Part shown: positions 1 through 64,000 of the stretch, piece after piece
How positions within the stretch are numbered: the first letter of the stretch is position 1
Layout of the letters: each line of letters opens with the position of its first letter
Source: an uncultured Thermodesulfobacteriota bacterium
GTDB lineage: Bacteria; Desulfobacterota; BSN033; WVXP01
Reading direction: 5' to 3'
Assembly (NCBI GenBank): GCA_964347335.1
Contig: CAYFYO010000002.1
Coordinates: forward strand, 4,911-68,910
DNA: 64,000 nucleotides
Notes under the pieces: generated by a model
Told to the model about the DNA's origin: nothing
The model's database searches: none
Seen by the model: the letters and a program-made list of their open reading frames with translations, nothing else
Program-made: the position numbers and the translations under genes

Positions 1-747
1 GGCATTGACGCTGTCATAGATGGAAGAACGGAGAGCATCTTTGCCCTGGTGAGGCCGCCTGGGCACCACGCCGAAAAGGCCAGAGCCATGGGGTTTTGCC
101 TCTTCAACAATGTTGCCATTGCTGCGAAGTACGCCCAAAAACGACACGGTCTCGATCGCATTCTCATCGTGGACTGCGATCTGCATCATGGCAACGGCAC
201 TCAAAACGCCTTTTATGATCGGCAGGAGGTTCTCTACTTCTCCACTCACCAGTACCCGTTTTATCCTGGAACCGGCGCAGCCAAAGAATTTGGACGAAGC
301 GAGGGGGAGGGTTATACCGTAAATATCCCCCTCAGTATGGGCTGCGGTGACTCGGAATACGCTCACATTTTCAATCACATTCTCAAGCCTATCGCGCTTG
401 CATACCAACCCCAAATCATCCTGGTCTCTGCTGGATTTGACATCCACTCCCGGGATCCCTTGGGGGGCATGAGGGTCACGGCGAATGGGTTTGCTCGCCT
501 GATGAATATCTTGAAAGATATCGCTCGTTCTGCTTGTTCCGGCAGAATTGCCGTGACCCTTGAGGGAGGATACGATCTGACAGCACTCAGTGAGTCGGTC
601 CGGGCCGTCTTGCTCGAAATGAAGGCAGATGATAGCTGGCTAGATCAAGAAAAATACCGGAACCAAGAGAAAAATGACTACAAAATCATCGAGAGGGTGA
701 TCGAAAGAATTCAGGAAATACAGAGTCGCTATTGGAAGTTTTCCTGA
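1..747 (+). CDS. histone deacetylase / acetoin-utilization AcuC family deacetylase (5' end lies outside the window)
   Basis: Frame 1 is open from nt 1 (GIDAVIDGRTESIFALVRPPGHHA...). The FALVRPPGHHA and CDxDxHHGNG motifs are hallmarks of the arginase/deacetylase fold. Stop is TGA at 745-747. Confidence 0.85.
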   Translation, partial: GIDAVIDGRTESIFALVRPPGHHAEKARAMGFCLFNNVAIAAKYAQKRHGLDRILIVDCDLHHGNGTQNAFYDRQEVLYFSTHQYPFYPGTGAAKEFGRSEGEGYTVNIPLSMGCGDSEYAHIFNHILKPIALAYQPQIILVSAGFDIHSRDPLGGMRVTANGFARLMNILKDIARSACSGRIAVTLEGGYDLTALSESVRAVLLEMKADDSWLDQEKYRNQEKNDYKIIERVIERIQEIQSRYWKFS

Positions 748-793
748 CCTCTCAGAAACCTGCTTCCACCTCTACACCCTATCGCCTTTACAA

Positions 794-1075
794 TCAGGAA
801 CCGGAGTTGACCCGCTCTTTGAGTTCCTTTCCGACTTTGAAGAAGGGAAGTTTCTTGGGTGGAACAGAGACAATCTCTCCAGTCTTTGGGTTCCTCCCCT
901 TATAGCCACCATAGCTTCGAATCACGAAACTCCCAAAACCCCTGATCTCAATCCTTTCACCACGGATCAGGGAATCCCTCATACCGTCAAAGATCGTGTC
1001 AACAATGACCTTCGCCACTTTTTGTGTGAGGTTTGTCCGCTCTGCCAAGTGAAGCGTCAGCTCAGCCTTGTTCAT
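794..1075 (-). CDS. HU/IHF-family DNA-binding protein (IHF-beta-like)
   Basis: MNKAELTLHLAERTNLTQKVAKVIVD...GFGSF...NPKTGE is the typical bacterial DNA-binding protein (IHF/HU) fold sequence. The internal ATG at 1075 was chosen because the upstream part of the ORF is not conserved-looking. Confidence 0.8.
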   Translation of the reverse strand: MNKAELTLHLAERTNLTQKVAKVIVDTIFDGMRDSLIRGERIEIRGFGSFVIRSYGGYKGRNPKTGEIVSVPPKKLPFFKVGKELKERVNSGS

Positions 1076-1117
1076 ACCTACCTCCTTTCCACAATTTCTC
1101 AATTATTCCAGAATGTT

Positions 1118-1942
1118 TCAGAGACTATGCCGAATGTACTCGACTGCATTCCTAAAGAACGCCACCCCGGCTCCTTCCTCGTCGAGCTTCTCCCTCGTCC
1201 ATCGTGGGTGATTGGTGGCATGGGTGAACGCCTCGGGATGGGGCATCAGGCCCATGAGTCTGCCTGTCTCATCGCAGATCCCCGCAACCGCATCGACTGA
1301 ACCATTTGGGTTCAGGGGGTAGTCCATCGTGGGTCGGCGGAAATCTCGATCCGAATACTGAGCGACGACCAATCCCCTCTCTTTTAGTTTCTGGAGCGTG
1401 CCATCATCACGCGGTATGAATTTGCCCTCCCCATGTCTCACTGGCAAGTAGACCCCCTCTAGGCCCCGTGTGAAAATACAAGGAGTTTCTCTATTGATTT
1501 TGAGATAAACCCAGCGGTCTTCGAACCGCCCTGAATCATTGAAGGTCAACGTCATCCGTTGCGTCTCATAATCGCCATCGAAACCAGGAAGCATACCAGA
1601 CTTAATCATGAGCTGAAAGCCATTACACACGCCTAAGATCAGTTTTCCCTCTCCGATAAATCGTAAGATCTGATCGTAAAGCCTCTCACCCTTGGTCTTC
1701 ACCCGCGTATACCGGAGGCGATTTGCCGCCGCCCGTGCAGCACCCAAGTCATCACCGTTGAGGAAACCTCCCGGTAAATTGAGAAACTGATAGTCGTCCA
1801 ACCACTTCTTGCCATGGACCAATTCGCTCATGTGAACGATATCAACGACGTCGGCGCCGGCCAGTCGACAGGCGTGTGCCATCTCTCGTTCACAATTGAT
1901 CCCATATCCTGTGATCACGATACACCGAACAGTCTTAGCCAT
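1118..1942 (-). CDS. purQ: phosphoribosylformylglycinamidine synthase glutaminase subunit PurQ (long form)
   Basis: Class I GATase motifs GVCNGFQ and HGEG/HPE are present. It is similar to the glutaminase domain of large PurL. 274 aa. Confidence 0.8.
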   Translation of the reverse strand: MAKTVRCIVITGYGINCEREMAHACRLAGADVVDIVHMSELVHGKKWLDDYQFLNLPGGFLNGDDLGAARAAANRLRYTRVKTKGERLYDQILRFIGEGKLILGVCNGFQLMIKSGMLPGFDGDYETQRMTLTFNDSGRFEDRWVYLKINRETPCIFTRGLEGVYLPVRHGEGKFIPRDDGTLQKLKERGLVVAQYSDRDFRRPTMDYPLNPNGSVDAVAGICDETGRLMGLMPHPEAFTHATNHPRWTREKLDEEGAGVAFFRNAVEYIRHSL

Positions 1943-1981
1943 TGACGCGCCGAGCTGCTTGAATTGCCCAGATGAAGAGCT

Positions 1982-3364
1982 TCAGGCCGCCTTCAGTCCG
2001 ATTTGCTCGAGACGCTGAATAATCTCAGCGAACTCCCTTTCAAAACTCACTTTGTTGCGATGGGTGTTTCCCCCGAGCAGCACCTCCCGGGGCTTTCCAT
2101 CCTTTGAGGAGATATAGACCCAGAGTCTGCGGTGGGGTACGAAAAAAGCCATAATCGTGCCAAGAATGAGTAGACCACACCCAATCCAGACGACCCAGAC
2201 TCCGGGGTCCTTGGTCACCTGAAGAACCGTGAACTCCCTGATGAGGATATCTTTGAGGGTATATACGAAACGCCCCCCTCGCTTTTCATCAAAGTCAGGA
2301 ATCTCTTTGAACAGCCAGATCCGACGCGGAGGCTGATCCTTAGAGAAAAGAGCGACCTGAATCCCTTCTCCGAAGGTATGGACTTCCGGAAAATACCCCA
2401 GGAGCTGAAGGGCTATCTCGTCCTCAGGAACTCTCACCCGCTGTCCCTGACGAATCTGGACCTCGTAGGAAGCAACGCCGTCCCTTTCGTTCACCCGGAT
2501 GACAACCTCCGCCTCCTGGCCATAGGAGGATTGATAGAACTTGAGACCCCGATGGGTCATCGGATGGTTCACCCGGACCTTCTGTCGGCGGATTTCCTGA
2601 CCATTTTCCAAAACGGTCAGACTGCTCGTGTATTCACTGACGAATCTGTTCGGCCCGGGAGTGTCGTAATAGGATATATCAAAATCATCACATCGAATCT
2701 GGTAACCCAAGGGATAGCCTACGAACCGGCCATTCTTTCGGAGAGAGACCTGATCGACCGTCTCCCCCTCAACAATTCTGACGATACCCTTAAAACCAAA
2801 GACCGATCCCACCATTCCTCCAACCAGGATAACGATAATGCTCAGATGGGCAACATAAACCCCGAAACGTCCATAGCGACCCTTCTCGAAATAGAGGAGA
2901 AGGCCCTGGGATTTTTCAATCCGCCTGGGTTCACCGAAAAAGCGGCGGATGGTTTTCTGGATCTTCTCCCCCAACCCCTTTCCTACCTTAGCCCCCCGAA
3001 GGTTCCTCCTCAAGGGCAGCGCCTGAATGCTTTTGGGACTCAAATCAACTCGTTGATGAAAAACCTGCCGCCAAAGGGAGGGAAGTCGCTCGAGGGAACA
3101 GAAGACCAGATTGAGCACGAGCAGGGCCAGAATGGCCAAGAACCACCATGAATGGTACATATCGAAGAGGCCAAAGAAGTCGAGGATGCTGGCGAGATTG
3201 GGACCATATTCGGCAAGGTACTGCTGGGGAGTGCCTTGTTGCAGGATGATCGTTCCCAAGATTGAAGTGGTTGCAAGAAGGATAAGAAGGAATATCGTCA
3301 GTCTCAGGGAGGCGAAGAGGTTCCAAACGACAATACTTAGCCCACTGGAATCTTTCTTCTTCAA
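1982..3364 (-). CDS. resB: cytochrome c biogenesis protein ResB/Ccs1 (system II)
   Basis: N-terminal TM helices, a large periplasmic domain and a C-terminal TM. ResB-like sequence (LRLTIFLLILLA... WWF..LLVLNLV). 460 aa. Confidence 0.75.
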   Translation of the reverse strand: MKKKDSSGLSIVVWNLFASLRLTIFLLILLATTSILGTIILQQGTPQQYLAEYGPNLASILDFFGLFDMYHSWWFLAILALLVLNLVFCSLERLPSLWRQVFHQRVDLSPKSIQALPLRRNLRGAKVGKGLGEKIQKTIRRFFGEPRRIEKSQGLLLYFEKGRYGRFGVYVAHLSIIVILVGGMVGSVFGFKGIVRIVEGETVDQVSLRKNGRFVGYPLGYQIRCDDFDISYYDTPGPNRFVSEYTSSLTVLENGQEIRRQKVRVNHPMTHRGLKFYQSSYGQEAEVVIRVNERDGVASYEVQIRQGQRVRVPEDEIALQLLGYFPEVHTFGEGIQVALFSKDQPPRRIWLFKEIPDFDEKRGGRFVYTLKDILIREFTVLQVTKDPGVWVVWIGCGLLILGTIMAFFVPHRRLWVYISSKDGKPREVLLGGNTHRNKVSFEREFAEIIQRLEQIGLKAA

Positions 3365-3479
3365 AATGACCCTCTTTTTGCGGGTTCAGTCGATCTCGGC
3401 CCGGTGATCTAGAAGTTGCCGAAATTTTTAACATACTCCCATTTTGGTGTCAACCTCAAAAGACCGAAAATATCCCCCT

Positions 3480-4490
3480 TTATTGAAATTCGATCCTCTT
3501 TTCCATTCCCGATGAGACACGAACCTCTCCCTTCGAATCAATGATCAGCGTTTCCACCCCGGCCAGTTCCTCAACCAAAGGAATCCCCTTCTCCGGTCCC
3601 AAAACAAAGACGGCCGTGGCCAGGGCGTCTGCCCAGATCAACTCGTCATGAATGACGGTCACACTTTGCGACTTCCTTGCCGGAAATCCAGTTGAGGGAT
3701 CGAGGATTTCATGATACCGAACGCCATCTCTCATAAAGTATCGCTCATAGTCTCCAGAGGTGGCAACGGAATCGTCTCTCGCCTCGATGGTCGCTAGAAT
3801 TCTCGATTTGTCCCTCGGATCCTGGATTCCGACAGCCCAGGGTGTACCCAGCTTGGTACCGGCCGTTCTGAGATCACCACCAGCGTTCACGATGAAGTCT
3901 CGGAATCCCGAGTCCTGAAGAAAACGAACAGCCAGATCCACTGCATAGCCCTTGGCGACGCCGCCGAGAACGATTTCCATCCCCTCTTTTCTCAAGAAGA
4001 GGGTTCTCTCCCTTTCGTCGATTTCGAGTAACCGGTAGTCTACCAACCGAAGTGATTCTCTGACCTCAAGTTGAGAGGGAAGCCGATTTTCCTGACGACA
4101 TCTATCCCAAAGATTCACCAGACTTCCTACGGTGATATCAAAGGCGCCATCGGACAGGTCGGATGTTTCCAGGGCGACCTGGATGACAGAGAGAAGATCG
4201 GAGCCCACGGTTACCCCCTTTTTGCCGGCATTCCGATTGAGACGCCAGACCGCACTCCCCTCGATTCTTCGACTCATGAGTCTTTCGATTCTCTGCATCT
4301 CCTGAAAAGCCCCTCTGAAAGCATCAGCAGTTGCTGTGTCGTCTGGAGCGATCAACGTGATCTCAACCAGGGTACCCATGATGTACTGGGTTCGCTTCAG
4401 AATCCCTGGGCTTTTTGGCTGACAACCAGCCCAAAATATGAGCTGAATGATAGAACACACGCAGAGGTATCTCAAAAAAAAGACCTTCAT
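3480..4490 (-). CDS. apbE: FAD:protein FMN transferase ApbE (lipoprotein)
   Basis: Lipobox ...FWAGC after a signal peptide. ApbE-family conserved blocks (GGVAKGYAVD, TSGDYERYF, DP.TG.P). 336 aa. Confidence 0.8.
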   Translation of the reverse strand: MKVFFLRYLCVCSIIQLIFWAGCQPKSPGILKRTQYIMGTLVEITLIAPDDTATADAFRGAFQEMQRIERLMSRRIEGSAVWRLNRNAGKKGVTVGSDLLSVIQVALETSDLSDGAFDITVGSLVNLWDRCRQENRLPSQLEVRESLRLVDYRLLEIDERERTLFLRKEGMEIVLGGVAKGYAVDLAVRFLQDSGFRDFIVNAGGDLRTAGTKLGTPWAVGIQDPRDKSRILATIEARDDSVATSGDYERYFMRDGVRYHEILDPSTGFPARKSQSVTVIHDELIWADALATAVFVLGPEKGIPLVEELAGVETLIIDSKGEVRVSSGMEKRIEFQ

Positions 4491-4708
4491 GGCTTCGACA
4501 AGACCTTACGGTATGGGACCTTCACCCATCTTGGGTTCTCCCCGGTTACAGAGGGGAGGCAAGAAGTGGAGACGGTGACTTGAGCACCACACCGGACGAA
4601 CTCTCAAAACCCGCGGAGGGAGAGATCAAAGCCTGTTCCGAACATCGACAAAAAAGGGGCTCGACGCCCCCTATTCTGTTTCTCACCACTCGGGAACTGG
4701 AATGGATC

Positions 4709-5152
4709 CTAGGGCTTTCGAGTCCAGACCGTTGTTCGACCGATCAGGGAAAACCCAATGTAGCCCCGGACTTTCAGCGTATCACCCTTGAGGTTCATCT
4801 TACAGGAATAGGTCTTCCCGTTGTCCGGATCGTAAATCTTACCGCCCACCCATTTGTTATCGCCGTCATATCTGAAGCCCCACACGATGTTCAGACCGAT
4901 GATCTTGCGGTCTCTTTTGCCAGGGTCAGGGTTCTCCGTATCCAGCTTCTCAGTCCCGTCCTCATTCTTCGGCTCTTTGAGCCAGACGATCTTCCCGCAG
5001 AATTGGTCGTCGCACCGGTAGACCTCGACGACAGCTTTCCCCTCTTCGGTTAACCAATGCCCAAGAATGGCATCGCCTTCACCGTGTTGGGCATACACAT
5101 TCAAAATCTGCAACAGGATCAGACATGTCGTAAACAGAAATAGCCGTTTCAT
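4709..5152 (-). CDS. secreted DUF2147-family protein
   Basis: Signal peptide MKRLFLFTTCLILLQILNVYA. GKIVW...NPDP...GGKIYDPDNGKTYSCKM...RGYIGF matches the DUF2147 signature. Stop is TAG. Confidence 0.7.
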   Translation of the reverse strand: MKRLFLFTTCLILLQILNVYAQHGEGDAILGHWLTEEGKAVVEVYRCDDQFCGKIVWLKEPKNEDGTEKLDTENPDPGKRDRKIIGLNIVWGFRYDGDNKWVGGKIYDPDNGKTYSCKMNLKGDTLKVRGYIGFSLIGRTTVWTRKP

Positions 5153-5351
5153 CGTGGGACTCCTCTCAATGGAATCTTCTGAGAACAGTGTGACGTGGCG
5201 AGTTTCGCATTGTACACACTCCGGTTCGGCAACTCAAGCGGTGACCCTATGAGATTCGCCAATTCCGCCCTCACAGGACAAAGGTAAAAGGTTCAATGAG
5301 ACGCACTCCTAACAACCCTTTGTCATTGGTGATTGGTCACTGGTCATTTGC

Positions 5352-5480
5352 CATTCGCCTCTAATCTCTGGTCTCTACTCGCAAGTCTTAAGTCCTCAGT
5401 CTCTAATCTCCAGGCTCTAGTCTCAATTCTTCAGTCCTTAGTCTCTAATCTCCAGTCTCTGCTCCCTTGTTTGTCAGGGA
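5352..5480. repeat. degenerate tandem repeat, about 3 units of about 45 bp (TCTCTAATCTCCAG-containing)
   Basis: AGTCTCTAATCTCCAG recurs at about 5396 and 5441, with a related CCTCTAATCTCTGG at about 5359. Low-complexity CT-rich tract in the intergenic region upstream of the DUF2147 gene. Confidence 0.6.
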
Positions 5481-5694
5481 ACCCAACCGCCTCCGCGGGA
5501 TCGCTCAGAGACAACAGACCGCCTCAGAAATGGGCGGGCTCCTCATGATCGCTACTTCCCCACGAAAAACAAAAGTGGCTGAGTTGTCAATGAGTCTCGG
5601 CGAAGAAGATTAAAAGAGTTTAATTCTCAATTAATCTTCTTTTAACCCTCGTCTTGTATAGATTGAGGAGAGAGAAACATATACCTCCTTTGTA

Positions 5695-5724
5695 AAGCAG
5701 AGCTGGGTGGCTCTGCTTTTTTTT
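5695..5724 (+). terminator. intrinsic (Rho-independent) terminator: AAGCAGAGC-tgggtg-GCTCTGCTT followed by 8 T
   Basis: A perfect 9-bp GC-rich stem with a 6-nt loop and T8 on the + strand. No + strand CDS precedes it. On the minus strand it lies 20 nt 3' of the stop of CDS 5744-6175 but has only a UUUA tail in that orientation. Confidence 0.7.
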
Positions 5725-5743
5725 GTGTTCGCCAGCCCTCGCA

Positions 5744-6175
5744 TCAGCCACTTGATCGAGGAGGCGAGCTCTTGGGTATCAATTCAAGGTTTACCTGGTC
5801 TCCAAAGTGCTCCGATAGGGTTCGCTCAAGCGTCTGAAACTGTCTCTCATCCTCCATTTCCACGACGAGGCCTCCGTCGTCGAATATTTTGAGCCAGCCC
5901 AGAGGCTTAACAACCCTGCAGAAATCCCCTGGATCCACGGTGATCCATCCTTTCATCCGGTGGGCCAGCTCCTCCCCAGAGAAGGGCCGTTCGATTGTCA
6001 ATTCCACCTCTCGGAATTTAGCCTGCCAGCCAATCCTGGCGGGTTCAACCAAGATGGGCTGCACGGGGTCCTTCATGGCAGCACATCGAAACCAGACCCT
6101 GGCACGAATCATCACACCGTCCTCCCCCGTGGTGAAATAGATTCTAGGATACTGAAAGCATGCTGAAGCCGTCAA
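5744..6175 (-). CDS. hypothetical protein
   Basis: 143-aa ORF with no recognisable family. Alternative internal starts are MIRARVW at 6112 or MKDPVQ at 6076. Confidence 0.35.
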   Translation of the reverse strand: MTASACFQYPRIYFTTGEDGVMIRARVWFRCAAMKDPVQPILVEPARIGWQAKFREVELTIERPFSGEELAHRMKGWITVDPGDFCRVVKPLGWLKIFDDGGLVVEMEDERQFQTLERTLSEHFGDQVNLELIPKSSPPRSSG

Positions 6176-6365
6176 GGCAGAACGACGTCATTCAAACAGC
6201 CAATCCCTTCAAGGAGCAGGTCGATTCGCTTAATCAATTTCTGGTAAATCTGAAACGAATCCCAATCCCCCAAAATCCAAAACAAGAGATATCTTTGAGA
6301 GTTCCGAATACATCTCGGGTCAATCCGGAGAATGTTTTGGTCACTTGATATTCGAGTTTTGGAAG

Positions 6366-6614
6366 AGTTCGCAAGAGATGATTTTGACTCTGGCCCGATC
6401 TTTCGAGAAGAAAAATCAGGCCACCCACTGAGCCCCCCCGGGGCCATGCAATACAGGTTTCACAAAGAATCGGGTCGTGGGATCAAATCAATTGACACAT
6501 GCGAAGGCGTTGACGCTTTCGACCTGAATCGCCTTCTCAGCGATTCAGGTCGAAACTCAGGGATCTCAGTGTGCTCTGCGAGAGATGGAAACTGACTTTA
6601 TGCACTTGCACTCG
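6366..6614 (+). repeat. about 250-bp dispersed repeat, copy A (hairpin-rich, non-coding)
   Basis: About 85% identical to 8206-8452 in the same orientation. Contains a perfect 12-bp stem GACCTGAATCGC/GCGATTCAGGTC and a GGCC...AAAATCAGGCC hairpin. Reading frames are not conserved between the copies. Confidence 0.85.
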
Positions 6615-6704
6615 TCTGACGTGGCTCTTCGGTCAACCGAGAATCCATTGCAATTCGTCTGACAATCTTTTAACTTATGACCGGTGCTTCCCTCAGGAGG
6701 AAAA

Positions 6705-7358
6705 ATGGATCTGGAAACCGCTATAGAGAATCGCAAGAGTTATCGTGCTTTTTCCTCGAGACCCGTCGATCAGGAGCTCGTCGAGGAGATTCTTCGCCGG
6801 GCAGGAAGAGCCCCATCGGCGCTGAACGTCCAGCCCTGGGAGGTGACCGTCGTGATGGGAGAAGAACTGGAGCGCTTGACTCGAAGGCTTCTCCGAGCCT
6901 ATCGAGAGCGATCGGTCGCGTGCACACCTGGAGCCGTCCGTCCCCTGCCGGCGCGTTTTCAAAAGCGAAGGAGAGACTCTTTCAGGCCACTGGCCCGACT
7001 CCTCGATCGAGAGCATCTCACATTGGACGCCTTCGTCGGAGAGGGGAGCTGCCGTTTCTATGGGGCACCGGTCGCAATTCTCATCTGCATGGACGAGGCC
7101 TTCTCCAAGGAACGATACCTTTGCATCGGGGCGTTCCTTGGTTATCTTGTGCTGTCGGCTCATGATTTGGGTCTTGCCACGTGCCCTGTGGGATTGATCT
7201 CAGCCTACGAAGAAGACATCCGGGAACAACTCAACATCCCAGAAGCCAAGCGGGTCGTCATCGGCGTGGCAATCGGCTATGGGGATGAGTCCTCACCTTT
7301 GAGCCAGTTCAGCACGCCAAGGGACCCCCTCGAAGGCTACGTGAGATGGTTCATGTGA
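6705..7358 (+). CDS. nitroreductase-family protein
   Basis: MDLETAIENRKSYRAFSSRPV...SALNVQPWEVTVV has the nitroreductase fold signature. AGGAGG lies 4 nt upstream of the ATG at 6705. Confidence 0.8.
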   Translation: MDLETAIENRKSYRAFSSRPVDQELVEEILRRAGRAPSALNVQPWEVTVVMGEELERLTRRLLRAYRERSVACTPGAVRPLPARFQKRRRDSFRPLARLLDREHLTLDAFVGEGSCRFYGAPVAILICMDEAFSKERYLCIGAFLGYLVLSAHDLGLATCPVGLISAYEEDIREQLNIPEAKRVVIGVAIGYGDESSPLSQFSTPRDPLEGYVRWFM

Positions 7359-7375
7359 GGGGGAGGCGCGGGGAA

Positions 7376-8125
7376 ATGGCAAAAATCCTCATCGGAACAA
7401 GCGGTTATAATTATCCGCACTGGGGCAAAGGAGTCTTCTACCCCAAGGGGACACCTCAGCGTCAGTGGCTCGAATACTACAGCCGTCATTTCGACACTGT
7501 GGAACTCAATGTGACCTTTTACAGGCTCGTGAAAAGACAGGTGTTTGAAGGCTGGTACCGGAGGACTCCAGAGAAGTTCCTTTTCGCTGTCAAAGGTAGC
7601 CGATACATTACTCACATCAAAAGGCTTCGGAATTGTGAGGAAGCAATCCAACGCTTCTCAGAGAACTGTCAGGGTCTCGGGGAAAAACTCGACGTTATCC
7701 TCTGGCAACTTCCGCCTCAGTCTGTCTACCGGGGGGAACCTTTTGCCACTTTCTGCAAACTCGTGTCCGGGTTTCCCGTTTTAAGCAAAACACACCACGC
7801 CTTCGAGTTTCGACATGACAGCTGGTTCGTCCCTGAGGTCGTTCGTCTTCTTGAGCATTATGGATTCTCTCTGTGTATCTCTGACTCTCCAAATCTTCCT
7901 TCTTGCGAGACGGTCACTGCCGATTTCGTCTACCTCAGGTTTCACGGAAGCCAAGCCCTTTATGGTTCCAAGTATACAGACGAGGAACTCACCCGCTGGG
8001 CCCAGAAGGTTCAGTTCTGGCTGAACCAAAGCAGAGCGGTCTATGCCTATTTCAACAACGACGTGTCGGGTTATGCCCTGGAAAATGCCCGGCGTCTCCG
8101 AGAACTCGTCACGCCAAACTCATAG
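7376..8125 (+). CDS. DUF72 (YecE-like) family protein
   Basis: IGTSGYNYPHWGKGVFYP...DVILWQLPP is the DUF72 signature. GGGAGG lies 9 nt upstream of ATG 7376. Stop is TAG. Confidence 0.75.
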   Translation: MAKILIGTSGYNYPHWGKGVFYPKGTPQRQWLEYYSRHFDTVELNVTFYRLVKRQVFEGWYRRTPEKFLFAVKGSRYITHIKRLRNCEEAIQRFSENCQGLGEKLDVILWQLPPQSVYRGEPFATFCKLVSGFPVLSKTHHAFEFRHDSWFVPEVVRLLEHYGFSLCISDSPNLPSCETVTADFVYLRFHGSQALYGSKYTDEELTRWAQKVQFWLNQSRAVYAYFNNDVSGYALENARRLRELVTPNS

Positions 8126-8205
8126 GAGCGCATTAAACGTCTTCACATTGGCTTTTCAGGACAATGCCCGACCACGCGCTCTGTCGCCCTTGCTTGGGCC
8201 CACAG

Positions 8206-8452
8206 AGTTCGCAAGAGATGATTCTGAGGCTGGCCTGATTTTTTGAAAGGAAAATCAGGCCACCCATTGAGCCCGTTTGGAGCCATGCAATACAGATTTC
8301 ACAACGAATCGCGTGGGGGTATCAAATCAATTGATCCATGCAAAGCGCCGACGCTTTTGACCTGAATCGCCCGCTCAGCGATTGAGGTCGAAACTTAGAG
8401 ATCTCCGCGTGCTCTGCGAGAGATGGAAACCGACTTCATGCGCCTGCATGAG
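8206..8452 (+). repeat. about 250-bp dispersed repeat, copy B
   Basis: Same element as 6366-6614. Here the GGCCTGATTTT/AAAATCAGGCC stem is perfect and the 12-bp stem has one mismatch. It lies about 200 bp upstream of the cNMP/DUF4388 gene. Confidence 0.85.
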
Positions 8453-8658
8453 CCCATTTTCCCTCATCCTTACAGGAAGACTTTCTCCATCGAAATCGAC
8501 GATTTGCTGAGGCAGTGCAGGGCTTGACCCACCCATCGAAAGAGGGTACTTTTAACACCATATCTCGATGGGATCGCCTTTTCTATTCCCCATTTGTGGA
8601 CATCTTTACGGAGCTACGGCGGTGCCCCGGAATCCTGTGGCGCTCAGGGGGACCTATC

Positions 8659-9669
8659 ATGAATGATCCATTGAACAAGGACGAAGTTCTGGCTTTCCTC
8701 AAACAATGTCAGCTCCTTGACTCTCTTCCAGACGAAAACCTCGGCCAGATCGTCGAGAAGTGTACCCTTGAAACTTACGGACCAGGCTCAGTGATTTTTG
8801 ATATCCAGGATCCCTCCGACAAGCTCTACATCATCAAATCAGGGGTTGTCGAGATCTCCCGAACCGGTCCAAAGACCCAGAAAATGGAGGTTGTCGCCTA
8901 TCTTGGAGAGCGGGAAATGATCGGCGAGATGGCCATTTTGACGGGTTCGCCTCGCGGCTCAATGGCACGTGTCCCGGAAAAGGCCGAACTGTTTGTCCTG
9001 TCCCGGAAGGCTTTTGTGGGTCTCTTGGGGAAGATTCCCCTTCTGACGGTTCGGCTCGCTACCATACTGGCAAAGAGACTCGAAGCATGGATTCGAAAGG
9101 AGAGACTGCAGATCAAGGGACAGGAACTTTCCGGAAGTCTCGAGTACTTCGATGCCTCGACACTGATTCAGACGCTGGCTCAAAGTGATCGGACTGGACT
9201 CCTAACGATCGTTGATAAGAACAACGAACCGGTAGGAGAAATATATATTGAAAAAGGAGGGGTCCGCGCGGCCAAGCTCGGTCACCTGAGAGGGGTCGAG
9301 GCATTCTATCAGGTCTTTCAATCTGTCAGCGGCGAAGCTTTTACGTTCAAGGTTGGAGAATTTGAAGCGATGCAGCAGGAAGAAAGGATTCCCTTTCGAA
9401 CCATTGCGCTCGTATTTGAGGCAAACCGGCTTCGAGACGAACTCAATAAACTCAAGCAAGAGATCCCGGACGCCAACAAGGTGTTTGTCCCGAAAGCCCA
9501 GGGATTCTCTTGGAAAGACAAGGAGACATCGCCACTGGCAAAAGAGATCTGGGATCTCATTCGTCAGGGCAAGTCTTTGAGTTTCATTCTCGAAAATGTA
9601 ATGGCATCCCATTCTTCAGTTTATAGCATCATATCTGAGATGCTCAAACAGGGCCAGATCAGCTCCTGA
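8659..9669 (+). CDS. cyclic-nucleotide-binding domain protein with C-terminal DUF4388 domain
   Basis: N-terminal Crp-like cNMP-binding beta-barrel (GSVIFDIQDPSDKLYIIKSGVVEI...GEMAIL). Followed by an LEYFDASTLIQTLAQSDRTGLLTI DUF4388-like segment. ATG at 8659 is preceded by GGGGGA. The ORF-track N-terminal extension is made of repeat copy B. Confidence 0.65.
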   Translation: MNDPLNKDEVLAFLKQCQLLDSLPDENLGQIVEKCTLETYGPGSVIFDIQDPSDKLYIIKSGVVEISRTGPKTQKMEVVAYLGEREMIGEMAILTGSPRGSMARVPEKAELFVLSRKAFVGLLGKIPLLTVRLATILAKRLEAWIRKERLQIKGQELSGSLEYFDASTLIQTLAQSDRTGLLTIVDKNNEPVGEIYIEKGGVRAAKLGHLRGVEAFYQVFQSVSGEAFTFKVGEFEAMQQEERIPFRTIALVFEANRLRDELNKLKQEIPDANKVFVPKAQGFSWKDKETSPLAKEIWDLIRQGKSLSFILENVMASHSSVYSIISEMLKQGQISS

Positions 9670-9863
9670 AAACGAGCAGCCTGAAGGGGCTCGCCTCGAC
9701 GGCTCTCTGCGAAAAACCCCCGTGATCCGGGTGCTGCCTCTCGATCTGTCCACTCCGTCTTTTTTTCTAAAAGCTAGAGAACGCCCAGGTGCGCAGGTAT
9801 TCGTCTCCATAGTGAAACGATCTCCATGGGTCGCCTGGGGCACGCCGAAACGAGAATGACCAG

Positions 9864-10391
9864 GTGATTGAATTGAGACGTTATCTCCCCTCTTACGACA
9901 CGTGTTTTGTCTGTGGGAAAAAGAACCCGATAGGATTAAGATTGTGCCTGTATGTCGAGAATGGTCAGGTGAAGGCCGAATTCAGGCCTAGGGAGGAACT
10001 GTGTGGATTCTCTGGAATCCTCCACGGGGGGATCGTCTCATGCGTGGTCGATGAGGGCCTCTGGTGGTCCTCAGCTGTTGCATCCGGAAGGCTTGTGGTG
10101 ACCAAAGATTTGAGAGTCAACTACATCCGGCCTTTGACCCTCCGAAAGACGTATATCGTGGAAGCAGACCCCGCTCGAGCTGACGGAGAGTTTTACGTGT
10201 GTAAAGGAAGAATCACTGATCGAGCCGGTTCGACTTGCGCCGAGGGAGAAGGCACCTATTTTCCACTCAGATGGGGAAAGAACCGAAATCCCGATGAAAT
10301 CCTCTCGTACGTCGACGAAAACGGGGATCCCCTCCCCGAGGGTAACATCTATCAATTTGAAATCAGGGAAACGACGGGGACCGAGGAATAG
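9864..10391 (+). CDS. PaaI/4HBT-family hotdog thioesterase
   Basis: CFVCGKKNPIGLRL...LHGGIVS...D is the PaaI thioesterase signature. GTG start. Stop is TAG. Confidence 0.7.
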   Translation: MIELRRYLPSYDTCFVCGKKNPIGLRLCLYVENGQVKAEFRPREELCGFSGILHGGIVSCVVDEGLWWSSAVASGRLVVTKDLRVNYIRPLTLRKTYIVEADPARADGEFYVCKGRITDRAGSTCAEGEGTYFPLRWGKNRNPDEILSYVDENGDPLPEGNIYQFEIRETTGTEE

Positions 10392-10526
10392 GTCGTGATT
10401 GCCCTATCGAGGCTGCTGGCACAATAGCGAACGGAGGACGAAAGCCTCTTCCGATTATGAAGGAGGGAAAAAGACCAGCATATACCATCGTGAGGCGTGG
10501 CGCCTGTGGGCCAAGACAAGAGACTT

Positions 10527-10688
10527 TCAAGAATCGGGAGGCACTTCTTTCAAGTCCTTAACCCTGTGCTCGAGTCCTTCGGCGCATTTCAGGAAGAGCA
10601 AGAGGACCTCCAAATCCTCGTCAGAGGCTACATAGACCTCGCAATGTCTTTCTGTTGATGGGTCAGTAATCTTGACCGCATAACGCAT
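10527..10688 (-). CDS. small hypothetical protein (53 aa) missed by the 60-aa ORF cutoff
   Basis: ATG at 10688 has GGAG 8 nt upstream. Translation is MRYAVKITDPSTERHCEVYVASDEDLEVLLLFLKCAEGLEHRVKDLKEVPPDS. There is weak resemblance to N-terminal HicB-like antitoxin folds. Confidence 0.3.
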   Translation of the reverse strand: MRYAVKITDPSTERHCEVYVASDEDLEVLLLFLKCAEGLEHRVKDLKEVPPDS

Positions 10689-10898
10689 AGGCTAACTCCT
10701 ATCTGTTCATACCCCTGTTTTGTGAGGGACAACTGTCCTTATTTGGAAAAACCGTTTCTCAACGCAAAACCAACCGCCTCGGTTTCCGATCACCCCCTTA
10801 TTCTAGCCGGACTTATGGCTAAAGTCTATTGACCTGTGAGAGGAGTTTCCTCAGTTTTGTGGACGCTCATGTCCGTGAGGGACGTTTGCAGAAGCGTT

Positions 10899-11025
10899 GG
10901 GGACCCATCGAGGGTGAGCAGGAAGGGGAAAACCCCGCCTTCAGAGCGGGGAAGGGGCAAGTATTCCCCACCTGCGAACCCCGAAGGGGTCAACGCGAGA
11001 GCAAGGGAGCGAAGGGATATGAGCG
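10899..11025 (+). repeat. about 130-bp structured dispersed repeat, copy 1
   Basis: Inverted copy of 12985-13111 (about 85% identity). Contains a hairpin CCCCGC-CTTCAGA-GCGGGG flanked by GAAGGGG on both sides, and ACCCC-GAA-GGGGT. Confidence 0.8.
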
Positions 11026-11132
11026 TTCCATCTAAAGATCCAAGATTCTCTTGAAGCATCAAGAAGTTATAAATTTCTTGCTTTGAAACCCCAGGCAACT
11101 CCTCACCTGTGAAGCAGGCTGGAGCATTTCTT

Positions 11133-11618
11133 CTAGTGCGCCTTTTCCGTGTGACGCTCCCTGGTGAGCCCCGGGTGAAGTCTGGGGCCAAGTTCCTCGT
11201 CGAGGGCCGGTTTCCAAATAGAGACCTTGATTTCGTCCTGATACCGATGCACCGTATAACTCAGGCTCACAGACACCATCAAGTAGCCCCGCTCAAATCC
11301 CTCTTCATCTGTGATTTTGATCGCCGAACGGTATCCCCTGATCCTCCTCTGAATTTCGGCGACGTACGGTCCGGGTCGGTCCATGCCAACCCTTTCAGTT
11401 CTATCGGTATGGCGCATATAAACCCGTTTTCCATCGTTTGGGATGTCTAAGAGAACGGCATACATGTCAGGCGTGAAACTGTAAACGTAGATCTCGTATT
11501 CCCTATCTGGAATCTCGGCCACATTGACCCGCTCGGATGGGATATAGCGGTAACATCCCAAAAGAAGAACCAAGAAAAGGGGCACAGAGGCGACCTGTAA
11601 ACATCTTTGTATCTTCAT
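11133..11618 (-). CDS. hypothetical lipoprotein
   Basis: Signal peptide with lipobox LLLGCY. 161 aa with no family recognised. Stop is TAG. Confidence 0.5.
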   Translation of the reverse strand: MKIQRCLQVASVPLFLVLLLGCYRYIPSERVNVAEIPDREYEIYVYSFTPDMYAVLLDIPNDGKRVYMRHTDRTERVGMDRPGPYVAEIQRRIRGYRSAIKITDEEGFERGYLMVSVSLSYTVHRYQDEIKVSIWKPALDEELGPRLHPGLTRERHTEKAH

Positions 11619-11832
11619 CAGACAATCCCCTTCTCAGCCCGCTCTTTTATTATACACCGCAATTTCTCAGAAAGCCGTTCTTATCCATTCGGGATTTTAC
11701 TACGATAAGCTTTGAAGGGATTCCTGCCCGAAAGGAGAACTGGGCGGTTGGCCTCAAATGTATGATGGGAGTGAGGAGGTTGGACTAAAATCGATTAGGG
11801 GCGGGATCTTTTATGAAGGTGGAAGCATCTCC

Positions 11833-12291
11833 TCAAGCCCCTTCGAATCGTATAGCCATTCCCCGAATGTATATCCTCTCTTCCTCAATCGTCACGGGGG
11901 CAGGATAGATCCGATAATCCGTGGCAGCTCCGCCTGAGACATCGTGTCTTACACCGGCCCTCCCGACTTCCAAGACCGTTTCGCCGGCTTCGACAACGAT
12001 AACCCCTTGGGCACCGATCTGACGAACAGCTTCGAGAAGACGTTTTTCCAGTGAATCCTTTTCTTCGCCAAGCCTTCCAACGATCAGCACCTCGCCAATC
12101 ACCCGATGCGGCTGCCCTAGACCACTTTGATATAGCCTGGCCTCCTCGGCCTCTGGGAAGGTTTCGTCAGTTGTGGGGTTAAACGTGAAATCTTTCATCT
12201 GACTCATCGAGGCGCAACCCCAGATGAGTAAACCCACCCACACACAAGTCCATTTGGAGAGGGAACGGTGAATGGAAGGACCAGTAAACAT
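11833..12291 (-). CDS. hypothetical lipoprotein
   Basis: Signal peptide with lipobox LIWGCAS. 152 aa. Confidence 0.5.
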   Translation of the reverse strand: MFTGPSIHRSLSKWTCVWVGLLIWGCASMSQMKDFTFNPTTDETFPEAEEARLYQSGLGQPHRVIGEVLIVGRLGEEKDSLEKRLLEAVRQIGAQGVIVVEAGETVLEVGRAGVRHDVSGGAATDYRIYPAPVTIEEERIYIRGMAIRFEGA

Positions 12292-12540
12292 AAAGCGTGT
12301 CCTTTCGGGTCATGGAAGGGTTTCCCTCCGTCGAACTGGGAAACACCTCATCACTGCTTCTCTTTTTGATTCTTTGAACCTCTCCTATAACAATATCCTC
12401 TATTTCTTCGCTCTTGTAAAGGGTTTGCAAAGTACCGTCTCTCAGTTGTTCGCTCCAGCTTCGCTTCGAAGACCCGCTTTCGGGCAAGGGCACGTTTTTT
12501 GCAAACCCCCTCCGGTGAATCCTACCCCTGGGGGATTGCC

Positions 12541-12879
12541 ATGAAGAACACCGGATGGATTGTCGGATTGATCCTCTTCACCTCTGTCTCCATAACATTT
12601 GCCGCCGACCTTGAATTCACGGAAGGCAACAATTTCGTCGAGAACGGATCCTTCTTGGTCATGGGTTTTCTCAAAAATACTTCCGACCACACGATAAAAG
12701 ATATTCGCATCACTGTGAAGTACTACGACAATGGGGGGAATTTTCTCCGATTTGAAACGACCCACGCCAATCCTTCACTGCTCCACCCAGGAGAAGAGGC
12801 AAGCTACCGGATAGCCATTCCAGAAGACAAGCGGATCGCTTCGATCAAGAAAACGGCCAGAGGCCAGCCCCAGGAGTAA
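12541..12879 (+). CDS. small secreted protein (beta-sandwich-like)
   Basis: MKNTGWIVGLILFTSVSITFA is a signal peptide. 112 aa. Confidence 0.45.
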   Translation: MKNTGWIVGLILFTSVSITFAADLEFTEGNNFVENGSFLVMGFLKNTSDHTIKDIRITVKYYDNGGNFLRFETTHANPSLLHPGEEASYRIAIPEDKRIASIKKTARGQPQE

Positions 12880-12984
12880 ATCCGAGGAAGGACGTCCATA
12901 ACATTTGGGGAGTCCCCCATTTCCCGAAGGATATTTCTCAGAAGTTAAGGATTTCTGTGATTATTTCGGAGTTCTCAAATGGGA

Positions 12985-13111
12985 GCCCACTCTCCCCTCG
13001 CTCCCAAGCTCTCGCGGTGACCCAATCGAGGTTCGCAGGCGAGGAATACCTGCCCCTTCCGCGCTCTAAAGGCGCGGCTTTCCCCTTCCTGATCATCCTC
13101 GAAGGGTCCCC
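12985..13111 (-). repeat. about 130-bp structured dispersed repeat, copy 2 (inverted relative to copy 1)
   Basis: Its reverse complement aligns to 10899-11025. The hairpin is CCGCGC-CTTTAGA-GCGCGG, with compensatory C>G / G>C changes relative to copy 1. Confidence 0.8.
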
Positions 13112-13256
13112 ACCGCTTCCGCTACGTCGCTCAGAGACAGCAGGCTCCCCCAAAAATGGGGGAATCCCTCATAACATTCCCATTGTCAAAAAGCGCCGGT
13201 GCCGATATAGTATCGGCGCTTTTCATTACTGCGGACGCCGTAAGATCAGCCGACGG

Positions 13257-13910
13257 ATGAAAGATCCACAGATTCACGAGGCCGTTCGAATGCTTCGCCG
13301 TGCGGTCAGGCAGTGGGAAGACCCGGCGGTCACCCAAGTCGCCCAAAAGAGAGACCCCTATTTGGTTCTCGTCTCATGTATCCTCAGTCTGAGAACTCAG
13401 GATGAAACAACCCACCAAGCTTCAAAGCGCCTCTTCGACCTTGCCAGACGGCCCGAGGAGATGATCAGGCTCTCGCCTGAACAGATAGAAAGGGCGATCT
13501 ATCCTGTTGGATTCTATCGTAACAAGGCCAGAACGATTCTCCATATCTCAAGGACCCTCATTGAGGAATATCAGGGCAGCGTGCCTGACGAAATCGATGA
13601 AATCATGAAACTGAAGGGGGTGGGGAGGAAAACCGCCAATCTCGTCATCACCCTTGGATACAATAAGCCCGGCATCTGCGTCGACACCCATGTGCATCGA
13701 ATTGTCAACCGCTGGGGATACGTCGCCACAAAGACTCCTGAGCAGACTGAGTTCGCCTTGAGGAAAAAGCTGCCTGCCGAATACTGGATCGAAATCAACG
13801 ACATGCTGGTCTCTTTCGGTCAGAGAGTTTGCCGTCCAATCAGCCCCAAATGTAGCACATGTCCCCTCGCCGTGCATTGTAACCGGGTGGGAGTCACAAG
13901 GAGCCGTTGA
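13257..13910 (+). CDS. nth: endonuclease III (DNA-(apurinic or apyrimidinic site) lyase Nth)
   Basis: HhH-GPD motif LKGVGRKTANLV and a C-terminal 4Fe-4S cluster loop (CxxxxxxCxxCxxxxxC, CRPISPKCSTCPLAVHC). The upstream part of the track ORF is repeat-derived. Confidence 0.85.
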   Translation: MKDPQIHEAVRMLRRAVRQWEDPAVTQVAQKRDPYLVLVSCILSLRTQDETTHQASKRLFDLARRPEEMIRLSPEQIERAIYPVGFYRNKARTILHISRTLIEEYQGSVPDEIDEIMKLKGVGRKTANLVITLGYNKPGICVDTHVHRIVNRWGYVATKTPEQTEFALRKKLPAEYWIEINDMLVSFGQRVCRPISPKCSTCPLAVHCNRVGVTRSR

Positions 13911-14151
13911 CCAACCAAGGAATCAATCCCGCTCTCGAATCGGGCCCTCTTGTCCCTTCGCACCCCTTCTCTGGCGGTGACACGATTTGGGCCGTTTTCG
14001 GAATTCTTCCGCAGATGTCTCTCAGGGGCGAGGGCATACACAAAATTGCAATGCGTCTCCTGATCAATGCTTGCAAAGGGTTCTCGATGCCTGGTACCAT
14101 CAAGGACGACCCAAGAGCCCTCCCTGTGCACAATTCTCAGGATCTTCGGAC

Positions 14152-14904
14152 ATGGCAAAGATACTCGAAAACACATCCCTCAAGGGGAAAAGACAGGTAT
14201 TCAAGGACAGGACTGATGCCGGACGGCAGTTAGTCCCTCTCCTCCAGAGGGAAGTCGGCGGGAAAGCCCTGGTACTGGCAATCCCATCCGGAGGTGTTCC
14301 CGTTGGGCTCGAGATTGCTCACGCCATGTCTATCCCCTTTGACATGATCATCGTTCGGAAGGTCCCCATTCCCGGGAATCCGGAGGCCGGATTTGGAGCC
14401 GTCACCCTGGATGGTGACGTTTTTCTCAATGAATCTTTGGTCGGGACATTGGGATTGACACCCTCCCAAATCGACGCATCCATAGCGCGTGTTCGAGAAA
14501 AGGTAGAAATAAGGAATCGACTCTTCCGGCAGAACAAGCCACCCGCCCCCATCCGGGGTAGCACGGCGATTCTCGTCGATGATGGCCTTGCATCCGGCTA
14601 CACCATGATGGCATCGATCGAATCGGTCCGGAGAGCCAACGCCAAAGAGATACTTGTCGCCGTCCCCACGGCACCCATGCACTCGATTCAAAAAATCGCT
14701 CCGCTCGTGGACACGATCATCTGCCTCAACATTCGAGAAGGACCCTATTTCGCGGTCGCTGAGGCGTATGACAATTGGTATGACCTATCTGAGGATGAAG
14801 TACTGAAACGTCTAAGTCAAGTTAGCATTCAGGGATCTGCGAAAAGCTATCAGCAGAATGGGACAGAGGATCCAGCACTGAAGCGCGACAGGGATAATAA
14901 TTAA
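14152..14904 (+). CDS. phosphoribosyltransferase-domain protein
   Basis: PRPP-binding motif ILVDDGLASGYTM (type I PRTase). 250 aa. Confidence 0.55.
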   Translation: MAKILENTSLKGKRQVFKDRTDAGRQLVPLLQREVGGKALVLAIPSGGVPVGLEIAHAMSIPFDMIIVRKVPIPGNPEAGFGAVTLDGDVFLNESLVGTLGLTPSQIDASIARVREKVEIRNRLFRQNKPPAPIRGSTAILVDDGLASGYTMMASIESVRRANAKEILVAVPTAPMHSIQKIAPLVDTIICLNIREGPYFAVAEAYDNWYDLSEDEVLKRLSQVSIQGSAKSYQQNGTEDPALKRDRDNN

Positions 14905-15057
14905 GCATTCTCAGAGGTTTCTCAGCCTATGATCCACTTATTCCTCATGTGACTCAGGGAGAATACCTTCTGTTAGGGTCCGTTGGAAAGCTGGACGCCG
15001 ACAGCTGAAAGCTAAATGCCTATAAAGAATAAACCCTGACCATGGAGAGAGAAAAGA

Positions 15058-16218
15058 ATGAACACAGGTATCCCACCTGAACATGAGCGACCTGAAGCAG
15101 ATCTGGCCTTTCCTGTCCCAGACTATCGTTTCGATCAGAAGAACGAAATGTTCAAACGAAGTGTCTGGGATGAAAAGATGCAGCCCCATGCGGAACGCTT
15201 CTATCGGGAGGTAAAGTACCAGCACACGGTGGGGTATCGAAAGCTTGACTATGCTTTTCGCAATGCCGCATGGAACCTGGAGTGGGGTTTCGGCTTCGCA
15301 AACTCCCGCAGTAACTCTGGGCTCTATTCATGGGACGGTGTCCCGGCCAAAATTCGACATTTCGTGGAAGCCGGGGATCCGGTCAAGGATTCGCCAGAGG
15401 AGATGAGCCGCATTATCAAAAAGGTCGTCAAGTTCCTGGGAGCCGATCTGGTGGGTATCTGCCGGCTCCATCCAAACTGGGTCTATTCTCATGAATTCAA
15501 CCTGATCACTGGAGAGCACTATCCGATTGAAGTCCCTGAGGGATACCATCACGCCATTGTGATGGCGATTGAAATGGACTATGGTGCAATTCGTTCTTCT
15601 CCCACGGGCGTCGCAGGAGCTGCAACGGGACTTGGATATTCCAAGATGGCCTTCATCGCAAACCTCGTGGCCGCATTGATTCGAGGAATGGGTTACCGGG
15701 CGATTCCGGCCGGGAACGACACGGCCCTCAGCATTCCGCTCGCCATGGCCGCAGGACTGGGGGAGTGGAGCCGAATGGGGCTTCTCATTACCGAGAAATT
15801 CGGTCCGAGAGTGCGACTCTGCAAGGTCCTTACGGACCTTCCCCTGATGCGCGATTCCTACCAGGCCTTCGGAGCTGTCGAATTCTGTCAGACCTGTAAG
15901 AAGTGCGCCATACACTGTCCTTCCCAGGCTATCCCCCACGGAGAGATGACCGCAGAGGGCCCAAATTTCTCCAATCATTCTGGTGTCTTGAAATGGTACG
16001 TTGACGCAGAAAAGTGCTTTTCCTTCTGGGCCAAAAACCGGCTGGACTGCGCCACCTGTATCCGAGTCTGCCCCTTTAACAAAGCGCGAGGGGCAATTCA
16101 TGATGCCGTTCGCAGCGTGGTCCGGAAGACGGCCCTTTTTAACCGTTATTTCGTCTGGATGGACAGCGCTCTGGGATATGATAAGCCTTACCCTGCAAGG
16201 AGATTCTGGAATGAGTGA
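15058..16218 (+). CDS. reductive dehalogenase (RdhA)/QueG-superfamily Fe-S protein, no Tat signal
   Basis: Two C-terminal 4Fe-4S motifs, FCQTCKKCAIHCP and CATCIRVCPFNK. An RdhA-like KFLGADLVGICRLHPNWVYS block. 386 aa with no twin-arginine leader. Confidence 0.6.
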   Translation: MNTGIPPEHERPEADLAFPVPDYRFDQKNEMFKRSVWDEKMQPHAERFYREVKYQHTVGYRKLDYAFRNAAWNLEWGFGFANSRSNSGLYSWDGVPAKIRHFVEAGDPVKDSPEEMSRIIKKVVKFLGADLVGICRLHPNWVYSHEFNLITGEHYPIEVPEGYHHAIVMAIEMDYGAIRSSPTGVAGAATGLGYSKMAFIANLVAALIRGMGYRAIPAGNDTALSIPLAMAAGLGEWSRMGLLITEKFGPRVRLCKVLTDLPLMRDSYQAFGAVEFCQTCKKCAIHCPSQAIPHGEMTAEGPNFSNHSGVLKWYVDAEKCFSFWAKNRLDCATCIRVCPFNKARGAIHDAVRSVVRKTALFNRYFVWMDSALGYDKPYPARRFWNE

Positions 16219-16350
16219 ACTCATTCCTGCCGTCAAGTGAAGCGCAAGAACGATATCGAGGCGGCTCGGGTATTTAGACTAGAGGGACTGTGCTTTTGAG
16301 TTTTTTCGAACGGACCGCCTAAGGGTTTCATCAAAGAGGGGAGGCAAGCC

Positions 16351-17331
16351 ATGTTTGACGTTGTCGCATTGGGGGAGGCGATGCTTCGCCTCGTACCTCC
16401 GAATTATCAGCGGTTGGAGCAGACGGACAGCTTCAATGTGACCATCGGTGGTGCAGAACTAAGTGTGGCCACCAATGTGAGCCGTCTTGGCCTTCGTTCT
16501 GCCTGGGTTTCGAAACTGCCCACCAATCCCATGGGGCGCATGATCGCCAACAAGGCCAGGGAACAGGGGGTGGACACCTCCCACATCGTCTGGACAAAAG
16601 AAGGAAGGGCGGGTCTTTATTTTGTAGAATTCGGGAGCACTCCCAGAGCGACGTCGGTCATTTATGATCGGGGGGGGTCTGCAGCCAGCATGCTTGGTCC
16701 CGGCGAAATCAACTGGAACGAAATCCTCAAAGGAACGAGGATCTTTCACACCTCTGGGATAACGCCTGCCCTGAGCCCGGGTTGTCGTGAGGCGACAGTA
16801 GAGGCCATCGAAAAGGCCAGAGCAGCCGGCTGCAAGACGAGTTTCGATCTCAACTACCGGGCAAAGCTCTGGTCTGCGGCCGATGCCAAGGCATGTTTTG
16901 AGAGGATTCTCGACAAGGTCGACATCGTCATTACGACCCAGTTTGATGCCGAAGAGGTGCTCGGATACACAGGGGATTATGAGGACATTGCGAAGCAGTT
17001 TTCAGACAATTTTGGCATTCCCATTGTGGCCATTACCCTGAGAGGGGTAAAGACCGTACTGACCGGCACCTGGACGAGTCTGGTCTATGCGGAGGGAGAG
17101 ATCTACCGGGATGATGTGGCTGAAATTGATATTGTCGATCGGTTTGGCGCGGGAGACTCATTCACGGCGGGTTTTATTTATGGCTATTTGCAGGAGGGAG
17201 TCGAGCAGGGTTTGAAGATCGGCGATGCCATGGCAGCCATCAAGCACTCGATTCCGGGTGACATTAACTGGATTACTATGGAAGACATTCAGAAGTTTCT
17301 CAAGAGCAAGGATTTTCGGGTCCAAAGGTGA
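16351..17331 (+). CDS. kdgK: PfkB-family sugar kinase, likely 2-dehydro-3-deoxygluconokinase
   Basis: Ribokinase-fold motifs GGAELSVA and DRFGAGDSFTAGF. Adjacent to eda. Confidence 0.75.
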   Translation: MFDVVALGEAMLRLVPPNYQRLEQTDSFNVTIGGAELSVATNVSRLGLRSAWVSKLPTNPMGRMIANKAREQGVDTSHIVWTKEGRAGLYFVEFGSTPRATSVIYDRGGSAASMLGPGEINWNEILKGTRIFHTSGITPALSPGCREATVEAIEKARAAGCKTSFDLNYRAKLWSAADAKACFERILDKVDIVITTQFDAEEVLGYTGDYEDIAKQFSDNFGIPIVAITLRGVKTVLTGTWTSLVYAEGEIYRDDVAEIDIVDRFGAGDSFTAGFIYGYLQEGVEQGLKIGDAMAAIKHSIPGDINWITMEDIQKFLKSKDFRVQR

Positions 17332-17341
17332 GGAGGAACCC

Positions 17342-18001
17342 ATGGAAAAAGATAAGCAACGGCAGATAATCCGGCAAACAGGCATTGTTGCAATCATCCG
17401 GGCCAAAACATCGGGCGATCTCGTCGAGGCGGCAGAGGCAATCAAAGCGGGGGGGCTTGGGGTCATCGAGGTGACCATGACGACTCCCGGTGCTCTGAAT
17501 GTCATTTCTGAGGCGACCCAACGGTTTGGCACTGAGGTTCTCTTTGGCGCGGGCACCGTGCTAGATCCTGAGACGGCCCGCGCCGCCATTCTTGCTGGTG
17601 CACAGTTTATCGTCTCACCAACGCTCAACCCAAAGACCGTGGCGCTTTGTCGGCGGTATTCCAAAGTGGTTATTCCAGGATGTTTCACACCGACAGAGAT
17701 TCTCAAAGCCTGGGAGTTGGGGGCCGATTTCGTGAAGGTCTTTCCAGCCGATGTAGGAGGTCCATCCTATATCAAGGCAATTCTCGCTCCACTGCCTCAG
17801 GTTGAGCTCATTCCGACCGGCGGCGTAACGGTCGAGACGACTGGGCCATTTCTCAAGGCAGGAGCCGCCGCTGTCGCGGCAGGAAGCAGCCTGGTGAGCC
17901 AGAAGATCCTCGATGAGAAGGACTTCGCCCAACTTACGGAAAGAGCCACGAAGTTCCGGGAGGAAGTCGCAAAGGCCCGGCAAGGGCAAATGATGCTGTG
18001 A
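17342..18001 (+). CDS. eda: KDPG / 4-hydroxy-2-oxoglutarate aldolase
   Basis: Eda-family sequence (GIVAIIRA...GVIEVTMTTPGA...KVFPA). GAGGAGG lies 6 nt upstream of the ATG at 17342. Confidence 0.85.
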   Translation: MEKDKQRQIIRQTGIVAIIRAKTSGDLVEAAEAIKAGGLGVIEVTMTTPGALNVISEATQRFGTEVLFGAGTVLDPETARAAILAGAQFIVSPTLNPKTVALCRRYSKVVIPGCFTPTEILKAWELGADFVKVFPADVGGPSYIKAILAPLPQVELIPTGGVTVETTGPFLKAGAAAVAAGSSLVSQKILDEKDFAQLTERATKFREEVAKARQGQMML

Positions 18002-18241
18002 AAGTCTGCTTCCCAGACGGCATTTGCAACGGACGACACCGATTTCATTATCCCTCTATTCCAACCAGAGACACTCTCGCCTGACATACGCGTTTCGAAA
18101 CTGCGGGAGATCCCATGGCCGAACCTGGAAGCTGAGTCGCTTGGGAGTGAGTTTACTTAAAGGAAATCTCAAGATCCGTTCTCGTCTCTTATCTCTGCTT
18201 AGGGTGTTCTCCATGAAACTCCCACCGCCCACCGTGCTATA

Positions 18242-19861
18242 ATGGCAAAGATGGAGAGATTTGCCCAAGTTTGCGAGGCGATTTCTGCAACGACGAAGAG
18301 ACTCAAGAAGGAATCCGTTCTGGTTGAGTACCTCAGGTCTCTTGGCGATGATGACCTACGGGTCGCCGCCGTCTTTCTCTGTGGCCAACCCTTTCCCTCG
18401 ACACATCAGGAAACGCTTCATCTTGGCTGGGCATCGGTCCGGCGGGTCTTGATCGATCAGTTCGGTATTTCACCCAATCAGATGGCTTCAGCCTACCTGC
18501 AGACCGGGGACACGGGGGCCATGGCCGAAGCCCTCCTTTCACGTACGGGGACCCGCAAAGGACTGACGTTGCGGGATGTCGCCGATTTCTTCTCCTCCCT
18601 CCCGGGCACTCGGAGCGCCAAGCACCGGCAGGATGCCCTCTACAAAATTCTCCGTGAAGCCTCGCCCCTCGAAGCGAAATACGTCCTCAAGATCATCACC
18701 GGAGACATGCGGATCGGCCTCAAAGAGAGCCTGGTGGAAAGCACCCTGGCAAAGGCCTTTGGTCGCGATCTCAAGCAGGTTCAGTGGGCCAACATGCTAA
18801 GCGGTGATATTGGAGAGACGGCCTTACGGTCGAGATACAACACCCTTGACCAGGCCAAAATGAACCTTTTCCATCCAATCAAGTTCATGTTAGCCACCCC
18901 GGAGGATTCCCCACAGAGGATTATCGAGGCCATGGGCAAGTGCTGTTTGGTGGAAGACAAGTACGATGGCATTCGATCACAGATCCATAAAGAGGGAGAG
19001 CGTATTCGGGTTTATTCCCGAACCATGGACGATGTGACCGCTTCTTTCCCGGACGTCGTTCGGGGTCTGCATACCCTCAGAGCTGACTTTATCTTGGACG
19101 GTGAAATCATCGTTCTGAAAGCGGGTCGCATTCAACCCTTCTCTTCTCTTCAGAGGCGGCTCGGAAGAAAACAGCCCTCAGAAGCCATTCTTCAAGAGGC
19201 TCCAGCACACTTTGTCGGCTTTGATGTTCTCTACCATCAGGGAGACATACTCCTCGAGAGGCCGCTCAGTCAGCGAAGGGCACTCCTTGAAAGACTCCAG
19301 AAGTCCCAAGCCTTCTCTCTCGGCCAGATGACCGAAGCCGAAGCCCCCCGCGACATTGACCAGGCCTTTGATGAGGCTCGCGGTCGAAACAACGAGGGAC
19401 TCGTTGCCAAGGCGCCCGATTCTCCGTATTCGCCGGGAAAGCGGGGGAGGGCTTGGCTCAAGATGAAGAAGCCCCTCGCCACCCTTGATGTCGTGGTCAC
19501 CGCTGCCGAGTATGGCCATGGAAAACGAAAAGGACTTCTCTCAGACTACACCTTCTCGGTTCGAAGGGGGAAGGAACTCGTGGCCATTGGGAAGGCTTAT
19601 TCCGGTATCACGGATCACGAAATCGAGACACTCACCACCCGATTCAAGGATTTAACGATCAAGCGATATGGCCCAGTCCACATCGTCCGACCAGAGGTTG
19701 TCCTCGAGGTGGCCTTCGATACCGTCAACAGAAGTCAACGTCACAAAAGCGGCTTTGCCCTCCGGTTTCCCCGCATCAAGCGAATTCGGAATGACAAGAC
19801 AGTCCAGGAGATTGACGATATCGAAAAGGTGAAGGGTATCTTTGAGAGGAGCCACTCCTGA
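18242..19861 (+). CDS. ATP-dependent DNA ligase (Lig1-like, with N-terminal DNA-binding domain)
   Basis: Adenylation motif I KYDGIR, plus OB-fold and N-terminal DBD blocks. 539 aa. No Ku or LigD polymerase/phosphoesterase domains nearby. Confidence 0.85.
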   Translation: MAKMERFAQVCEAISATTKRLKKESVLVEYLRSLGDDDLRVAAVFLCGQPFPSTHQETLHLGWASVRRVLIDQFGISPNQMASAYLQTGDTGAMAEALLSRTGTRKGLTLRDVADFFSSLPGTRSAKHRQDALYKILREASPLEAKYVLKIITGDMRIGLKESLVESTLAKAFGRDLKQVQWANMLSGDIGETALRSRYNTLDQAKMNLFHPIKFMLATPEDSPQRIIEAMGKCCLVEDKYDGIRSQIHKEGERIRVYSRTMDDVTASFPDVVRGLHTLRADFILDGEIIVLKAGRIQPFSSLQRRLGRKQPSEAILQEAPAHFVGFDVLYHQGDILLERPLSQRRALLERLQKSQAFSLGQMTEAEAPRDIDQAFDEARGRNNEGLVAKAPDSPYSPGKRGRAWLKMKKPLATLDVVVTAAEYGHGKRKGLLSDYTFSVRRGKELVAIGKAYSGITDHEIETLTTRFKDLTIKRYGPVHIVRPEVVLEVAFDTVNRSQRHKSGFALRFPRIKRIRNDKTVQEIDDIEKVKGIFERSHS

Positions 19862-20076
19862 GAGTATGGCAGGGGAAGTCGAGGGCTCAATCGAAACCAG
19901 GCCCTTCAATCTGCACGATGATCTCAGGTTGGCTCCGAGTCGATAACCACCTGTCTTCTCGGGATTTGACCAAGAACCTGAAGCCTTCCGGTTGCCTAAG
20001 CACAATTGTTTTCACGCAAGCACATCTCTCCTGCTCTATGTCGTCCAACCCATAGTTGCTGGATAATGAATCGTAG

Positions 20077-20871
20077 TCATGATGTTGGTTTTTTTTCGCT
20101 CTTGAATATGTCTACCGCCTCGTTGACCGATGCCTGCTCGTGCACAATCGCCCGGAGGGCCTTCATCATGGCGACAGGGTGGTCATGTTGCCAAACATTT
20201 CTCCCCAAGTTGAGTCCAATGGCTCCCCGCTGCATGCCGTCATATACGAATTCGAAGACCTCACGCTCCGTCTCACACTTGGGGCCGCCGGCCATCACAA
20301 CGGGAACGGGACAGCCATTGGTAACCCGCTCAAAATTCTCGCACCAATAGGTCTTGACGACCTTAGCGCCAAGCTCGGCGGCGATCCGAGAACAGAGGGC
20401 CAGGTAGCGGGCGTCTCTCTTCTCGAGCTCCTTTCCCACGGCAGTAACGGCCATCACCGGAATGCCATAGTTCTCACACTCATCGACGAGTTTACCGAGA
20501 TTGAGCAGAGAGTCGTGTTCGTATTCGCTTCCCACGAAAATCGACATGCCCACCGCAGCCACGTTGAGCCGAAGGGCCTCCTGAATCGACGTGGTGATTC
20601 CTTCGTGGGCAAGATCTGTCCCAATGATACTCGTTCCGCCGGAGATCCTCAGAATGATAGGTGGGCTGTTCTTGGGATCTACGCAGGAACGGAGGACTCC
20701 GCGTGTCACAAAAAGCCCGTCCGCGTAAGGAATCAGGGGGGCGATGGTCTCCCCAGGCTTTTCCAAGCGGGTCGTTGGCCCCTGAAAATAGCCATGATCG
20801 ATCGGTAGAAAAAAGCAGTGGCCGTCCTGCTGAATCAAACGAGCCAAACGATTCTCCAACCCCCAATCCAT
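20077..20871 (-). CDS. class I aldolase, DhnA/FbaB (DeoC/LacD) family
   Basis: DhnA-type class I fructose-bisphosphate aldolase / ADH-synthase-like sequence. GGAGGAGG RBS before ATG at 20871. The track ORF extends upstream without support. Confidence 0.7.
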   Translation of the reverse strand: MDWGLENRLARLIQQDGHCFFLPIDHGYFQGPTTRLEKPGETIAPLIPYADGLFVTRGVLRSCVDPKNSPPIILRISGGTSIIGTDLAHEGITTSIQEALRLNVAAVGMSIFVGSEYEHDSLLNLGKLVDECENYGIPVMAVTAVGKELEKRDARYLALCSRIAAELGAKVVKTYWCENFERVTNGCPVPVVMAGGPKCETEREVFEFVYDGMQRGAIGLNLGRNVWQHDHPVAMMKALRAIVHEQASVNEAVDIFKSEKKPTS

Positions 20872-21193
20872 AACAACCTCCTCCTTCGTATATTGTCTTT
20901 GCGACGTCCGACCCGACCTGTCCTGAGCTGAGCGATGGATGAGCGTCACTGACTTGGACAGTCCCTCACACAATCCCTCGAAGTACACAGCGATGAATCA
21001 CCAGAGAGGGACAGAGACTCCTCTTTCTTGACCAATCCTTCCAAAAGATGGGACCGCCTGCTAAGACAAGCTAGGCTTTCACGATGAATTGGCTCAAGGA
21101 GCCCGAGCAGCCCTTCTGTTTGTCGGGAATTCCCGACAAACAAAAAAACATCCTTCCCGTTGTCCTCGGCGTCTCCGTGGTCAATCGTTTGAG

Positions 21194-22222
21194 TTACTTT
21201 CGAGGTTCGATGATCACTTTAATGGATTCTCTTGCCGCTGCAACCAGGGCGAACCCCTTGCCGGTCTCTTCGAGGCCGAGTCTGTGGGTGATCATTTCTC
21301 TAACACGGAGCCGTCCCAGACGAATCAATTCGAGCGCTTTCATGTGGTCAGCTGGACTTCCGGCGTAGGACGTCGTCAGCGTAATATCATTCCGAAACAA
21401 GAGATCATTTATTGAAAGCGGGACTGTCACACCGGGGTCTGTGGGCGCGAAAAACAGGACGGTGCCTCCTCTCTCGACCGATTCCATACCCTGGATCTGA
21501 GCCGATCTCGCTCCCGTACAAACGAACACGAAATCGGCCAACCACCCACCATTGGCCTCCCTGAGCCGACCCGGAATGTCTTCTCTCGCATTGAGAACCA
21601 CATCGGCACCGAGTCGTTTTGCGAATTCAAGACGGGTTTCCACGAGATCTGTTGCAACGATACGGCCGGCTCCGAATATTTTGGCCGTATGGACATGCAG
21701 TAGACCGGCGATACCGCTTCCCAAGACTAGGACGGTCTGCCCCGGCTCGAAACGAGCCATTCTCAATGACCGAAGAACACAGGCGACCGGTTCGAGGAAA
21801 GTCGCTTCCTCATAGGAGACTTCATCGGGCAAAAGATACACGCCCCGGTCTACATTGATCGATGGGAGACGAACGTATTCAGCAAATCCTCCTGGATCGA
21901 AATTCGTCTGACGGAGCGTATCACACACGGTGTGATGCCCCCTCAAACAGTAACGACATGCATTGCACGGCACATGATGAGACGCGGATACACGATCCCC
22001 TTTCCGGTATCTTTCGACCCCCGCTCCCACCGCAACCACTTCCCCCGCGATCTCATGGCCCAGCACCAGTGGAGCCTTATCGAGACGATACCACTCCATG
22101 ACGTCGCTGCCGCATATGCCGCTTGCCTCGATCCTCATGAGTAGCTCGCCTGACCCGATCTCTGGCACCGGACGCTCTTCGATCTGGATATCCTGATTGT
22201 TGTAGTACATCGCTACTCGCAC
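21194..22222 (-). CDS. Zn-dependent medium-chain alcohol/polyol dehydrogenase
   Basis: GHE..G..VAVG, C..C..C..C structural zinc ligands and a GxGxxG Rossmann motif. 342 aa. Confidence 0.85.
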   Translation of the reverse strand: MRVAMYYNNQDIQIEERPVPEIGSGELLMRIEASGICGSDVMEWYRLDKAPLVLGHEIAGEVVAVGAGVERYRKGDRVSASHHVPCNACRYCLRGHHTVCDTLRQTNFDPGGFAEYVRLPSINVDRGVYLLPDEVSYEEATFLEPVACVLRSLRMARFEPGQTVLVLGSGIAGLLHVHTAKIFGAGRIVATDLVETRLEFAKRLGADVVLNAREDIPGRLREANGGWLADFVFVCTGARSAQIQGMESVERGGTVLFFAPTDPGVTVPLSINDLLFRNDITLTTSYAGSPADHMKALELIRLGRLRVREMITHRLGLEETGKGFALVAAARESIKVIIEPRK

Positions 22223-22334
22223 AGGAGAATTTCCCCTCCTTGGCCACCCAGGAGCATTCTCATGGCCAAAACATGATAGCTCAGGCCCAAATAGACTTCA
22301 AGTTCCCCCCTGACAAATGCGGCTAGCCCAATAC

Positions 22335-23747
22335 CTATACACGCCCTTTTTTCCATGTTCCTCGACGGAATGCCAGTGCCATGATAACCCCTTGAATGGT
22401 TATGGAAGTGGCCATGGCCCACCAGATGCCTGAAGTGGGGGGATTCGTAAACCCTGGGAGAATCAAAGCCAAAGGTATCATCAGAAGAATAAAGGTAAAG
22501 CCGATGATTCCCGCTGGGGTACGGGTGTCGCCTGCACCATTGAAGGCCATGGCGCAAATCATGCTCAGCCCCAAAAAGGGATAGCTGAGCGCCACGATTC
22601 GGAGGTAGTCGCTTCCAATTCGGATCACCCGAGAATCATCATTAAAGAGACTGACCAATGAATCGGCAAACGCGAAGAAGCCCGTTCCGGCAAGCACCAT
22701 GAACGTGCAAAAAATGGAAACGGCCAACCACGCGCTCTTTTCGGCTCGATCGGGGCTCCGGGCGCCGAGGTTCTGGCCAACCAGGGTCGAAGCGGCTCCA
22801 CCGATCGCCCATCCGACCATCATGACCAAGAGATTGATTCGAAGGCCAATCCCAAAGGCCGCTACGGCCAGCGTACCGTAAAGGGCAACGATCTTCATCA
22901 AACCAAGATGCGCCAGGCTCCGGAGCCCACCCTGAAACGTTCCAGGTATCGCAATCAGGACCATCCGTTTCATGAGTCTTGGCCTGAAACGGAAATGGGG
23001 AAGGTAGATGTGGATCCTCGAGTACCCTCGAAAGAGAATCCAAAGGCCGACCATCATGGCAATCCCCTGCCCAATGACAGTGGCATAGGCAGCTCCCCTC
23101 ACTTCGAGACGGGGAAATACCCAGGGCCCAAAAATCAACAGGGGATCCAGAGTGATGTTAAAAGCCGTTGCGACGATCAATATAATCATCGGAGTTTTTG
23201 CATCCCCTGCCCCACGCAGGATGGCGCCCGAGAGGAACATGAAGATGAGTGTGAACGAACCGGTGAAGACGATCTTGAAGTACGCCGTGGCCGGTGCCAT
23301 CATTTCCGGTGAGGCGCCAAGCGTTTTCAATACAGGCTCATTGAGGAACAGACCAAACAGGGCGAGAAAAATGGATATGACTCCCCCCAGAATCAGAGAT
23401 TGGGCCCCTGCCGCGTTCGCTCGTTCAAAATCTCTTGCCCCGAAAAACCTCGCCACCACAGCCACCGTGCTGATGGCGACACCGATCAGGAGTGTCCAGG
23501 CGACCATCATGACGAGTCCACTGATGGATACGGCTGCAACAGCTACAGGTCCAAGCCTTCCCACAAAGATCATGTCAACCACAGAGAAGGCATTCTGCAA
23601 GACATTTGCGACGGTCATGGGAAGCGCCAGGGTCCAGAGATTTCTCAAAAGGGATCCGCTTGTCAGGTCACGATAGAGAGGAATTTCAGGCCCTGTCTCA
23701 AGCACGGTAACCGATTCAAGATTTTCTTTCCTCAGCACCATCATCAA
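22335..23747 (-). CDS. MATE-family efflux transporter
   Basis: 470 aa with 12 predicted TM segments. MATE-like sequence. Stop is TAG. Confidence 0.75.
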   Translation of the reverse strand: MMMVLRKENLESVTVLETGPEIPLYRDLTSGSLLRNLWTLALPMTVANVLQNAFSVVDMIFVGRLGPVAVAAVSISGLVMMVAWTLLIGVAISTVAVVARFFGARDFERANAAGAQSLILGGVISIFLALFGLFLNEPVLKTLGASPEMMAPATAYFKIVFTGSFTLIFMFLSGAILRGAGDAKTPMIILIVATAFNITLDPLLIFGPWVFPRLEVRGAAYATVIGQGIAMMVGLWILFRGYSRIHIYLPHFRFRPRLMKRMVLIAIPGTFQGGLRSLAHLGLMKIVALYGTLAVAAFGIGLRINLLVMMVGWAIGGAASTLVGQNLGARSPDRAEKSAWLAVSIFCTFMVLAGTGFFAFADSLVSLFNDDSRVIRIGSDYLRIVALSYPFLGLSMICAMAFNGAGDTRTPAGIIGFTFILLMIPLALILPGFTNPPTSGIWWAMATSITIQGVIMALAFRRGTWKKGRV

Positions 23748-23913
23748 GCCGTCCAGAATTCACAAAACCTAGGCGTCACGTACTGTATCGTACGGCTGTT
23801 TTGCATTGCAAGCCTCAATGGTCACGAGCGACGAGAATTGCCTCTCCTTGATCCACTCGGTCCATTTTGTTAAGCTGGCGGTGGAACATCAAACGCTGTG
23901 GAGGATCAGCAAT

Positions 23914-25359
23914 ATGACATCAGACCCAGTCGATCTGGAGTCGAACACCCACAGGAGTGACATACCGGTCTTCACGACACCCACGGATTTGATGAAAAGC
24001 ATCTCAGGCCTTACGCTGAAAAATAAAGCCATCGAAATCCTTGATGAAAGAGATGCTCGCCGTTCCATGGACATCCTGGCTTTCAACGCCGTTGATTTTG
24101 GTGAAGGGAAGAGCGCCTCTCCTCAGGTCATTGCGCTGGCCCGATACCTGATCTCGGAAAGCGCCCGTCAGTTGGGTGCCGTTCCGGCTTCTATCTTTCC
24201 ATTTTATGCCGCCATGGCAAGCGGAGAAATCGGTCGGAATCTCACGGTGGCTGCCATCAACATCCGAGGGGATGCCTACAATACGGCTCGCGCTTTGTTT
24301 CGGGCCGTCCAGGCGAACGGGGTCGGAGCCGTCATTCTCGAACTGGCTCGCACCGAAATGACCTATACAGCTCAGCCACCAGCCGAATATGGAGCCGTCA
24401 TGACCGCTGCCGCTGTCCGGGAAGGCTTCAAGGGGCGTCTCTTTCTGCAAGGTGACCATTTTAAGGTGGACGCAAAGCGGTACCGGGACAATCCTGAACA
24501 AGAGCTCGAGACTCTGCAAGCCCTCATCCGAGAGAGTATCCGGGCTGGTTTTGGGCAGATCGACATCGATGCCTCGACACTGGAGCGGAGAGGGGAATCA
24601 GGAATCTCGGTCGAGGAGGCGGTCCGAGAGAATGCCGAGCTTACCGCTTCTTTGACTGGGTTTATCCGTCAGACCGAGCGTGAGTTGCAAATCCCCTACG
24701 CCCTCTCGATCGGAGGCGAATCGGGAGAGGTTGGAAAGACCAATACCACCGTCGAGGAGTACCGGGCATTCATGGGAATACTCACAGAGAGGCTCACCCG
24801 GTCGGGCATTGACCGTGGAATCAGCAAGATCTCGGTAAACACCGGAACAGCCCACGGAGGCGTTCGTCTTCCGGATGGAACCCTTGCAAAGGTCAATATC
24901 GATTTCGATACCCTCAAGGCGATCAGTCGAGCGGCCCGCAGAGATGGGTTGGCAGGTGCCGTCCAACATGGTGCCTCGACGCTTCCGGACGAGATTTTCC
25001 ATCGGTTTGTCGAGTATGAAACCGCCGAGGTTCACCTGGCCACAGGTTTTCAGGATATCACCATGGACAACATGCCCAAGGATCTGCTCAATGTTCTCTA
25101 TGACTGGGTGAGGGTGAACTGTGCTGGGGAGAGAAAACCGAACCAGACCGAGATTCAGTTTCTCTTGGCGAATCGAAAACAATGCTGGGGACCGAACAAG
25201 GAGATCGTATGGAGAATGGACGAAGAGGCGAGGACGAGAGCGACCGAGGCACTGGAGACCAAATTTGCCTTCCTATTTCAGCAGCTAAACCTGGTCGACA
25301 CCGAGGATCTTATCGAAAGGTGGGTTCCTGAACCCAATGTGGTCTTCCAACATCCATAG
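23914..25359 (+). CDS. class II (metal-dependent) ketose-bisphosphate aldolase family protein, long form
   Basis: Class II aldolase blocks (AINIRG, QGDHF, IDIDAS, NTGTAHGG). About 480 aa, which is longer than canonical FbaA. ATG at 23914. Confidence 0.6.
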   Translation: MTSDPVDLESNTHRSDIPVFTTPTDLMKSISGLTLKNKAIEILDERDARRSMDILAFNAVDFGEGKSASPQVIALARYLISESARQLGAVPASIFPFYAAMASGEIGRNLTVAAINIRGDAYNTARALFRAVQANGVGAVILELARTEMTYTAQPPAEYGAVMTAAAVREGFKGRLFLQGDHFKVDAKRYRDNPEQELETLQALIRESIRAGFGQIDIDASTLERRGESGISVEEAVRENAELTASLTGFIRQTERELQIPYALSIGGESGEVGKTNTTVEEYRAFMGILTERLTRSGIDRGISKISVNTGTAHGGVRLPDGTLAKVNIDFDTLKAISRAARRDGLAGAVQHGASTLPDEIFHRFVEYETAEVHLATGFQDITMDNMPKDLLNVLYDWVRVNCAGERKPNQTEIQFLLANRKQCWGPNKEIVWRMDEEARTRATEALETKFAFLFQQLNLVDTEDLIERWVPEPNVVFQHP

Positions 25360-25372
25360 ATCCTGATCGTGT

Positions 25373-28300
25373 TCAAAAGAGATCCAACTGTTTACGGCTC
25401 TTTTCTGGTGGCGGTTTTCGAAGACTGACGGAGCCTTCCCTGAGATGGTCTTCAATATCCTTAAGAAATGGGGAGGCCTCTTGCACTCGCACTCGGCCAA
25501 AGACGGTTCGTCGGCGGGCGCGGGTGAGAAATATTTTCGCCTTACCTCTCGTCAGACCGACGTACAAGAGCCGACGTTCCTCCTCCACTGGAGAAGGAGG
25601 CCGTCCCTCGGGCCTGTAGGGTAGCAAATCAGCCTCACATCCCGCAACAAACACGATGGGAAATTCGAGTCCCTTGGATGCATGAAGGGTCATGAGCGTG
25701 ACCTTTTCGGCGCGAGGGTCAAAAGTGTCGAGATCCAATCTCAGAGCCATATGGGCCAGAAACTCGGCAACATCACCTGTGCTCGCTCCAGCCTCGCAAA
25801 CGAGGGTTTTGAGGGCATCCTCGGTCGGATCAAAACCCAGCTCCCTGGCGATCCTCCGTATCATCTCAGCAAGTGAAGCGTCGCTTTCCCCCCCTTCCAA
25901 CCCAGGGGCTAATCGAGCGTGATCCTTTTCGAACTCGGGCACCTTCCCCGCCTCGAGGTCGCTTCGAAGCACTTCAAGCACCCCTTTGACGCCCTCGTTA
26001 TTTGCCAGGGCCTCTCCACCGATTCGACGGAAGGGAATGCCTGACCTTTGAAATGCCTCTTCGATCAACTCTCCCTGGAAATGGAGACGGTAGAATACGG
26101 CAAAATCAGAGAAACTTCTGGTTTCCGGGCTCTCCACGCCATCGACCCTGCCGCTGTCCAAGGAGAAATGGCTCGTCCCCCCCATGAGCTGCTCAATGGT
26201 CTGTACGATCGACTCGGCTTCGGCTCTGTCAGTCGGATACTCGGCCATTGAGAGGAAATCGTCTCCTCCTATTCCAGACCAGATAAGGTTTTCAAGGCGT
26301 GAACTGCCCAGGCTCATGAGTCTTGCCGACGCCCTGACAATGGTCTCTGAGCTGCGGTAGTTCTGTTTGAGGCGGATGACCTCTGCACCGGGATAGTCAT
26401 TCTCAAATTGGAGGAAATACCGGTTATCTGCCCCTCGAAAACCGTAGATCGCCTGATCTGGATCCCCGATCACGCAGAGATTTTCGCCATGAGGCGAGAG
26501 CAATTGGATCAATCGGTATTGGGCGTAGTTGATGTCCTGGTATTCATCGACAGAAACGAAACGGAAACGCTCCCGATAATCGTTCAAGACCTCCCGATGG
26601 CCTTCAAACAGCCTGACAGGTAAGACAAGGAGGTCGTCCAGATCGACACATCGCGCCCTCTCGAGGGCCTTCTCGTAGGCGCGATAAACCATGGCTAAAC
26701 CAGGATCTGAGGTCTCAATCACCTCAGGGCCTTGGAGGTTCTGCTTCAGCCTGGAGATCCTATCTAAAATGGCGACCCTTTCTCTACCGGAGACCGAGGG
26801 ATCCAAGCCGTTCAAAACCGCTCTGAGGAGACCTTCGGCCCGAATGTTGTCAACGATGAACGAACTTCCGGACCTTCCACTCAGTTGCTTTTGCTCTCTG
26901 AGGATTTGATAACCTAAAGCGTGAAAGGTTTGGACCGTGACCTGTGCCTCCTCTCCAAGAAGGGCGATTAACCGCTCTTGCATCTCCTGGGCTGCCCTAT
27001 TCGTGAAGGTGAGGGCCAGAACCTGTTTGGGCTTTGCAATTCCATGGCGAATCAGAAATCCAATACGACGGGTGAGCGTCAAGGTCTTGCCTGTTCCTGG
27101 ACCCGCTACGATCAGCAAAGGCCTCTCCCCGTGACGAATAGCCCTCATTTGATCCGGATTTAGCCCTCGAAAAAGTGGATCGGCTTCATCGCTTGAGGCG
27201 ACATTCGCCGGCTGAAAACCTCTTGAGAGGCTGGAATCGCTTCGCCGAATCTTACGCGCCTCTTCGGTTTTTCGAGGGAATCGGGGCCTTTCCGATGGCC
27301 TTTTTTTCAAACTCATTGAATCGACTTCAAAAGCGATGAGACTTCCCTGACCGGATAGGGTGCGTCTTTCCTCTTGTGTAAACAATGTAATGGACCCAAA
27401 CTCTCCATCATAGCCTGCAGCGATGTGGACCTCACCCTTCCGCATGCGGCGCAGTCCCTCGACAAGCATGCCATGGCCTTTTCTGTCCAACTCCTCAAGA
27501 GGGAGGTCCATGAGAATAGCGAACTCCGGTCCACACTGTTCCAAAAGTCGCCGGTATTGAGCTTGGACCCATTTTGTCTGAGAACCGACTCCACGAATTT
27601 GGGAAAGGATTTCAGATAGCGTCAAAAGACTGCGAAAAGATGCGGCCCCTTCCGGATGCAAGCCATCTTCACGGTCCGCGAGTTCCTCAACCCGGTGCAT
27701 GACGCCGATGGTCACGGGCCGACCGCATTTCGGACAGAGATTGTTGTTTTCGAGTGTCTCCCGCGGACTCATACGCATGTTGCATTTCCTGTGGCCGTCG
27801 TAATGGTATTTTCCCTCCTCGGGGAAGAACTCAACGGTTCCGAAAAACCGATGTGGATCTCTCGATTTGAGCGCATCAAACATGGAGAAATACGAGAGAT
27901 CTGTGTCAAAGATGTTCGCCTCTCTCCCGAGGTTGGAGGGGGAGTGGGCATCGGAATTTGATATCAGCGCTAGACCATCGAGGGCCGAGAAACGCCAGTT
28001 CATGGGAGGGTCTGAAGAAAGACCTGTTTCCACAGCGAAAATGCGCGGAGAGAGATCTCCGAAGCACTCTTCCAGAGAGTCAAACCCAGATTTCGAACCG
28101 AAGAGAGAAAACCAGGGTGTCCAGATATGGGCCGGGATGAGATGAGCGTCCTCGCTCGCATCGAGTACGGTCTCCAGCAAGTCACGAGCATCAAGGCCAA
28201 GAATGGGGCGACCATCCGACCGGATATTCCCAATACGTTCCAGATCCCGTGTCAATCTCTCTGCCGCTTCGAAATCAGGGACGAAGACGACATTGTGATT

Positions 28301-28615
28301 TTTCCGGGTCTTGCCGTTCTTTTTGTAAATACAACTGATCTCGGTCGCAAGGACAAAGCGGACCGGAGCCCGGCATGATGCCGGCACCTGTGACTCAGTT
28401 ACGCCCACAAATTCGGATTTAAGTCTAAAAAGGCCCGGCTCGGCATGCTCGAGCTTTTCTCTCAGTTCAGAGAACCACTGGGGATGCGTAAAGTCACCCG
28501 TTCCCAAGACCCGAATGCCTTTTAGCTGAGCCCAGAGATTGAGATGCTCGAGGTCAAGGTCCCTTGCCGTGGCTCTCGAAAGGTGGGAATGAATGTGGAG
28601 ATCGACGATAAACAT
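25373..28615 (-). CDS. fusion protein: N-terminal EndoQ-like PHP-domain nuclease with Zn-ribbon + C-terminal UvrD/PcrA-type superfamily-1 helicase
   Basis: N-terminus DLHIHSHLS...LGTGDFTHPQW...NSDAHSP..LGREANIF...CPKCG resembles archaeal endonuclease Q (COG1379). The C-terminal 650 aa carry Walker A AGPGTGKT and the SF1 motif VDEYQD. 1080 aa. Confidence 0.8.
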   Translation of the reverse strand: MFIVDLHIHSHLSRATARDLDLEHLNLWAQLKGIRVLGTGDFTHPQWFSELREKLEHAEPGLFRLKSEFVGVTESQVPASCRAPVRFVLATEISCIYKKNGKTRKNHNVVFVPDFEAAERLTRDLERIGNIRSDGRPILGLDARDLLETVLDASEDAHLIPAHIWTPWFSLFGSKSGFDSLEECFGDLSPRIFAVETGLSSDPPMNWRFSALDGLALISNSDAHSPSNLGREANIFDTDLSYFSMFDALKSRDPHRFFGTVEFFPEEGKYHYDGHRKCNMRMSPRETLENNNLCPKCGRPVTIGVMHRVEELADREDGLHPEGAASFRSLLTLSEILSQIRGVGSQTKWVQAQYRRLLEQCGPEFAILMDLPLEELDRKGHGMLVEGLRRMRKGEVHIAAGYDGEFGSITLFTQEERRTLSGQGSLIAFEVDSMSLKKRPSERPRFPRKTEEARKIRRSDSSLSRGFQPANVASSDEADPLFRGLNPDQMRAIRHGERPLLIVAGPGTGKTLTLTRRIGFLIRHGIAKPKQVLALTFTNRAAQEMQERLIALLGEEAQVTVQTFHALGYQILREQKQLSGRSGSSFIVDNIRAEGLLRAVLNGLDPSVSGRERVAILDRISRLKQNLQGPEVIETSDPGLAMVYRAYEKALERARCVDLDDLLVLPVRLFEGHREVLNDYRERFRFVSVDEYQDINYAQYRLIQLLSPHGENLCVIGDPDQAIYGFRGADNRYFLQFENDYPGAEVIRLKQNYRSSETIVRASARLMSLGSSRLENLIWSGIGGDDFLSMAEYPTDRAEAESIVQTIEQLMGGTSHFSLDSGRVDGVESPETRSFSDFAVFYRLHFQGELIEEAFQRSGIPFRRIGGEALANNEGVKGVLEVLRSDLEAGKVPEFEKDHARLAPGLEGGESDASLAEMIRRIARELGFDPTEDALKTLVCEAGASTGDVAEFLAHMALRLDLDTFDPRAEKVTLMTLHASKGLEFPIVFVAGCEADLLPYRPEGRPPSPVEEERRLLYVGLTRGKAKIFLTRARRRTVFGRVRVQEASPFLKDIEDHLREGSVSLRKPPPEKSRKQLDLF

Positions 28616-28745
28616 AGTCGGAGGTGGCCACGATTTCAGTTGACTGGAATCTATCAGACGGCCGAGAATTTGTCAATATATTGTTTCTCGGAAAGATCAA
28701 AGCACAATATATTGTTATACATAAACAAACCCCTCGGAGTGACTC

Positions 28746-29039
28746 CTAGGGGTAGACAAAGACAAATACGCTGTATTTTTCTTGGTTCACCAGGAAGGAT
28801 TCAAATCTCCTATTGATCTCATGCCTCTCTGGGTGGTTCCGCCATGCCTCCCAATCCTCCACGCTCTGCCAGTTACTGATGACGATATACTTTGAGGCAT
28901 CGTCCCTAGAACGCAGCGTTTCCCCTGAAATATAACCCTTTTGAAACAGGGCCGAGGTTCGAAGCTCCCTCATCAGGTTCATCAGCTGGGCTTGCTGACC
29001 CTCTTTGACCTTCCTTTCAATGATCACCTTAACTGCCAT
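28746..29039 (-). CDS. antibiotic-biosynthesis-monooxygenase (ABM/Dabb) domain protein
   Basis: 97 aa starting MAVKVIIERKVKEG. GGGAGG lies 6 nt upstream. Stop is TAG. Confidence 0.55.
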   Translation of the reverse strand: MAVKVIIERKVKEGQQAQLMNLMRELRTSALFQKGYISGETLRSRDDASKYIVISNWQSVEDWEAWRNHPERHEINRRFESFLVNQEKYSVFVFVYP

Positions 29040-29308
29040 GAAAGCCTCCCTGCTCAGGTGTCTAAACCGTTTTCTTGCGCAACGGTCGACCCCCTTCCGA
29101 TCCATGCCGGGGTCTTCGCCAGGACTGTTTTTCCCGGACTAAGCCGTCCTTTGGCAAGCGCGTGAATCCCATGGATCTTTCACCCGTATTATTCTAGCCC
29201 CATCGATGCAAAAATCAACAAAAATCTCGTCGTTCCAGAAAGCCCTTGACATCGCTTTGAGTTCTGCGGTAATTGACGGAAACAAAATGGGAAAAGGAGG
29301 TGCATTCA

Positions 29309-29716
29309 ATGGCTAAGGGCTATATTTATGAGCACGTCGTTACACCTCGTGATGTGACGGCTCAGGCGATCGTCTATGACGAGTCCTACGTAGAGTGGGC
29401 CTGCACCGCGAGGGAGCGTATGATCGTCGAACACACGGAGAGTCGGCCCCGTTTCTTGGTGGGTGAAACCTATTTTCGGTACTTGAATCCAGCTTACCTA
29501 TATGATCGCGTGGAAATCCGCGTAACGATCGGGGATCATCACGTCAAAAAGGGACGTCTTAAACTGGATTTTCGTTTTAGTAACCAGGCGAGCAGCCAGA
29601 TGTTAGCCGAGGGTTATCAAATCATTTTTTTCCATGACTTCGAGAGTGGAAAACGGATACCCATCCCGGAGGAGTTTCTCAAACTGGCTGACCTTGGAAC
29701 CGCAGAGGAGTTGTAA
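29309..29716 (+). CDS. acyl-CoA thioesterase (hotdog fold, YbgC/4HBT-like)
   Basis: AAGGAGG lies 8 nt upstream of ATG 29309. Hotdog-fold thioesterase-like sequence. The track start at 29273 is a TTG. Confidence 0.6.
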   Translation: MAKGYIYEHVVTPRDVTAQAIVYDESYVEWACTARERMIVEHTESRPRFLVGETYFRYLNPAYLYDRVEIRVTIGDHHVKKGRLKLDFRFSNQASSQMLAEGYQIIFFHDFESGKRIPIPEEFLKLADLGTAEEL

Positions 29717-29769
29717 GTCCAATCCCTGACAAACGGTAGGGTGATGGAAAAGAGGAATTCATGTCTTAA

Positions 29770-30180
29770 CTGGAAGCAGTCCTTAGGTATGTCGCATTCG
29801 CCCTCGCCGCGACAGGTGTCGGTCTCGTCTTTTACTCATGGCATCTCTCAACGCGGATCGAGGCACGATTCTCGGGCAGACCTTGGAGTATTCCGTCCAG
29901 GGTTCTTTCTGACGTCACCACCCTCTATCCCGGGCAGAGAATTGACCAAGCCCTCATGGACGAAAAACTCCATGACCTTAAATACCTGCAGATTTCACAT
30001 CGGCCGGATCACAGGAGGGAAGTCCGCCTTTCGCCATCCGAGATCAACCTTTTCCTTCATGACCTCGACACCCTTCGCCTTGCTAGGATTTATCTTGAGG
30101 GGGATTCGGCCGGAACGGCTCGGCTCATTGAACCGCAAAAACGAATCAAGAAACAAACCAGGCAAACGAAGAACGGCTAG
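29770..30180 (+). pseudogene. remnant of a PBP1B-type bifunctional penicillin-binding protein (TM helix + UB2H domain only)
   Basis: Frame opens right after TAA with no start codon: ...VAFALAATGVGLVFYSW-HLSTRIEARFSGRPWSIPSRVLSDV.... This matches the PBP1B N-terminus ([22 protein letters not shown]). It terminates after about 137 codons exactly at the hisIE stop. The transglycosylase and transpeptidase domains are absent. Confidence 0.5.
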
Positions 30181-30782
30181 GGCCCTCTTCGCCTTTTCAC
30201 CTCTTGAGTGATTTCGAGAAACTCCACTTTCTTTTCAACGAGAAGCACAAAGAGATGATAGAGGACATCGACGCTTTCTTCGATGAGCCGCTTTTTGGAT
30301 TCGCGCTTCGCCGCATGGATCACCTCTCCCGATTCCTCACCCACTTTTTCACAGATTCTGTTCAGGCCTCTCGCAAAAAGGGAGGCCGTGTAGGAGCCCT
30401 CAGGCATCTTTTCCTTACGCTCAGCAATGACAGCATACAGCTCATTGAACATGTCATGTCCCTTGGTGGTGCGAAAGCACGATGTCGAACCTGTATGACA
30501 TGTGGGGCCCTGTGGTGAGACTTGAACCAGGAGGGCGTCCCCGTCGCAGTCAGCCTGCACTTTGACCAAATCCAAAGTGTTTCCACTCGTTTCACCCTTC
30601 ATCCAAAGCCGTCCCCTTGACCGACTGTGAAACCAAACCCGGTTTGTCTGGAGTGTCCTTTCCAGCGCTTCCTGATTCATATAGCCGAGCATCAAGACCA
30701 CGCCTGTTTCCGCGTCCTGAACAATGGCAGGGATCAGTCCATTTTCCCTTTTCCAGTTGAGTTCGAGTCTCGTCTGTTTCAT
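30177..30782 (-). CDS. hisIE: bifunctional phosphoribosyl-AMP cyclohydrolase / phosphoribosyl-ATP pyrophosphatase
   Basis: HisI block ([19 protein letters not shown]) followed by a HisE-like C-terminus. The start overlaps the upstream stop as ATGA. Confidence 0.85.
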
Positions 30783-32911
30783 GACCGAATCGGTATGTTA
30801 TTCTCGCTGAGATAGGCCTTCAGTTCGGGAATTTCAAGCTCCCGGTAATGAAAGAGACTGGCCGCAAGTGCCGCATCGGCCTTTCCCTCGACAAAAGCTT
30901 CCAAGAAGTGGACCTTTGTTCCTGCTCCACTGGATGCGATAATTGGAATGCTCACGTTTTCGGAGAATGTCCGCAAGAGCTCAATGTCATAGCCATTCTT
31001 CATGCCGTCTTTATCGAGAGAGTTCACCAAGAGCTCTCCCGCGCCCAGACTTTCCATCTGTCTCGCAAAGGCAACCGCATCAACTCCAGTCGGCTCTTTG
31101 CCACTTTTGATATACAGCTCCCAGTGATCGCCCCTCCTTTTTGGATCAATGGAGATCACGATGCATTGGGAGCCGAACTGCTCGGCCGCAGCCTTCACAA
31201 AGCCGGGATCCTGCACCGCCGCCGAACCGATGGACACCTTATCAGCTCCGCATTTGAGGAGATTTCTGATCGTCTGGAGTGACCGAATTCCGCCACCTAC
31301 GGTGAACGGAATGTTGATGTTTTGAGAGATCCTTCTCACCAGATTATAGAAGGTGTCTCTATTTTCCACCGTCGCCATAATGTCGAGATACACAAGCTCG
31401 TCCGCTCCCATTTCACTGTAAAGCTTACCGAGTTCGACAGGATCACCGGCATCTCGAAGCTGAAGGTAGTTCGTACCCTTGACAACTCTCCCCTCTTTGA
31501 TATCCATACACGCGATGATCCGCCTTGCCAGGCTCGCCCGTCCTCCCGAGGTTTCTTCAAATTCGGTGCATACGGGAAGCTCTCGTTTCGCCCACGCCCT
31601 GAGATCGACTTTACCCTCATAGAGTGCTTTGCCGATGACAACGCCCCAAGCCCCCATACGATCGAGCTTTCTGACATCCTCGTCCGAGGAAATGCCCCCG
31701 GCGACAATGATGCGAAAGGGGGATTCGAGCACCTCCTCGATGAACGCAAAATCTGGACTCTTGAGCGTTCCGTCTCTCCGGATATCTGTCAGAATGACGA
31801 ACTCGACGCCGAGTCCTCGCAAATCACGGAGAAAATCGAATAAGGTTCTCTCGGCCGTTTCCTGCCAGCCTTTAATTGCGACCTCGCCATCCCGCACGTC
31901 AACCGCCACGACGATGCGACTTTTCCCGTATTTGCTGATCAACCGCTCGATGAGCCGGGGATTGGCCAAAGCCGAGGTTCCCAGAACAACCCTTCTCACC
32001 CCACCTTCGAGGTAGCTCTTCGCGTCTTCATAGGTTCTGATTCCACCCCCAACCTGTACGGAAATATTCAAAGATCGTGTGATTTTGAGAATCTGCTCCA
32101 TGTGCCCTGGCGTGCCCTCTCTCGCACCATTCAAATCGACGATGTGGATGATGGAGGCCCCATGGTTCTGGAAGTTGACAGCCTGCTCATGTGGATCCTC
32201 GGAGTAAATCGTGCGCTGGCTGTAATCGCCTTGAATGAGCCGGACACATTTACCGTCGAGAAGATCCAGCGCGGGAATCACCTCGATCTTTCCCGCTTTG
32301 CGAAGCGGCACTTTGCAGAAATTGTAGAGGAGCTTGAGACCAACCGGGCCCGATTTTTCCGGATGAAACTGAACGCCATAGAAATTGTCTTGCCTGAGGA
32401 TCGCTACGAATTCTTGCCCATAAGCTGATTTGCCCAGAGTCACACGTTCGTCAGCATCGACATAATAGGAGTTAACGAAGTAGAAATATGAGCCATCGGG
32501 AATTTCACTGAAAAGGGGATCCTCCTGGATTTGGTGCACGGCATTCCACCCGATCTGAGGAACCTTAATTCTGAGTTTTGGACCCTTATCCGTTACGAAT
32601 CGGTTGACCCTTCCGTCGACAATCCCGAGGCAGGTTGTATTGTCTTCTTCGGAAAAGGGCAGAAGAAGCTGCATGCCTAAGCAAATACCGAGAAACGGCA
32701 CCTTGACGTCCTTGATCACCCTATCGAGGTGCTTTTTCTTCAGTTCCCTCATCGCTGGAGCTGCCCTTCCCACACCCGGGAAAATCACTCGATCGGCCGC
32801 GCTGATAATGTCCCGGTCGGCCGTGACCGTATAGGTTACCCCCAGTGAGTCGAGGGCATTGGTTACCGAGGCGATATTTCCCGACCTGTAATCGATGACC
32901 GCAACTTTCAT
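30779..32911 (-). CDS. hisHAF: tri-functional fusion HisH (glutaminase) - HisA (ProFAR isomerase) - HisF (IGP synthase cyclase)
   Basis: HisH motifs GICLGMQ...FHPE. His[15 protein letters not shown]...GGGIR. His[16 protein letters not shown]...GGGIRS...IASSGAG. All three lie in one 710-aa polypeptide. ATGA overlaps occur with hisB upstream and hisIE downstream. Confidence 0.85.
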
Positions 32912-33969
32912 ATGACTCCCTTCGTTGATGGTAAGGAATCTTCCAGACGACGGTCCGGTTCGCACGCTATTCTCAAAGCCCGCCCAAAGGCCTTGAAGAT
33001 GGCCTCTATTTTATGATGCTCATTTCTGCTGTACCGAACGTTGACATGGATGTTCGCTCTAAGGGACTCAGATAGTGATCGGAAAAAATGTTCGACCATT
33101 TCTGTCGGGAGATCTCCGACTTTCTCGCGCTTGAATTCACAGCTGAAAACGAGATAAGGCCGGCCACCCAGATCCAAAGCGACTTCTGCCAATGTATCGT
33201 CCATTGGCAATAGAAAACCATATCGTGAGATCCCTTTTCTCGGGCCTAATGCTCTCGAGATCGATTGGCCCAGGGTCAGACCAACATCTTCGACCACGTG
33301 ATGTTCGTCCACGTTTGAAACGGCCTTGGCTCGGATTCTCAGGTCTATGAGCGAGTGTTTGGAGAGCTGCTCCAGCATGTGGTTGAAGAACTTCAGCCCA
33401 GTCTCGATCTGAAAGTCTCCTGTTCCATCGAGGTTGCATTGGATGAATACATCCGTTTCCTCGGTCTTTCTTTCTACATTGGCCAGCCTTGGAAAGGAAC
33501 CATTCGTTTGCATCCTGACTCCCCATACACCGAGATTTCTGGCAAACTCCATATCCGCTTCCCGATCACCGATCATGATCGATCGGTCGAGACCGACCTT
33601 TTGTTGTCGGAGAAAATCTTGAACGAGACCGGTACGAGGCTTCCGGCAGTCGCAGTCATCCTCGGCAAAGTGTGGACAAATGAGGATTCGATAGAATTCG
33701 ATTCCTTCCTTTCTGAGCAGCTCCAGGAGCCTCTTCTGAGGCCTTTGGAAGTCTGCTTCTGGAAAAGAGGAGGTCCCCCGACCGTCCTGATTCGAAATCA
33801 TCACCAACCAATACCCTTCCTCTTTGAGCCGCTTCAGGCCTCCCACAACACCCGGAAGCATCCTCACCTTTTCAACCAAGTCGATCTGTCTCGTATCGGG
33901 TGGCTCGAAGATCAGCGTCCCGTCCCGGTCAAGGAAAGCGATCTTCAGTTCTGACGATAAACCTGCCAT
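32908..33969 (-). CDS. hisB: bifunctional histidinol-phosphatase (HAD) / imidazoleglycerol-phosphate dehydratase
   Basis: N-terminal HAD motif FLDRDGT. C-terminal IGPD motifs (ETDV..., HHVVED, RYGF). 353 aa. Confidence 0.85.
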   Translation of the reverse strand: MAGLSSELKIAFLDRDGTLIFEPPDTRQIDLVEKVRMLPGVVGGLKRLKEEGYWLVMISNQDGRGTSSFPEADFQRPQKRLLELLRKEGIEFYRILICPHFAEDDCDCRKPRTGLVQDFLRQQKVGLDRSIMIGDREADMEFARNLGVWGVRMQTNGSFPRLANVERKTEETDVFIQCNLDGTGDFQIETGLKFFNHMLEQLSKHSLIDLRIRAKAVSNVDEHHVVEDVGLTLGQSISRALGPRKGISRYGFLLPMDDTLAEVALDLGGRPYLVFSCEFKREKVGDLPTEMVEHFFRSLSESLRANIHVNVRYSRNEHHKIEAIFKAFGRALRIACEPDRRLEDSLPSTKGVI

Positions 33970-34028
33970 AGGATCTTCCGGCGCAATCTCGCGTCAGTGT
34001 CTGACGCGAGATACTTATAAAGGCAAAA

Positions 34029-35312
34029 TCAACACCCAAAGCGGGCGCGTATTGCCTCTTTGTGTCCTTCGAGCCCCTCACTCATTGCCAGTGTCTCGAC
34101 AGTCTCCCTCAGATTCTCAATCCCTTTTCGTGTGACCTTCTGGACCTGAATCATCTTCCCAAAGGATTCGGTCGAGAGGGGCGAGAAAACTCTTGCGAAA
34201 CCCGACGTTGGCAGCGTGTGGTTTGCGCCTGTCGCATAGTCACCGAGAGAGACAGAAGCATATCCTCCGAGAAACACAGAACCCGCATTCGTGATCCTTT
34301 TGAGGATGTCTGCCTCCTTTTTCACGACGACCCCTAAGTGTTCCGGGGCATACGCATTGGCAATCGCGCATGCCTCATCAAAAGAACGAACGACAACAGC
34401 AAAGCTATTTTTCACGGATTCTCTGATGATCTCCCGACGGGAGGATTGATTCATCTGTCCCTTCACCTCCTGAACGACCCTCTCAGCGAGCGTCTCCGAT
34501 GGTGTCACGAGCACACCCTGAGAATCTTCCCCATGCTCGAGTTGGGCAAGCAAGTCTGCCGCAATCCACCGGGGGTCTGCACCCTGGTCAGCGATAACAA
34601 GTAGCTCAGACGGCCCGGCTGGCATGTCTATGTCGACGACGCCGTACACCAGGATTTTTGCAGTTGTCACATAAGGACTTCCCGGCCCCAGGATCTTATA
34701 TACCTTTGGCACTGTTTCCGTACCGTATGCCATCGCGGCGATTGCCTGGGCACCACCGATCTTGTATATGCTTTCGATTCCACAGAGATCGGCAGCAACG
34801 AGGACGGCTGGGTGGCATCGGCCGTCTTTCCAAGGGGGGGTGCTAAGGATGACCTCGCTACACCCGGCTATTCGAGCCGGAACGGCAAGCATCAGCACCG
34901 TGGAACAGTACGCCGCCTTTCCCCCCGGAATGTACAGCCCTACCCGTTCGATTGGTCTGAACTCTCGCCATACCCTCACACCTCTCTCTGTCTCAATCGG
35001 TCGCTCTCTTGGCGCCACATGAGATCTGTGGAACTTTTCGATATTTCTTTTTGCCCTTTTCATCGCTCTCAACAGTCGATCATCCACCCTCCCATAAGCT
35101 TTACGGACCTCCTCTTTGCCCACGGTCAGTGAGCCTAGCTTCACGCCGTCGAATTTTTCCGCAAGCTCAAGGAGCGCGCGATCACCTCTCATTCTCACCC
35201 GGCTCATGACATCTCGGACGGCTCCCTCCAGATCGAGCCCCCTCGGCTGCGGTTTCCGAAGCTTCCTCGATATTTTCTCTAAGCTAAGGTCTTGTGTCGA
35301 CAGTATCTTCAT
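34029..35312 (-). CDS. hisD: histidinol dehydrogenase
   Basis: HisD family (427 aa). ATGA overlap with the hisG stop. Confidence 0.9.
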   Translation of the reverse strand: MKILSTQDLSLEKISRKLRKPQPRGLDLEGAVRDVMSRVRMRGDRALLELAEKFDGVKLGSLTVGKEEVRKAYGRVDDRLLRAMKRAKRNIEKFHRSHVAPRERPIETERGVRVWREFRPIERVGLYIPGGKAAYCSTVLMLAVPARIAGCSEVILSTPPWKDGRCHPAVLVAADLCGIESIYKIGGAQAIAAMAYGTETVPKVYKILGPGSPYVTTAKILVYGVVDIDMPAGPSELLVIADQGADPRWIAADLLAQLEHGEDSQGVLVTPSETLAERVVQEVKGQMNQSSRREIIRESVKNSFAVVVRSFDEACAIANAYAPEHLGVVVKKEADILKRITNAGSVFLGGYASVSLGDYATGANHTLPTSGFARVFSPLSTESFGKMIQVQKVTRKGIENLRETVETLAMSEGLEGHKEAIRARFGC

Positions 35313-35929
35313 GGGCTCAGAAATTTGAATCGATTCACCTTTGGAAAGGGGCTTTCGATCAGCACGGCCTGCGACTCCAGTACCGTGACCAGGGGAATCA
35401 GGTCGTGTTCCTTCAGGGTCTTTCCCGTCTCCGTAATATCACAAACGGCATCTGCGAGATTCAGAGTCGGGGTAACTTCCACGGAACCCTTAATCGTGAT
35501 GATCGCTCCATTAATTCCTCTTTCTCCCAGGAACTTCGCAAGCAGCCGTGGGTAGGAGGTCGCAATTCGTTCCCCTTCTAAGTCTTCGAGCGTCTTGATC
35601 TGGGACCCCCCGGGGACCGCGATCACCAGCGAACAGGAACAAAAGTCCAGTCTCTTCAGCACACTCACGTTGACCTCCTTTTCGTAGAGGACATTTTCAC
35701 CGACGATGCCATAATCAACGACACTACGACAAACATATTCGGGAATATCGTCATCCCTGAGGTGAAGAATGTCGATTGGATAGTTGTTACATGGCGTGAC
35801 CAAATTCCGACCGTTTGGTTTGAACTTTAGCCCCTGAGCGTAGAGGAAATTCAAACTCGGTCCCGCCAACCGCCCACTTCGCTGCACAGCAATCCTCGTT
35901 TTATCGATTCGCGACATCGTTGTAACCAT
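35309..35929 (-). CDS. hisG: ATP phosphoribosyltransferase, short form
   Basis: 206 aa short-form HisG (RIAVQRSGRL...). Its 5' end overlaps the hisS 3' end by 29 nt. Confidence 0.85.
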   Translation of the reverse strand: MVTTMSRIDKTRIAVQRSGRLAGPSLNFLYAQGLKFKPNGRNLVTPCNNYPIDILHLRDDDIPEYVCRSVVDYGIVGENVLYEKEVNVSVLKRLDFCSCSLVIAVPGGSQIKTLEDLEGERIATSYPRLLAKFLGERGINGAIITIKGSVEVTPTLNLADAVCDITETGKTLKEHDLIPLVTVLESQAVLIESPFPKVNRFKFLSP

Positions 35930-37202
35930 TGAGATAGGCCGTGAGTTGATTCTGAGGGATTGTCTTTTGCTTCCCGGTTTTCATTACTCTGATCGTTGCT
36001 TCACCCCGCTCAATTTCATCAGGGCCGCAGATCACCACAAAAGGGATCTCCGTCCTGTCTGCGTACTTGAGCTGTTTACTCAGTTTCTGTGGTTCAAAAT
36101 AGATCTCCGCACTGATTCCGGCGGTCTGCAGGTCATTCAGGATCTTGAGGGAGTTCTTGAGTGTCGACTCGTCAAAATATGTTACCAAGACCCGAGAGTT
36201 CAGTTTGACATCGAGGAACATATTGAGTTCTTCCATGGCAAGCATGATTCTGTCAAAACCGAAGGCGACCCCGACACCACTAAACTGATCCTTTGAGAAC
36301 AATGTGCAGAGCCCATCGTATCGCCCACCGGCGCAAATCGCTCCGATGTCTACATCCTGGAGAAAGGTCTCAAAGACAATGCCTGTGTAGTAGTCCAGTC
36401 CCCGTGCGAGACTTAAATCGAAGACCAGACGATCCCTGGGGACCCCAAATGCTTTACAGATCGTCAGAAAATCCTCTATCTCCCTCGTATCGAATTCTCT
36501 CAGAGACGCGATCTTCTCCTCGGTCGTGCCGCGAGCCGTCACAATTTGCAGCAACACGTCGAGGGCTCGCCCTTTCAAAAGCGGCGTGAGCTCCTTGAGG
36601 ACTCCCTCGCGCTCAATTCTCCCGAGCTTATCCAACGCCCGGATGACTTCCTTCTGCCGTTTGAGGGGAATATCCAGGTGGGTGAGGACGCTATTCATCA
36701 AACGGCGGCTGTTGAACTTGATCACGAAAGCATCGAATCCGAGCCACTCGAAAACACGGTTCACGACCTTTGCGATCTCCCCTTCTGCCAGAAGGCTGCT
36801 CGTTCCAATGATGTCAACATCGCATTGGTAAAACTCCCGATACCGGCCTTTCCCCGGCTTGTCTGCTCGCCAGACTTGGGAGATTTGATATCGCTTAAAG
36901 GGCATGGCCAGTCTCTTGTTGTGTGCTGCCACAAATCGGGCAAAGGGAACGGTTTGGTCATACCGAAGGGCGATCTCCCTTCCAGCCTTATCCTGAAAGG
37001 TGTAGGTTAATTTCGTATCTTCGTCTCCATACTGTCCCAGGAGGGTGTCGGCATACTCGATCGCGGGTGTCTCGATCGTGTTGTAGCCAAAATTGATAAA
37101 CACGGATCTGATCCTTTCCATGACAAATCGCCTTTTTGCCATATCTTTAGGCAAAAAGTCACGGGTACCTTTCGGGATTCTCGGTGCGATGAAATCAGCC
37201 AT
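35901..37202 (-). CDS. hisS: histidyl-tRNA synthetase (intact class II motifs and anticodon-binding domain), possibly also serving as the HisZ partner of short HisG
   Basis: Motif 2 KGRYREFYQCDVDIIG and motif 3 AICAGGRYDGL. C-terminal anticodon-binding domain is present. Start MADFIAPRIPKGTRDF at 37202. Confidence 0.75.
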   Translation of the reverse strand: MADFIAPRIPKGTRDFLPKDMAKRRFVMERIRSVFINFGYNTIETPAIEYADTLLGQYGDEDTKLTYTFQDKAGREIALRYDQTVPFARFVAAHNKRLAMPFKRYQISQVWRADKPGKGRYREFYQCDVDIIGTSSLLAEGEIAKVVNRVFEWLGFDAFVIKFNSRRLMNSVLTHLDIPLKRQKEVIRALDKLGRIEREGVLKELTPLLKGRALDVLLQIVTARGTTEEKIASLREFDTREIEDFLTICKAFGVPRDRLVFDLSLARGLDYYTGIVFETFLQDVDIGAICAGGRYDGLCTLFSKDQFSGVGVAFGFDRIMLAMEELNMFLDVKLNSRVLVTYFDESTLKNSLKILNDLQTAGISAEIYFEPQKLSKQLKYADRTEIPFVVICGPDEIERGEATIRVMKTGKQKTIPQNQLTAYLNGYNDVANR

Positions 37203-37278
37203 AGCGACTGCCCGATAGAGAAAATAAAAAATCCCACTCAATCAGTGGGACCGGGTGGACACGAACTGGTTAGGGGGA

Positions 37279-37569
37279 CTAACGCTGCATGCGCTCAAGG
37301 ACCAGCTTATATCCACCCATGCCATGATGAACCCAGTGTGCTACGCGGGTTATCGTGGCTGTGCTCGAACCGGTTTTCCTATTTATCTCACGATACGTCT
37401 CACCCGCAATGACCCTCTTTGCAACCTGAAAACGCTCTGCCATGGCCTGGAGCTCGGAAAGCGTGCAAAGATCGCGAAACAGTTTCTTGCACTCACCAGT
37501 CGTTTCCAGTTCCAGAATCGCCTCAAACAATTCTTTCATTTCTCTGCTGTTAAGTACTTTTTCCGCCAT
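37279..37569 (-). CDS. TrpR-family YerC/YecD-like regulator (HisR-like) at the head of the his operon
   Basis: 96 aa with the YerC/YecD TrpR-like fold sequence (...TYREINRKTGSSTATITRV...). Lies 76 bp upstream of hisS on the same strand. Stop is TAG. Confidence 0.65.
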   Translation of the reverse strand: MAEKVLNSREMKELFEAILELETTGECKKLFRDLCTLSELQAMAERFQVAKRVIAGETYREINRKTGSSTATITRVAHWVHHGMGGYKLVLERMQR

Positions 37570-37586
37570 GACCAGGTTTTAATGTG

Positions 37587-37633
37587 TTAATGTTTTAAAA
37601 CGTTAATATACACCCAGTGAGGCACTTTGTCAA
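37587..37633 (-). promoter_or_regulatory. sigma70-like promoter (TTGACA-17-TATATT) with overlapping 20-bp imperfect palindrome TTAATGTTTTAAAACGTTAA: candidate autoregulatory operator of the his operon
   Basis: On the minus strand the -35 TTGACA lies at 37633-37628 and the -10 TATATT at 37610-37605. The palindrome at 37587-37606 spans the -10 and predicted +1. It is 18 bp upstream of the yerC-like ATG. Confidence 0.45.
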
Positions 37634-38239
37634 GGAGAAATTCTCCTGAAGGTTTCTGACTTTTATGGAATGAATCGCCGTGACCATTTGAAAATTGAAA
37701 TGACTTCGATTCTGTCTGGTGAACTTCATTGCCCCCCCGACGCTCCCGAATCAACCCTTTCGAGGTTGTCGCATGAACCTGGGGGAGGACAAGAGAAAAA
37801 AGGGAAAGGAACAAGGAGAGGAACTCAGAAGAGAGTTCGGTCCTTTAACCTTTATCCTCTGACCTATGTGGGTACCCCGCTTCTCCCGCGAGTCGCTCGT
37901 GGGCGACAGCGTTCATCAGAGACTCAGGAAACTTCGCAAAATGCTTTTATGAACCGATCTCTCGAACAGCCTCCTCAGGGCTGAATGGGGCTTTCGGAAG
38001 GGAGGGCGACTTTCTGTCACTCTCGGATAACTGTTCTCTCCAGCGATCTCTCAGAGGCCGGAGGACAAAATGTCCGATATCTCGATAGATTGAATCAAGG
38101 GTTTTGGCAAAAAAGTTGTTTAAAATCAGGCTCTTATCAAAAACTGTCCATTCATTTTTGTTGGTACGGACTTTGCGATGGTTCCCGTAGCGACTATCCT
38201 ACCATCGGATTGATTGTGTCTTTCAGGAGGAGGAGTGAG

Positions 38240-39145
38240 ATGCAAGGTATCACAGGCCCCAGGGGGTCAGGGGACACGAATGGACTCCGGACAGTCAAGC
38301 TTCCAAAGGCCCTCGTGCTGATCGGCCAATGGATCATGAGGGTATTTGGCAAAGAGGAAAACGGAACTGCCAATGAAATCGATGGGCTCCTGAGTCTTCT
38401 CGAAAGGAATCCAGCCGACACAGTGGGCCAGACGAGGCCTGCAGAACCTTATTCACCAGCCGCGGATCAAGAATTCGCCGGCAGGGAGTATCAAGCGGCG
38501 GCCAACCATCTCAGTGCGGACGGCTTCGATCTCGAGGCCATTGCCATTTACAAGAGACTTCTCAACTCCAGTGGCGTCTCCCTGACCAGAGAAGCTTCGG
38601 CTTCACTGGAGGAGGCTGAAGACCTCCTGATGCGAGCGAAAAGGGCTTACGAGGCGGCCCTGCAGACAAACCCGCAAAATGATGAGGTCGACGAGTCTAC
38701 AGGGGCTTATCAGCAGACGACCTCGGAGCGGAGAGCGGACCCAGAACGATTGGAGATTCCTGAAAAAGAAGAGGCCGAACCCATCCCCATCGAGATGCTT
38801 CTCGATCGATCTCAAGATTCGAAAGCACCAAATGAGAGGGTGGAGGAGTATTCCGTGCAGCCGGAAACCCTTTCTTCCGATGGTCTAGCCCTTGTTAGCC
38901 CGAAAAGTGGTGATGGGGATTTCCATATTGACATCAATAGCGTCCAGATCGATGACGACCTCGAGGCCATCCTTTTCGGTGATGAGGCTGAACCGATTTC
39001 AGACGACCGCCCGACTCCTTACGCTTTCCGACCTCAGTCGGATGAAGATATTATCTATGGCCTCCAGAAAAAGCTCAGCGACATCAGGGCGCAAGCCAAA
39101 TCCTCGCCCTCCCGTTCGCCGGGGCGACCAAGCTCATCGGTGTAA
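38240..39145 (+). CDS. hypothetical acidic protein
   Basis: GGAGGAGG RBS before ATG 38240. 301 aa, Glu/Asp-rich low complexity with a Pro/Ser-rich tail. Confidence 0.45.
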   Translation: MQGITGPRGSGDTNGLRTVKLPKALVLIGQWIMRVFGKEENGTANEIDGLLSLLERNPADTVGQTRPAEPYSPAADQEFAGREYQAAANHLSADGFDLEAIAIYKRLLNSSGVSLTREASASLEEAEDLLMRAKRAYEAALQTNPQNDEVDESTGAYQQTTSERRADPERLEIPEKEEAEPIPIEMLLDRSQDSKAPNERVEEYSVQPETLSSDGLALVSPKSGDGDFHIDINSVQIDDDLEAILFGDEAEPISDDRPTPYAFRPQSDEDIIYGLQKKLSDIRAQAKSSPSRSPGRPSSSV

Positions 39146-39525
39146 GATCTCAACCGGACCCTGGACCCGACCTCTGACAACTCTCCGTGGCCAAGGGGGA
39201 TTTACACCCTGGATATGAACCGGGAAGCAAGAACCTCGACCGCTATCATTTCCAGAGGAGGGGGGGAGTACGTGGACATATACATGGACGCATACGCATT
39301 CTTGTTGCACTTCCTGAGATAATCGCATAATCTAAGTTCTCAAGATGGACACCCCATCGCTTCCACCATGTCACTTAAGGACAGGTGGATCACCTGAGAT
39401 GGAAAAACGCGCCGAACTCTAAAGCCCATCCAGATAAGCGGTGTGGAGAGGCTTTCGCCAGGAGTGAATTGAGGTGAGGACATCCCTTTCTCAGGGCTGG
39501 GGCATCGGAGGATGGATCTGAGTTC

Positions 39526-40239
39526 ATGGATATTATCAGAATCGAAAGCGTCGACAAAATCTTCGGGAAGATAAACGCGCTGAGGGGCGTCTCATTAAAC
39601 GTTCCCGATGGGTGCATTTTAGGCCTGATTGGTCCGAACGGCGCTGGCAAGACCACTTTACTCAACACCATCAACGGGCTCTACAAGCCTGACGGTGGGC
39701 ATATATATTTCGAGAATCGGGATATCACCCAAATGGAAATCTACGAGATCGCCCAACTGGGGATTTCGAGGACCTTTCAGATTGTAAGAACCTTTCGCCG
39801 GTTGTCGGTGATTGAGAATATGTTCGCCGCCACGATCTATTCCAAACATGAGAGTCGCTTTCATTTGGGACGGGCAGAGGCTCTCCTCGCATTTGTCGGA
39901 CTTCTGGAAAAGAGGGATCAGTACGCCTATGAGCTTTCCGGTGGACAGCAGAAACTGCTGGAGTTCGCCCGCGCTCTCATGCCAGACCCCAAGTCTATAC
40001 TTATGGACGAGCCCTTCGCTGGGGTTCATCCCGAGATAAAGGGTCAACTCCGAGACAACATCAAGGAGATGAATAAGAAGGAGAAGAAGACCTTTGTTGT
40101 CGTCAGTCATGACATGGAATCGATCGAGGATTTGTGTAATCGCTTAGTTGTATTGAATATCGGTGAAAAACTGACCGAGGGGTCGACCCAGGACGTCTTG
40201 TCCTCAAAGAAGGTCATCGATGCCTACCTGGGAGAGTGA
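39526..40239 (+). CDS. livG: branched-chain amino acid ABC transporter ATP-binding protein
   Basis: Walker A GPNGAGKTT, signature LSGGQQK and Walker B LMDEP. Confidence 0.85.
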   Translation: MDIIRIESVDKIFGKINALRGVSLNVPDGCILGLIGPNGAGKTTLLNTINGLYKPDGGHIYFENRDITQMEIYEIAQLGISRTFQIVRTFRRLSVIENMFAATIYSKHESRFHLGRAEALLAFVGLLEKRDQYAYELSGGQQKLLEFARALMPDPKSILMDEPFAGVHPEIKGQLRDNIKEMNKKEKKTFVVVSHDMESIEDLCNRLVVLNIGEKLTEGSTQDVLSSKKVIDAYLGE

Positions 40240-40955
40240 AAAAGATGCCCCTGGAAGTCATCAATGTCACTGTTGGGTACCATCGGGATGTCTATATCCT
40301 CAACGAGGTCTCTGTAAAGGCAAAAGACGGTGAAATCACGTGTATCATCGGGCCCAATGGTGCTGGCAAATCAACACTGCTGAAAACCATCTATGGTTTT
40401 CTCAAACCTCACAGAGGAAGCGTCATTCTCGACGATCGGGATATCACCCGTCTCATGCCTTACCAGACTCTCGGTATGGGGATCGCTTATATTACCCAGG
40501 ACGGTGGGATTTTGTTGGATATGGATGCCGAGGAGAATCTAGAACTGGGTGCCTGGCTATTCAAAAAGAATAAGGAGCGCGTCAAAAGGAAAATAGCCGA
40601 GATCTATGACAGATATCCCGTGCTCAAGGAGAGGAGCGGGGTGAAGGCACGCCAACTCAGCGGTGGGGAGCAGAGGATGCTCGAGTTGGGAAAGGCGCTC
40701 ATGAATGACCCCAGGGTAATCCTCTTCGATGAGCCAGTCGCTGGGTTAGCGCCTGTGGTCGCAAAGGAGATCTATGGGGAGATTGAGAAGCTAAGAGATG
40801 AGGGGCGAACCATCGTGTTGGTTGAACAGAACGTCAAGAAGGCTCTCGCCATTTCGGATTACGCCTATGTGATCGAATTGGGGAGGGTTCAATACCAGGG
40901 GACCGAAGATCAAATGGAACTGAGAAAGATCGTGGCGCCCTGGTTGAGGAAGTAA
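40236..40955 (+). CDS. livF: branched-chain amino acid ABC transporter ATP-binding protein
   Basis: GPNGAGKST, LSGGEQ, LFDEP. Overlaps the livG stop by 4 nt. Confidence 0.85.
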   Translation: MKKMPLEVINVTVGYHRDVYILNEVSVKAKDGEITCIIGPNGAGKSTLLKTIYGFLKPHRGSVILDDRDITRLMPYQTLGMGIAYITQDGGILLDMDAEENLELGAWLFKKNKERVKRKIAEIYDRYPVLKERSGVKARQLSGGEQRMLELGKALMNDPRVILFDEPVAGLAPVVAKEIYGEIEKLRDEGRTIVLVEQNVKKALAISDYAYVIELGRVQYQGTEDQMELRKIVAPWLRK

Positions 40956-40969
40956 GCGCTGTCTGTCTA

Positions 40970-41917
40970 TCACTTGAATTTACCTCTCAGTCTCGGCACG
41001 CTCTCCTCCAGGGCCCCGATAATTCCGTGGCGCATAAACACGACGATCCCGCCGAGAATAAAGCCCAAGATGATGAGATGGGAGAAGGGCGACTTTGCCC
41101 ACACAAAATCCTCGATAAGATAGAGGATCACCACACCGATCAGGGGCCCGACTAATGTCCCACTTCCCCCAAGCATGGTCATCACGATCACCATGACGTT
41201 TGTCTCAATATTGAATGCCGCTTCAGGGTAGATATAGCCGATATAACAGACGTCCAGGCCACCCGCTATCCCCATAAAGAAAGCGCTCAGGGCGAAAGCT
41301 CTGACCTTGTATCTCGCCGTGTCGATCCCCATCACTTTAGCCGCATCCTCGTCTTCCCTGATGGCCTTTAGGGCGATACCGTGCTTAGAATGGGTAATAA
41401 AGTAGACAACGCACAACAGTATTGCCGCGAGGGCCACCATGCCGTAAAAGCTCACCGTGGGTTTTCGAATCATCGGGACCGGGATCCCGAAGGACCCTCC
41501 TGCCAGCTCATCCGGTACGTTGAAGATCACCACCTTCAGGGCTTCGTTCAGGGCGATGGTGGCGATGGCAAAGTACGCACCCCGGAGCTTCATCAGGGGA
41601 ATCCCGAGGAAGAACGCGGCGAATCCAGCACCCAAGCCACCCATAATCAGCGGAACGATATAGCCATAGAAGGAAAACCCCATCTTCCAAGTTAGAATGG
41701 CGGCAATGTAGCCACCGATGCCGAAAAAAGCCACATGTCCGAAACTGATGTATCCCACATATCCGGCCACGAGATTAAAGCATTGGGCGAGGATAATGTA
41801 CTCCACCAGCAGAAAATAAAAAGTCAGGGAGCGGATACCCGAGAGGGGGGCCAGACCCAAAAAGGCGAGACATCCAACAAAGACGATGATCTCTTTCAGA
41901 CTGTATGTGGGTCTCAT
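40970..41917 (-). CDS. livM: branched-chain amino acid ABC transporter permease
   Basis: Polytopic membrane protein, 315 aa. Convergent with livF. Confidence 0.75.
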   Translation of the reverse strand: MRPTYSLKEIIVFVGCLAFLGLAPLSGIRSLTFYFLLVEYIILAQCFNLVAGYVGYISFGHVAFFGIGGYIAAILTWKMGFSFYGYIVPLIMGGLGAGFAAFFLGIPLMKLRGAYFAIATIALNEALKVVIFNVPDELAGGSFGIPVPMIRKPTVSFYGMVALAAILLCVVYFITHSKHGIALKAIREDEDAAKVMGIDTARYKVRAFALSAFFMGIAGGLDVCYIGYIYPEAAFNIETNVMVIVMTMLGGSGTLVGPLIGVVILYLIEDFVWAKSPFSHLIILGFILGGIVVFMRHGIIGALEESVPRLRGKFK

Positions 41918-41920
41918 TTC

Positions 41921-42811
41921 TCACCGTTCCCTAACGGCACCGAATAGGCCCGTGGGCCTGACAATCAAAATGACGATGAGAAGGATGAAGGCGACAGCCG
42001 GAGAAAGCGCAAAGGATGCGAAGAGGGTCGTTGCACTCTCGGCCAGACCGAGGATGAGACCGGCGGCGAAGGCCCCAATCGGGTTCCCCAGACCACCCAG
42101 TGCAACAACCGTAAAGCACTTTAGGAGATAGAAATATCCGAGAAACGGGGTAACTGGGGAGACGAGGGAGATGAGAACCCCAGCGACCATCGCATAACCA
42201 ACGCCGATACTGAAGGAGATGGCAAATATTTTTGCAGGATTTATCCCCGAGAGCATGGAGACATCTCTACTCTGCATGACCGCTCTGATCGCCTTTCCAA
42301 GGTATGTTCTTTTGAGAAATTGCTGAAGGATAACCCCGCAAATCACCGCCACGACGAAGGTCGCGAGCCGCGACGTCGGAATTTCGATTCCAACAACCGA
42401 GAGTGGCGGCATGACGATCGGAATACCCCTGATGTCTGCTCCCCAGACATTCAGTGCAGCCCCGTAGAGGATGATGGAGACCGCAAAGGTGAAGAGGAGC
42501 GTCATCATCTCCATCTCAAAATCATTCGAGGCAGACGCGATGATCCTGTCGATTACGGATCTGTAAATGAGGATTCCAACGCCCAACCCGATGAAGAGGC
42601 CCAGTACAATCGAGACCAAGGGATGAAGTCCGAGAAATTTGAAGGCCCAGTAGCTGACATAGGCACCGAGCATGATGAAGGCACCGTGGGCGAGGTTAAC
42701 GACTTTCATCACACCCCAGATGAGGCTCAGCCCGAGTGCTGCCAGGCCGTAAACCCCACCAATGAGGAGGCCATTGATGACAATCTGTAGGATTTCCCTT
42801 AAACCGATCAT
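41921..42811 (-). CDS. livH: branched-chain amino acid ABC transporter permease
   Basis: LivH-like permease, 296 aa. Confidence 0.75.
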   Translation of the reverse strand: MIGLREILQIVINGLLIGGVYGLAALGLSLIWGVMKVVNLAHGAFIMLGAYVSYWAFKFLGLHPLVSIVLGLFIGLGVGILIYRSVIDRIIASASNDFEMEMMTLLFTFAVSIILYGAALNVWGADIRGIPIVMPPLSVVGIEIPTSRLATFVVAVICGVILQQFLKRTYLGKAIRAVMQSRDVSMLSGINPAKIFAISFSIGVGYAMVAGVLISLVSPVTPFLGYFYLLKCFTVVALGGLGNPIGAFAAGLILGLAESATTLFASFALSPAVAFILLIVILIVRPTGLFGAVRER

Positions 42812-43011
42812 GGCGATACTGGTCGCTCAACCCTTCCGTCTCACTTCAGGCCATCTCACACGGGCGGGCGGTCAGGGCGAAGCTCAGAGGGCGGGGACGA
42901 GGTTAAGGCTGATAGGGTCTCTTTACACAGGCACCGTACGGTAGACTCCAGGGGTCAGATACGGCATGACTCAACCGTTCTCCTCGCATCTGACTCCTGG
43001 ATAAGCTATCT

Positions 43012-44262
43012 CTATTCCCAAAAAGGGATCGGATAGACCAGTTTCGCTTCTGCGAGACTGAGCGGCCAGACAACAACCAATTTACCGTCTTGCCATTGGG
43101 GGACGACCATCTCGTGGCCCACTTGAATGCCTGTCTCTGGGTCGATCTTGCAGCGCCCGTAGAAGGACATGAAGTCCATGTCATTGAGGGCCTTCCGGAT
43201 CTTGTCCGTATCGAGGCTACCACTCTTTTCAATGCCCCACTGGAGAGCGAGACCCGCCTGAAAGATCTGGGTTCCCCGGAAATCCGTTGGTTCTCCCCAC
43301 GTTTTCTTGAACCATTCGTTGAACGCTTTTCCCGTCATCTTGGGGCCATACCAATTGGGGAATTTTGCCGGATCTGGGGCGTCGACTGGTTCCCACTGTG
43401 ATGTGGAGATATGATAATTAGCGGCACTCCCCAGGGTCTTCCACCACTCGGTGGTAGAGGGGGCAGATCCAAACCCGATCAATTTCGTGTAGACTTTGTA
43501 TTCCGCGATCTGCTTGGCCAGCAATGCCCCATCCTTGAAGTGGGAAGCGGCCAAAATGGCATCCTGATCGGCCCCCTTCACCTTCGTCAATATGGGTGAA
43601 AGATCCGTTGGATGAAGAGGGTACACCTCATGAAACACCTCTTCAAATCCCAAGACCTTAGCCCACATCCTGATGCCATCCCTTATGGAGAGGTTAAAGG
43701 GGTTGTCCTCGACAATGATTGCGATTCTTTTGACCTCGGGTTTTAGTTTCGCCATCATCTCCATGGCGCTCATGTAATAGCGAGTCGATGGTGTGAGAAC
43801 ACCGATCACATACTTCCACCCCCGGTGATAGATCTTGTCCGAGGCCCCGGCATGAATAATCATGAGCTTCCCATACCGCTCGGTAACCGAAGCAGCGGCC
43901 ATGTTCAAGCCACTTCCATAAGGGCCGAGGATGTAGTCGACCTTGTCTTCAACAATCAACCTTTCGATCATCTTAACGGTAACGCCCTTGTCACTCTTAT
44001 CGTCGTACCAGACCAGCTCGATGGGGAGTTTCTTTCCGAGCTCCTTGACGTGAATGCCGCCTTTTTCATTCACCCACTGGGCCCACAATTTCGAACCCCA
44101 GAGCTCCCGTTTGCCGAATACATCATACTTCCCGCTCATGGACAGGGACATCCCAACCTTGATTGCATCCCTGTCCGCCCACGAAGGGGAAACTGCTCCG
44201 AAGGTCAAAACGCTCAAGATGAGAGCCAATGCAAGCATGATAACCAGGTATTTTTTCCTCAT
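43012..44262 (-). CDS. ABC transporter substrate-binding protein, Leu/Ile/Val (type I PBP) family
   Basis: Signal peptide MRKKYLVIMLALALILSVLTFGA. 416 aa LivK/J-like. Stop is TAG. Confidence 0.75.
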   Translation of the reverse strand: MRKKYLVIMLALALILSVLTFGAVSPSWADRDAIKVGMSLSMSGKYDVFGKRELWGSKLWAQWVNEKGGIHVKELGKKLPIELVWYDDKSDKGVTVKMIERLIVEDKVDYILGPYGSGLNMAAASVTERYGKLMIIHAGASDKIYHRGWKYVIGVLTPSTRYYMSAMEMMAKLKPEVKRIAIIVEDNPFNLSIRDGIRMWAKVLGFEEVFHEVYPLHPTDLSPILTKVKGADQDAILAASHFKDGALLAKQIAEYKVYTKLIGFGSAPSTTEWWKTLGSAANYHISTSQWEPVDAPDPAKFPNWYGPKMTGKAFNEWFKKTWGEPTDFRGTQIFQAGLALQWGIEKSGSLDTDKIRKALNDMDFMSFYGRCKIDPETGIQVGHEMVVPQWQDGKLVVVWPLSLAEAKLVYPIPFWE

Positions 44263-44415
44263 AATCGTTCCCTCCTTTTCCTCCTAAAGTTTAAGGCCAT
44301 GTACCCCCTTTCTTGAAGTCTCTCATCACCTCCCCCATTTGATAGGCTAATCCCTTGATTTAGCAATACAAAATCTCTGTCGTCTAGGCGAATATAGTTC
44401 ATCGTTCTCAAGGTG

Positions 44416-45231
44416 TCAACGATTATGATTCGAGGAGATGTCCAAAAAATCCATGACAACCTTCGCAAACGCCTCCGGCATCTGATCAACCATTGGAACC
44501 ATGCCGCCCCTAATGATAGCGGTACGACTCCCCTTTATGGCCTTGGAGAGGGGCTCCATTCGAGGAAATGAGAAGGGATCGTCCGTCCCTGCGAGGATGA
44601 GCGTGGGAGCCTGAATGAATGCGACTTTTTTTTCCATCGTATACCGACTGACTGCGTGGTGTCCTTCCTCGACCCTCTCCCCGACCTTGAGCGCGTCAAT
44701 CACAAATCGGGCGAGAAGGTCAGGGCGGGTTTTCGGATAGAAGTTCATCCTTTTCTGCCAGAGTTCGGTCAGATGCGATCCGTCCTCTTTCGGCTCAACC
44801 TGATCGATTGGAGGCTGCCCCTTTCGACGCTCCCGGTCGGCGGCATCGACATAGGGGGTCGAGGACAGAACCAACTTGCTGACACGTTCGGGGTATGAAG
44901 CGGCCACTTCAACAGCAATGACACCTCCGGTGTGATGCCCAACGATAGAGACGCGGTCAATGGACATCGCATCGAGAAAGGCGATGACACCTCGGCCATA
45001 GGCCTCGATTGAACCTTCCGCCTCGAGCCTATATGAATCTCCGAAGCCGATCGTGTCCATCGCGATAGCCCGGTACTTCTGACCCATGATGGGTAGGACT
45101 TCGCGATATTCGTCCCAAGAACGTGGGGTCTGATGCAAGAGCAAAACCGGCTTTCCCTCGCCGGCCACTGCAAAATGAATCTGGCCGTCTGGGGTCTCCG
45201 CAAAACCCCGCCGTATGACAATCTCTCCCAT
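44416..45231 (-). CDS. alpha/beta-fold hydrolase
   Basis: Nucleophile elbow GHHTGG. 271 aa. Confidence 0.75.
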   Translation of the reverse strand: MGEIVIRRGFAETPDGQIHFAVAGEGKPVLLLHQTPRSWDEYREVLPIMGQKYRAIAMDTIGFGDSYRLEAEGSIEAYGRGVIAFLDAMSIDRVSIVGHHTGGVIAVEVAASYPERVSKLVLSSTPYVDAADRERRKGQPPIDQVEPKEDGSHLTELWQKRMNFYPKTRPDLLARFVIDALKVGERVEEGHHAVSRYTMEKKVAFIQAPTLILAGTDDPFSFPRMEPLSKAIKGSRTAIIRGGMVPMVDQMPEAFAKVVMDFLDISSNHNR

Positions 45232-45249
45232 CGTAACACCAAAGGAGTC

Positions 45250-46297
45250 CCAAAGGGGTCAAGTCTGCTCTTGACTCTTTTTCAAGACCGCCATAAGCCT
45301 TTCAACTCTTTCCCTCAGGTTTCGATCTTTGTCAATGAGGGCCCTCATTCTCTCAATGACGCTACTGACCGAACTGTATTTGCCAATGTGAAACTCTTGG
45401 CCAACTTGTTTTAGACCGTCACCTCGCAGCCGTCGAGTCAAATAGATCGCCACGTTTCTCGGCTGATTGAGTGTCCCTCTTCTGGATCGCAGGAGATCAG
45501 ATTCACTGACCCCGTAAGACTCGCAAACAACCCTTTTGATTCGATCCGGATCAGGTGCAAGTTCTCTGAACTGGGGGACCTCATCATCGACTTCCCTGGG
45601 GAAAAACCTCCCTTTTATTCGATTGAGAAAAACCTCTGAGCCCAAAAGCGACGGCCACTTCTTACTCTCGAATATCTGGGCGATCTCTGCTTCATCTTCC
45701 AAAGACACAAACTCCCGGTACCTCCTTACCCTTTCCGTCTTTCTCTGAGATAACATGGAAAGGATATATACCTTGTGGAGCCAGTTCCATCTCTTTGCAT
45801 CCGATAAATAGCCTTTATGGCTACTCCAATCGTATCTTTCGAGCTTTTCCGCTAGGCCTGCCCTCAGGGGGTTTCGGTGAATGTATCGGACCAGTTGCAG
45901 TAGATAGCTTTCAGCATCAACGAGAATCGACTTGTATCGACCCCGAAACAGTTGTCCGTCACTCTGGTGAAGGCGGTTGTAGCGCTGGGTGTAAACACCA
46001 TCGATGTGTCGCATACATCTGGATATATTACCATCCGGGGTCTGGACGAGAAGATGGTAGTGGTTGGGCACCAAGCAGTAGGCCGCAACCCGAAGATTCC
46101 AGATCTCAGCGGTTTTCTTGAGAAGATGAACAAAAAGCGCGTAGTCCCGATGACTCCGAAATACGGGCTCACCCCGTCTCCCGCGGTTCATCACATGATA
46201 CCATGCATCTCGATACTGTATTCTCAGTGGCCTGGACATGTGGGAAGCGGTATCACAAAGATTCGATAAGAGTCAAGAGCAGACTTGACCCCTTTTT
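45250..46297 (-). mobile_element. REP-associated/IS200-like tyrosine transposase (RAYT) element bounded by 28-bp perfect inverted repeats and flanked by 7-bp direct repeats AGGAGTC
   Basis: Left IR 45252-45279 AAAGGGGTCAAGTCTGCTCTTGACTCTT is the reverse complement of right IR 46268-46296. Each IR is itself a hairpin (GTCAAG..CTTGAC). AGGAGTC occurs at 45243-45249 and 46298-46304. Confidence 0.7.
45259..46239 (-). CDS. Y1 HUH transposase (IS200/RAYT type) fused to a DnaA C-terminal-like HTH domain
   Basis: HUH motif VPNHYHLLVQ and catalytic Y region in the N-terminal 150 aa. The C-terminus VAIYLTRRL...YSSVSSVIERM resembles Bac_DnaA_C. The stop codon sits inside the left IR. Confidence 0.75.
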   Translation of the reverse strand: MSRPLRIQYRDAWYHVMNRGRRGEPVFRSHRDYALFVHLLKKTAEIWNLRVAAYCLVPNHYHLLVQTPDGNISRCMRHIDGVYTQRYNRLHQSDGQLFRGRYKSILVDAESYLLQLVRYIHRNPLRAGLAEKLERYDWSSHKGYLSDAKRWNWLHKVYILSMLSQRKTERVRRYREFVSLEDEAEIAQIFESKKWPSLLGSEVFLNRIKGRFFPREVDDEVPQFRELAPDPDRIKRVVCESYGVSESDLLRSRRGTLNQPRNVAIYLTRRLRGDGLKQVGQEFHIGKYSSVSSVIERMRALIDKDRNLRERVERLMAVLKKSQEQT

Positions 46298-47514
46298 AGG
46301 AGTCTCTGGGTGAGGAGAGGAGGTGTCATGGCCGTCGTAATGAAAACCATCATGATGATAGCCGCATAAAGGGTCGGATCCAGAAGGGGCACACCTGCAA
46401 TCTTAAGCCCGGCACCGAGGCCAGCAAATATTAATCCCACCTCACCTCGAGGAACCATCCCAAGGGCAACAGCCCACCGATCTGGCGCCTCTTTCCCTCG
46501 GATAACCCCTGCCGCGCAGGCCATCTTTCCGGCCACTGCCGCTGTGGAAAGCACGAGACCTAACACCATAGCCTTGACCGAAAATAGGGCCCCGAGATCG
46601 ACCTGCATGCCCATGTGAAGAAAGAATATGGGCACAAAGAGTGTCGAGAGGGGGGTGAGGAGATGTTCCAGGCTGTCCTTCTCCAGTCTGAAGAACCGGG
46701 AATGCTCGGGTTCTAGAATAAGACCAGCAGAAAAAGCACCGACAATCGGCGCGAGTCCGAATTTGTGAGCAAGAAAAGCAAAGGCAAAACACAGCGTCAA
46801 GGACAGGGTGAGTAGCATCCCTCTCATTTGCAAACCCGCCGCCCAACGGTATAAGCGCTTGCTGAAGAGCACTCCGAGAATCGTCCCGACGATCAAGAAA
46901 CCAAAAGCTTTTGAGAGTATCACCAGCACCTTTCCCATGATCGATGTTGAGCCGGTTGAATCCGAAGAACCGATCATGGCGACGACAACGGCCAGAATGA
47001 TCAGACCAAGAACGTCATCCACCACAGCAGCCCCGAGAATTGTTCTCCCTTCCGAACTCTGTATGCTATCCAGATCCTTCAACACCCTGGCACTGATTCC
47101 CACACTCGTCGCACAGAGGGTGGCTCCCAGAAAGATATCTACCCAGAGTGAAAAATCGGGGAAAAACAGCCTTACCGTCCCAAAACCCACGACAAATGGC
47201 GTAATCACACCGAGGAGCGCCACAAGCAGTGCACTTCTCCCTACACGCATCAAGTCCGGAACGGTGCTCTCCACCCCCACCTCAAACATCAGCAGGATGA
47301 CACCCAGTTCAGCCAGTGTGGCGAGACTGGGATCGTGCTGAATCCCCTCGAAGAAACCGATCCCAACAAGCGTCAAGTTGCCCAGAATCACCCCGGCGCA
47401 GAGTTCTCCCAGCACGACCGGCAGGCGAACCGTTCGCGCCGCGAGCCCGCCGAGCTTGGCAGCTGTGAGGACCAAGGAGAGTTCAAAAAGAAGGACGACA
47501 AATGAATGCGGCAT
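46273..47514 (-). CDS. cation:proton antiporter (CPA2 / Na+/H+ exchanger family)
   Basis: 413 aa polytopic protein with Na_H_Exchanger-like sequence. Its last codon and TGA stop lie within the right IR of the RAYT element. Confidence 0.75.
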   Translation of the reverse strand: MPHSFVVLLFELSLVLTAAKLGGLAARTVRLPVVLGELCAGVILGNLTLVGIGFFEGIQHDPSLATLAELGVILLMFEVGVESTVPDLMRVGRSALLVALLGVITPFVVGFGTVRLFFPDFSLWVDIFLGATLCATSVGISARVLKDLDSIQSSEGRTILGAAVVDDVLGLIILAVVVAMIGSSDSTGSTSIMGKVLVILSKAFGFLIVGTILGVLFSKRLYRWAAGLQMRGMLLTLSLTLCFAFAFLAHKFGLAPIVGAFSAGLILEPEHSRFFRLEKDSLEHLLTPLSTLFVPIFFLHMGMQVDLGALFSVKAMVLGLVLSTAAVAGKMACAAGVIRGKEAPDRWAVALGMVPRGEVGLIFAGLGAGLKIAGVPLLDPTLYAAIIMMVFITTAMTPPLLTQRLLKRGQVCS

Positions 47515-47722
47515 GGCACTTCTGCTGTCGGCTATCGGCAGTCAGCTTCCAGACCCTTGATGAACGATACGGACATGGGTCTTGCCCTGTGAAGTCCACT
47601 CTACAAAAAGCGATCTGAAAATCCTACGATCTTAGACCATTCTACTTATAGAAGGCCTGGTCTCTTGTCAATCCCTTTGTGATTTCAGCGGCGATCGGTG
47701 TCACCATCTTCTTTGCTTTACC

Positions 47723-47750
47723 TTGACATCAGATTCGTTCTCAGAATAAT
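47723..47750 (+). promoter_or_regulatory. candidate sigma70 promoter TTGACA-16-AATAAT immediately upstream of the DUF3047 gene (near-leaderless)
   Basis: TTGACA at 47723-47728. AATAAT at 47745-47750. The first ATG is at 47756 and a second at 47762. Confidence 0.35.
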
Positions 47751-47755
47751 AGAGA

Positions 47756-48550
47756 ATGATCATGAAAAAAACCGTCCTGAAAAAGCTCAATCTTCAATGG
47801 TTCCAGAGCGCCTCCCCGCTCTTTGTCTTTATTTGCCTCTTTATCCTTATCGGTTTTCTGAGACCTGCGCTCGGAAAGGAGAAAACAATCCTTCTTGGTT
47901 TCCGGCAGGGCGAGGATTCGGAATTCCCTCCTGAGGGATGGGAACTTCTCACCTATCCCGCGACGGCAGAGAACGAATTTTCTCTCACCCAGGAAGACGA
48001 GAGCATGGTCCTCCATGTCAAGAGCCTGGGGAGTGCATCTGGCCTTCTGAAAACGCTCAATGTCAACCTCGAGGAGTTTCCCCTTCTGGTCTGGAGATGG
48101 AAGATCAATCGAGTCGTCGGAATGGCGGTTGAGAATCAGAAAGATCGGAACGACAGCACGGCCAGGATCCGCGTGATTTTTGGAAAACGAGTCGAAAAAC
48201 CCCCACCCGTTTCACCACAAATCGAGGAACTCCTCAAGTCACTCGGTATCGAGAGCACTGCGAGAGAACCATCCGGATTCAAGATCGACTACATCTGGGG
48301 AAACCGCCTACCACTCGGTAAAGTCCTCGACTCTCCAAGCTCGCGGAATCACAAAATCGTGTTCGTTGAAACTGGTAACGAAATGGCCAACCGATGGATC
48401 TGGGAGGAAAGAAACCTCGTCGAAGATTACGAGCGGCTCTTCATGGCCGCGCCGCCGGGGCTTTCAGCAATCGTTGTCCTTACGGATACCGAGGACACCA
48501 ACGAGGGAGTGGAGGCATGGTACAGCAGTATCGTTCTCATGGGCGAGTAG
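47756..48550 (+). CDS. secreted DUF3047-like protein
   Basis: Signal peptide ...LFVFICLFILIGFLRPA. 264 aa. The family assignment is tentative. Confidence 0.55.
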   Translation: MIMKKTVLKKLNLQWFQSASPLFVFICLFILIGFLRPALGKEKTILLGFRQGEDSEFPPEGWELLTYPATAENEFSLTQEDESMVLHVKSLGSASGLLKTLNVNLEEFPLLVWRWKINRVVGMAVENQKDRNDSTARIRVIFGKRVEKPPPVSPQIEELLKSLGIESTAREPSGFKIDYIWGNRLPLGKVLDSPSSRNHKIVFVETGNEMANRWIWEERNLVEDYERLFMAAPPGLSAIVVLTDTEDTNEGVEAWYSSIVLMGE

Positions 48551-48566
48551 GACCGTTCCACCGTGC

Positions 48567-51548
48567 TTATTCGACTTGCGCAAGGGGACTCTGCCAGGCC
48601 TCTTTCAGGGATTGAATATAGGTCTGGACAATCGTCTTTCCCCCAAGACCCGTCAGTTCGAATCGATCATCCTGCCTCACTGTGCCGACAGGGGCATAGG
48701 CTTGCCCCGAGAATATCCTGTCGAAGGCGTCCCTGGCTTCGGGGCAAACGGTGACAACGAAGCGACTCTGAGATTCGGAGAAGAGAAGAAAATCGTCTCG
48801 TTCGACACCTTCTGTGGGGACCTTTCTCAGGTCTACCGTCATCCCTAAACCTCCTGAAAAAGCCACCTCTGCAAGGGTCACGGCAAGACCGCCGTCAGAA
48901 CAATCATGACACGAACCCACCAAACCCTCCTCAATGGCCCTGTGAAGGGCCCTGTAGAGGAGGACTGCTTTCTCGGGATCGACGATAGGAACTTGATTCC
49001 CCATGTGCCCTTTGCTCGCAAAATACTCAGACCCACCGAGCTCATTACGGGTCACCCCCAACACATAAACCAGGTCATTTGGGCTCTTGCAATCGGCCGT
49101 CACAGCCTTCCGGACATCGTCTATCTTCCCAATAATGGAAAAGAGAACCGTAGGAGGAATGGATATCTTCACTTCGCCGATTATGGTGTCGTTCTTCATG
49201 CTGTCTTTCCCGGAAATGAGGGGAATGCCGTAGGCAACCGTATAGTCGTAAAGGGCCTGGTTTGCCCGGACCAACTGGGCTAACTTATAATGACCGTCTG
49301 GCGTCTTTTCCGACTGGACTGGATCACACCAGCAGAAATTGTCCAAACCTGCCATCCGATCGGGCCGTCCACCCACAGAGAGTGCATTCCGAACCGCCTC
49401 ATCGATGGCGCACGCCATCATCCAATAGGTATCAATATCGCTATACCTCGGACAGATTCCATGGGAAACGACGACCCCCTCCATCGACCCCAAGACGGGG
49501 CGGAGGACAGCCGCGTCATTCGGACCGTCGCTCTCGACACCTCCGAGGGGCTTGATCACGCTCCCTCCCTGAACCTCATGATCATACTGCCGAATCACAC
49601 TCTCCTTACTGCAAACATTCCATCGGCCGAGGATCTCACTTAACGATGAGGTGAGGTCCTTGGGCTCTGAAAAAGCGGGCTCCGAGTGGACCGGACGGCT
49701 CCATCGCGCCTCGAGCTGCATTTTTGGGAGGCCCTCATGGAGAAAATCCATAGAGAGGAGACCAACAGTTTGACCCTGATAGAGAATATGAAAGCGACCG
49801 GTGTCGACGAATCTCCCGAGGACCGTGGATTCCACGTCCATCAGTCGAGAGAGCTCGAAAAACTCATCGATTTTTTCCGATGAGACAGCCAAGGTCATCC
49901 GCTCTTGTGCCTCGGAAAGCAGGATCTCCCACGGATCAAGCCCTGAGTACTTCAACGGGGCTTTATCCAGATGGAGTTCGCACCCGATATGACGTCCGGT
50001 CTCTCCCACCGAACTCGAAAGCCCCCCTGCTCCGTTGTCGGTGATGGCCTTATAGAGGCCCCGATCTCTCGCGATGAGAAGGAAATCGGTCATCTTTTTC
50101 TGTGTGATGGGATCTCCAATCTGGACGGCCGCTGTGGGAGATTGCTCGTGGAGTTCCTCCGAGGAGAAAGTGGCTCCATGGATCCCATCTTTTCCAATTC
50201 GTCCTCCAACCATGACAATAAGATCTCCTGGATCGACCCGCTTGATGTGGCTCTCCTCTCCCAGGATCCTCCGGGGAATAATGCCACCCGTGCCGCAGAA
50301 GACGAGTGGCTTTCCCGCAAATCGATCATCAAAGACGATGCTGCCGTTGACTGTCGGAATCCCGCTTTTGTTCCCTCCATGCTCAACGCCCTCCCGTACA
50401 CCTTCGAAAACTCTCCGAGGGTGGAAGAGTCTGGGGGGGAGGGACCCCTGATAGTCTGGCGGTGCGAAACAGAACACATCGGTATTGAAGATGAGCCTCG
50501 CCCCCTTCCCAGTTCCGAAGGGGTCCCGATTGACCCCAACGATTCCGGTAAGGGCACCACCGTAAGGATCCAGAGCCGATGGGGTGTTGTGGGTTTCCAC
50601 TTTGAAGACTAGGCTGTAATCCCGGTTGAATTCCACCACACCTGCGTTGTCGTGGAAGACCGAAAGGCACCAGTCTGCCGGTCCAAGACGTTCCCTGATG
50701 CTTTCCGTGGCTCCCTTGACAAAGGTTTCGAATAGGCTATCGATCGTTGTTTTCTGACCCGCGTCGTCCCAATAATCGATCAATGCATTGAATATTTTGT
50801 GCTTACAGTGTTCAGACCAGGTCTGGGCCAAAGCCTCGATTTCCACATCCGTGATCTGACCATCCAAAGCCTGAGCCGCTCGCTCTTTCCCCACCCGAGG
50901 GTCTCTCAGATACGCCTGAATCGCCTTCATCTCGGTGAGACTGAGTGCGAGAAGTCTCTGCCGGCTGATTTCCATAAGTGTATCATCGCCCACCTCGAGA
51001 CTGATTCGCTCGACTGCGTGTCGATCCGCCCCCTCGACCTTCGGAACAACCGGATGGAAGCGGTCGCCCCTCTCCCACATCTCACGATCCAAAATATCAA
51101 ACCTCTGAATGAGGGTGTTGCCGAGAAGTGCCGTTGCAATGCTTTCGACCTGCGCCCGCGAAATCTTCCCCGAGATGACGTACTGGGTAGAGGTATAAAC
51201 CTTTTCATTCTCGCCAAAGGACCTTCCCAATCGAAGCATTGCGGCCTCTGTAGCTGTCTTTCCTACATTGTCAGTCACCCCGGGTTTGAACCCCACCTCG
51301 ACCAGCCAGTCAAAGTCCAATGCCAGGGGAGCATCAATCTTGTATAGCTGGCTGACCGGGTCGAGATAGACATCAGAGGCCAGGGCTTCCAGTTCCTCTC
51401 TGGAGAGGCCGGAGTCGACGGTGTAAACATCTATCGTTCGCACGCGTTCGACAGGAAAGCGGAGATCCCGGCCGATCCTCTGCCGAATCCGTTCACCACG
51501 CGCGTCCACAAGATCTGGCTTCAACGCAATTTCAATCCGATGGGCCAT
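48567..51548 (-). CDS. purL: phosphoribosylformylglycinamidine synthase PurL with N-terminal PurS-like extension (993 aa)
   Basis: AIR-synthase-related duplicated domains with the WSEHCKHK.FN motif at about residue 245. About 200 extra N-terminal residues compared with small PurL. No glutaminase domain; purQ lies 47 kb away. Confidence 0.85.
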   Translation of the reverse strand: MAHRIEIALKPDLVDARGERIRQRIGRDLRFPVERVRTIDVYTVDSGLSREELEALASDVYLDPVSQLYKIDAPLALDFDWLVEVGFKPGVTDNVGKTATEAAMLRLGRSFGENEKVYTSTQYVISGKISRAQVESIATALLGNTLIQRFDILDREMWERGDRFHPVVPKVEGADRHAVERISLEVGDDTLMEISRQRLLALSLTEMKAIQAYLRDPRVGKERAAQALDGQITDVEIEALAQTWSEHCKHKIFNALIDYWDDAGQKTTIDSLFETFVKGATESIRERLGPADWCLSVFHDNAGVVEFNRDYSLVFKVETHNTPSALDPYGGALTGIVGVNRDPFGTGKGARLIFNTDVFCFAPPDYQGSLPPRLFHPRRVFEGVREGVEHGGNKSGIPTVNGSIVFDDRFAGKPLVFCGTGGIIPRRILGEESHIKRVDPGDLIVMVGGRIGKDGIHGATFSSEELHEQSPTAAVQIGDPITQKKMTDFLLIARDRGLYKAITDNGAGGLSSSVGETGRHIGCELHLDKAPLKYSGLDPWEILLSEAQERMTLAVSSEKIDEFFELSRLMDVESTVLGRFVDTGRFHILYQGQTVGLLSMDFLHEGLPKMQLEARWSRPVHSEPAFSEPKDLTSSLSEILGRWNVCSKESVIRQYDHEVQGGSVIKPLGGVESDGPNDAAVLRPVLGSMEGVVVSHGICPRYSDIDTYWMMACAIDEAVRNALSVGGRPDRMAGLDNFCWCDPVQSEKTPDGHYKLAQLVRANQALYDYTVAYGIPLISGKDSMKNDTIIGEVKISIPPTVLFSIIGKIDDVRKAVTADCKSPNDLVYVLGVTRNELGGSEYFASKGHMGNQVPIVDPEKAVLLYRALHRAIEEGLVGSCHDCSDGGLAVTLAEVAFSGGLGMTVDLRKVPTEGVERDDFLLFSESQSRFVVTVCPEARDAFDRIFSGQAYAPVGTVRQDDRFELTGLGGKTIVQTYIQSLKEAWQSPLAQVE

Positions 51549-51883
51549 GGAGGTCTCGATTGATCCGAAGTTTCACGAGGTCCCTTGAAAGGGCTACCCT
51601 TCCCTGTATAGAGGCTTTCTGCAGGGTGTCAGTTGTCGGTTGTCAGTTGTCATGAAGGAGTTTTTCGACCACGGATGAAATCCCCTCGCCCTGACCCTGA
51701 ATAGGTGGATGAATATCCGTGAGCAATGAATCATGTCCAAAGGACCCCCAACAACGACCCTGAGCTCCAGCTCCCGTTTTCCCGTTTCTCCGTGATCTCT
51801 CACATCCTACATTCAAGTCTTCGGGACCCTATGATAAGCAAAAAGAAACACATGATCAGTGAAGATTAGGGAGCTCACTGGGA

Positions 51884-53272
51884 CTATTGAGGCAGGATCT
51901 TACCCGGATTCAATATGCCGTTGGGATCCAGAAGGTCCTTGATCTTTTTCATCAGTTTGACTCCCTCCCCATGTTCCTGGACCATAAATCGTCTTTTCCC
52001 GATACCAACACCGTGCTCCCCAGTCGCCGTGCCACCCAGGGAGATGGCATAGGAAACGATCTCTTCATTCGCCCGATTCAGCCTTTCAGAAAACTCTTGG
52101 TCCTCCATGCGACCGACAATGTTGAGGTGAATATTTCCGTCCCCGGCATGGCCCAGGGCATAGGCTTTCAAATGATAGGAGGCCGCAATCCTTCTGGCCT
52201 CTTCGACCATGCTCGAATACTTTGACAGGGGTACCGCTGTATCCACAATCAAAATATCGAATCCCGGATTAGACCGCCGCACCGATTCGTATGCCTCGTG
52301 CCGGACCTCCCAGAGGCGATTCCGCTCTTCACGGCCCACGCCCGATTCAAAACCCATAGCCCCATGGTCTTCACAGATTTCCTTTGCCAGCCTGAGGTCT
52401 TCCTCCAAGCAGACATCACTGGATCCTGTGAATTCAAGAAAAAGGGTCGGCTTTTCTGCCAACCTCACCTTACCGTCTCGGTTAATGGCTCCAACGGTCG
52501 CAGCATCCAGCAGTTCCAGCGCCGCTGGTGTAAGTCCTGAACCCATGATTTCATAGACGGCATCAGTCGCATTCTTGACCGAACCAAAAGTCACGACAGC
52601 GGCGCTGAATTTTTCGGGGATCCCGGAAAGCCTCAAGGTGATTTCTGTCATGATTCCAAGGGTTCCTTCAGATCCGACTAACAGTCGAACAATGTCATAG
52701 CCTGATGAGGTTTTGTGGGAAAGAGAACCGGCGCGAAAAATCTCGCCTGTCGGAAGAACCACCATCAATCTCAGGACGTTGTCCCGGGTTGAACCATATT
52801 TGACTGTCCTTACGCCGCTCGCATTGTTGGCCACCATGCCTCCAATGGTGGCATTTGCTCCAGGATCTGGGGCGAAAAACAGACCCTGACGGGCCAGAAC
52901 CCGATTCATGTCTTTGTATTTCACCCCCGGCTGGACATCGACTTGAAAGTCATCGGCCCTCACGGCCAGGATTTGGTCCATCCGGTCGAAATCGAGGAGA
53001 ATGCCCCCCTCGACGGGAAGCGGGTTTCCCTCGAGACTCGTTCCCGACCCCCAGGGCGTGACCGGAATCATCCGCTCATTGGCCAGTTTCAGGATGGCAA
53101 CGACCTCTTCGGTTGAGTGGGGCCACACGACGACATCGGGTCGGTACCCCTTATGATAGGACTCATCTCGGGAATGGAGGTCGAGCACCGATTGCCCCGT
53201 CGAGACCCAATTCGGTCCCACAAGAGATTTCAACAACTCCAAGACTTCTTTGGTGACACGATTGAAACGCAT
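51884..53272 (-). CDS. FAD-linked oxidase (GlcD / D-lactate dehydrogenase family)
   Basis: FAD_binding_4 plus FAD-oxidase C-terminal domain sequence. 462 aa. Stop is TAG. Confidence 0.8.
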   Translation of the reverse strand: MRFNRVTKEVLELLKSLVGPNWVSTGQSVLDLHSRDESYHKGYRPDVVVWPHSTEEVVAILKLANERMIPVTPWGSGTSLEGNPLPVEGGILLDFDRMDQILAVRADDFQVDVQPGVKYKDMNRVLARQGLFFAPDPGANATIGGMVANNASGVRTVKYGSTRDNVLRLMVVLPTGEIFRAGSLSHKTSSGYDIVRLLVGSEGTLGIMTEITLRLSGIPEKFSAAVVTFGSVKNATDAVYEIMGSGLTPAALELLDAATVGAINRDGKVRLAEKPTLFLEFTGSSDVCLEEDLRLAKEICEDHGAMGFESGVGREERNRLWEVRHEAYESVRRSNPGFDILIVDTAVPLSKYSSMVEEARRIAASYHLKAYALGHAGDGNIHLNIVGRMEDQEFSERLNRANEEIVSYAISLGGTATGEHGVGIGKRRFMVQEHGEGVKLMKKIKDLLDPNGILNPGKILPQ

Positions 53273-53516
53273 TCATGTCCTCTTGTATGACAATTTCCTT
53301 ATAGAGTTATAAACTTAGCGCAGCCAATTTTGGTGAAGCGCCTTCGAATTAAATGATTCTTGGGGCCTTTCCACTGGACCACACACTAGGCATTTTTCAG
53401 GGGTGGAAAAAGTTTTGTTCCTATCATCCATCTGAGAAGGAATATCCCTTCTCGTTCACATGATACATTCTTTTTGACAACAAACAAGGGAATCAGTCCA
53501 CTGGAGGGCAAAAAAT

Positions 53517-55259
53517 TTATCTTTCCTCTTGTGCCATACGGTTATACAACTGGTAAACACTTTCTAGTTGTTGGTCTGTGACATCAAAAACGGTTTGCTT
53601 TGATGACAGGACCTCTTCCCTAAAGAAATCCGGTACTTTATCCACGCGCCTCAATCCCGCTTTTTCGTTGAACGAATATTCTCGAACCAAGGTCTCCACC
53701 CCTATCTGAATCATATCCGCTTTGGAAAAAACTTTTCCATATTTTGCAGTCAGGAAATCTGCGAAGATGTCCAGTGTCTCCAAGGTTGAACCGACGAAAA
53801 AACACACACCCGCCGCATCAATGGATGCCAACATAATCTGAAGCTCCCGAGAGATCACTTCTTGACCTTTCGGGTCCGCCGGTCCTACAACATAGGATGG
53901 ATCAAATCCCGGTCGTCCAGGCAGACAACTGCCCGCAGTATGGTCTGCTCCCATAGGGGACGTGCAGAAGGTTACTCCCATTCCCTTTAAGGCTCTCGGG
54001 TCAAATGCTGGCATTCCTTGACCCTTAACGGTTGGCACCCTGGTCTGACCAAAAACCCTTCCCACGGCCGCCGCTCCACTGCCCACCACTCGTCCCAGAA
54101 CTGTACCCTGCCCGATCTCTTGAACGACTTTGATAGCCCCCCCGCCGTCACCAAACGCCAAATATCCCGATTCCATCAATACACCTAACGCTCCCCCTGT
54201 TTCGATCGTATCAAGCCCAATGTCATCGCACAGCCTGTCCAACTGTGCGATGATATCCAGGTCGTTAACTCCCAGATTTGACCCCAGCATGACAATCGTT
54301 TCGTACTCCAAACTGGTTGTGAGGAACTTTCGTCGCTTATCCATGTAAACGTTGGAACAGGCGATGGTACACCCGGGCATACATGCATGAGTCGGTTTAC
54401 CCTCCCTTTCAATAATCAATTCATGAAGAGTTTCTCCGCTAATCTCATTCGCATGATTAAAACGTCCATCTCTAAAATTCCTCGTTGGGAGCCCACCCGC
54501 CTCATTGATAATGTTGATTGATACGGCGGTCCCATATTTGGAGAGGGCTGTCTTCGTCTCGGCCATTTTCTTCCCAAACTCCCTCGAGAGCTTTACAATC
54601 CTTTCCCTGTCCGAAAAAGATGGGGTAACCGTCTCGGTGGTGTCAAATACGATGGCCTTAATCCCTTTAGAGCCCATCACCGCACCACATCCCCCCCGTG
54701 CCGCATGATGTCCTGGCCTTCCGCTTGTGTCCATCGCGGCGATGCTCGCGGCACCCAATTTCATTTCCCCTGCCACGCCGATAGAAAGAATTCCACTTCT
54801 TTCCCCGAACCTCTCCCTCAGGTGTTGCACAACCTCGTAGTTCTTCATTCCCCACAACTTATCGGCTTTCTCAATTGTGAGTCCGCCTTTGGTGACTCTC
54901 AAAATATGTGCTTCTCTGGAAGTTGGCCTTCCTTCGATAATAATGGCCTTCGTACCAGCTGCGGCCATTCTCTGGCCAGCCGAACCACCAACATTGCTTT
55001 CCTTGATTCCCCCTGTTAAGAGGCTCTTGCACCCTATCGAAAGACGACCGTTGCAGCTGAACGGAATGCCGGCCATATATCCAGTTGCGATTACGAGCTT
55101 ATTCCTTTCCCCGAGAGGATGGCAAAGGGGATCCACCTCATCTGCCACAATCTTTGATGTTAAGGCTCGTCCACCTAGAAGCGTATCCTTCCCACTCTCC
55201 CAATTCTGCTCAATGACTTTCTCCTTACGCATATTTACACGATAGATCTTCTCCCTCAT
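53517..55259 (-). CDS. aldehyde:ferredoxin oxidoreductase (tungsten-containing AOR family)
   Basis: AOR N- and C-domain sequence. Start MREKIYRVNM at 55259 has GGGAGG 6 nt upstream. The ORF-track start is 81 nt further upstream without an RBS. Confidence 0.85.
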   Translation of the reverse strand: MREKIYRVNMRKEKVIEQNWESGKDTLLGGRALTSKIVADEVDPLCHPLGERNKLVIATGYMAGIPFSCNGRLSIGCKSLLTGGIKESNVGGSAGQRMAAAGTKAIIIEGRPTSREAHILRVTKGGLTIEKADKLWGMKNYEVVQHLRERFGERSGILSIGVAGEMKLGAASIAAMDTSGRPGHHAARGGCGAVMGSKGIKAIVFDTTETVTPSFSDRERIVKLSREFGKKMAETKTALSKYGTAVSINIINEAGGLPTRNFRDGRFNHANEISGETLHELIIEREGKPTHACMPGCTIACSNVYMDKRRKFLTTSLEYETIVMLGSNLGVNDLDIIAQLDRLCDDIGLDTIETGGALGVLMESGYLAFGDGGGAIKVVQEIGQGTVLGRVVGSGAAAVGRVFGQTRVPTVKGQGMPAFDPRALKGMGVTFCTSPMGADHTAGSCLPGRPGFDPSYVVGPADPKGQEVISRELQIMLASIDAAGVCFFVGSTLETLDIFADFLTAKYGKVFSKADMIQIGVETLVREYSFNEKAGLRRVDKVPDFFREEVLSSKQTVFDVTDQQLESVYQLYNRMAQEER

Positions 55260-55976
55260 TCTCGCCTCCCTCATGAGGCCATCGGTTTGGTTTCCTTCCT
55301 TCAAAGCAGACAAGTAGGCCTCAATTTCTTCATAAGTCAAAAATCATAATACTGGGTCACCATCTAAGTGAATTACGGGGTGACATTGATCTCAACTCGT
55401 CATCTGGGGCACGATCGCTTACTCTCCTAAACCGCCTCTATCCTGTGCGATACCATTCAAAAAGCCTTCGAGACGCATGATGTCCACGACGGACTTAGCT
55501 GAGTGAGTAATTTCTGTAACAGTCATAGCCATGTTTCGGAGCCTTAGGGTTTCCGTCCCGAATATCTAATTTCGTTCCCTTCATTTCTGGCATATCCCCA
55601 AAAAGATTCGAAGCATTTGGGATTTCAACTGGTCGCTAACTTTATTCCGGACCTTCCCAGGTCCCCCAAAACCTCTTCCAGAGCTGCCTTTGCTGGATCC
55701 GGTTCATCCCCCGTGTCTATATCGCTACGACCCAGTCTGAAGTTTGCGGCCGAATTGTTTTTTCCCGCGGATGCCCAGAGGAGTGCGGCTTACGTCGGCA
55801 AGATGAAACGATGATAGTCTGGTCTGTTTAAGACACGGAATTCACTATGATAGCGAGACCGCGAAGCAGCCGGTACCGAGAACACGACCTGACTCGTTGA
55901 ATTGAATGAATAGCACAATGGACACTGTTGATTCTCGATCCTCCTACTTTCGCAGAGACTTCCAGTCTTAATGGCA

Positions 55977-56828
55977 TCAAGGTTTCGCTCTCAATTCTAC
56001 AAAGGGCCGATAAGCTTCTGGGACTGATTGCCCCTTCCAATCCTTCATCATCTCCCGGTATTCATATAGTTTTGAAATGTCGATGGTTGCTATAGCTATT
56101 CCATCGCTAAATTCACCTGCATTGGCTAAAATCTCCCCCATCGGACTTATGATTCTACTGCCACCTAAAAAATACATATCTCCAGAAGGAGTATTCCTAA
56201 AATAACCCACGGGATTAGGAGCCACAATATAGATCATATTGCTCCATGCGGCAGCACAAAGCAGATACCGATGAGCGTCAACCCACTCACCAGAGCAAAT
56301 ATGGGGAGCAACTAATACTTCGCATCCCTTCTGAGTTGCTACCCATGGAGCAATAGGAACATCCAGGTCTACCGCTGCCAGAAGACCTATACTCCCGATG
56401 CCATCTGTCTTATAAACTGGGATCTCCTTGCCTCGTTCAAACTGAGCTTCCTCCCATATTCCGGGAACAGGGAAAATATGAACCTTTCGATACTTAGCCA
56501 AAACCTCTCCCGAAGGACCTATGAAAGGAAGAGTTGAATAGAACTTGTCCCCTTCCTTCTCTACCAAAGTCCCAGCAGCTACGTACATCTCATAGCGCAC
56601 AGCTATCTCCCCAAGGCGTTGAGTCGTAGGTCCTGGTATGGGTTCAGCATCTTTCTTTCTCCCATAGGCAGTCAAAAAATACTCCTGGAGCACGGCCAGT
56701 TTTGCCCCTTCCTCCCCAGCCTCGCTCAAAAGAGCTTCTGCCTTGGCCAGGTTCTTCCCCTTATCTTCGGGATCCCACTCGAATTGGATAGCCGCCACCT
56801 TATATCTTGGTCTCTCCATATCCTCCAC
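55977..56828 (-). CDS. carbon-nitrogen hydrolase (nitrilase/amidase superfamily)
   Basis: CN-hydrolase fold with E-K-C triad context (..YRKVH..., ..GICYD-like). 283 aa. Confidence 0.8.
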   Translation of the reverse strand: MEDMERPRYKVAAIQFEWDPEDKGKNLAKAEALLSEAGEEGAKLAVLQEYFLTAYGRKKDAEPIPGPTTQRLGEIAVRYEMYVAAGTLVEKEGDKFYSTLPFIGPSGEVLAKYRKVHIFPVPGIWEEAQFERGKEIPVYKTDGIGSIGLLAAVDLDVPIAPWVATQKGCEVLVAPHICSGEWVDAHRYLLCAAAWSNMIYIVAPNPVGYFRNTPSGDMYFLGGSRIISPMGEILANAGEFSDGIAIATIDISKLYEYREMMKDWKGQSVPEAYRPFVELRAKP

Positions 56829-56839
56829 CCCTCCTGAGA

Positions 56840-57790
56840 TTATCCGGATATAAACTGGTAGTTCTTGATACCCTTTTTGTCCAAATCAATGATGACACCT
56901 CTCAAAATCCCCTCCGAGTACTCACTGCCGGGATTCAAACATAATGTTCTCCCAATCCTAAAAGCACCCCTTGACTCATGAATGTGTCCGTGTAACCCCA
57001 AAAGGGGCTGATATCTCTCTATACAAACCCTAACGGCCTCACTGCCCACTGGAACCTCATGAAATTGGCCTCCCAGACCCACTGGCCTCAAACTCTCATC
57101 GATTTCAATGGCCGTGTCTATCCCAGTATCGTTAGGAGGACAATGCAGATTAAAGATACACTTCTCCATGTTCTGGATCCGCGAGGCTACCTCTTCGATC
57201 TTCCCCCTCATCTCTTCTTCAGAGACATCTCTGGGACACCTCCAGGGAGTAAGATTAGACAAACTCGAGCTTATCATCTCATGGTGCTCATCAATCTGAA
57301 CTACCTGGTCCTCCGGATCGACAACATAGTCAGAACTCCTCAGTATTGCATTAATGTCCCAAGGATCATCATTGCCTCCGGTCATATAGCATCTAATTCC
57401 AGTAGGCCTAAGACGTTCCTCAGCTAACTCTATCCACTGCTTTAGCCTATCTCGCATCAAACTAGCAAAAAGCTCATTCTTTTGTTCTGGAGAAGAACTG
57501 AGCTTCTCCTTCTCCTCGGCAGTAAGGACATAGAAATAGTAACCTGAATTTACAATCCGTTTTTTCAACTCTTCCAGCTCTTCTGGTGTTCTCAAAGTAC
57601 TTGATTTCTCGAAGAAATCACATTGAAATCTATCCTCAGACACTCTAATGATAGGAACGATCATTTTCCCCGTGAGATCACCACCCAGAATAAGAACATC
57701 CGCCTTATAGAACTTCCCAGCATTGACAAATTTTCTAAAACATCTCTCCGACCCGTGAACGTCCGTGGCAAAAAAAACTCTCGTGGCCAT
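56840..57790 (-). CDS. calcineurin-like metallophosphoesterase
   Basis: Metallophosphoesterase motif series DVHGSE, GGDLTGK, GGNDD, GHIHE. 316 aa. Confidence 0.7.
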   Translation of the reverse strand: MATRVFFATDVHGSERCFRKFVNAGKFYKADVLILGGDLTGKMIVPIIRVSEDRFQCDFFEKSSTLRTPEELEELKKRIVNSGYYFYVLTAEEKEKLSSSPEQKNELFASLMRDRLKQWIELAEERLRPTGIRCYMTGGNDDPWDINAILRSSDYVVDPEDQVVQIDEHHEMISSSLSNLTPWRCPRDVSEEEMRGKIEEVASRIQNMEKCIFNLHCPPNDTGIDTAIEIDESLRPVGLGGQFHEVPVGSEAVRVCIERYQPLLGLHGHIHESRGAFRIGRTLCLNPGSEYSEGILRGVIIDLDKKGIKNYQFISG

Positions 57791-57802
57791 TAACTCTTCC
57801 CC

Positions 57803-58540
57803 TCAAGATTTCACAATATCCTCTACATCGGCGTACCATTTCATTCGAGTGCCAATCATAGCCCTTAGCTTCCACCCCAGCGACTTCTCTTGCTGCTCAA
57901 TCGCACCAATAAGTTTTTCAATACGACTTTCCACCTTCGACAATTCCATACCCAAAAGATCCTTACGGTCTCTAACTTTCTCACTAAGTTTCTTCAAATT
58001 TGATTTCGCCGTATAATAAAAACCCCAATCACCCGAAAGAAGTTGAGCAATATATTTTGAATTAATTGTCTCCTCGTCATTTCCCGACACATCGTGTTCT
58101 ATGAAAAGCACGATCAGATCTTTGAAATCCTTCTCGGTGATTTTAACTATCTGTAGCTTCTCCAGTACTAAGTCAGCGAGACTTATCGTCGGGTAATCAA
58201 CGGTTAGGCGATTCTTGAACTCTATGCAATGACACATTTCCAACCGGTCGAAAAAGACATCTGCCACCCGATTACCGCTACTACTAACAAATTTCTTTCG
58301 ATCCATGAATCGTCCGTAGTTTAGCGAATAACCCAACTCCTCAAACATAGAGACGACCTGTCCTGAATAAGACCTTAAAGAAGCAAAATCCAGATCCGAA
58401 ATATCCCGACGTAGTTGATCAAGTAGGTTGGTGGAGGCGGGGCAATGAATTCTATATGCCACCGCCCCCATTACCCTTAGGAGAATACCTCTCTCCTCAG
58501 CGGTCTTAACAAATCTCCTTGCTTCCTCCTCCCACCGCAT
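57803..58540 (-). CDS. hypothetical protein with minimal nucleotidyltransferase-fold signature
   Basis: GAVAYRIHCPASTNLLDQLRRDISDLDF fits the hG[GS]..x..DhD pattern of the pol-beta NTase fold. 245 aa. Confidence 0.4.
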   Translation of the reverse strand: MRWEEEARRFVKTAEERGILLRVMGAVAYRIHCPASTNLLDQLRRDISDLDFASLRSYSGQVVSMFEELGYSLNYGRFMDRKKFVSSSGNRVADVFFDRLEMCHCIEFKNRLTVDYPTISLADLVLEKLQIVKITEKDFKDLIVLFIEHDVSGNDEETINSKYIAQLLSGDWGFYYTAKSNLKKLSEKVRDRKDLLGMELSKVESRIEKLIGAIEQQEKSLGWKLRAMIGTRMKWYADVEDIVKS

Positions 58541-58571
58541 TTAGCTATTCTCCAATCTTACACGTCGATGA

Positions 58572-60194
58572 CTACTCCGGCGGTATTTCCTTGAAAGCCA
58601 GGCCCACATCGATGCCCTTTTTCCTGTTATATAGCTTCATACCGTAGAAGAGAAGAATCCCTGCCAAAATTACCAACAGAAACACTCCAGTTACCGGTAA
58701 GGTCCAAACGAACCGATAGGCCGGATCCACCAGGTATATGAAGGATCTCAATGCGCTAATCACGGCGAAAATGAACCCAGAAATGCTCACGATTGGAACT
58801 CTACCGATTCGTTGATTCATCGGTGACGCCTCGAAGATTTCCTTCTTCCAGTACGGAAAAACCATCGCAGCAACCCCTAGCAGTATGAAAGAAATATTCT
58901 CCAAGGAGTAAGCTGGGATCATTTTAAAAAACGCTGCCCGATAGACATAGATCAACAGACTTATCTCTCCCCCGATCATGGCCACAATGATCCCTTTGAT
59001 AGGAACTTTGTATCTGGGATTAACATCTCCCAAAAACTGAGGCGCAACCCTATCTAAAGACCAGGCCATCAGACATCTGGATATGACTGTATAGACGGTA
59101 GGGATATACATAACAGCCCAGATGCTCATGGCCACCCCGATAAAACACAGGGCAGCTATGTTATCGGTAACGAGACTAGCGAAAGTGCTATAATACGGAG
59201 GTACGCTCCAAGGAAGAGCATATCCTTCAGATCCTAAAGTAAACAGGTAGTTAAGGGATTGGAAAAGCTCAAGCCCGACAGTCTTTGTAAGCGCCCACAT
59301 TACCAGGATCAGAGAAACGGCGGCCGCCAACATTCCTCCAACTATCGCCAATATCTGGCTTCGTTCAACCTTTTTCATTTCCCCGGCTATATAGGAGGAA
59401 TTAAAGAATCCCCACACAAGGTTACCCAGGGCCGCAGTCAGTATTATCTTTGCTGTAGGTAAGTTTCTAAAGGGTAGTCCGATCTGAGCTCCCTCCGCCT
59501 TGGCTTTCCCAATGGCTACACTGGCATAGTCTTGAACAGCACCAAAGTGTTCGCTGAATTCACTGAATCGTCTTAGGAAGAACGAACGGTCTGCAGTCAT
59601 TAATAGAATAAGCGTCAAAATGAATCCAGCAATGCCAATAATGCCCATGACCAATTGAAATCGCATGTAACGTCTCATCCCCAGCATGGGGAGGATGGAA
59701 AACCCAATTATGAAAACTGAGCCAACTACAAAGGAATTGATGGGCGTTGCCAAAGATTCTGCCAGACCCATTAGAAATGGTATATTTGCAGAGGCGCCAA
59801 CTGTTGCTAGGGTCACCGGAAAACTCCACGTACCTACCATGCCAGCCCACATTCCGAGCCAAAAGAAGAAAGCCATTACGTGTAGCCAGTTGCCCACGAA
59901 CCCAATAGCCGGACTTAGAATACGGCTAACATAAACGTAGTCCCCTCCAGAACGAGGCATAGCCGTGGAAAGTGCAACGTAGCTATAACATCCACTAACC
60001 AAGACCAGGAAAGCAGCAATGGATATCGCCCAGATGAAGTGGCCCTGAGGAAACACAAAAACTGCATCTGCGATTACGAACCATGCGGCGCACCCAAGAG
60101 AATAGTTAAACATGTTAAAAAGTAGAGCTCCCGAAGGTGTCACATGTCTAATCAAACCACTAGCTGTCCTTGTAAAGACATCCTTTTGAGCCAT
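58572..60194 (-). CDS. APC-superfamily amino acid/polyamine permease
   Basis: 540 aa with 12-14 TM segments and APC-like sequence. Stop is TAG. Confidence 0.8.
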   Translation of the reverse strand: MAQKDVFTRTASGLIRHVTPSGALLFNMFNYSLGCAAWFVIADAVFVFPQGHFIWAISIAAFLVLVSGCYSYVALSTAMPRSGGDYVYVSRILSPAIGFVGNWLHVMAFFFWLGMWAGMVGTWSFPVTLATVGASANIPFLMGLAESLATPINSFVVGSVFIIGFSILPMLGMRRYMRFQLVMGIIGIAGFILTLILLMTADRSFFLRRFSEFSEHFGAVQDYASVAIGKAKAEGAQIGLPFRNLPTAKIILTAALGNLVWGFFNSSYIAGEMKKVERSQILAIVGGMLAAAVSLILVMWALTKTVGLELFQSLNYLFTLGSEGYALPWSVPPYYSTFASLVTDNIAALCFIGVAMSIWAVMYIPTVYTVISRCLMAWSLDRVAPQFLGDVNPRYKVPIKGIIVAMIGGEISLLIYVYRAAFFKMIPAYSLENISFILLGVAAMVFPYWKKEIFEASPMNQRIGRVPIVSISGFIFAVISALRSFIYLVDPAYRFVWTLPVTGVFLLVILAGILLFYGMKLYNRKKGIDVGLAFKEIPPE

Positions 60195-60332
60195 TTTCTT
60201 GTACCTCCTCCCTCAAGGTTCTCCCGACATTAAATTGAAGTCTCCCCATAACTTAAAGAATCAAATCAGGAGTTTTTGATGATCACCTCCTTTCATGTTC
60301 TGCACTCTTCCGTATCACCCTCTGAAACCCCA

Positions 60333-61124
60333 CTAGGAGGGTGAATCACACGAAGCCAGCCTACCCCCATCAATTACGAAATCAGACCCGGTGACAAAAG
60401 AGGATTCGTCCGAGGCCAGATAGAGAACTAGTGAGGCGATCTCCTCGGGCATTGCAAGTCTGTGCATAGGTGTTTTTCGGGCATGCTCCTCGAGGATTAC
60501 TTCGGCCGGCTTTCCTTTCTGGCGGGAGTAAAAATCCATTTCCCACTCAAGCATGTCTGTCCTGACGGACCCAGGGCTGATACAATTGACTCTGATGTTC
60601 TTTTGGACACACTCCAGTGCCATGGTCTTTGTTAGAAGAACTACCGCGGCCTTTGCTGCGCAATAGGCTGCATAGTTTTGGGCACCCGATATACCGAAAA
60701 TTGAGGATGTGTTTATGATCGATCCCCCACCCTGTTCTTCCATAAGAGGAATAGCAAACTTCGATACAAGAAACACACTCTTTAGATTGACAGCCATCAT
60801 TCTATCCCATTCATCTTCCGTCATTTCCACGATTTTTCTAATCAGAACAATTCCGGCATTATTAAATAACACATCCAATTTTCCGTATTCCTTTATTGTC
60901 AATCTTGCAATTCTTTCTGCATCTTCAGCCCTAGATGCATCCGCCCTGACGAAAATGGCAGAGCCGTCACCCTTATTTATTTGATTTGCGGCTGCCTCCC
61001 CTTTTTCAGGATTTCTTCCAACAATGACAACTTTCGATCCTTCACGTGAAAAAATTCTGGCCGTCGCTAATCCTATGCCGGATGTACCTCCGACAATGAG
61101 CGAGACCTTGTCTCTTAGTCTCAT
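60333..61124 (-). CDS. SDR-family oxidoreductase
   Basis: TGGTSGIG Rossmann motif, NNAG, and a Y/K active-site pair. GGAGGG lies 5 nt upstream of ATG 61124. Stop is TAG. Confidence 0.85.
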   Translation of the reverse strand: MRLRDKVSLIVGGTSGIGLATARIFSREGSKVVIVGRNPEKGEAAANQINKGDGSAIFVRADASRAEDAERIARLTIKEYGKLDVLFNNAGIVLIRKIVEMTEDEWDRMMAVNLKSVFLVSKFAIPLMEEQGGGSIINTSSIFGISGAQNYAAYCAAKAAVVLLTKTMALECVQKNIRVNCISPGSVRTDMLEWEMDFYSRQKGKPAEVILEEHARKTPMHRLAMPEEIASLVLYLASDESSFVTGSDFVIDGGRLASCDSPS

Positions 61125-61367
61125 GAAACCCTCCAAGGTCTGGTGGTACTTCCGATTACCTAGCCCGACTTCCAATGAAGCTGGAACCTCTATCCCTGGC
61201 GAGCAAAGTTCACTCTCCGTTGCTATCAAAACTTAGAATGCCACAGTGCGGCGTTGCGCCTCTCAGCCAAACCGAACTGTTATCCCTACCCGAGGCGCCC
61301 GAACCTTGGCCAGGTGTCAACATCTGAACTTGTAACTTCCAGATAGCATATATAGCGTCAATTTCAG

Positions 61368-62756
61368 TCAACGCCTACCAATTCTCTTTTTGAACCTACT
61401 AACCGAGTTAATCTCAATGTCTAACAGTTCCGCTATCCTAAACTTCGCATCGATCCCTTTGGCTCGGTTAGGAAGCGATCTTACCAAACCGATATCCAGA
61501 TCGTCTCTCACTTCGGCCATCAATACAGGGTCCGATAGATCCCTAACCGACACGGATAGTCTGCCGGCCACATACTCCTTCGCCTCTTTGATCTTCATAC
61601 CATCGGTCATTTGCATACGTGCCACAAGATCTCCCGCGGTACGCATTCCGCCCATGCCCGAGGCAACGGCGTGAGTTATCGCCATACCCAAAGGATCGCC
61701 TACACCAACCTACAATCCGTCCAACCGACAGATTTCAACCATAGCTTTAGACGCTCGGGATACTGCATCTATTGGAGGGTTGTCCACCACAGGAACCGCA
61801 CCTACGCCCATACCCATGTTCACATGGATCGGAATAGTTGAATTCTCAACACAGGTCTTCACAAATGTCACAGCCCGGGCCAAGTTCCATGGACAGGACT
61901 TGGAGGTATTCGTATTGACTACCGGGCCAAAAATAGTCACCCCTGCTTTTTCAGCCAAGGCGACTTGCTGGTGAGGATACAGCCCCGCTAGCCGTACGCC
62001 CTGATAGGTCAACTCCCCATGCATTCCAAGGATGAACTCGCCGGCCATGCCGATCTCGACACACATGTCGGGGTATTTCCCTTTGAGAATCTCGCAAGCC
62101 TCCAAGGTCGCCAGAAAGTCCGCGTCCCCAGCAGCCCCAGTGGTGTCGAAGTTGATCCCATCAGCCCCAGATTCATACATGCCGCTCGCCACATAAACCA
62201 TATCCTTAACTGCGTGCTGCACAGCAGCTTCGTAGGATGCTCTTGCTTCGACGATTTTCCCTTGAGGGAGTAACTCTGCAGGATTCGGTGTAGGGCCATC
62301 AGGCTGACTGTAGGACCCGAGATTCGGCATGGCTCCATAGAACAAGGGGATGCTTGTCACCAGGAGGGCCTGTTCAAATTCCTGCTGTTCGTCACCCAGA
62401 ATGGTCTTTACGGGTTTAAAACTGTAGTCTATATGGGCCATCTCCATGGTATCGGCCCCCAATGCGCGTTCCATAATTTGTATGTTATGGATTCTCCCGG
62501 TGTTTATTCCTAACCGCTGAAGCTTCAAGGTGCCACCATCAAAAGAAAGGACCACCTCGTTTCCTGGCTCTACACCTACAACTCTCGCTGGAGAAGCACA
62601 GATCTCAAAAAGATGCCCTAATTCGTCCTCCGAAAGGGAAGGAACGTCACCTTTCTCAGCAGCGTCTATCGTCCCTTCCTCCAAGTCCTTGGTTAATTGG
62701 GATTCATCTATTTCGATGAAAGAACCGTCGCCCATCCGTGTGATTATTTTGTTCAT
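61368..62756 (-). CDS. mtbB: dimethylamine methyltransferase MtbB-family homolog containing one in-frame TAG (61710-61712): candidate pyrrolysine read-through or nonsense-split gene
   Basis: N-terminus [11 protein letters not shown]...EIP.LS.DE and internal blocks [76 protein letters not shown]. Then [38 protein letters not shown]... continues in the same frame with no RBS or ATG. Total 462 codons. Confidence 0.6.
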
Positions 62757-62937
62757 AAACAATTCCTTTTTTGTCCAAATCTAGAACTCTTGAAATCTCG
62801 CACAGTGTCACCAGAACAGCCCCAGCCAAATTCGGAGGTTGTTATCAAATGCTCTTCAAACGACAACTCAATAACATATCCTCAACCTTCCGCTTTCGCG
62901 GGAGATCCCAGTTGGAATGGCATCATGGGTTACACCT

Positions 62938-63280
62938 TAATTCCACAAGGGGTCTGTAGGCTTCCGGGACTGATTGCCCCTTCCAATCCTTCATCATCTC
63001 CCGGTATTCAAGTAATTTTGAAATGTCGACGGCCGCTATGGCCATTCTATAGCTGAATTCACCTGCGTTGGCTAAAATCTCACCTATAGGCAGTCAAACA
63101 ATACTCCTGGAGCACGGCCAGTTTTGCCCCTTCCTCCCCAGTTCCCTCAAAAGAGCCTCTGCCTTGCCCAGGTTCTTTTCCTTATCTTTGGGATCCCACT
63201 CGAATTAGATAGCCGCCACTTAATGCCTTAAGTCTTTCCAGAACCTTCACCCCTTCTGAGATTATCCGGATACAAATCGG
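62938..63280 (-). pseudogene. decayed, internally deleted copy of the carbon-nitrogen hydrolase gene (paralog of 55977-56828)
   Basis: 62938-63088 matches 55993-56143 and 63089-63280 matches 56668-56858, at about 88% identity. About 520 bp are missing between short microhomologies (CTCCCCCATCGG / CTCCCATAGG). The frame is disrupted. Confidence 0.75.
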
Positions 63281-63307
63281 CAAACCAGGACTCGTAATAT
63301 GACTTCA

Positions 63308-64000
63308 CTACATTCTCACATTTGCTATATTAATTACCGTCTTCTTGATGTCTGTGTACTCGTGTATCCCGAACTCGCTGCACTCTCGGCCAACACCGCT
63401 GCCCTTGACTCCGCCGAAAGGACTCAACTGATCCCAGTGATTTGTCGTATCATTGACAATTACCGCGCCAAACTTCATCTTTTCACTCATTTCAATTGCA
63501 TCTCTTAAATTACTCGTGAAAACCGCTCCTTGTAATCCGTACGGGTTACTATTGGCAATCTCCAAGGCCTCTTCTTTGTTTTTCACTTTTATTATCGTCG
63601 CTACCGGACCAAATGTTTCTTCCCTAGCAATGATCATATCCTGCGTCACATTGTCCAGCACCGTGGCCTCATAGAATAGGTCCTTGCGTTTTCCACCTGC
63701 CAATAATCTTGCTCCCTTGTCCACAGCATCTTTTATGTGACGGTCAATGATCTGGGCCTGTTCTTCTGAAGCCACCGGCCCCATATCTGTTTCTTCTTTT
63801 GAGGGATCTCCAACTTTTATCTTTTTTACTTTATCCAGCAACTTTTCGACAAATTCTTCATGAACTCTTTGAAGGATTATCAATCTTTCGCATGACGTGC
63901 AGTTTTGACCGGCTTGATGGTATACGCCAAACATGGCAGCATCAACTGCAGCATCTATATTTGCGTCCTCAAGAACTACTATCGGACCAGTATCGCCAAG
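63308..64000 (-). CDS. aldehyde dehydrogenase (NAD(P)+), C-terminal part; gene continues beyond window end
   Basis: ALDH catalytic Cys context FGVYHQAGQNCTS and EETFGPV. The frame stays open to nt 64000. Confidence 0.85.
   Translation of the reverse strand, partial: LGDTGPIVVLEDANIDAAVDAAMFGVYHQAGQNCTSCERLIILQRVHEEFVEKLLDKVKKIKVGDPSKEETDMGPVASEEQAQIIDRHIKDAVDKGARLLAGGKRKDLFYEATVLDNVTQDMIIAREETFGPVATIIKVKNKEEALEIANSNPYGLQGAVFTSNLRDAIEMSEKMKFGAVIVNDTTNHWDQLSPFGGVKGSGVGRECSEFGIHEYTDIKKTVINIANVRM

Follow-up and report, generated by a model that had tools for sequence, protein, structure and literature searches.

Why should a hairpin-rich stretch of some 250 nucleotides occur twice on either side of a nitroreductase–DUF72 gene pair in an uncultured Thermodesulfobacteriota bacterium, each time in the same orientation and just ahead of a plus-strand gene? 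A first-pass annotation of the window (the whole 64-kb stretch of DNA analysed here) had put forward three readings: a MITE- or REP-like mobile repeat, a shared cis-regulatory or leader RNA element, and a pair of direct repeats able to mobilise the two genes between them. Below, the extent of the repeats, their occurrence in other genomes and metagenomes, and the way in which their hairpins have changed are used to weigh these readings.

Extent and modular architecture of the two copies

Copies A (6364–6610) and B (8204–8448) are the sole two copies within the 64-kb window and align in direct orientation with 84.6% identity over 247 nt (blastn E 3e-74), their shared part extending over 6364–6613 and 8204–8452. 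The match of about 85% over about 250 bp annotated previously (6366–6614 and 8206–8452) therefore stands, but copy B really starts at 8118: comparison with full-length relatives carries it 86 nt further 5' than had been reported, to a point where it overlaps the last codons and stop (TAG, 8123–8125) of the DUF72 gene. The gene assignments made in that annotation agree with Pfam, as do its distances to the downstream start codons with ours, at about 92 nt for copy A and 206 nt for copy B (Table 1).

Table 1. Coordinates of the repeat copies, their hairpins and boxes, and the neighbouring genes in the window
Feature	Position	Strand	Description and basis
Copy A	6364..6613	+	5'-truncated family member; blastn/nhmmer profile positions 111-362, E 3.5e-87
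Hairpin H1, copy A	6392..6422	.	GGCCCGATCTTT / loop CGAGAAG / AAAAATCAGGCC; two C·A mismatches
Hairpin H3, copy A	6517..6555	.	Perfect 16-bp stem TTTCGACCTGAATCGC/GCGATTCAGGTCGAAA, loop CTTCTCA; inverted-repeat search
3' box, copy A	6571..6592	+	GTGCTCTGCGAGAGATGGAAAC; core motif GTGCTCTGYGAGAGAT common to whole superfamily
Nitroreductase gene	6705..7358	+	Pfam PF00881, 1.8e-28; outside element, ancestral neighbour
DUF72 gene	7376..8125	+	Pfam PF01904, 3e-75; alignment of 5' termini
Copy B	8118..8454	+	nhmmer profile positions 2-360, E 3.4e-106; alignments to relatives
Hairpin H1, copy B	8228..8265	.	GGCC..GGCC stem perfect; 15-nt arms, 93% complementary; loop region TTGAAAGG; inverted-repeat search
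Hairpin H3, copy B	8355..8393	.	Loop CCGCTCA; one G·G mismatch (GCGATTGAGGTC) and one G·T
3' box, copy B	8409..8430	+	22-mer identical to that of copy A
Conserved upstream region of the cNMP gene	8481..8658	+	3' of element; aligned with L014, L015, L016 and L018 (element-free)
cNMP-binding/DUF4388 gene	8659..9669	+	Pfam; outside element; orthologues at 96-66% identity

A full-length member of the window's family measures ~340–385 nt and comprises three modules. Module 1 is ACTNATACnnACGCATTAAATG...CAATGCCCGACCAC. Module 2 runs from CTCTCGCCCGCTC to TCGCTCGAG and encloses either a variable hairpin or CCCTTCGAC..GCTCAGGG, at times duplicated; its sub-repeat unit ..TTCGnCTTTGCTCAGGG.. is single or double among copies. 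Module 3 consists of a CAGAGTTCGCA.. closing stem around hairpins H1 (family consensus loop TGAGAGG) and H3 (loop CCTCTCA), and ends with GTGCTCTGYGAGAGAT and a short tail; the two hairpins share one motif in inverted orientation and lie ~95 nt apart. Copy A contains module 3 only (closing stem, H1 and H3, 3' box and 3' tail), and copy B consists of module 1 (8118–~8170), an internally deleted module 2 (~8171–8203) and module 3 (8204–8452). No solo copies of module 1 or module 2 were found in the window or in the first loci searched. The 12-bp stem described previously for both copies holds for copy A, where it is a perfect 16-bp stem, but copy B has one mismatch plus a G·T pair there; the second, GGCC..GGCC stem is indeed perfect in copy B, with two mismatches in copy A.

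The same 3' box occurs in both window copies and in 12 metagenome loci (these retrieved with a 20-mer taken from it); its core motif GTGCTCTGYGAGAGAT recurs in genome copies that were retrieved via module 2 instead. The core common to all subfamilies is CTCTCGCCCGCTC–hairpin–TCGCTCGAG...CAGAG/CTCTG stem...GTGCTCTGYGAGAGAT, to which H1 and H3 are optional additions: minimal members of the family lack both entirely, and other subfamilies place the same invariant core within different outer shells. Members range from 250 to 385 nt, and every frame is interrupted in every copy tested (1–9 stops per frame, all frames, 10 copies), in agreement with the earlier judgement that the element is non-coding. 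At its 5' end, the terminal motif ACTCATAG holds the last codons and stop of the DUF72 gene, and the upstream gene's stop lies inside this motif, in the same frame, in three loci.

Dispersal of the family and empty orthologous sites

At least 12 further independent copies were found in sediment metagenomes, beside housekeeping genes unrelated to one another, and family copies with the same boundaries occur there in nine or more distinct contexts, among them carB, class II RNR, serA, trpS, a TRAP permease, a histidine kinase, efp and cox1. Although a first scan of the genome collection with a 22-mer of the 3' box gave 0 matches, a pattern scan with module 2 returned 105 stretches, ~92 of them in Desulfobacterota-type MAGs, and a single MAG (CAYGBK01) has 26 loci of the shared core. 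The superfamily is widespread in uncultured lineages of sulfate-reducer type (Desulfobacterales, Desulfatiglandales and Syntrophobacterales). It is absent from Rfam 15 and from the literature searched, where queries on MITEs in taxa with names beginning Desulfobacter- and on the peptide 'FDFAQG' found nothing relevant, and is previously uncatalogued. The Logan contig that carries the nitroreductase–DUF72 pair breaks inside both copy A and copy B, as expected for a repeat present many times in that metagenome.

Copy B is missing at four orthologous loci (L014, L015, L016 and L018), all of which keep the DUF72–cNMP gene order. Copy A is missing in L016, where the nitroreductase gene likewise sits upstream of DUF72 and keeps its upstream region; compared with this empty site the junctions of copy A are sharp, with homology up to 6363 and again from ~6614. 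Elsewhere in that intergenic region L016 carries a diverged copy of its own, oppositely oriented, and the MAG that holds the empty site L018 (CAYGBW01) has family copies at other places (L048, 264 bits). Because the copies are absent while the gene order is kept in relatives, both are best regarded as lineage-specific insertions into an ancestral order, although precise loss of a copy, in place of gain, could in principle also explain the empty sites. The reciprocal comparison, of genes flanking the metagenome copies with the window, found no orthologues in the window, and a 1080-aa window ORF considered as carB was rejected, being a UvrD-like helicase.

Family copies are 75–87% identical, so that no recent movement is demonstrated. 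Copies A and B share 84.6% identity with each other versus 86.5–86.9% with L006 and L011, and by this measure are no closer to each other than to the copies of other genomes. Decay of single copies is evident from stem-breaking substitutions in L019 and L020 and from deletions in L008, copy A and copy B. The mobile-repeat reading of the first-pass annotation is supported by the dispersal of the family in many unrelated contexts and by the absence of both copies from relatives' orthologous sites. The family is multi-copy, dispersed, present or absent at orthologous sites, non-coding and without fixed gene orientation, and we consider it probable (roughly three chances in four) that each repeat is an old insertion, independent of the other and by now partly deleted, of a non-coding mobile repeat that is non-autonomous and belongs to a large, modular superfamily of intergenic, hairpin-rich elements of the Desulfobacterota/Thermodesulfobacteriota.

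Hairpin covariation and the question of function

The hairpins covary strongly through Watson-Crick swaps around invariant loops. Across subfamilies, double-sided changes are found at 14 of 14 pairs in H3 and 12 of 14 in H1, values reached by 0 of 500 shuffles in either case, though the hairpin sets compared had been selected for being hairpins; in the unconstrained module 2 spacer, a perfect stem of at least 5 bp is present in 23 of 82 distinct spacers versus 0 expected. Divergent subfamilies were needed for these comparisons because the close family is uninformative on covariation: RNAalifold, applied to 10 close copies on both strands, found nearly invariant helices with 1 and 0 compensatory pairs and a positive (unfavourable) covariation term. 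Even as single copies decay, then, compensatory Watson-Crick changes preserve the hairpins. Stem mismatches comprise 13 G·T and 18 A·C, with no RNA strand preference, and stem substitutions in the close family tend towards the minus strand for H1 and the plus strand for H3. Watson-Crick covariation without a G·U preference on either strand points to selection on DNA hairpins.

A structured RNA, too, could have invariant single-stranded boxes, covarying helices and complementary loops, and the element or its core might then be a multiplied gene for a structured non-coding RNA, such as the guide or scaffold RNA of an RNA-guided transposon, a self-cleaving ribozyme or a protein-sponging sRNA. In favour of this explanation, the boxes that remain unpaired are invariant and the helices covary across orders of Desulfobacterota, folds of single copies exceed shuffles in stability (z -2.4 to -4.2), and the loops TGAGAGG and CCUCUCA are complementary, with matched changes in both in copy A (GAGAAG / CTTCTC), which as RNA could form a kissing interaction. 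However, loop complementarity is automatic once H1 and H3 repeat a single motif in inverted form, and is not independent evidence of kissing loops. G·U pairs are rare and favour neither strand, Rfam holds no matching family, gene orientation is random, no conserved promoter or terminator was found, and single copies have had stems broken by mutation and large segments deleted. An RNA gene is therefore an unlikely identity for the element.

It is very doubtful, too, that copies of mobile origin have been co-opted in the manner of E. coli REP/BIME or pneumococcal BOX elements, with transcribed hairpins that stabilise or process mRNA or bind a protein. The copies are intergenic, often abut the stop of a co-oriented upstream gene (as with the same-frame stops inside the 5' motif) and have very stable hairpins, all of which would fit such a role; against it stand their random orientation and the decay described above, and direct evidence for it is lacking.

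A shared leader, promoter module or riboswitch-like element co-regulating the nitroreductase operon and the cNMP/DUF4388 gene, as proposed in the first-pass annotation, draws its appeal from both window copies lying in sense orientation upstream of plus-strand genes, and from an early, small sample of the main family in which the element was in sense in 4 of 4 co-directional pairs. This bias was lost with 93 copies, whose orientations relative to flanking genes, taken from crude longest-ORF gene calls, are random ((+,+) 21, (-,-) 25, (-,+) 12 and (+,-) 9), a result which that annotation itself had named as an argument against regulation. The distance from element to downstream start varies from ~77 to 545 nt, some copies face convergent genes, and the downstream genes are functionally unrelated to one another. 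The Rfam scan proposed earlier returned no match at any threshold, even at E<=10, on any copy in the window, the full-length metagenome copies or 16 genome loci; consensus scans for promoters and terminators gave counts not above shuffles and nothing convincing within the element; and stem substitutions lack strand-specific G·U tolerance. Moreover, the empty orthologous sites already contradict co-regulation: element-free orthologues of both genes keep their own conserved upstream sequence between the element site and the start codon, which for the cNMP gene includes a putative promoter (TTGACC, 8524–8529, 17 nt, TACTTT, 8547–8552). Co-regulation is consequently highly improbable, and the repeat is of the ordinary selfish or neutral kind, not a gene switch for its neighbours.

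That the direct repeats bound a mobile or amplifiable nitroreductase–DUF72 cassette (a composite transposon, an integron cassette or a product of recombination-mediated excision) is hardly credible: although they bracket a 1.6-kb two-gene unit and a more distant relative (L017) lacks both genes at this position, the order nitroreductase–DUF72–cNMP in L016 and DUF72–cNMP in L014, L015 and L018 exists without repeats, gene content does not change with the repeat as it would for an integron cassette, the exact nitroreductase and DUF72 proteins occur on only one other contig, a fragment of the same locus, and the copies, 15% diverged and closer to those of other genomes, did not arise with the cassette.

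Element ends, related repeat systems and implications

Returning to the mobile repeat, no recurrent transposase-like gene lies beside the copies in ~0.7 Mb of flanks, which held only spurious element-crossing ORFs and generic paralogues; there is no transposase among the 10 largest ORFs of the window, and no RAYT (Y1 HUH transposase) gene was seen in the 64 kb or in the 8-kb locus fragments. Copy ends show no consistent direct repeat indicative of a target-site duplication; the flanks of the empty sites are too diverged for target reconstruction, and candidates noticed on inspection (ATAC; TCCAC in L011) failed to recur consistently among copies. The terminal inverted repeat of the main-family consensus measures only 8 nt (CGCATTAA; z 1.6, not significant), as against 10/10 nt in L003 (z 2.6) and a significant 22 nt (19/22; z 5.7) in the consensus of the sister, CAYGBK01-type subfamily; an inverted pair read by eye, CGCATTAAAT/ACTTCATGCG, is not significant in the window's family when gapped alignments are compared with shuffles. 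In all seven full-length copies a tetranucleotide, ATAC or TTAC/TATC/ATAG (ATAC-like in 5 of 7), stands 2 nt before ACGCATT, inside a longer conserved terminal motif.

Several known repeat systems share features with these elements. MITEs such as Correia/NEMIS of Neisseria are also non-autonomous and dispersed, differ in presence between relatives and insert beside or into gene ends, and the 22-nt terminal inverted repeats of the sister subfamily add to the likeness. Three attributes of a strict MITE are found here, namely small non-coding size, dispersal in multiple copies, and presence/absence polymorphism at orthologous sites; however, as the window's family lacks a significant terminal inverted repeat, we have dropped the strict label. 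Correia elements duplicate TA at their target, whereas no target-site duplication was found for the present elements and no parent transposon was recognised.

REP/BIME/REPIN elements, mobilised by RAYT/TnpA_REP HUH enzymes, resemble the family in having palindromic hairpin units as an inverted pair (compare H1 and H3), tens of copies per genome, and Watson-Crick covariation without G·U preference, as expected of single-stranded DNA substrates. The present hairpin units are longer, however (~33–39 nt), lie ~95 nt apart and form part of a larger element; a GTAG-type 5' motif was not seen, and minimal members do without H1 and H3. PATEs derived from IS200/IS605 likewise have conserved hairpins without a clear terminal inverted repeat or target duplication, and the ATAC-like tetranucleotide just 5' of the element is reminiscent of them, but here the big hairpins are internal rather than subterminal, the ATAC stands 2 nt off the conserved block, with further conserved bases ahead of it, neither tnpA nor tnpB is nearby, and there is no orientation bias relative to flanking genes. 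In modular design a parallel is offered by the BOX elements of Streptococcus pneumoniae, of about 100–200 nt, with the structure boxA-boxB(n)-boxC. Both kinds of element are short, modular and non-coding, occur between genes in many copies, and vary in how often an internal sub-repeat is present; both have predicted stable stem-loops, no transposase of their own and a location near gene ends. The two have no sequence relationship, however, and belong to different phyla, and the present elements are larger (250–385 nt), with an invariant core common to subfamilies that have different outer shells.

We suggest that the family multiplies as DNA through a trans-acting enzyme whose gene lies elsewhere and which would recognise the invariant boxes and hairpins, the latter probably as single-stranded DNA. 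The two window copies would now be passive relics, copy A having lost modules 1 and 2 and copy B part of module 2, and would influence the nitroreductase, DUF72 or cNMP genes incidentally, if at all. One concrete effect is seen: copy B provides the last codons and stop of DUF72.

A bolder interpretation, unlikely at present, is that the core is more than transposon debris, functions as a structured nucleic acid and defines a novel mobile system of the Desulfobacterota, either as an HUH/RAYT-like single-stranded DNA substrate or as a self-spreading structured RNA. The first option, if true, would amount to a REPIN-like system whose modular unit is far larger and nests into other repeats, with an uncharacterised enzyme acting on it; the second would be a guide scaffold or ribozyme promoting its own spread.

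In conclusion, regarding the repeats as old insertions of a mobile element removes a false lead, in that the repeats do not bound a nitroreductase–DUF72 cassette and are neither riboswitches nor a shared leader. Such repeats fragment metagenome assemblies, as in the Logan contig of this locus, yield spurious ORF calls, as with the '..PFDFAQG..' and '..FPSLAEHTEI..' peptides in protein collections, and can alter the ends of genes, as at the DUF72 stop codon. Their conserved boxes and covarying hairpins provide a handle for finding the enzyme that moves them.

The repeat pair and its full-length family

The two direct repeats described in the first-pass annotation, lying upstream of a nitroreductase gene and of a gene for a cNMP-binding/DUF4388 protein, are borne out, with 84.6% identity over 247 nt (6364-6610 versus 8204-8448; two 1-nt indels; blastn E 3e-74), and no third copy was found across the whole 64-kb window. 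The nitroreductase, DUF72 and cNMP-binding/DUF4388 genes are as identified there, while the boundaries of both copies had to be corrected. The hairpins, here H1 and H3, are present, and H1 is perfect in copy B with two mismatches in copy A, but the stem of H3 proved imperfect in copy B.

Using a 20-mer taken from the best-conserved block, we retrieved 12 metagenome loci, in which full copies are 75-87% identical and share their start and end (BLAST and alignment). In most copies, window copy B included, similarity extends a further ~110-135 nt in the 5' direction; thus, the full-length element is ~340-385 nt long and comprises three modules. Further independent copies (loci L019 and L020, plus a partial, diverged one in L016, a relative of the window locus) were found by searching with translations of spurious ORFs called on the element. 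None of the reading frames stays open from copy to copy, in line with the earlier non-coding call, and Rfam 15 gave no match at any threshold, full-length copies included. When translated, module 2 yields peptides including ..LPFDFAQG.. (+ frame) and ..GSSDPELVEGERARE.. (- frame), for example at L010 1-306 and L002 52-160; such spurious 'proteins' sit in public protein collections (P0053-P0056), and the family therefore contaminates protein databases.

The ten largest ORFs of the window are ordinary chromosomal genes. Elsewhere in it, mtbB (dimethylamine methyltransferase; 61371-62762, - strand; Pfam Dimeth_Pyl 7e-154) carries a single in-frame TAG followed by a PYLIS_2 match (61613-61712; 89 bits, E 1.5e-20) and ~112 codons more, indicating that the source is a pyrrolysine-using deltaproteobacterium.

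Features of the repeat, its genes and selected loci
Feature	Sequence	Position	Strand	Remark
Nitroreductase gene	window	6705-7358	+	
DUF72 gene	window	7376-8125	+	
cNMP-binding/DUF4388 protein gene	window	8659-9669	+	
Copy A	window	6364-6613	+	module 3 only
H1, copy A	window	6392-6422		two C·A mismatches
H3, copy A	window	6517-6555		16-bp stem, perfect
Copy B	window	8118-8454	+	module 2 mostly deleted
H1, copy B	window	8228-8265		perfect
H3, copy B	window	8355-8393		one mismatch and one G·T
Module 1	family			ACTNATACnnACGCATTAAATGTCTTCACATTGGCTTTTCAGGACAATGCCCGACCAC
Module 2	family			CTCTCGCCCGCTCCCCTTCGAC(TTTGCTCAGGGyAGGCCATTCGGCC)TTGCTCAGGGTCGCTCGAGCCCAC; bracketed unit optional
Module 3	family			~250 nt; the part first noticed
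Stop in 5' motif	window	8118-8125		DUF72 TAG
Stop in 5' motif	L012	~5281-5285		class II RNR TAA
Stop in 5' motif	L011	~3715-3719		ChaN/PDZ lipoprotein TGA
Diverged short family member	L016	352-981	-	element-like part 560-900
Nested H1 hairpin	L049	~2900-3070		
Nested H1 hairpin	L106	~6786-7080		
Nested H1 hairpin	L116	~9-269		

A shared core and its hairpins

A second scan of the genome collection, using only the anchor boxes of module 2 (CTCTCGCCCGCTC-N(15-45)-TCGCTCGAG), returned 105 stretches. Thirteen matches, in loci of >62% G+C (Actinomycetes, Alphaproteobacteria and similar), look like chance; the remainder lie in Thermodesulfobacteriota/Desulfobacterota MAGs, namely Desulfobacterales, Desulfobacteraceae, Desulfatiglandales, Syntrophobacterales and several 'Deltaproteobacteria bin' chromosomes. 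The MAG CAYGBK01 holds 26 anchor-pattern loci, WVXP01 eight and a single-cell genome five, and most scan loci match the profile built on the window's family over module 2 and H1, often over H3 and the 3' box (the conserved 22-nt block near the end of module 3) as well. The common core reads CTCTCGCCCGCTC - variable hairpin - TCGCTCGAG - YYCNCAGAG-N4-CAGAG, then, optionally, cargo hairpins (loop TGAGRGG in H1 and CCTCTCA in H3, at times with others nested inside the loop of H1), and finally CTCTG..CTCTG and GTGCTCTGYGAGAGAT; minimal versions of 60-85 nt without cargo occur at four loci (L041, L047, L105 and L118). Outer sequences around the core differ by subfamily: the window's family has module 1 and a GGAAACTGACTTCATGCGCTTGCA tail, with a terminal inverted match of no more than 8 nt that is not significant (z 1.6), and the CAYGBK01 subfamily is extended by ~100 nt at both sides, its ends forming an inverted repeat of 22 nt (CGGGCCGTTGCTCAAATCCCTT; 19/22 in the consensus, z 5.7).

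Some subfamilies carry an extra hairpin nested in the H1 loop, such as TTTTTTGA[CCCCGGTTAAATAGGCTTCGCATTTAACGGGGCAAGGAC]GAAAAATCAG, and evidently modules insert into one another. Two further modules, ..CATATCTCCTCGCTCCC..GTTGACCC.. and ..CTCTGCAAACGTCCCTCAGGGACATGAGCGTCCACAAAACTGAGGAAACTCC.., flank the element ~150-300 nt either side of the core in nine loci of the CAYGBK01 and WVXP01 MAGs (L026, L039, L055, L058, L077, L082, L092, L102 and L107); they occur in either arrangement to the core, which would fit insertion of the inner unit both ways into another repeat, or its inversion there.

Compensatory Watson-Crick change maintains the hairpins. Within the close family the helices are near-invariant and compensatory change is essentially nil on both strands (RNAalifold), the few stem substitutions being such that G·U pairs would form on the minus strand for H1 and on the plus strand for H3. 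Subfamilies compared with one another do differ: in the L016 variant both loops are unchanged, a G-C pair of H1 has become A-T and 6/12 pairs of H3 are swapped. In sets of sequences picked for being hairpins, double-sided changes affect 14/14 pairs of H3 (23 distinct sequences; 96% of cells paired) and 12/14 of H1 (18 distinct sequences; 93%); 0/500 shuffles reach these values, and slid registers collapse. The module 2 spacer, left unconstrained by the scan, was added: 23 of 82 distinct spacers contain a perfect stem of at least 5 bp, where shuffles predict none. These stems differ widely in sequence (TCCCCCGA/TCGGGGGA, ATCACGCC/GGCGTGAT, TTCCCGT/ACGGGAA, CCCCGCAG/CTGCGGGG). Hairpin formation is therefore selected in the copies that seed new ones.

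Selection on the hairpins looks DNA-like: G·U cells (~1-2%) are no commoner than other mismatches, and mismatches are spread symmetrically (G·T 13, A·C 18). One motif underlies both H1 and H3, in inverted copies whose shared CCTCTCA loop is read on opposite strands; this accounts for the complementarity of the two loops, and an RNA kissing interaction need not be invoked. Stem-breaking substitutions and deletions in single copies (L019, L020, L008 and both window copies) fit neutral decay after insertion.

Dispersal of copies and empty orthologous sites

The family is dispersed, non-coding and multi-copy, and has no fixed relation to genes. Distinct loci are flanked by unrelated housekeeping genes (carB and carbamate kinase, class II ribonucleotide reductase, serA, trpS, TRAP permease, sensor kinase, efp, cox1), and no synteny with the window was found beyond the element. 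A Logan contig with the exact window nitroreductase and DUF72 genes (window 6569-8168) stops within copy A, at the conserved 3' box, and, at its other end, within the module 1 extension of copy B, an effect of a multi-copy repeat on de Bruijn assembly. Five profile matches fall within 6 kb of a single-cell genome (L045; AM-311-M20, JBHPCZ010000034, 400-6100), forming a local cluster. A TPP riboswitch (L048 2461-2591, - strand; 55.8 bits, barely over gathering) and a tRNA in the flanks of one genome copy bear no relation to the element.

The proposal of a leader RNA or riboswitch is contradicted by random orientation, which the first-pass annotation had itself named as an argument against a regulatory role. 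For 93 genome copies whose surrounding genes were called greedily as longest ORFs, orientation relative to the (upstream, downstream) neighbours was (+,+) 21, (-,-) 25, (-,+) 12 and (+,-) 9, with no bias; the 4/4 sense orientation in the small main-family sample is therefore chance.

Among orthologues of the cNMP/DUF4388 protein, identity falls off in a graded series, and their contigs were compared with the window. DUF72 is directly followed by the cNMP gene in L014/L015 (80% protein identity), L016 (77%) and L018 (71%), with gaps of 288, 193 and 164 nt, respectively, versus 533 in the window, and the element is absent between the two genes in all four. Homology restarts downstream of copy B at ~8481, and a block from ~8519 to the start codon (GGCTTGACCCACCC..GGAAAGAGGGTACTTTTAAC..) is common to these relatives; the cNMP gene thus has its own conserved upstream region, 3' of the element. 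This region (8519-8658, ~140 nt; GGCTTGACCCACCC..GGAAAGAGGGTACTTTTAACACCATATC..GGGATCGCC..) is strongly conserved in relatives of 71-80% protein identity, more so than a plain promoter would lead one to expect; it may represent a 5' UTR, long and structured, in its own right.

Upstream of the nitroreductase gene, L016 and the window are homologous up to 6363 (..TTGATATTC..TTTTGGA) and again from ~6614 (GTCTGACGTGGCTCTTCGGTCAAC..), ~80 unrelated nt occupying the place of copy A in L016. The stretch from copy A to the nitroreductase start is conserved there, including TTGCAA-17 nt-TAACTT (6648-6676), likely the promoter. Another ~150 nt upstream, within this intergenic region, L016 carries a diverged family member of its own in opposite orientation, which suggests a repeated landing site, and the MAG of L018 carries copies elsewhere (L048, L057, L111). 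Given the empty sites, and since copies A and B match those in L006 and L011 (86.5-86.9%) more closely than each other, the nitroreductase-DUF72-cNMP order is ancestral and A and B are separate, old insertions, leaving the suggested cassette excision unsupported.

In the more distant L017 (69%; JGI Ga0374083_0690645, 7208-11757) the order is ApbE-MFS transporter-small ORF-cNMP/DUF4388-thioesterase; the nitroreductase-DUF72 pair is absent, replaced together with the window's DUF2147 and 143-aa genes. This difference does not involve the repeat, and gene content of the ApbE-to-cNMP region varies independently of it.

Nature of the element

We consider a mobile or once-mobile intergenic repeat, without a dedicated regulatory role here, the probable reading (roughly 0.75); the dispersed multi-copy family and the absence of copies at orthologous sites support the mobile-repeat alternative raised earlier. 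The main residual alternative, a structured functional RNA or DNA core, appears unlikely. No transposase adjoins copies in the metagenome loci, and clustering every ORF of at least 100 aa in the genome-collection loci (L023-L127, ~0.7 Mb) revealed no transposase-like neighbour that recurs; clusters that did recur are spurious ORFs lying over the element and generic paralogues, ABC ATPases and Ser/Thr kinases among them. Spread would take place at the DNA level, through an enzyme whose gene lies elsewhere and which would recognise the invariant boxes and hairpins, probably single-stranded.

An ATAC-like tetranucleotide recurs directly 5' of the element. At three unrelated loci the stop codon of a co-oriented upstream gene lies within the 5' terminal motif AAC-TNA-TAS, in one shared frame; in copy B the first bases, ACTCATAG, are the last DUF72 codons and TAG stop. 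The element either supplies the stop or inserts almost exactly at stop codons. Since neither a transposase partner nor a target-site duplication was found, the target motif is a candidate and the short terminal match is not significant, we file it as MITE/REP-like in behaviour rather than as a strict MITE, REPIN or PATE.

In behaviour, the nearest known elements appear to be pneumococcal BOX elements (modular intergenic repeats), Correia-type MITEs and REP/REPIN elements; no relevant description of this sequence family was found in the literature. The element is not surprising in kind; its interest lies in how widely it occurs among Desulfobacterota, in an invariant core carried by different shells, and in nesting.

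Follow-up and report, generated by a model that had tools for sequence, protein, structure and literature searches.

The window analysed here, a stretch of 64,000 nt, carries a gene which codes for an endonuclease Q (EndoQ)-type nuclease joined to a UvrD-type helicase in a single protein of 1080 residues. We consider it likely that the gene, which is chromosomal and forms a unit by itself, codes for a DNA-repair enzyme belonging to the long bacterial EndoQ type. The protein is a further case of a known fusion type, already contained in a supplement from 2016, and this fusion type is biochemically uncharacterised in the searchable literature. The gene, its direct neighbours, and the subregions of its product are as follows (nucleotide positions refer to the window; aa, residues of the protein; Pfu and PfuEndoQ, the enzyme from Pyrococcus furiosus).

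23806..25359, plus strand: class-II aldolase-like gene, convergent neighbour
25373..28615, minus strand: whole ORF with ATG start (1080 aa and stop codon), from an EndoQ-like nuclease through a linker and a UvrD-type helicase to a clamp-binding tail
27824..28615, minus strand: PHP catalytic domain, aa 1–264, from the residue-by-residue PfuEndoQ alignment
27623..27823, minus strand: Zn-binding domain, aa 265–331, putative ligands H275, C278, C294, C297
27350..27622, minus strand: EndoQ C-terminal helical domain, aa 332–422, aligned to Pfu 304–382 and to PF27218
27329..27349, minus strand: decayed internal clamp-motif-like QGSLIAF, aa 423–429, at the junction where stand-alone EndoQ proteins stop
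27182..27328, minus strand: interdomain linker, aa 430–478, disordered, basic, Ser-rich
25430..27181, minus strand: SF1A UvrD/PcrA/Rep-type helicase core, aa 479–1062
Helicase motifs (aa): Walker A AGPGTGKT 504–511; DEYQD 690–694; GDPDQ 717–721; QNYRS 751–755; motif V 976–985; VGLTR 1019–1023
25775..25963, minus strand: reduced 2B subdomain region, aa 885–947, ~63 aa compared to ~129 aa in PcrA
25376..25390, minus strand: predicted β-sliding-clamp-binding motif QLDLF, aa 1076–1080, at the very C-terminus
28648..28676, minus strand: best sigma-70-like promoter match (TTGACA, 17 nt spacer, TAGATT, upstream TG), with the ATG 33 nt on
28746..29105, minus strand: ABM gene, neighbour across a 130-nt gap

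The ORF listing of the window and the translation confirm that a single ORF spans 25373..28615 on the minus strand, as given in a preliminary description of this DNA. Its ATG start is backed by the homologues, all of which open with M-x-F-I-A-D-L-H-I-H-S. Annotation of the flanks also bears out the earlier view that the gene forms a unit of its own between the aldolase and ABM genes. The ten flanking ORFs were assigned by Pfam to DeoC, ADH, MATE, aldolase, ABM, thioesterase, and his genes, that is, to housekeeping functions in metabolism and transport. The GC content of the gene (0.53–0.55) is similar to that of the surrounding DNA. Promoter-like matches in total do not exceed the count in shuffled sequence, and the candidate promoter is thus only suggestive. 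The predicted structure of the 1080-aa protein has moderate confidence (pLDDT 71, pTM 0.50) and is uninformative on domain docking.

The N-terminal EndoQ-type nuclease module

The nuclease module comprises aa 1–422. Residues 5–411 match PfuEndoQ (5zb8/7k30) with an E-value of 1e-47, covering chain residues 6–382 of 400. When the predicted model was compared with known structures using Foldseek, the match to 5zb8 took in all three EndoQ domains (target-normalised TM-score 0.80–0.81, rmsd ~4 Å), while that to 7k30 had a TM-score of 0.78. NCBIfam TIGR00375 aligned end to end (profile positions 3–374 of 374, E 3.9e-46), with a score of 158.1 bits which is below the curated cut-off of 326.6. This cut-off is narrow, since a Bacillus-type protein annotated by PGAP as "endonuclease Q family protein" also falls short of it (264 bits); failure to reach it does not therefore exclude membership of the EndoQ family. 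A stand-alone member of the query's own clade scores 186 bits. In the precomputed Pfam annotation, PF27218 (MJ0043_C) is found on all homologues.

The motifs quoted in the preliminary description were all located (DLHIHSH, aa 5–11; LGTGDFTHPQW, 37–47; SNSDAHSP, 219–226; CPKCG, 294–298), and its assignment of the N-terminal part to an EndoQ-type PHP nuclease with a zinc ribbon proved right according to the PfuEndoQ match, the fold, and TIGR00375. A non-nuclease PHP family does not occur among the 50 fold matches listed, all of which are EndoQ chains, SF1 helicases, or helicase-nucleases, so that the EndoQ call is not refuted.

The metal ligands H7, H9, E92, H107, H163, D222, and H224 are identical to Pfu H8, H10, E76, H84, H139, D193, and H195. 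Likewise, the pocket residues T166, E196, G198, L199, S200, and N220 are identical to Pfu T142, E167, G169, L170, S171, and N191 (for the roles of these Pfu residues, see PMC5961232). H139, G169, and S171 of Pfu are said to keep T and A out of the pocket (PMC8307549). Among 81 bacterial sequences, no substitution occurs at the metal ligands or at T166, E196, G198, L199, and S200, while N220 is retained in 77 and W168 (Pfu W144) in 65. The pocket adjoins the active site, and the metal ligands H139 and D193 of Pfu (H163 and D222 in the query) are also counted among its residues. The Pfu pocket residue L168 is replaced by T197, at a position where the pocket is lined by main-chain atoms only (PMC5961232).

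By alignment, the putative zinc site is a His-Cys3 counterpart of the Cys4 site of Pfu (C249, C252, C268, C271). In 79/81 bacterial sequences, position 275 is His; Pfu and Brevibacillus have Cys there. Zinc can be bound by His. Relative to PfuEndoQ, the clade also has a specific insertion of ~17 aa (approximately aa 68–85) and two extra conserved cysteines, C81 and C184.

With the EndoQ proteins from P. furiosus and Thermococcus kodakarensis (5ZB8, 7K30-33), the query shares the PHP, putative Zn-binding, and helical domains, the metal-ligand and pocket residues, and a C-terminal clamp-binding peptide. Apart from the His-Cys3 site, the insertion, and the two cysteines, it differs from them by a sequence identity of only 33% to PfuEndoQ, by the addition of a helicase of ~600 aa, and by its predicted partner, which is β (QLDLF) in the query and PCNA (PIP box) in archaea. 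[quoted passage not shown] The Brevibacillus representative of this type lacks the C-terminal Q-x-x-L-F, and the gene resides in a sporulation and housekeeping neighbourhood. EndoQ activity has been demonstrated for the Bacillus-type clade, as reported in PMC5961232.

Helicase core, linker, and C-terminal tail

Residues 480–1062 match PcrA (E 3e-89) as well as UvrD and Rep (~1e-68; overall 1e-67 to 3e-89). Pfam assigns UvrD-helicase (E 4.6e-71) and UvrD_C (E 1.8e-34), and Foldseek matches the helicase half to UvrD from D. radiodurans (E 4e-41). The SF1 motif set is complete (I, Ia, II, III, IV, V, VI), and across 51 homologues each motif is conserved, with no variation at its core catalytic residues. 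Motif search, Pfam, and the PcrA match thus agree with the earlier identification of a complete SF1 helicase, for which AGPGTGKT (aa 504–511) and VDEYQD (689–694) had been cited. From its family membership, the helicase half would be expected to catalyse ATP-dependent 3′→5′ translocation and unwinding. Because its scores are below the equivalog cut-offs for PcrA (437.6 vs. 911.2 bits), Rep (356 vs. 951), and UvrD (290 vs. 1144), it is a UvrD-like paralogue and not a canonical enzyme.

The alignment blocks with PcrA are interrupted from residue 884 to 948 of the query, corresponding to PcrA 400 to 530. This 2B region is 64 aa long in the query's clade and 76–79 or 121 aa in other clades; it is partly of low confidence in the predicted model. 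With its shortened 2B, the helicase may be regulated in another way than UvrD. The reduction of 2B was not noted in the preliminary description. Of the 724 residues of PcrA, the alignment extends as far as 649; the query reaches its C-terminus 18 aa further on, without the C-terminal extension of PcrA and UvrD. Compared to UvrD, PcrA, and Rep (1PJR, 2IS1, 4C2T, 1UAA), with which it shares the motifs and the 1A, 1B, and 2A core at 27–32% identity over ~650 columns, the query has an additional N-terminal nuclease, a 2B of about half the size, and a clamp motif in place of the C-terminal extension. A UvrD-like SF1A motor and a nuclease also occur in one polypeptide in AddA, RecB, and AdnB. There, however, the nuclease is a C-terminal PD-(D/E)XK domain, and the enzymes act on double-strand ends in multi-subunit complexes, whereas the nuclease of the query is an N-terminal PHP/EndoQ domain, predicted to be a lesion-specific nickase, and its gene stands alone.

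At the junction between nuclease and linker, a Q-x-x-[LMIF]-[FLI] motif is found in 48/51 fused homologues (QKSLF or QLSLF in other clades), and Q-x-x-L-F is the C-terminal end of the stand-alone homologues. Residues 423–478 have pLDDT values <50 in the predicted model. The homologues have linkers of between 30 and 89 aa.

The C-terminal tail is disordered in the predicted model, and QLDLF is, judged by its sequence, a canonical β-clamp-binding motif. A Q-[LM]-x-[LM]-F motif occurs within the final 12 residues in 112/120 homologues, with a chance rate of ~0.001. The motif QL[D/S]LF has been tabulated for bacterial EndoQ homologues (PMC4858679 Suppl. Fig. S1), and for archaeal EndoQ it was shown by experiment that the PIP box binds PCNA (KD 55 nM) and that nicking is stimulated (PMC4858679). 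The QLDLF motif, too, had not been noted in the preliminary description.

Distribution of the fusion

At E≤1e-30, the EndoQ-like domain yields 1,096 clusters, and the species genomes which contain it number at least 598, spread over many phyla. In 65 of the best 80 species-level loci, a helicase is fused or encoded directly downstream on the same strand, a number which includes ~8 split-gene versions; EndoQ is stand-alone, without an adjacent helicase, in ~14 of the best 80. The nearest full-length relatives share 69–71% identity with the query. Across homologues, the nuclease half is more conserved (52–62% identity) than the helicase half (27–47%). The neighbour-joining tree is incongruent with the phyla, which suggests some horizontal transfer.

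Since the same fusion is so frequent across bacteria, the preliminary claim of its novelty has to be withdrawn. Moreover, the long form is not new to the literature: Shiraishi et al. (2016; Sci Rep 6:25532, PMC4858679 Suppl. Fig. S1) listed bacterial EndoQ homologues of 945–1244 aa with the clamp motif. These share the N-terminal EndoQ homology and the C-terminal QL[D/S]LF with the 1080-aa query, and the taxa overlap (Desulfobacterota, Myxococcota, Chloroflexi, Bacteroidota, Spirochaetes). The query differs in that it comes from an uncultured lineage; in its subclade, moreover, 2B is shorter than elsewhere (64 aa) and the internal clamp-like motif has decayed. In the accessible literature we found no mention of the helicase domain of the long-form homologues, and in the searchable literature no biochemical assay of any member of the fused clade. 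In 2017, Shiraishi et al. reportedly set two bacterial EndoQ families apart "by domain organization", and the long-form homologues of the 2016 list are probably one of these.

Proposed function and alternative explanations

Most likely, the protein would be tethered to the clamp and would repair uracil, hypoxanthine, and AP sites by nicking and unwinding, independently of a glycosylase. A coupling of nicking and unwinding had been proposed before; it is a reasonable assumption, and the conserved fusion or adjacency of the genes together with the clamp-binding tail strengthens it. QLDLF on the disordered tail would tether the protein to the β sliding clamp (DnaN), in parallel to archaeal EndoQ, where binding of PCNA through the C-terminal PIP box stimulates nicking. 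The EndoQ module would then flip uracil, hypoxanthine, xanthine, or an AP site into the conserved pocket, and the Zn-loaded PHP active site would cut the phosphodiester bond directly 5′ of the lesion, leaving a 3′-OH and a lesion-carrying 5′-phosphate. Substrate specificity and 5′ incision are, in this scheme, presumed by analogy with the homologues.

The covalently attached SF1A 3′→5′ motor could load at the enzyme's own nick, where the intact strand is the most plausible track, and peel off the lesion-bearing 5′ end, comparable to UvrD, which in mismatch repair starts at a 5′ nick. The displaced strand might be removed by the 5′ nuclease of Pol I or by a RecJ-type enzyme, before a clamp-bound polymerase and ligase fill and then seal the gap. 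Loading strand, unwinding direction, and the downstream steps are what we infer; a 3′→5′ motor on the nicked strand itself would translocate away from the lesion, and the productive geometry is thus an assumption. In the original EndoQ paper, a helicase was proposed to remove the incised strand (PMC4357722 Fig. 10 legend).

The order of events might also be reversed: before any incision, the helicase, powered by ATP and associated with the clamp, would scan the DNA or open its strands behind the fork and offer single-stranded or distorted DNA to the EndoQ pocket. We consider this rather unlikely. PfuEndoQ has been assayed on ssDNA and dsDNA, with activity on both described in a review, and the clamp motif puts the enzyme where clamps remain on newly replicated DNA. 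Rep without 2B is hyperactive, and by inference from this the shortened 2B could correspond to a constitutively active monomeric translocase, while the long flexible linker would allow the nuclease to sample DNA near the motor. However, archaeal and Bacillus EndoQ find their lesions without a motor (PMC4357722; PMC5961232), the stand-alone EndoQ loci indicate that the nuclease is self-sufficient in recognition, and scanning by the helicase half has no direct support. It is quite improbable that the PHP module has instead been repurposed for DNA-end or flap processing together with the helicase, in the style of AddA or RecB, which would not be lesion-specific and would not make it a base-damage enzyme. 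PHP domains elsewhere serve as exonucleases or phosphoesterases; the His-Cys3 site, the insertion, and the two extra conserved cysteines set the clade apart from the characterised EndoQs; and, among the fold matches listed for the helicase half, chains of AddA, AdnB, and RecB occur at greater distance. Yet the pocket and base-discriminating residues of PfuEndoQ are conserved clade-wide, which would be unexpected had base recognition been lost, all three EndoQ domains lie within the fold match, and it is the nuclease half which is the better conserved of the two.

An anti-phage role, which the preliminary description had offered as an alternative, would have the protein nick and unwind uracil-containing or otherwise base-modified phage DNA as a defence effector. 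Nuclease-helicase fusions are often part of defence systems, the helicase half matches the PADLOC profiles for GajB (E 5e-86), some horizontal transfer is suggested by the tree, and in some relatives a JetA gene or an HsdM fragment is located within 7 kb. Nevertheless, the GajB matches are generic matches to UvrD profiles, the neighbours are housekeeping genes which vary between phyla without a recurring defence partner, the gene has the GC content of its surroundings, and the strongly conserved clamp-binding tail suits a replication or repair factor. The EndoQ-like domain was found in none of 50,697 phage records and not in IMG/VR; the single match on a plasmid, a distantly related EndoQ of the Bacillus type, lies on a replicon of 733 kb which is non-mobilizable. 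Given the housekeeping context and the lack of copies on phages, viral contigs, and mobile plasmids, the defence alternative is not supported, and we regard it as very doubtful. Gabija (GajA/GajB) was considered separately and rejected: PADLOC matches only the GajB- and DRT-associated helicase profiles, with the UvrD half, and Pfam reveals no nuclease partner among the ten flanking ORFs.

While nicking followed by unwinding remains our preferred reading, scanning can be cast in a stronger form, which we view as unlikely: a 2B-derepressed UvrD-type motor might move with or from β clamps behind the fork and thereby feed the EndoQ pocket as a clamp-riding, ATP-driven lesion scanner. If this were true, many anaerobic and uncultured bacteria would have a replication-coupled, glycosylase-independent surveillance for uracil and hypoxanthine, a pathway without a characterised counterpart in model bacteria.

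Domain composition of the EndoQ-UvrD protein

The gene under study appears in the ORF listing of the window as a single ORF with an ATG start that codes for 1080 aa. The start codon is supported by the homologues, which uniformly open M-x-F-I-A-D-L-H-I-H-S. The GC content of the gene (0.53-0.55) is like that of its surroundings. A motif search confirmed the motifs quoted in the preliminary description, at the positions given below.

25373..28615 (-), EndoQ-UvrD gene, 1080 aa: EndoQ-like module (aa 1-422), linker (aa 423-478), UvrD-type helicase module (aa 479-1062)
aa 5-11, DLHIHSH
aa 219-226, SNSDAHSP
aa 294-298, CPKCG
aa 504-511, AGPGTGKT
aa 689-694, VDEYQD

The preliminary description had called an EndoQ-type nuclease and a UvrD-type helicase, and both calls are correct. 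Among PDB sequences, endonuclease Q from Pyrococcus furiosus (Pfu EndoQ, 5zb8 and 7k30-33; chain residues 6-382) aligns with aa 5-411 of the protein (E 1e-47), and the NCBIfam model TIGR00375 is aligned over its whole length (positions 3-374 of 374, E 3.9e-46). The local Pfam copy gave only a weak match to PHP_C, whereas each of the homologues has a precomputed match to PF27218 ('MJ0043_C'), a more recent Pfam model. The TIGR00375 score of 158 bits is under the curated cut-off of 326.6 bits. We rejected a reading of this as non-membership: a PGAP-annotated Bacillus-type 'endonuclease Q family protein' reaches 264 bits and thus also fails, so that the threshold does not discriminate. The AlphaFold model superimposes on the Pfu EndoQ structure 5zb8 with a target-normalised TM of 0.80-0.81 and an rmsd of about 4 A; it is of moderate confidence (AF2, pLDDT 71, pTM 0.50), and domain docking cannot be read from it reliably. 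Because all 50 listed fold matches are EndoQ chains, SF1 helicases or helicase-nucleases, no other PHP family occurs among them, in line with an EndoQ rather than a non-nuclease PHP protein.

The key EndoQ residues, as defined in the structure paper (PMC5961232), each have a counterpart in the protein.

Table. Functional residues of Pfu EndoQ and their counterparts in the EndoQ-UvrD protein
Metal ligands: Pfu H8, H10, E76, H84, H139, D193 (and H195); counterparts H7, H9, E92, H107, H163, D222 (and H224)
Pocket residues: Pfu T142, E167, G169, L170, S171, N191; counterparts T166, E196, G198, L199, S200, N220
Tryptophan: Pfu W144; counterpart W168

The metal ligands together with T166, E196, G198, L199 and S200 are invariant in all 81 species-level bacterial sequences compared, while N220 is retained in 77 and W168 in 65 of them. 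By sequence and fold, the N-terminal part of the protein truly belongs to the EndoQ-type nucleases, with putative activity. Thymine and adenine are reportedly kept out of the EndoQ pocket by H139, G169 and S171 (PMC8307549). Since these three residues have counterparts here, the natural prediction is the same substrate range, namely uracil, hypoxanthine, xanthine and AP sites.

The module shares 33% identity with Pfu EndoQ and 29% with one Bacillus-type EndoQ. It differs from the characterised enzymes by a clade-specific insertion of ~17 aa (roughly aa 68-85) and by its first zinc ligand, which is His (H275; His in 79 of 81 sequences) instead of Cys. The putative His-Cys3 zinc site is common to almost the whole clade. 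Two conserved cysteines are absent from Pfu EndoQ and might provide a further metal site or a disulfide.

28373..28375 (-), C81, inside the ~17-aa insertion, conserved in 66 of 81 sequences
28064..28066 (-), C184, conserved in 77 of 81 sequences across the bacterial EndoQ-like clade

The C-terminal module matches PcrA (E 3e-89), UvrD1 of M. tuberculosis (1e-86), UvrD of E. coli (~1e-68) and Rep (1.7e-67), as well as the Pfam UvrD-helicase model (E 4.6e-71); in Foldseek, UvrD of D. radiodurans is matched at E 4e-41. In each helicase motif, the core catalytic residues are the same in all 51 homologues compared. Equivalog cut-offs are all far above the scores obtained (PcrA, 437 bits vs a cut-off of 911). 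The region that matches the 2B subdomain has ~63 aa compared to ~129 aa in PcrA and is the shortest among the sampled homologues (64 aa in its subclade, 76-79 or 121 aa in other clades), and the PcrA alignment stops at residue 649 of 724, without a C-terminal extension past that point. Judged from these matches, the module is a complete UvrD/PcrA-like SF1A helicase and not a canonical member. The linker (aa 423-478) is predicted to be disordered; those of homologues have 30 to 89 aa. No second UvrD-like gene was found within the window.

Clamp-binding tail and distribution of the fusion

The protein ends in QLDLF (aa 1076-1080), a feature absent from the preliminary description, which by sequence is a canonical bacterial beta-clamp-binding pentapeptide. 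The pattern Q-[LM]-x-[LM]-F occurs inside the last 12 residues in 112 of 120 homologues, compared to a background of ~0.001 occurrences per equivalent stretch elsewhere in the same proteins. Disorder is predicted for the tail (aa 1060-1080). This predicted motif mirrors the C-terminal PIP box by which archaeal EndoQ binds PCNA (KD 55 nM), a ring that stimulates nicking (PMC4858679).

Where the EndoQ module meets the linker, 48 of 51 fused homologues have a second Q-x-x-L-F-like motif (QKSLF or QLSLF), which has decayed in the subclade of the protein studied here. Stand-alone bacterial homologues end exactly at this position, and many of them also finish in Q-x-x-L-F. The internal motif could be a relic of the C-terminus before fusion, or a second clamp contact.

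27329..27349 (-), aa 423-429, QGSLIAF, decayed internal motif

In a whole-protein search, the 120 matches listed show 46-72% identity and are nearly all full length (1,075-1,260 aa); their names in the sources are 'UvrD-helicase domain-containing protein' or 'TIGR00375 family'. Of the two halves, the nuclease shows the higher conservation (52-62% identity, compared to 27-47% for the helicase). The EndoQ module alone matched 1,096 clusters at E<=1e-30 and 2,603 at E<=1e-10 (50% identity clusters, 1.84 billion representatives), and proteins of the top 150 clusters mostly have 1,000-1,370 aa. At least 598 species encode a relative of this module, as determined on contigs from one genome per species. 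The best 80 loci come from Desulfobacterota, Myxococcota, Chloroflexi, Nitrospirota, Planctomycetota, Bacteroidota, Gemmatimonadota, Acidobacteriota, Elusimicrobia, Omnitrophota, CPR groups and Firmicutes; they include the complete genomes of Desulfonema magnum and Sorangium sp. and the cultured Neglectibacter timonensis. A UvrD-type helicase is fused or encoded immediately downstream on the same strand in 65 of these 80 loci. Complete ORFs also number 65, and 43 of these are fused. Of the loci, ~8 have the two parts as separate neighbouring genes and ~14 are truly stand-alone. The fused form is the dominant one in bacteria, and most genes of this bacterial clade have a helicase attached or adjacent, together with a beta-clamp-binding tail.

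The adjacent pairs (loci L020, L030, L034, L051, L055, L068, L075 and L076) are split versions of the fusion, with EndoQ-like and UvrD-like genes on the same strand and gaps of 11-283 nt. Their hosts are Nitrospirota, Elusimicrobia, CPR, Planctomycetales, Acidobacteriota and delta-proteobacterial genomes, and some could be frameshift artefacts of MAG assemblies. Stand-alone forms are scattered over several places in an NJ tree without support values, which was used solely to see that they do not form one clean clade; this suggests that fusion or fission occurred repeatedly.

A beta-clamp-binding consensus at the C-termini of bacterial EndoQ homologues has been reported (Shiraishi et al. 2016, PMC4858679). 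Supplementary Fig. S1 of that paper tabulates short (405-464 aa) and long (945-1244 aa) bacterial forms, the latter from Geobacter metallireducens, Desulfobacterium autotrophicum, Caldilinea aerophila, Sorangium cellulosum, Rhodothermus marinus, Zymomonas mobilis, Desulfovibrio vulgaris, Bilophila wadsworthia and others. Three EndoQ families, two of them bacterial, were distinguished 'based on the domain organization' (Miyazono et al. 2018, PMC5961232). We found in the accessible literature neither a mention of the helicase domain nor an assay of the fused protein. An article by Shiraishi from 2017 (BBB 81:931) is said to define three EndoQ families 'by domain organization'. The novelty implied by the preliminary description fails by its own measure, because the fusion is frequent, chromosomal, spread over many phyla and was tabulated in 2016. 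The protein is a further representative, from an uncultured lineage, of a long form already on record, and the locus adds little to that.

Genomic context

Pfam analysis of the ten flanking ORFs revealed genes for a DeoC aldolase, an alcohol dehydrogenase, a MATE transporter and a thioesterase, and a his operon. A convergent class-II aldolase-like gene lies 13 nt from the stop codon of the EndoQ-UvrD gene, and an ABM protein gene is located 130 nt upstream on the same strand. This neighbourhood is shared by the closest MAG relatives (loci L001 and L002). In Desulfovibrionales, Anaerolineae and KSB3, the relatives lie among unrelated genes without a recurrent partner; a partner conserved across phyla was sought and, apart from the synteny in close relatives, none was found. 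A good sigma-70-like match is located 33 nt upstream of the ATG, but promoter and terminator scans around the gene performed no better than on shuffled sequence, where such matches are as common.

Several features of this and related regions were recorded.

23806..25359 (+), aldolase-like neighbour, 517 aa, with a weak F_bP_aldolase match (E 1e-13) preceded by an N-terminal region of ~145 aa; its L001 orthologue has a weak GatZ_KbaZ-like match as well
30779..32965 (-), 728-aa ORF of the his operon with a HisH-type glutamine amidotransferase and two His_biosynth domains (HisA, HisF); the HisH-HisA-HisF triple fusion (710 aa) is also present in the syntenic loci L001 and L002
56001..64000, GC 0.46-0.48 vs 0.50-0.55 elsewhere in the window, GC skew strongly negative (-0.14 to -0.28); possibly a segment of distinct composition
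17188..19324 of locus L003 (Desulfovibrionales MAG), uvrC and uvrB, ~6 kb downstream of the fused gene and on the opposite strand; this was seen in no other locus examined and is probably a coincidence

Proposed repair model and rival explanations

To our knowledge, studies of repair initiated by EndoQ have been confined to archaea and Bacillus. By analogy to characterised homologues (PMC4357722, PMC5961232), the Zn-dependent PHP site would incise immediately 5' of uracil, hypoxanthine, xanthine or AP sites, and the SF1A motor would translocate in the 3'->5' direction. In the proposed sequence of events, the enzyme would nick while tethered to the clamp; the motor would then load onto the intact strand opposite the nick site and displace the lesion-bearing 5' strand. 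A 5' nuclease would remove the displaced strand, and a clamp-bound polymerase together with ligase would fill and seal the gap. The nick-and-unwind reading of the preliminary description is reasonable: the fusion or adjacency and the clamp motif fit it as sequence features, and unwinding itself is what we infer.

Nuclease and helicase modules in one protein might also be expected of an anti-phage effector, as the preliminary description had considered. This rival would be a restriction enzyme against dU-containing phage DNA. PADLOC reported matches on the protein, all of them GajB-type and to the UvrD half; these were rejected as defence evidence, being generic GajB/UvrD profiles. Pfam detected no nuclease partner gene among the ten flanking ORFs, and neither the phage collection nor the IMG/VR viral contigs contain relatives of the EndoQ-like domain. 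In the plasmid collection a single match was obtained, to a distant EndoQ of the Bacillus type; it is encoded on a non-mobilizable Brevibacillus replicon of 733 kb, where its neighbours are sporulation and housekeeping genes. With its housekeeping flanks, the context argues for housekeeping repair over defence, and the restriction enzyme fits less well. The same holds for the two other rivals, a motor-driven scanner that would act before incision and a repurposed non-specific nuclease. For unwinding after the nick, the original EndoQ model already has a branch, 'removal by helicase activity' (PMC4357722).

The EndoQ-UvrD fusion suggests that bacteria built this helicase-removal step into the EndoQ enzyme, and the evidence from fusion and adjacency suggests that the step which follows the EndoQ nick is helicase-driven strand displacement at the clamp. 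To the question of what follows EndoQ incision, the combination of fusion and clamp tether suggests an answer that can be tested. As this architecture is present in tractable hosts (Geobacter, Zymomonas, Desulfovibrio vulgaris, Sorangium, Rhodothermus), the hypothesis is within reach of standard biochemistry and genetics.

Follow-up and report, generated by a model that had tools for sequence, protein, structure and literature searches.

A decayed second copy of a nitrilase gene, located between the mtbB and aldehyde dehydrogenase (ALDH) genes in the 64-kb stretch of DNA analysed here (the window), is probably a dead paralogue rather than the scar of a recent mtbB insertion. The favoured origin is an old segmental duplication within the genome, in which the 3' end of an operon was copied, with deletion and decay following inside an older low-GC island. 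An earlier note on this DNA had described the two nitrilase copies as brackets around a gene block containing mtbB, left either by single-crossover (Campbell-type) integration or by tandem duplication. The footprint of a duplication with one decayed copy is borne out by the repeat itself and by the stop codons, indels and deletion in the second copy; the crossover and the recent date are not supported.

The repeat pair

The intact gene (copy A) and the remnant (copy B) form a direct repeat of the nitrilase gene with short flanks (Table 1), the two copies being 6.9 kb apart. Repeat search and blastn agree on a partial copy of the gene in the same orientation, as the earlier note had reported. 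In the blastn comparison that it proposed, both parts of the remnant align: positions 63078–63276 of copy B match 56658–56854 of copy A at 88% identity (E 5e-65), and 62893–63081 match 55947–56135 at 83% (E 1e-46). The identity of about 88% claimed for the whole applies to the 5' part only, and the overall value is 86.0% (276/321 positions of the shared coding parts). Alignment with relatives (MAFFT) sets the limits of homology at 55925/55940–56860 in copy A and 62871/62886–63282 in copy B, which extends the repeat ~35–50 nt beyond the nitrilase stop codon and ~32 nt ahead of its start codon. The left limit proposed before, 62938, lies too far in. No second repeat of this kind, and no further copy, is found elsewhere in the 64-kb window.

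Table 1. Positions of the features discussed, in window coordinates
Feature	Position	Strand	Remarks
Aldehyde:ferredoxin oxidoreductase (AOR)	53517..55340	-	Pfam PF02730 / PF01314; downstream of copy A past a 636–714-nt non-coding gap
Repeat copy A, full extent	55925..56860	-	~35–50 nt 3' flank + nitrilase + 11-nt spacer + last 6 metallophosphoesterase codons + stop; blastn, MAFFT with relatives
Intact nitrilase-superfamily gene (CN_hydrolase), copy A	55977..56828	-	Pfam PF00795, E 7e-47; alternative ATG start at 56819
45-nt tract identical to copy B 62966-63010	56020..56064	-	candidate short gene-conversion patch; permutation p = 0.0014
Copy A segment absent from copy B	56142..56665	-	524 nt, residues ~56–229 including catalytic Lys and Cys; bounded by CCTATGGGAGA / CCGATGGGGGAGA
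42-nt tract identical to copy B 63100-63141	56678..56719	-	candidate short gene-conversion patch, possible homologous-recombination substrate; permutation p = 0.021
Metallophosphoesterase gene, 316 aa	56840..57790	-	Pfam PF00149, weak; aa identity 78% L001, 48% L003
245-aa protein gene	57803..58540	-	orthologs in L001 (72%) and L003 (36%)
APC-superfamily permease, 540 aa	58572..60194	-	Pfam PF13520 / PF00324; 83% aa identity to L001; first operon gene
Short-chain dehydrogenase/reductase (SDR)	60333..61229	-	Pfam PF13561 / PF00106; probable ATG start at 61124
MtbB dimethylamine methyltransferase gene	61368..62762	-	in-frame TAG 61710-61712 at pyrrolysine position; PF09505
Copy B, nitrilase pseudogene	62871..63282	-	86% to A; repeat search, blastn, MAFFT
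Copy B 3' flank	62871-62922	-
Copy B stop-equivalent TGA	62923-62925	-
Copy B nitrilase 3' part	62926-63087	-
Copy B deletion junction	63087/63088	-
Copy B nitrilase 5' part	63088-63250	-
Copy B metallophosphoesterase-tail remnant	63262-63282	-
ALDH, 3' part	63308..64000	-	Pfam PF00171; outside bracket

Copy A encodes the Glu46/Lys112/Cys175 catalytic triad, which is invariant in alignment A1. Copy B lacks the region of the catalytic Lys and Cys, has in-frame TAA at codons 10 and 15 and carries two frameshifts, a +1 insertion at 63231 and a -1 deletion at 63145/63146. The internal deletion with breakpoint microhomology that had been put at about 520 bp was found to measure 524 nt, and its breakpoints share an imperfect microhomology, CTCCCATAGG and CTCCCCCATCGG on the plus strand or CCTATGGGAG / CCGATGGGGGAG in the gene direction, with the consensus CC(T/G)ATGGG(G)GAGA.

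Directly upstream of its nitrilase segment, copy B retains the 3' end of a metallophosphoesterase gene, c[g]atttgtatccggataa, which encodes FVSG-stop and amounts to the last 5–6 codons of that gene and its stop codon. The same metallophosphoesterase–nitrilase junction is present in copy A and in the metagenome relative L001, and is absent from L003, L004 and L005, in which other genes precede this nitrilase (MAFFT). The tail on the remnant therefore indicates that copy B derives from a metallophosphoesterase–nitrilase context and not from a nitrilase adjacent to ALDH.

The nitrilase operon and its relatives

Copy A is the last gene of an operon in the order permease, 245-aa protein, metallophosphoesterase and nitrilase, with intergenic gaps of 31, 12 and 11 nt. 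L001 and L002, which come from two samples, are colinear with window positions 55993–60196 (77.5% nucleotide identity), and the metagenome relative L003 has all four genes in a different order. The SDR gene is absent beside the operon in L001, as is mtbB, and in the window these two genes are set apart by 138-nt gaps. The idea of the bracketed block as a unit is not supported: the nitrilase belongs to a conserved four-gene operon, and mtbB and SDR are missing from L001. Among the five flanked genes, Pfam supports the metallophosphoesterase, APC permease, SDR and MtbB assignments; the label of an NTase fold for the 245-aa protein is not backed by any match in Pfam, NCBIfam or the PDB, and its AlphaFold2 single-sequence model has a pLDDT of 44.5.

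The lineage is without a close genome (best PurL identity 66–67%), and 56690–59388 is the only stretch of the region confirmed by an independent assembly (L010). Among low-GC relatives, members of the nitrilase family occur in many differing contexts.

Composition of the region and mtbB

The 37 genes at 49–53272 have a GC3 of 0.601 ± 0.031. Six genes, the nitrilase, metallophosphoesterase, 245-aa protein, permease, SDR and ALDH, fall to 0.43–0.50 (-3.4 to -5.5 sd), and ALDH is among them (0.448, -4.9 sd) though it lies outside the bracket. Relatives of these low-GC3 genes reside on contigs of 35–43% GC. The GC3 of AOR is intermediate (0.515), which places the island border probably at this gene; the composition break falls somewhere in ~53.3–55.9 kb. 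On the other side the low-GC stretch continues past the window end, which puts one border outside the window. The comparison of block and flanks that the earlier note had suggested thus reveals no break at the repeats, since ALDH is equally low in GC3, and the repeats do not mark the limits of foreign DNA. Of the marks of a genomic island, the region shows deviating composition but, within the window, no borders formed by an integrase, a tRNA gene or direct repeats: domain searches including Pfam found no integrase, transposase, replication or transfer gene in 53–64 kb, and there is no tRNA gene in the window. The repeat pair probably lies within a low-GC island that is older than the duplication, has partly ameliorated and includes ALDH.

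The mtbB gene stands above its neighbours in GC3 (0.544) and may have entered separately, which would alter the size of the duplicated unit. PF09505 profile positions 4–353 and 355–462 are matched on either side of its TAG, and a PYLIS-like element (Rfam RF02509, PYLIS_2, 89.4 bits) occupies 61613–61712; by these sequence features mtbB is predicted to be a genuine pyrrolysine-type gene. Its nearest homologues (78%) sit in clusters with pylS/B/C/D and corrinoid protein genes. Pyrrolysine-type methylamine methyltransferase genes have been described in Deltaproteobacteria from an Olavius algarvensis symbiont (PMC1976440). The gene described here resembles those in its in-frame TAG at the conserved position and in belonging to the Thermodesulfobacteriota (former Deltaproteobacteria), but it stands alone: none of pylT, pylS, pylB, pylC and pylD, and no corrinoid protein gene, was found in the 64-kb window.

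Divergence of the two copies

Over the shared coding parts, copies A and B are 86.0% identical, compared with 77.8% for A and L001 and 74.5% for B and L001. Four-taxon informative sites that unite A and B against L001 and an outgroup number 16–23, versus 3–6 for each alternative, and with the identical tracts removed the counts are 10–18 versus 3–6. In this comparison, which covers 321 shared coding positions and one useful close outgroup (L001/L002) among few outgroups, A and B are sisters relative to L001.

The copies are 14% apart (JC 0.155), with a branch of JC 0.102 leading to B and one of about half that length (0.053) leading to A. Most A-branch changes are at third codon positions (3/2/9 by position). 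On the B branch they are spread 12/5/8, with a third-position share of 32%, which differs from the 62–66% seen in the functional divergence between A and L001 (Fisher p = 0.011 and 0.0018), although with 25 changes up to ~60% of the branch could be functional divergence by our own estimate from the binomial interval. The substitution pattern of the B branch looks neutral, as of a redundant copy unconstrained since the split. Changes from AT to GC outnumber the reverse on both branches (23:10 on B, 13:5 on A), as expected if both copies have resided in this higher-GC genome since they separated. The amount of divergence and the longer, neutral-looking B branch do not support an acquisition or rearrangement that had been called likely recent. 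The copies share identical tracts of 42 nt and 45 nt that are longer than a chance placement of differences allows, so gene conversion between the copies is plausible; such conversion could give a copy of older or foreign origin the appearance of a sister.

Origin of the remnant

A general process of bacterial genome evolution offers the most economical route to the arrangement described here: a segment is duplicated in tandem, and the redundant copy then suffers deletion and becomes a pseudogene. A unit of ~6.9 kb, from upstream of mtbB (or SDR) to ~40 nt past the nitrilase stop codon, would have been duplicated in tandem, and a clean deletion of ~6 kb would then have removed the ALDH-proximal copy up to the last six metallophosphoesterase codons. 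The extra nitrilase, redundant and neutral from about the start, would have gained stop codons and frameshifts, lost 524 nt by slippage between the 10–13-nt microhomologies and been converted from time to time, over short stretches, by the functional copy, as the identical tracts suggest. Like other products of this process, the pair consists of direct copies a few kb apart, of which one is under purifying selection and the other neutral, with an internal deletion at a short direct repeat. Unlike them, only ~0.9 kb of a presumed 6.9-kb first copy survives. Of the marks of a duplication remnant, copies that are each other's closest relatives and an unconstrained copy are present, and traces of other genes or of the tandem junction are absent. 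As no remnants of a second mtbB, SDR, permease or 245-aa gene are detectable in any spacer or in the window, the tandem intermediate is a reconstruction and not something seen. The order of the events is reconstructed as well; what is observed directly is the repeat, its defects, the metallophosphoesterase tail, the sister relationship of the copies, the neutral pattern of substitutions and the composition.

The remnant might instead have been made in one step, without a tandem stage, if ~0.95 kb comprising the metallophosphoesterase tail, the nitrilase and 40 nt of flank had been copied into the ALDH–mtbB spacer, either through template switching or through illegitimate recombination, functionless from birth, and had decayed there. 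Two sharp ends, the lack of any trace of other duplicated genes and a neutral pattern from the start of the B branch would suit such a copy. However, the search turned up neither a target-site nor a junction signature, and in bacteria dispersed small duplications that involve no mobile element are much rarer than tandem duplication followed by deletion. We consider this origin unlikely.

Campbell-type integration would have a circle that carried a nitrilase homologue with mtbB, SDR, permease, 245-aa and metallophosphoesterase genes cross once with a resident nitrilase between ALDH and AOR, leaving two hybrid copies, one of which decayed. As in a merodiploid of this type, several genes lie between directly repeated copies of a homologous segment; the region as a whole is compositionally foreign; and L001 and L002 both stop near the operon borders, which would fit a module in variable contexts. 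In the one ALDH relative found (L011), the next gene after ALDH is AOR-like, visible for 21 codons only, with neither a nitrilase nor any other gene between the two. A single crossover would nevertheless leave the distal copy flanked by recipient sequence only, and a resident ALDH-linked nitrilase should lack a metallophosphoesterase tail, but copy B carries this upstream operon sequence, as A and L001 do. The inside should also differ from the outside or hold mobility genes; instead, ALDH (0.448) matches the 0.43–0.50 of the block, and no integrase, replication, transfer, plasmid or phage gene is present in 53–64 kb. Moreover, there are derived changes common to A and B when L001 is the reference, and the B branch lacks the third-position bias expected of genes that worked in two genomes, the divergence being neutral and not that of two working orthologues. 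Such a crossover is quite improbable.

Site-specific elements can also leave a partial gene copy at their far end. In E. coli icd, for instance, e14 and phage 21 create a second copy of the end of the gene they target. Fragments of tRNA genes at island borders are another example of the target-gene ends that site-specific integrative elements duplicate (PMC9897764). The window resembles these cases in that a set of accessory genes has a partial, dead gene copy at one end and the intact gene at the other, but it has no integrase and its repeats are 14% diverged. Furthermore, the 5' and 3' ends of the nitrilase are both preserved in the remnant, on either side of its internal deletion; the remnant was therefore complete at one time, unlike an att-sized fragment from a gene end.

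In a further scenario, an earlier permease/245-aa/metallophosphoesterase/nitrilase module beside ALDH would have been mostly deleted and a related one would have arrived later by transfer, which may or may not have brought mtbB along; conversion would then help to maintain the similarity between A and B. The identical tracts (p = 0.021 and 0.0014) make conversion plausible, and the varied contexts of the nitrilase in low-GC relatives suggest mobility, but outside these tracts A and B still share 10–18 derived sites against 3–6 for each alternative, and the drift from AT to GC is common to both branches; this history, too, has a low probability. A mis-join that created the remnant or a junction in the metagenome-assembled contig is hardly credible: the composition shift near 53–56 kb and the limited span confirmed by L010 would allow one, but a 14%-diverged, internally deleted copy in unique sequence, with identical runs of just 42–45 nt, is unlike a repeat collapse, and the drift on both branches fits true residence in this genome.

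Segmental duplication and decay within the island therefore remains the preferred account of copy B. Lying inside an older low-GC island, the repeats are uninformative on when and how mtbB arrived, and the history of the duplicate nitrilase is one of ordinary genome evolution.

Intact and decayed copies of a nitrilase gene

A repeat search and blastn identify one direct repeat pair in the 64-kb window, and no second pair of this kind occurs elsewhere in it. The pair consists of an intact nitrilase gene (copy A) and a decayed remnant of the same gene (copy B), so the earlier note was accurate in describing a direct repeat. The identity of about 88% that it gave holds for one of the two blastn segments (B 63078-63276 versus A 56658-56854, 88%, E 5e-65); the other is 83% identical (B 62893-63081 versus A 55947-56135, E 1e-46), and the value over the 321 shared coding positions is 86.0%. 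In a MAFFT alignment with homologues from other loci, homology extends over about 55925/55940-56860 in copy A and 62871/62886-63282 in copy B.

The reading frame of copy B is interrupted by TAA at codons 10 and 15 and shifted by two indels, +1 at 63231 and -1 at 63145/63146. It also lacks 524 nt (A 56142-56665) that encode residues ~56-229, including two residues, Lys and Cys, of the Glu-Lys-Cys triad that is invariant in the nitrilase family alignment A1. The ends of this deletion have CCTATGGGAGA / CCGATGGGGGAGA in common, the same microhomology that the earlier note had read on the opposite strand. With its stops, frameshifts and large deletion, copy B bears out that part of the note which saw a duplication footprint followed by decay of one copy.

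Gene order

Every gene from 64000 down to 48567 is carried by the minus strand. The table follows the direction of transcription, with domains assigned by Pfam.

Features around the nitrilase repeats, in order of transcription, with GC content at third codon positions (GC3)
No.	Feature	Coordinates	Strand	Domain assignment and remarks	GC3
1	Aldehyde dehydrogenase (ALDH)	63308 to window end	-	Pfam	0.448
2	Nitrilase remnant (copy B)	62871-63282	-		
3	MtbB	62762-61368	-	Pfam; in-frame TAG 61710-61712	0.544
4	SDR	61229-60333	-	Pfam	0.451
5	APC permease	60194-58572	-	Pfam	0.495
6	245-aa protein	58540-57803	-	No Pfam, NCBIfam or PDB match	0.455
7	Metallophosphoesterase (MPE)	57790-56840	-	Pfam	0.470
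8	Intact nitrilase-family gene (copy A)	56828-55977	-	Pfam	0.430
9	Non-coding gap, nitrilase to AOR			636-714 nt	
10	Aldehyde:ferredoxin oxidoreductase (AOR)	55340-53517	-	Pfam	0.515 (intermediate)
11	FAD-linked oxidase, GlcD family	53272-51884	-	Pfam	
12	PurL	51548-48567	-	Pfam	

The spacer between nitrilase and AOR (55263-55976) is a non-coding gap of unusual length and contains neither an Rfam match nor a detectable gene remnant. A tblastx comparison of this and four other spacers (62763-62892, 61125-61367, 60195-60332 and 53273-53516) with all loci and the window revealed no cryptic remnants, and a promoter and terminator scan gave counts no higher than shuffled controls.

Elsewhere the window is ordinary chromosomal sequence, which encodes enzymes of histidine and purine biosynthesis, UvrD, a DNA ligase and ABC transporters. 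Its PurL is 66-67% identical to proteins of Syntrophales and other Thermodesulfobacteriota genome bins, which makes the host a poorly sampled member of that phylum. None of 80 loci recovered in a PurL scan at 59-67% identity (Syntrophales and other Thermodesulfobacteriota) has the GlcD / AOR / nitrilase neighbourhood. In a single 728-aa ORF (30779-32965) a class-I glutamine amidotransferase domain occurs together with two His_biosynth domains, so that the ORF looks like a hisH-hisA-hisF fusion. A 326-aa protein (45259-46239) with an IS200-like Y1 transposase domain and a DnaA C-terminal helix-turn-helix domain is encoded 10 kb away from the low-GC island described below.

The intact nitrilase belongs to a four-gene operon

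The closest homologue of the nitrilase (P0002, 86% amino acid identity) is found on two 5-kb JGI contigs, L001 and L002. Both are colinear with window 55993-60196 at 77.5% nucleotide identity and encode the permease, the 245-aa protein, the MPE and the nitrilase, with similarly short spacers. The locus of a 69% identical nitrilase, L003, has the identical four-gene set in a different order. The set occupies 55977-60194 in the window, 576-4800 in L001 and 10001-14631 in L003. No SDR gene or mtbB lies upstream of the permease in L001. In the window the four genes are separated by gaps of 31, 12 and 11 nt, and SDR and mtbB are each set apart by 138 nt, so the five-gene block of the earlier note is a composite. 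The intact nitrilase is the final gene of an operon and not a border element.

More distant members of the nitrilase subfamily occur in other catabolic contexts, next to AOR genes, FMN reductases, transporters and a distant nitrilase paralogue. The tandem nitrilase pairs at two comparison loci, L005 and L099, were considered as kin of copy B and rejected as distant paralogues (34-37% identity). A scan with alignment A1 found no relative of the subfamily among 185,579 species-representative genomes. Exact-match look-ups of the window nitrilase, P0001 and P0242 (the N-terminal part of MtbB) returned no record; that of the MPE returned only a 2.7-kb contig (L010) identical to 56690-59388, with no informative junction within its reach. 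The predicted structure of the 245-aa protein (pLDDT 44.5) is unusable.

A search with the ALDH fragment gave a single close match, on a 971-nt contig. This relative (L011, Logan DRR310875, 309-969; 79% nucleotide identity) is N-terminally truncated and lies behind an ABC ATPase gene, and an AOR-like N-terminus (VKERILRVNLDTGK...) begins 28 nt after it. In another locus (L094, 10001-14825) an AOR comes directly after a tandem pair of pyrrolysine-type mtbB genes; at only 28% identity it is not an ortholog of the window AOR. AOR genes recur beside the nitrilase subfamily and beside mtbB in several loci.

Origin of the remnant

Upstream of its start-equivalent position, copy B reads cgatttgtatccggataatctcag. 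The counterparts, cagtttatatccggataatctcag in copy A and cagttcatatccggataatctaag in L001, are the end of the MPE gene (QFISG-stop) and the spacer. In the MAFFT alignment this sequence is absent from L003, L004 and L005, where other genes precede the nitrilase. Homology of copy B ends ~20 nt into the MPE gene, and the ALDH stop codon is only 26 nt from the homology end. Judged by this tail, the remnant is derived from the operon context.

The 20-mer GATTTGGACAAAAAGGGTAT, within the 3' end of the MPE gene (56868-56887) and 8 nt outside the repeat border of copy A, recurs at 62762-62781 (18 of 20 positions), immediately upstream of the mtbB start. No model accounts for this recurrence, which may be due to chance.

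Relationship and decay of the two copies

Copies A and B are 86.0% identical to each other, and 77.8% and 74.5% identical, respectively, to L001. In a four-taxon test with L003, L004 or L005 as the outgroup, 16-23 informative sites group A with B versus 3-6 for each alternative. When L001 is used to polarise the changes, 14 fall on the A branch, nine of them at third codon positions, and 25 on the B branch, distributed 12/5/8 over the three positions. The latter pattern equals the neutral expectation of one-third and differs from the functional A-L001 pattern, in which 62-66% of changes are at third positions (Fisher p = 0.011 for shared segments and 0.0018 for the whole gene). Copy B has therefore apparently evolved free of constraint during all or most of the time since the split, although 25 changes are few enough to leave room for a sizeable functional part. 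Such lack of constraint is more in keeping with a duplicate that was redundant within the genome than with an orthologue that had diverged as a working gene and arrived from outside. On the Jukes-Cantor estimate the branch of B (0.102) is about twice as long as that of A (0.053), and that of L001 measures 0.210.

Two tracts are identical between the copies, one of 42 nt (A 56678-56719, B 63100-63141) and one of 45 nt (A 56020-56064, B 62966-63010), against a background identity of about 80%. When the observed differences are placed at random, tracts of such length arise with p = 0.021 and 0.0014, respectively. The tracts are not invariant sequence, since A and L001 differ at 13 of their 87 positions, and the simplest reading of the alignment is short-patch gene conversion from the live copy. 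Without the tracts the four-taxon test still gives 10-18 sites for (A,B) versus 3-6. Gene conversion might also have kept two separately acquired modules similar, a reading that we regard as quite improbable. The divergence of 14% is not 'recent' on the usual bacterial scale, which is uncalibrated for this lineage, and owing to conversion it may underestimate the age of the duplication. The recent acquisition proposed by the earlier note consequently finds no support. Homologous loop-out of the intervening 6.4-6.9 kb is formally possible.

An older low-GC island with a stand-alone mtbB

The 37 genes between 49 and 53272 have a GC3 of 0.601 ± 0.031 (range 0.54-0.67). A low-GC3 island occupies 53300-64000, with six genes at 0.43-0.50, and the profile places the compositional break between ~53.3 and 55.9 kb. 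Homologues of the island genes are found on metagenome contigs of 35-43% GC. AT-to-GC changes outnumber GC-to-AT changes on both branches (13:5 on A, 23:10 on B), as expected if both copies have drifted toward host composition since their split. The low-GC stretch runs beyond copy B as far as the end of the window, so that its borders are not the repeats. For this reason, and because the nitrilase ends an operon, an inserted mtbB block with the repeats as its limits, as had been proposed, finds no support.

In composition MtbB (61368-62762) is closer to the host than are the genes around it, and it may have a history of its own. PF09505 matches it on either side of the TAG, and the only Rfam match in 55-64 kb is the mtbB PYLIS element (PYLIS_2, 61613-61712, 89.4 bits). 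Its nearest homologues (78-79% amino acid identity; L092 and L094) are part of a cluster of pylSc, a corrinoid protein gene, pylB, pylC, pylD, a small protein gene and mtbB. No pyl or corrinoid-protein genes are present in the 64-kb window, and the region upstream of its mtbB shows no homology to the pylSn-mtbB junction of either L092 or L094.

History of the locus

Most likely, the locus arose by tandem duplication, a deletion of ~6 kb and decay. The duplicated unit would have begun upstream of mtbB (or, had mtbB arrived later, upstream of SDR) and ended ~40 nt beyond the stop codon of the nitrilase. The deletion would then have removed ~6 kb from the ALDH-proximal copy, leaving the MPE tail and the nitrilase, and this redundant nitrilase would have decayed, losing 524 nt by slippage at the microhomology. 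A single ectopic copying event of ~0.95 kb could have placed the remnant in one step, but is unlikely. Campbell integration of a circle followed by a deletion, the first reading of the earlier note, is as improbable as the acquisition of two modules: a nitrilase resident next to ALDH should lack an MPE tail, and the tail upstream of copy B is the main argument against a simple crossover. An assembly error is very unlikely. Copy B is best read as an ordinary pseudogene from a segmental duplication inside an older low-GC island.

Very speculatively, the low-GC stretch from AOR to beyond ALDH could be one transferable catabolic supercluster for some nitrogen compound (ALDH, pyrrolysine-type MtbB, SDR, APC permease, 245-aa orphan, MPE, nitrilase-family amidase and AOR). 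Its orphan mtbB would have been recruited away from pyl and corrinoid partners, and the nitrilase copies, partly identical via gene conversion, would still allow the 6.4-6.9-kb mtbB segment to be looped out or amplified in a RecA-dependent manner.

The main value of these results is corrective: the repeat is real, and it should be taken neither for evidence of a recent mtbB insertion nor for an integration scar. The duplication alone would not surprise specialists; of greater interest, as by-products, are the uncharacterised operon and the pyrrolysine-type mtbB that stands alone. For annotation, the region contains a nitrilase pseudogene (62871-63282), a conserved four-gene operon (permease, 245-aa protein, MPE and nitrilase) and, in this little-sampled lineage of the Thermodesulfobacteriota, a low-GC island in which a pyrrolysine-type mtbB stands alone.
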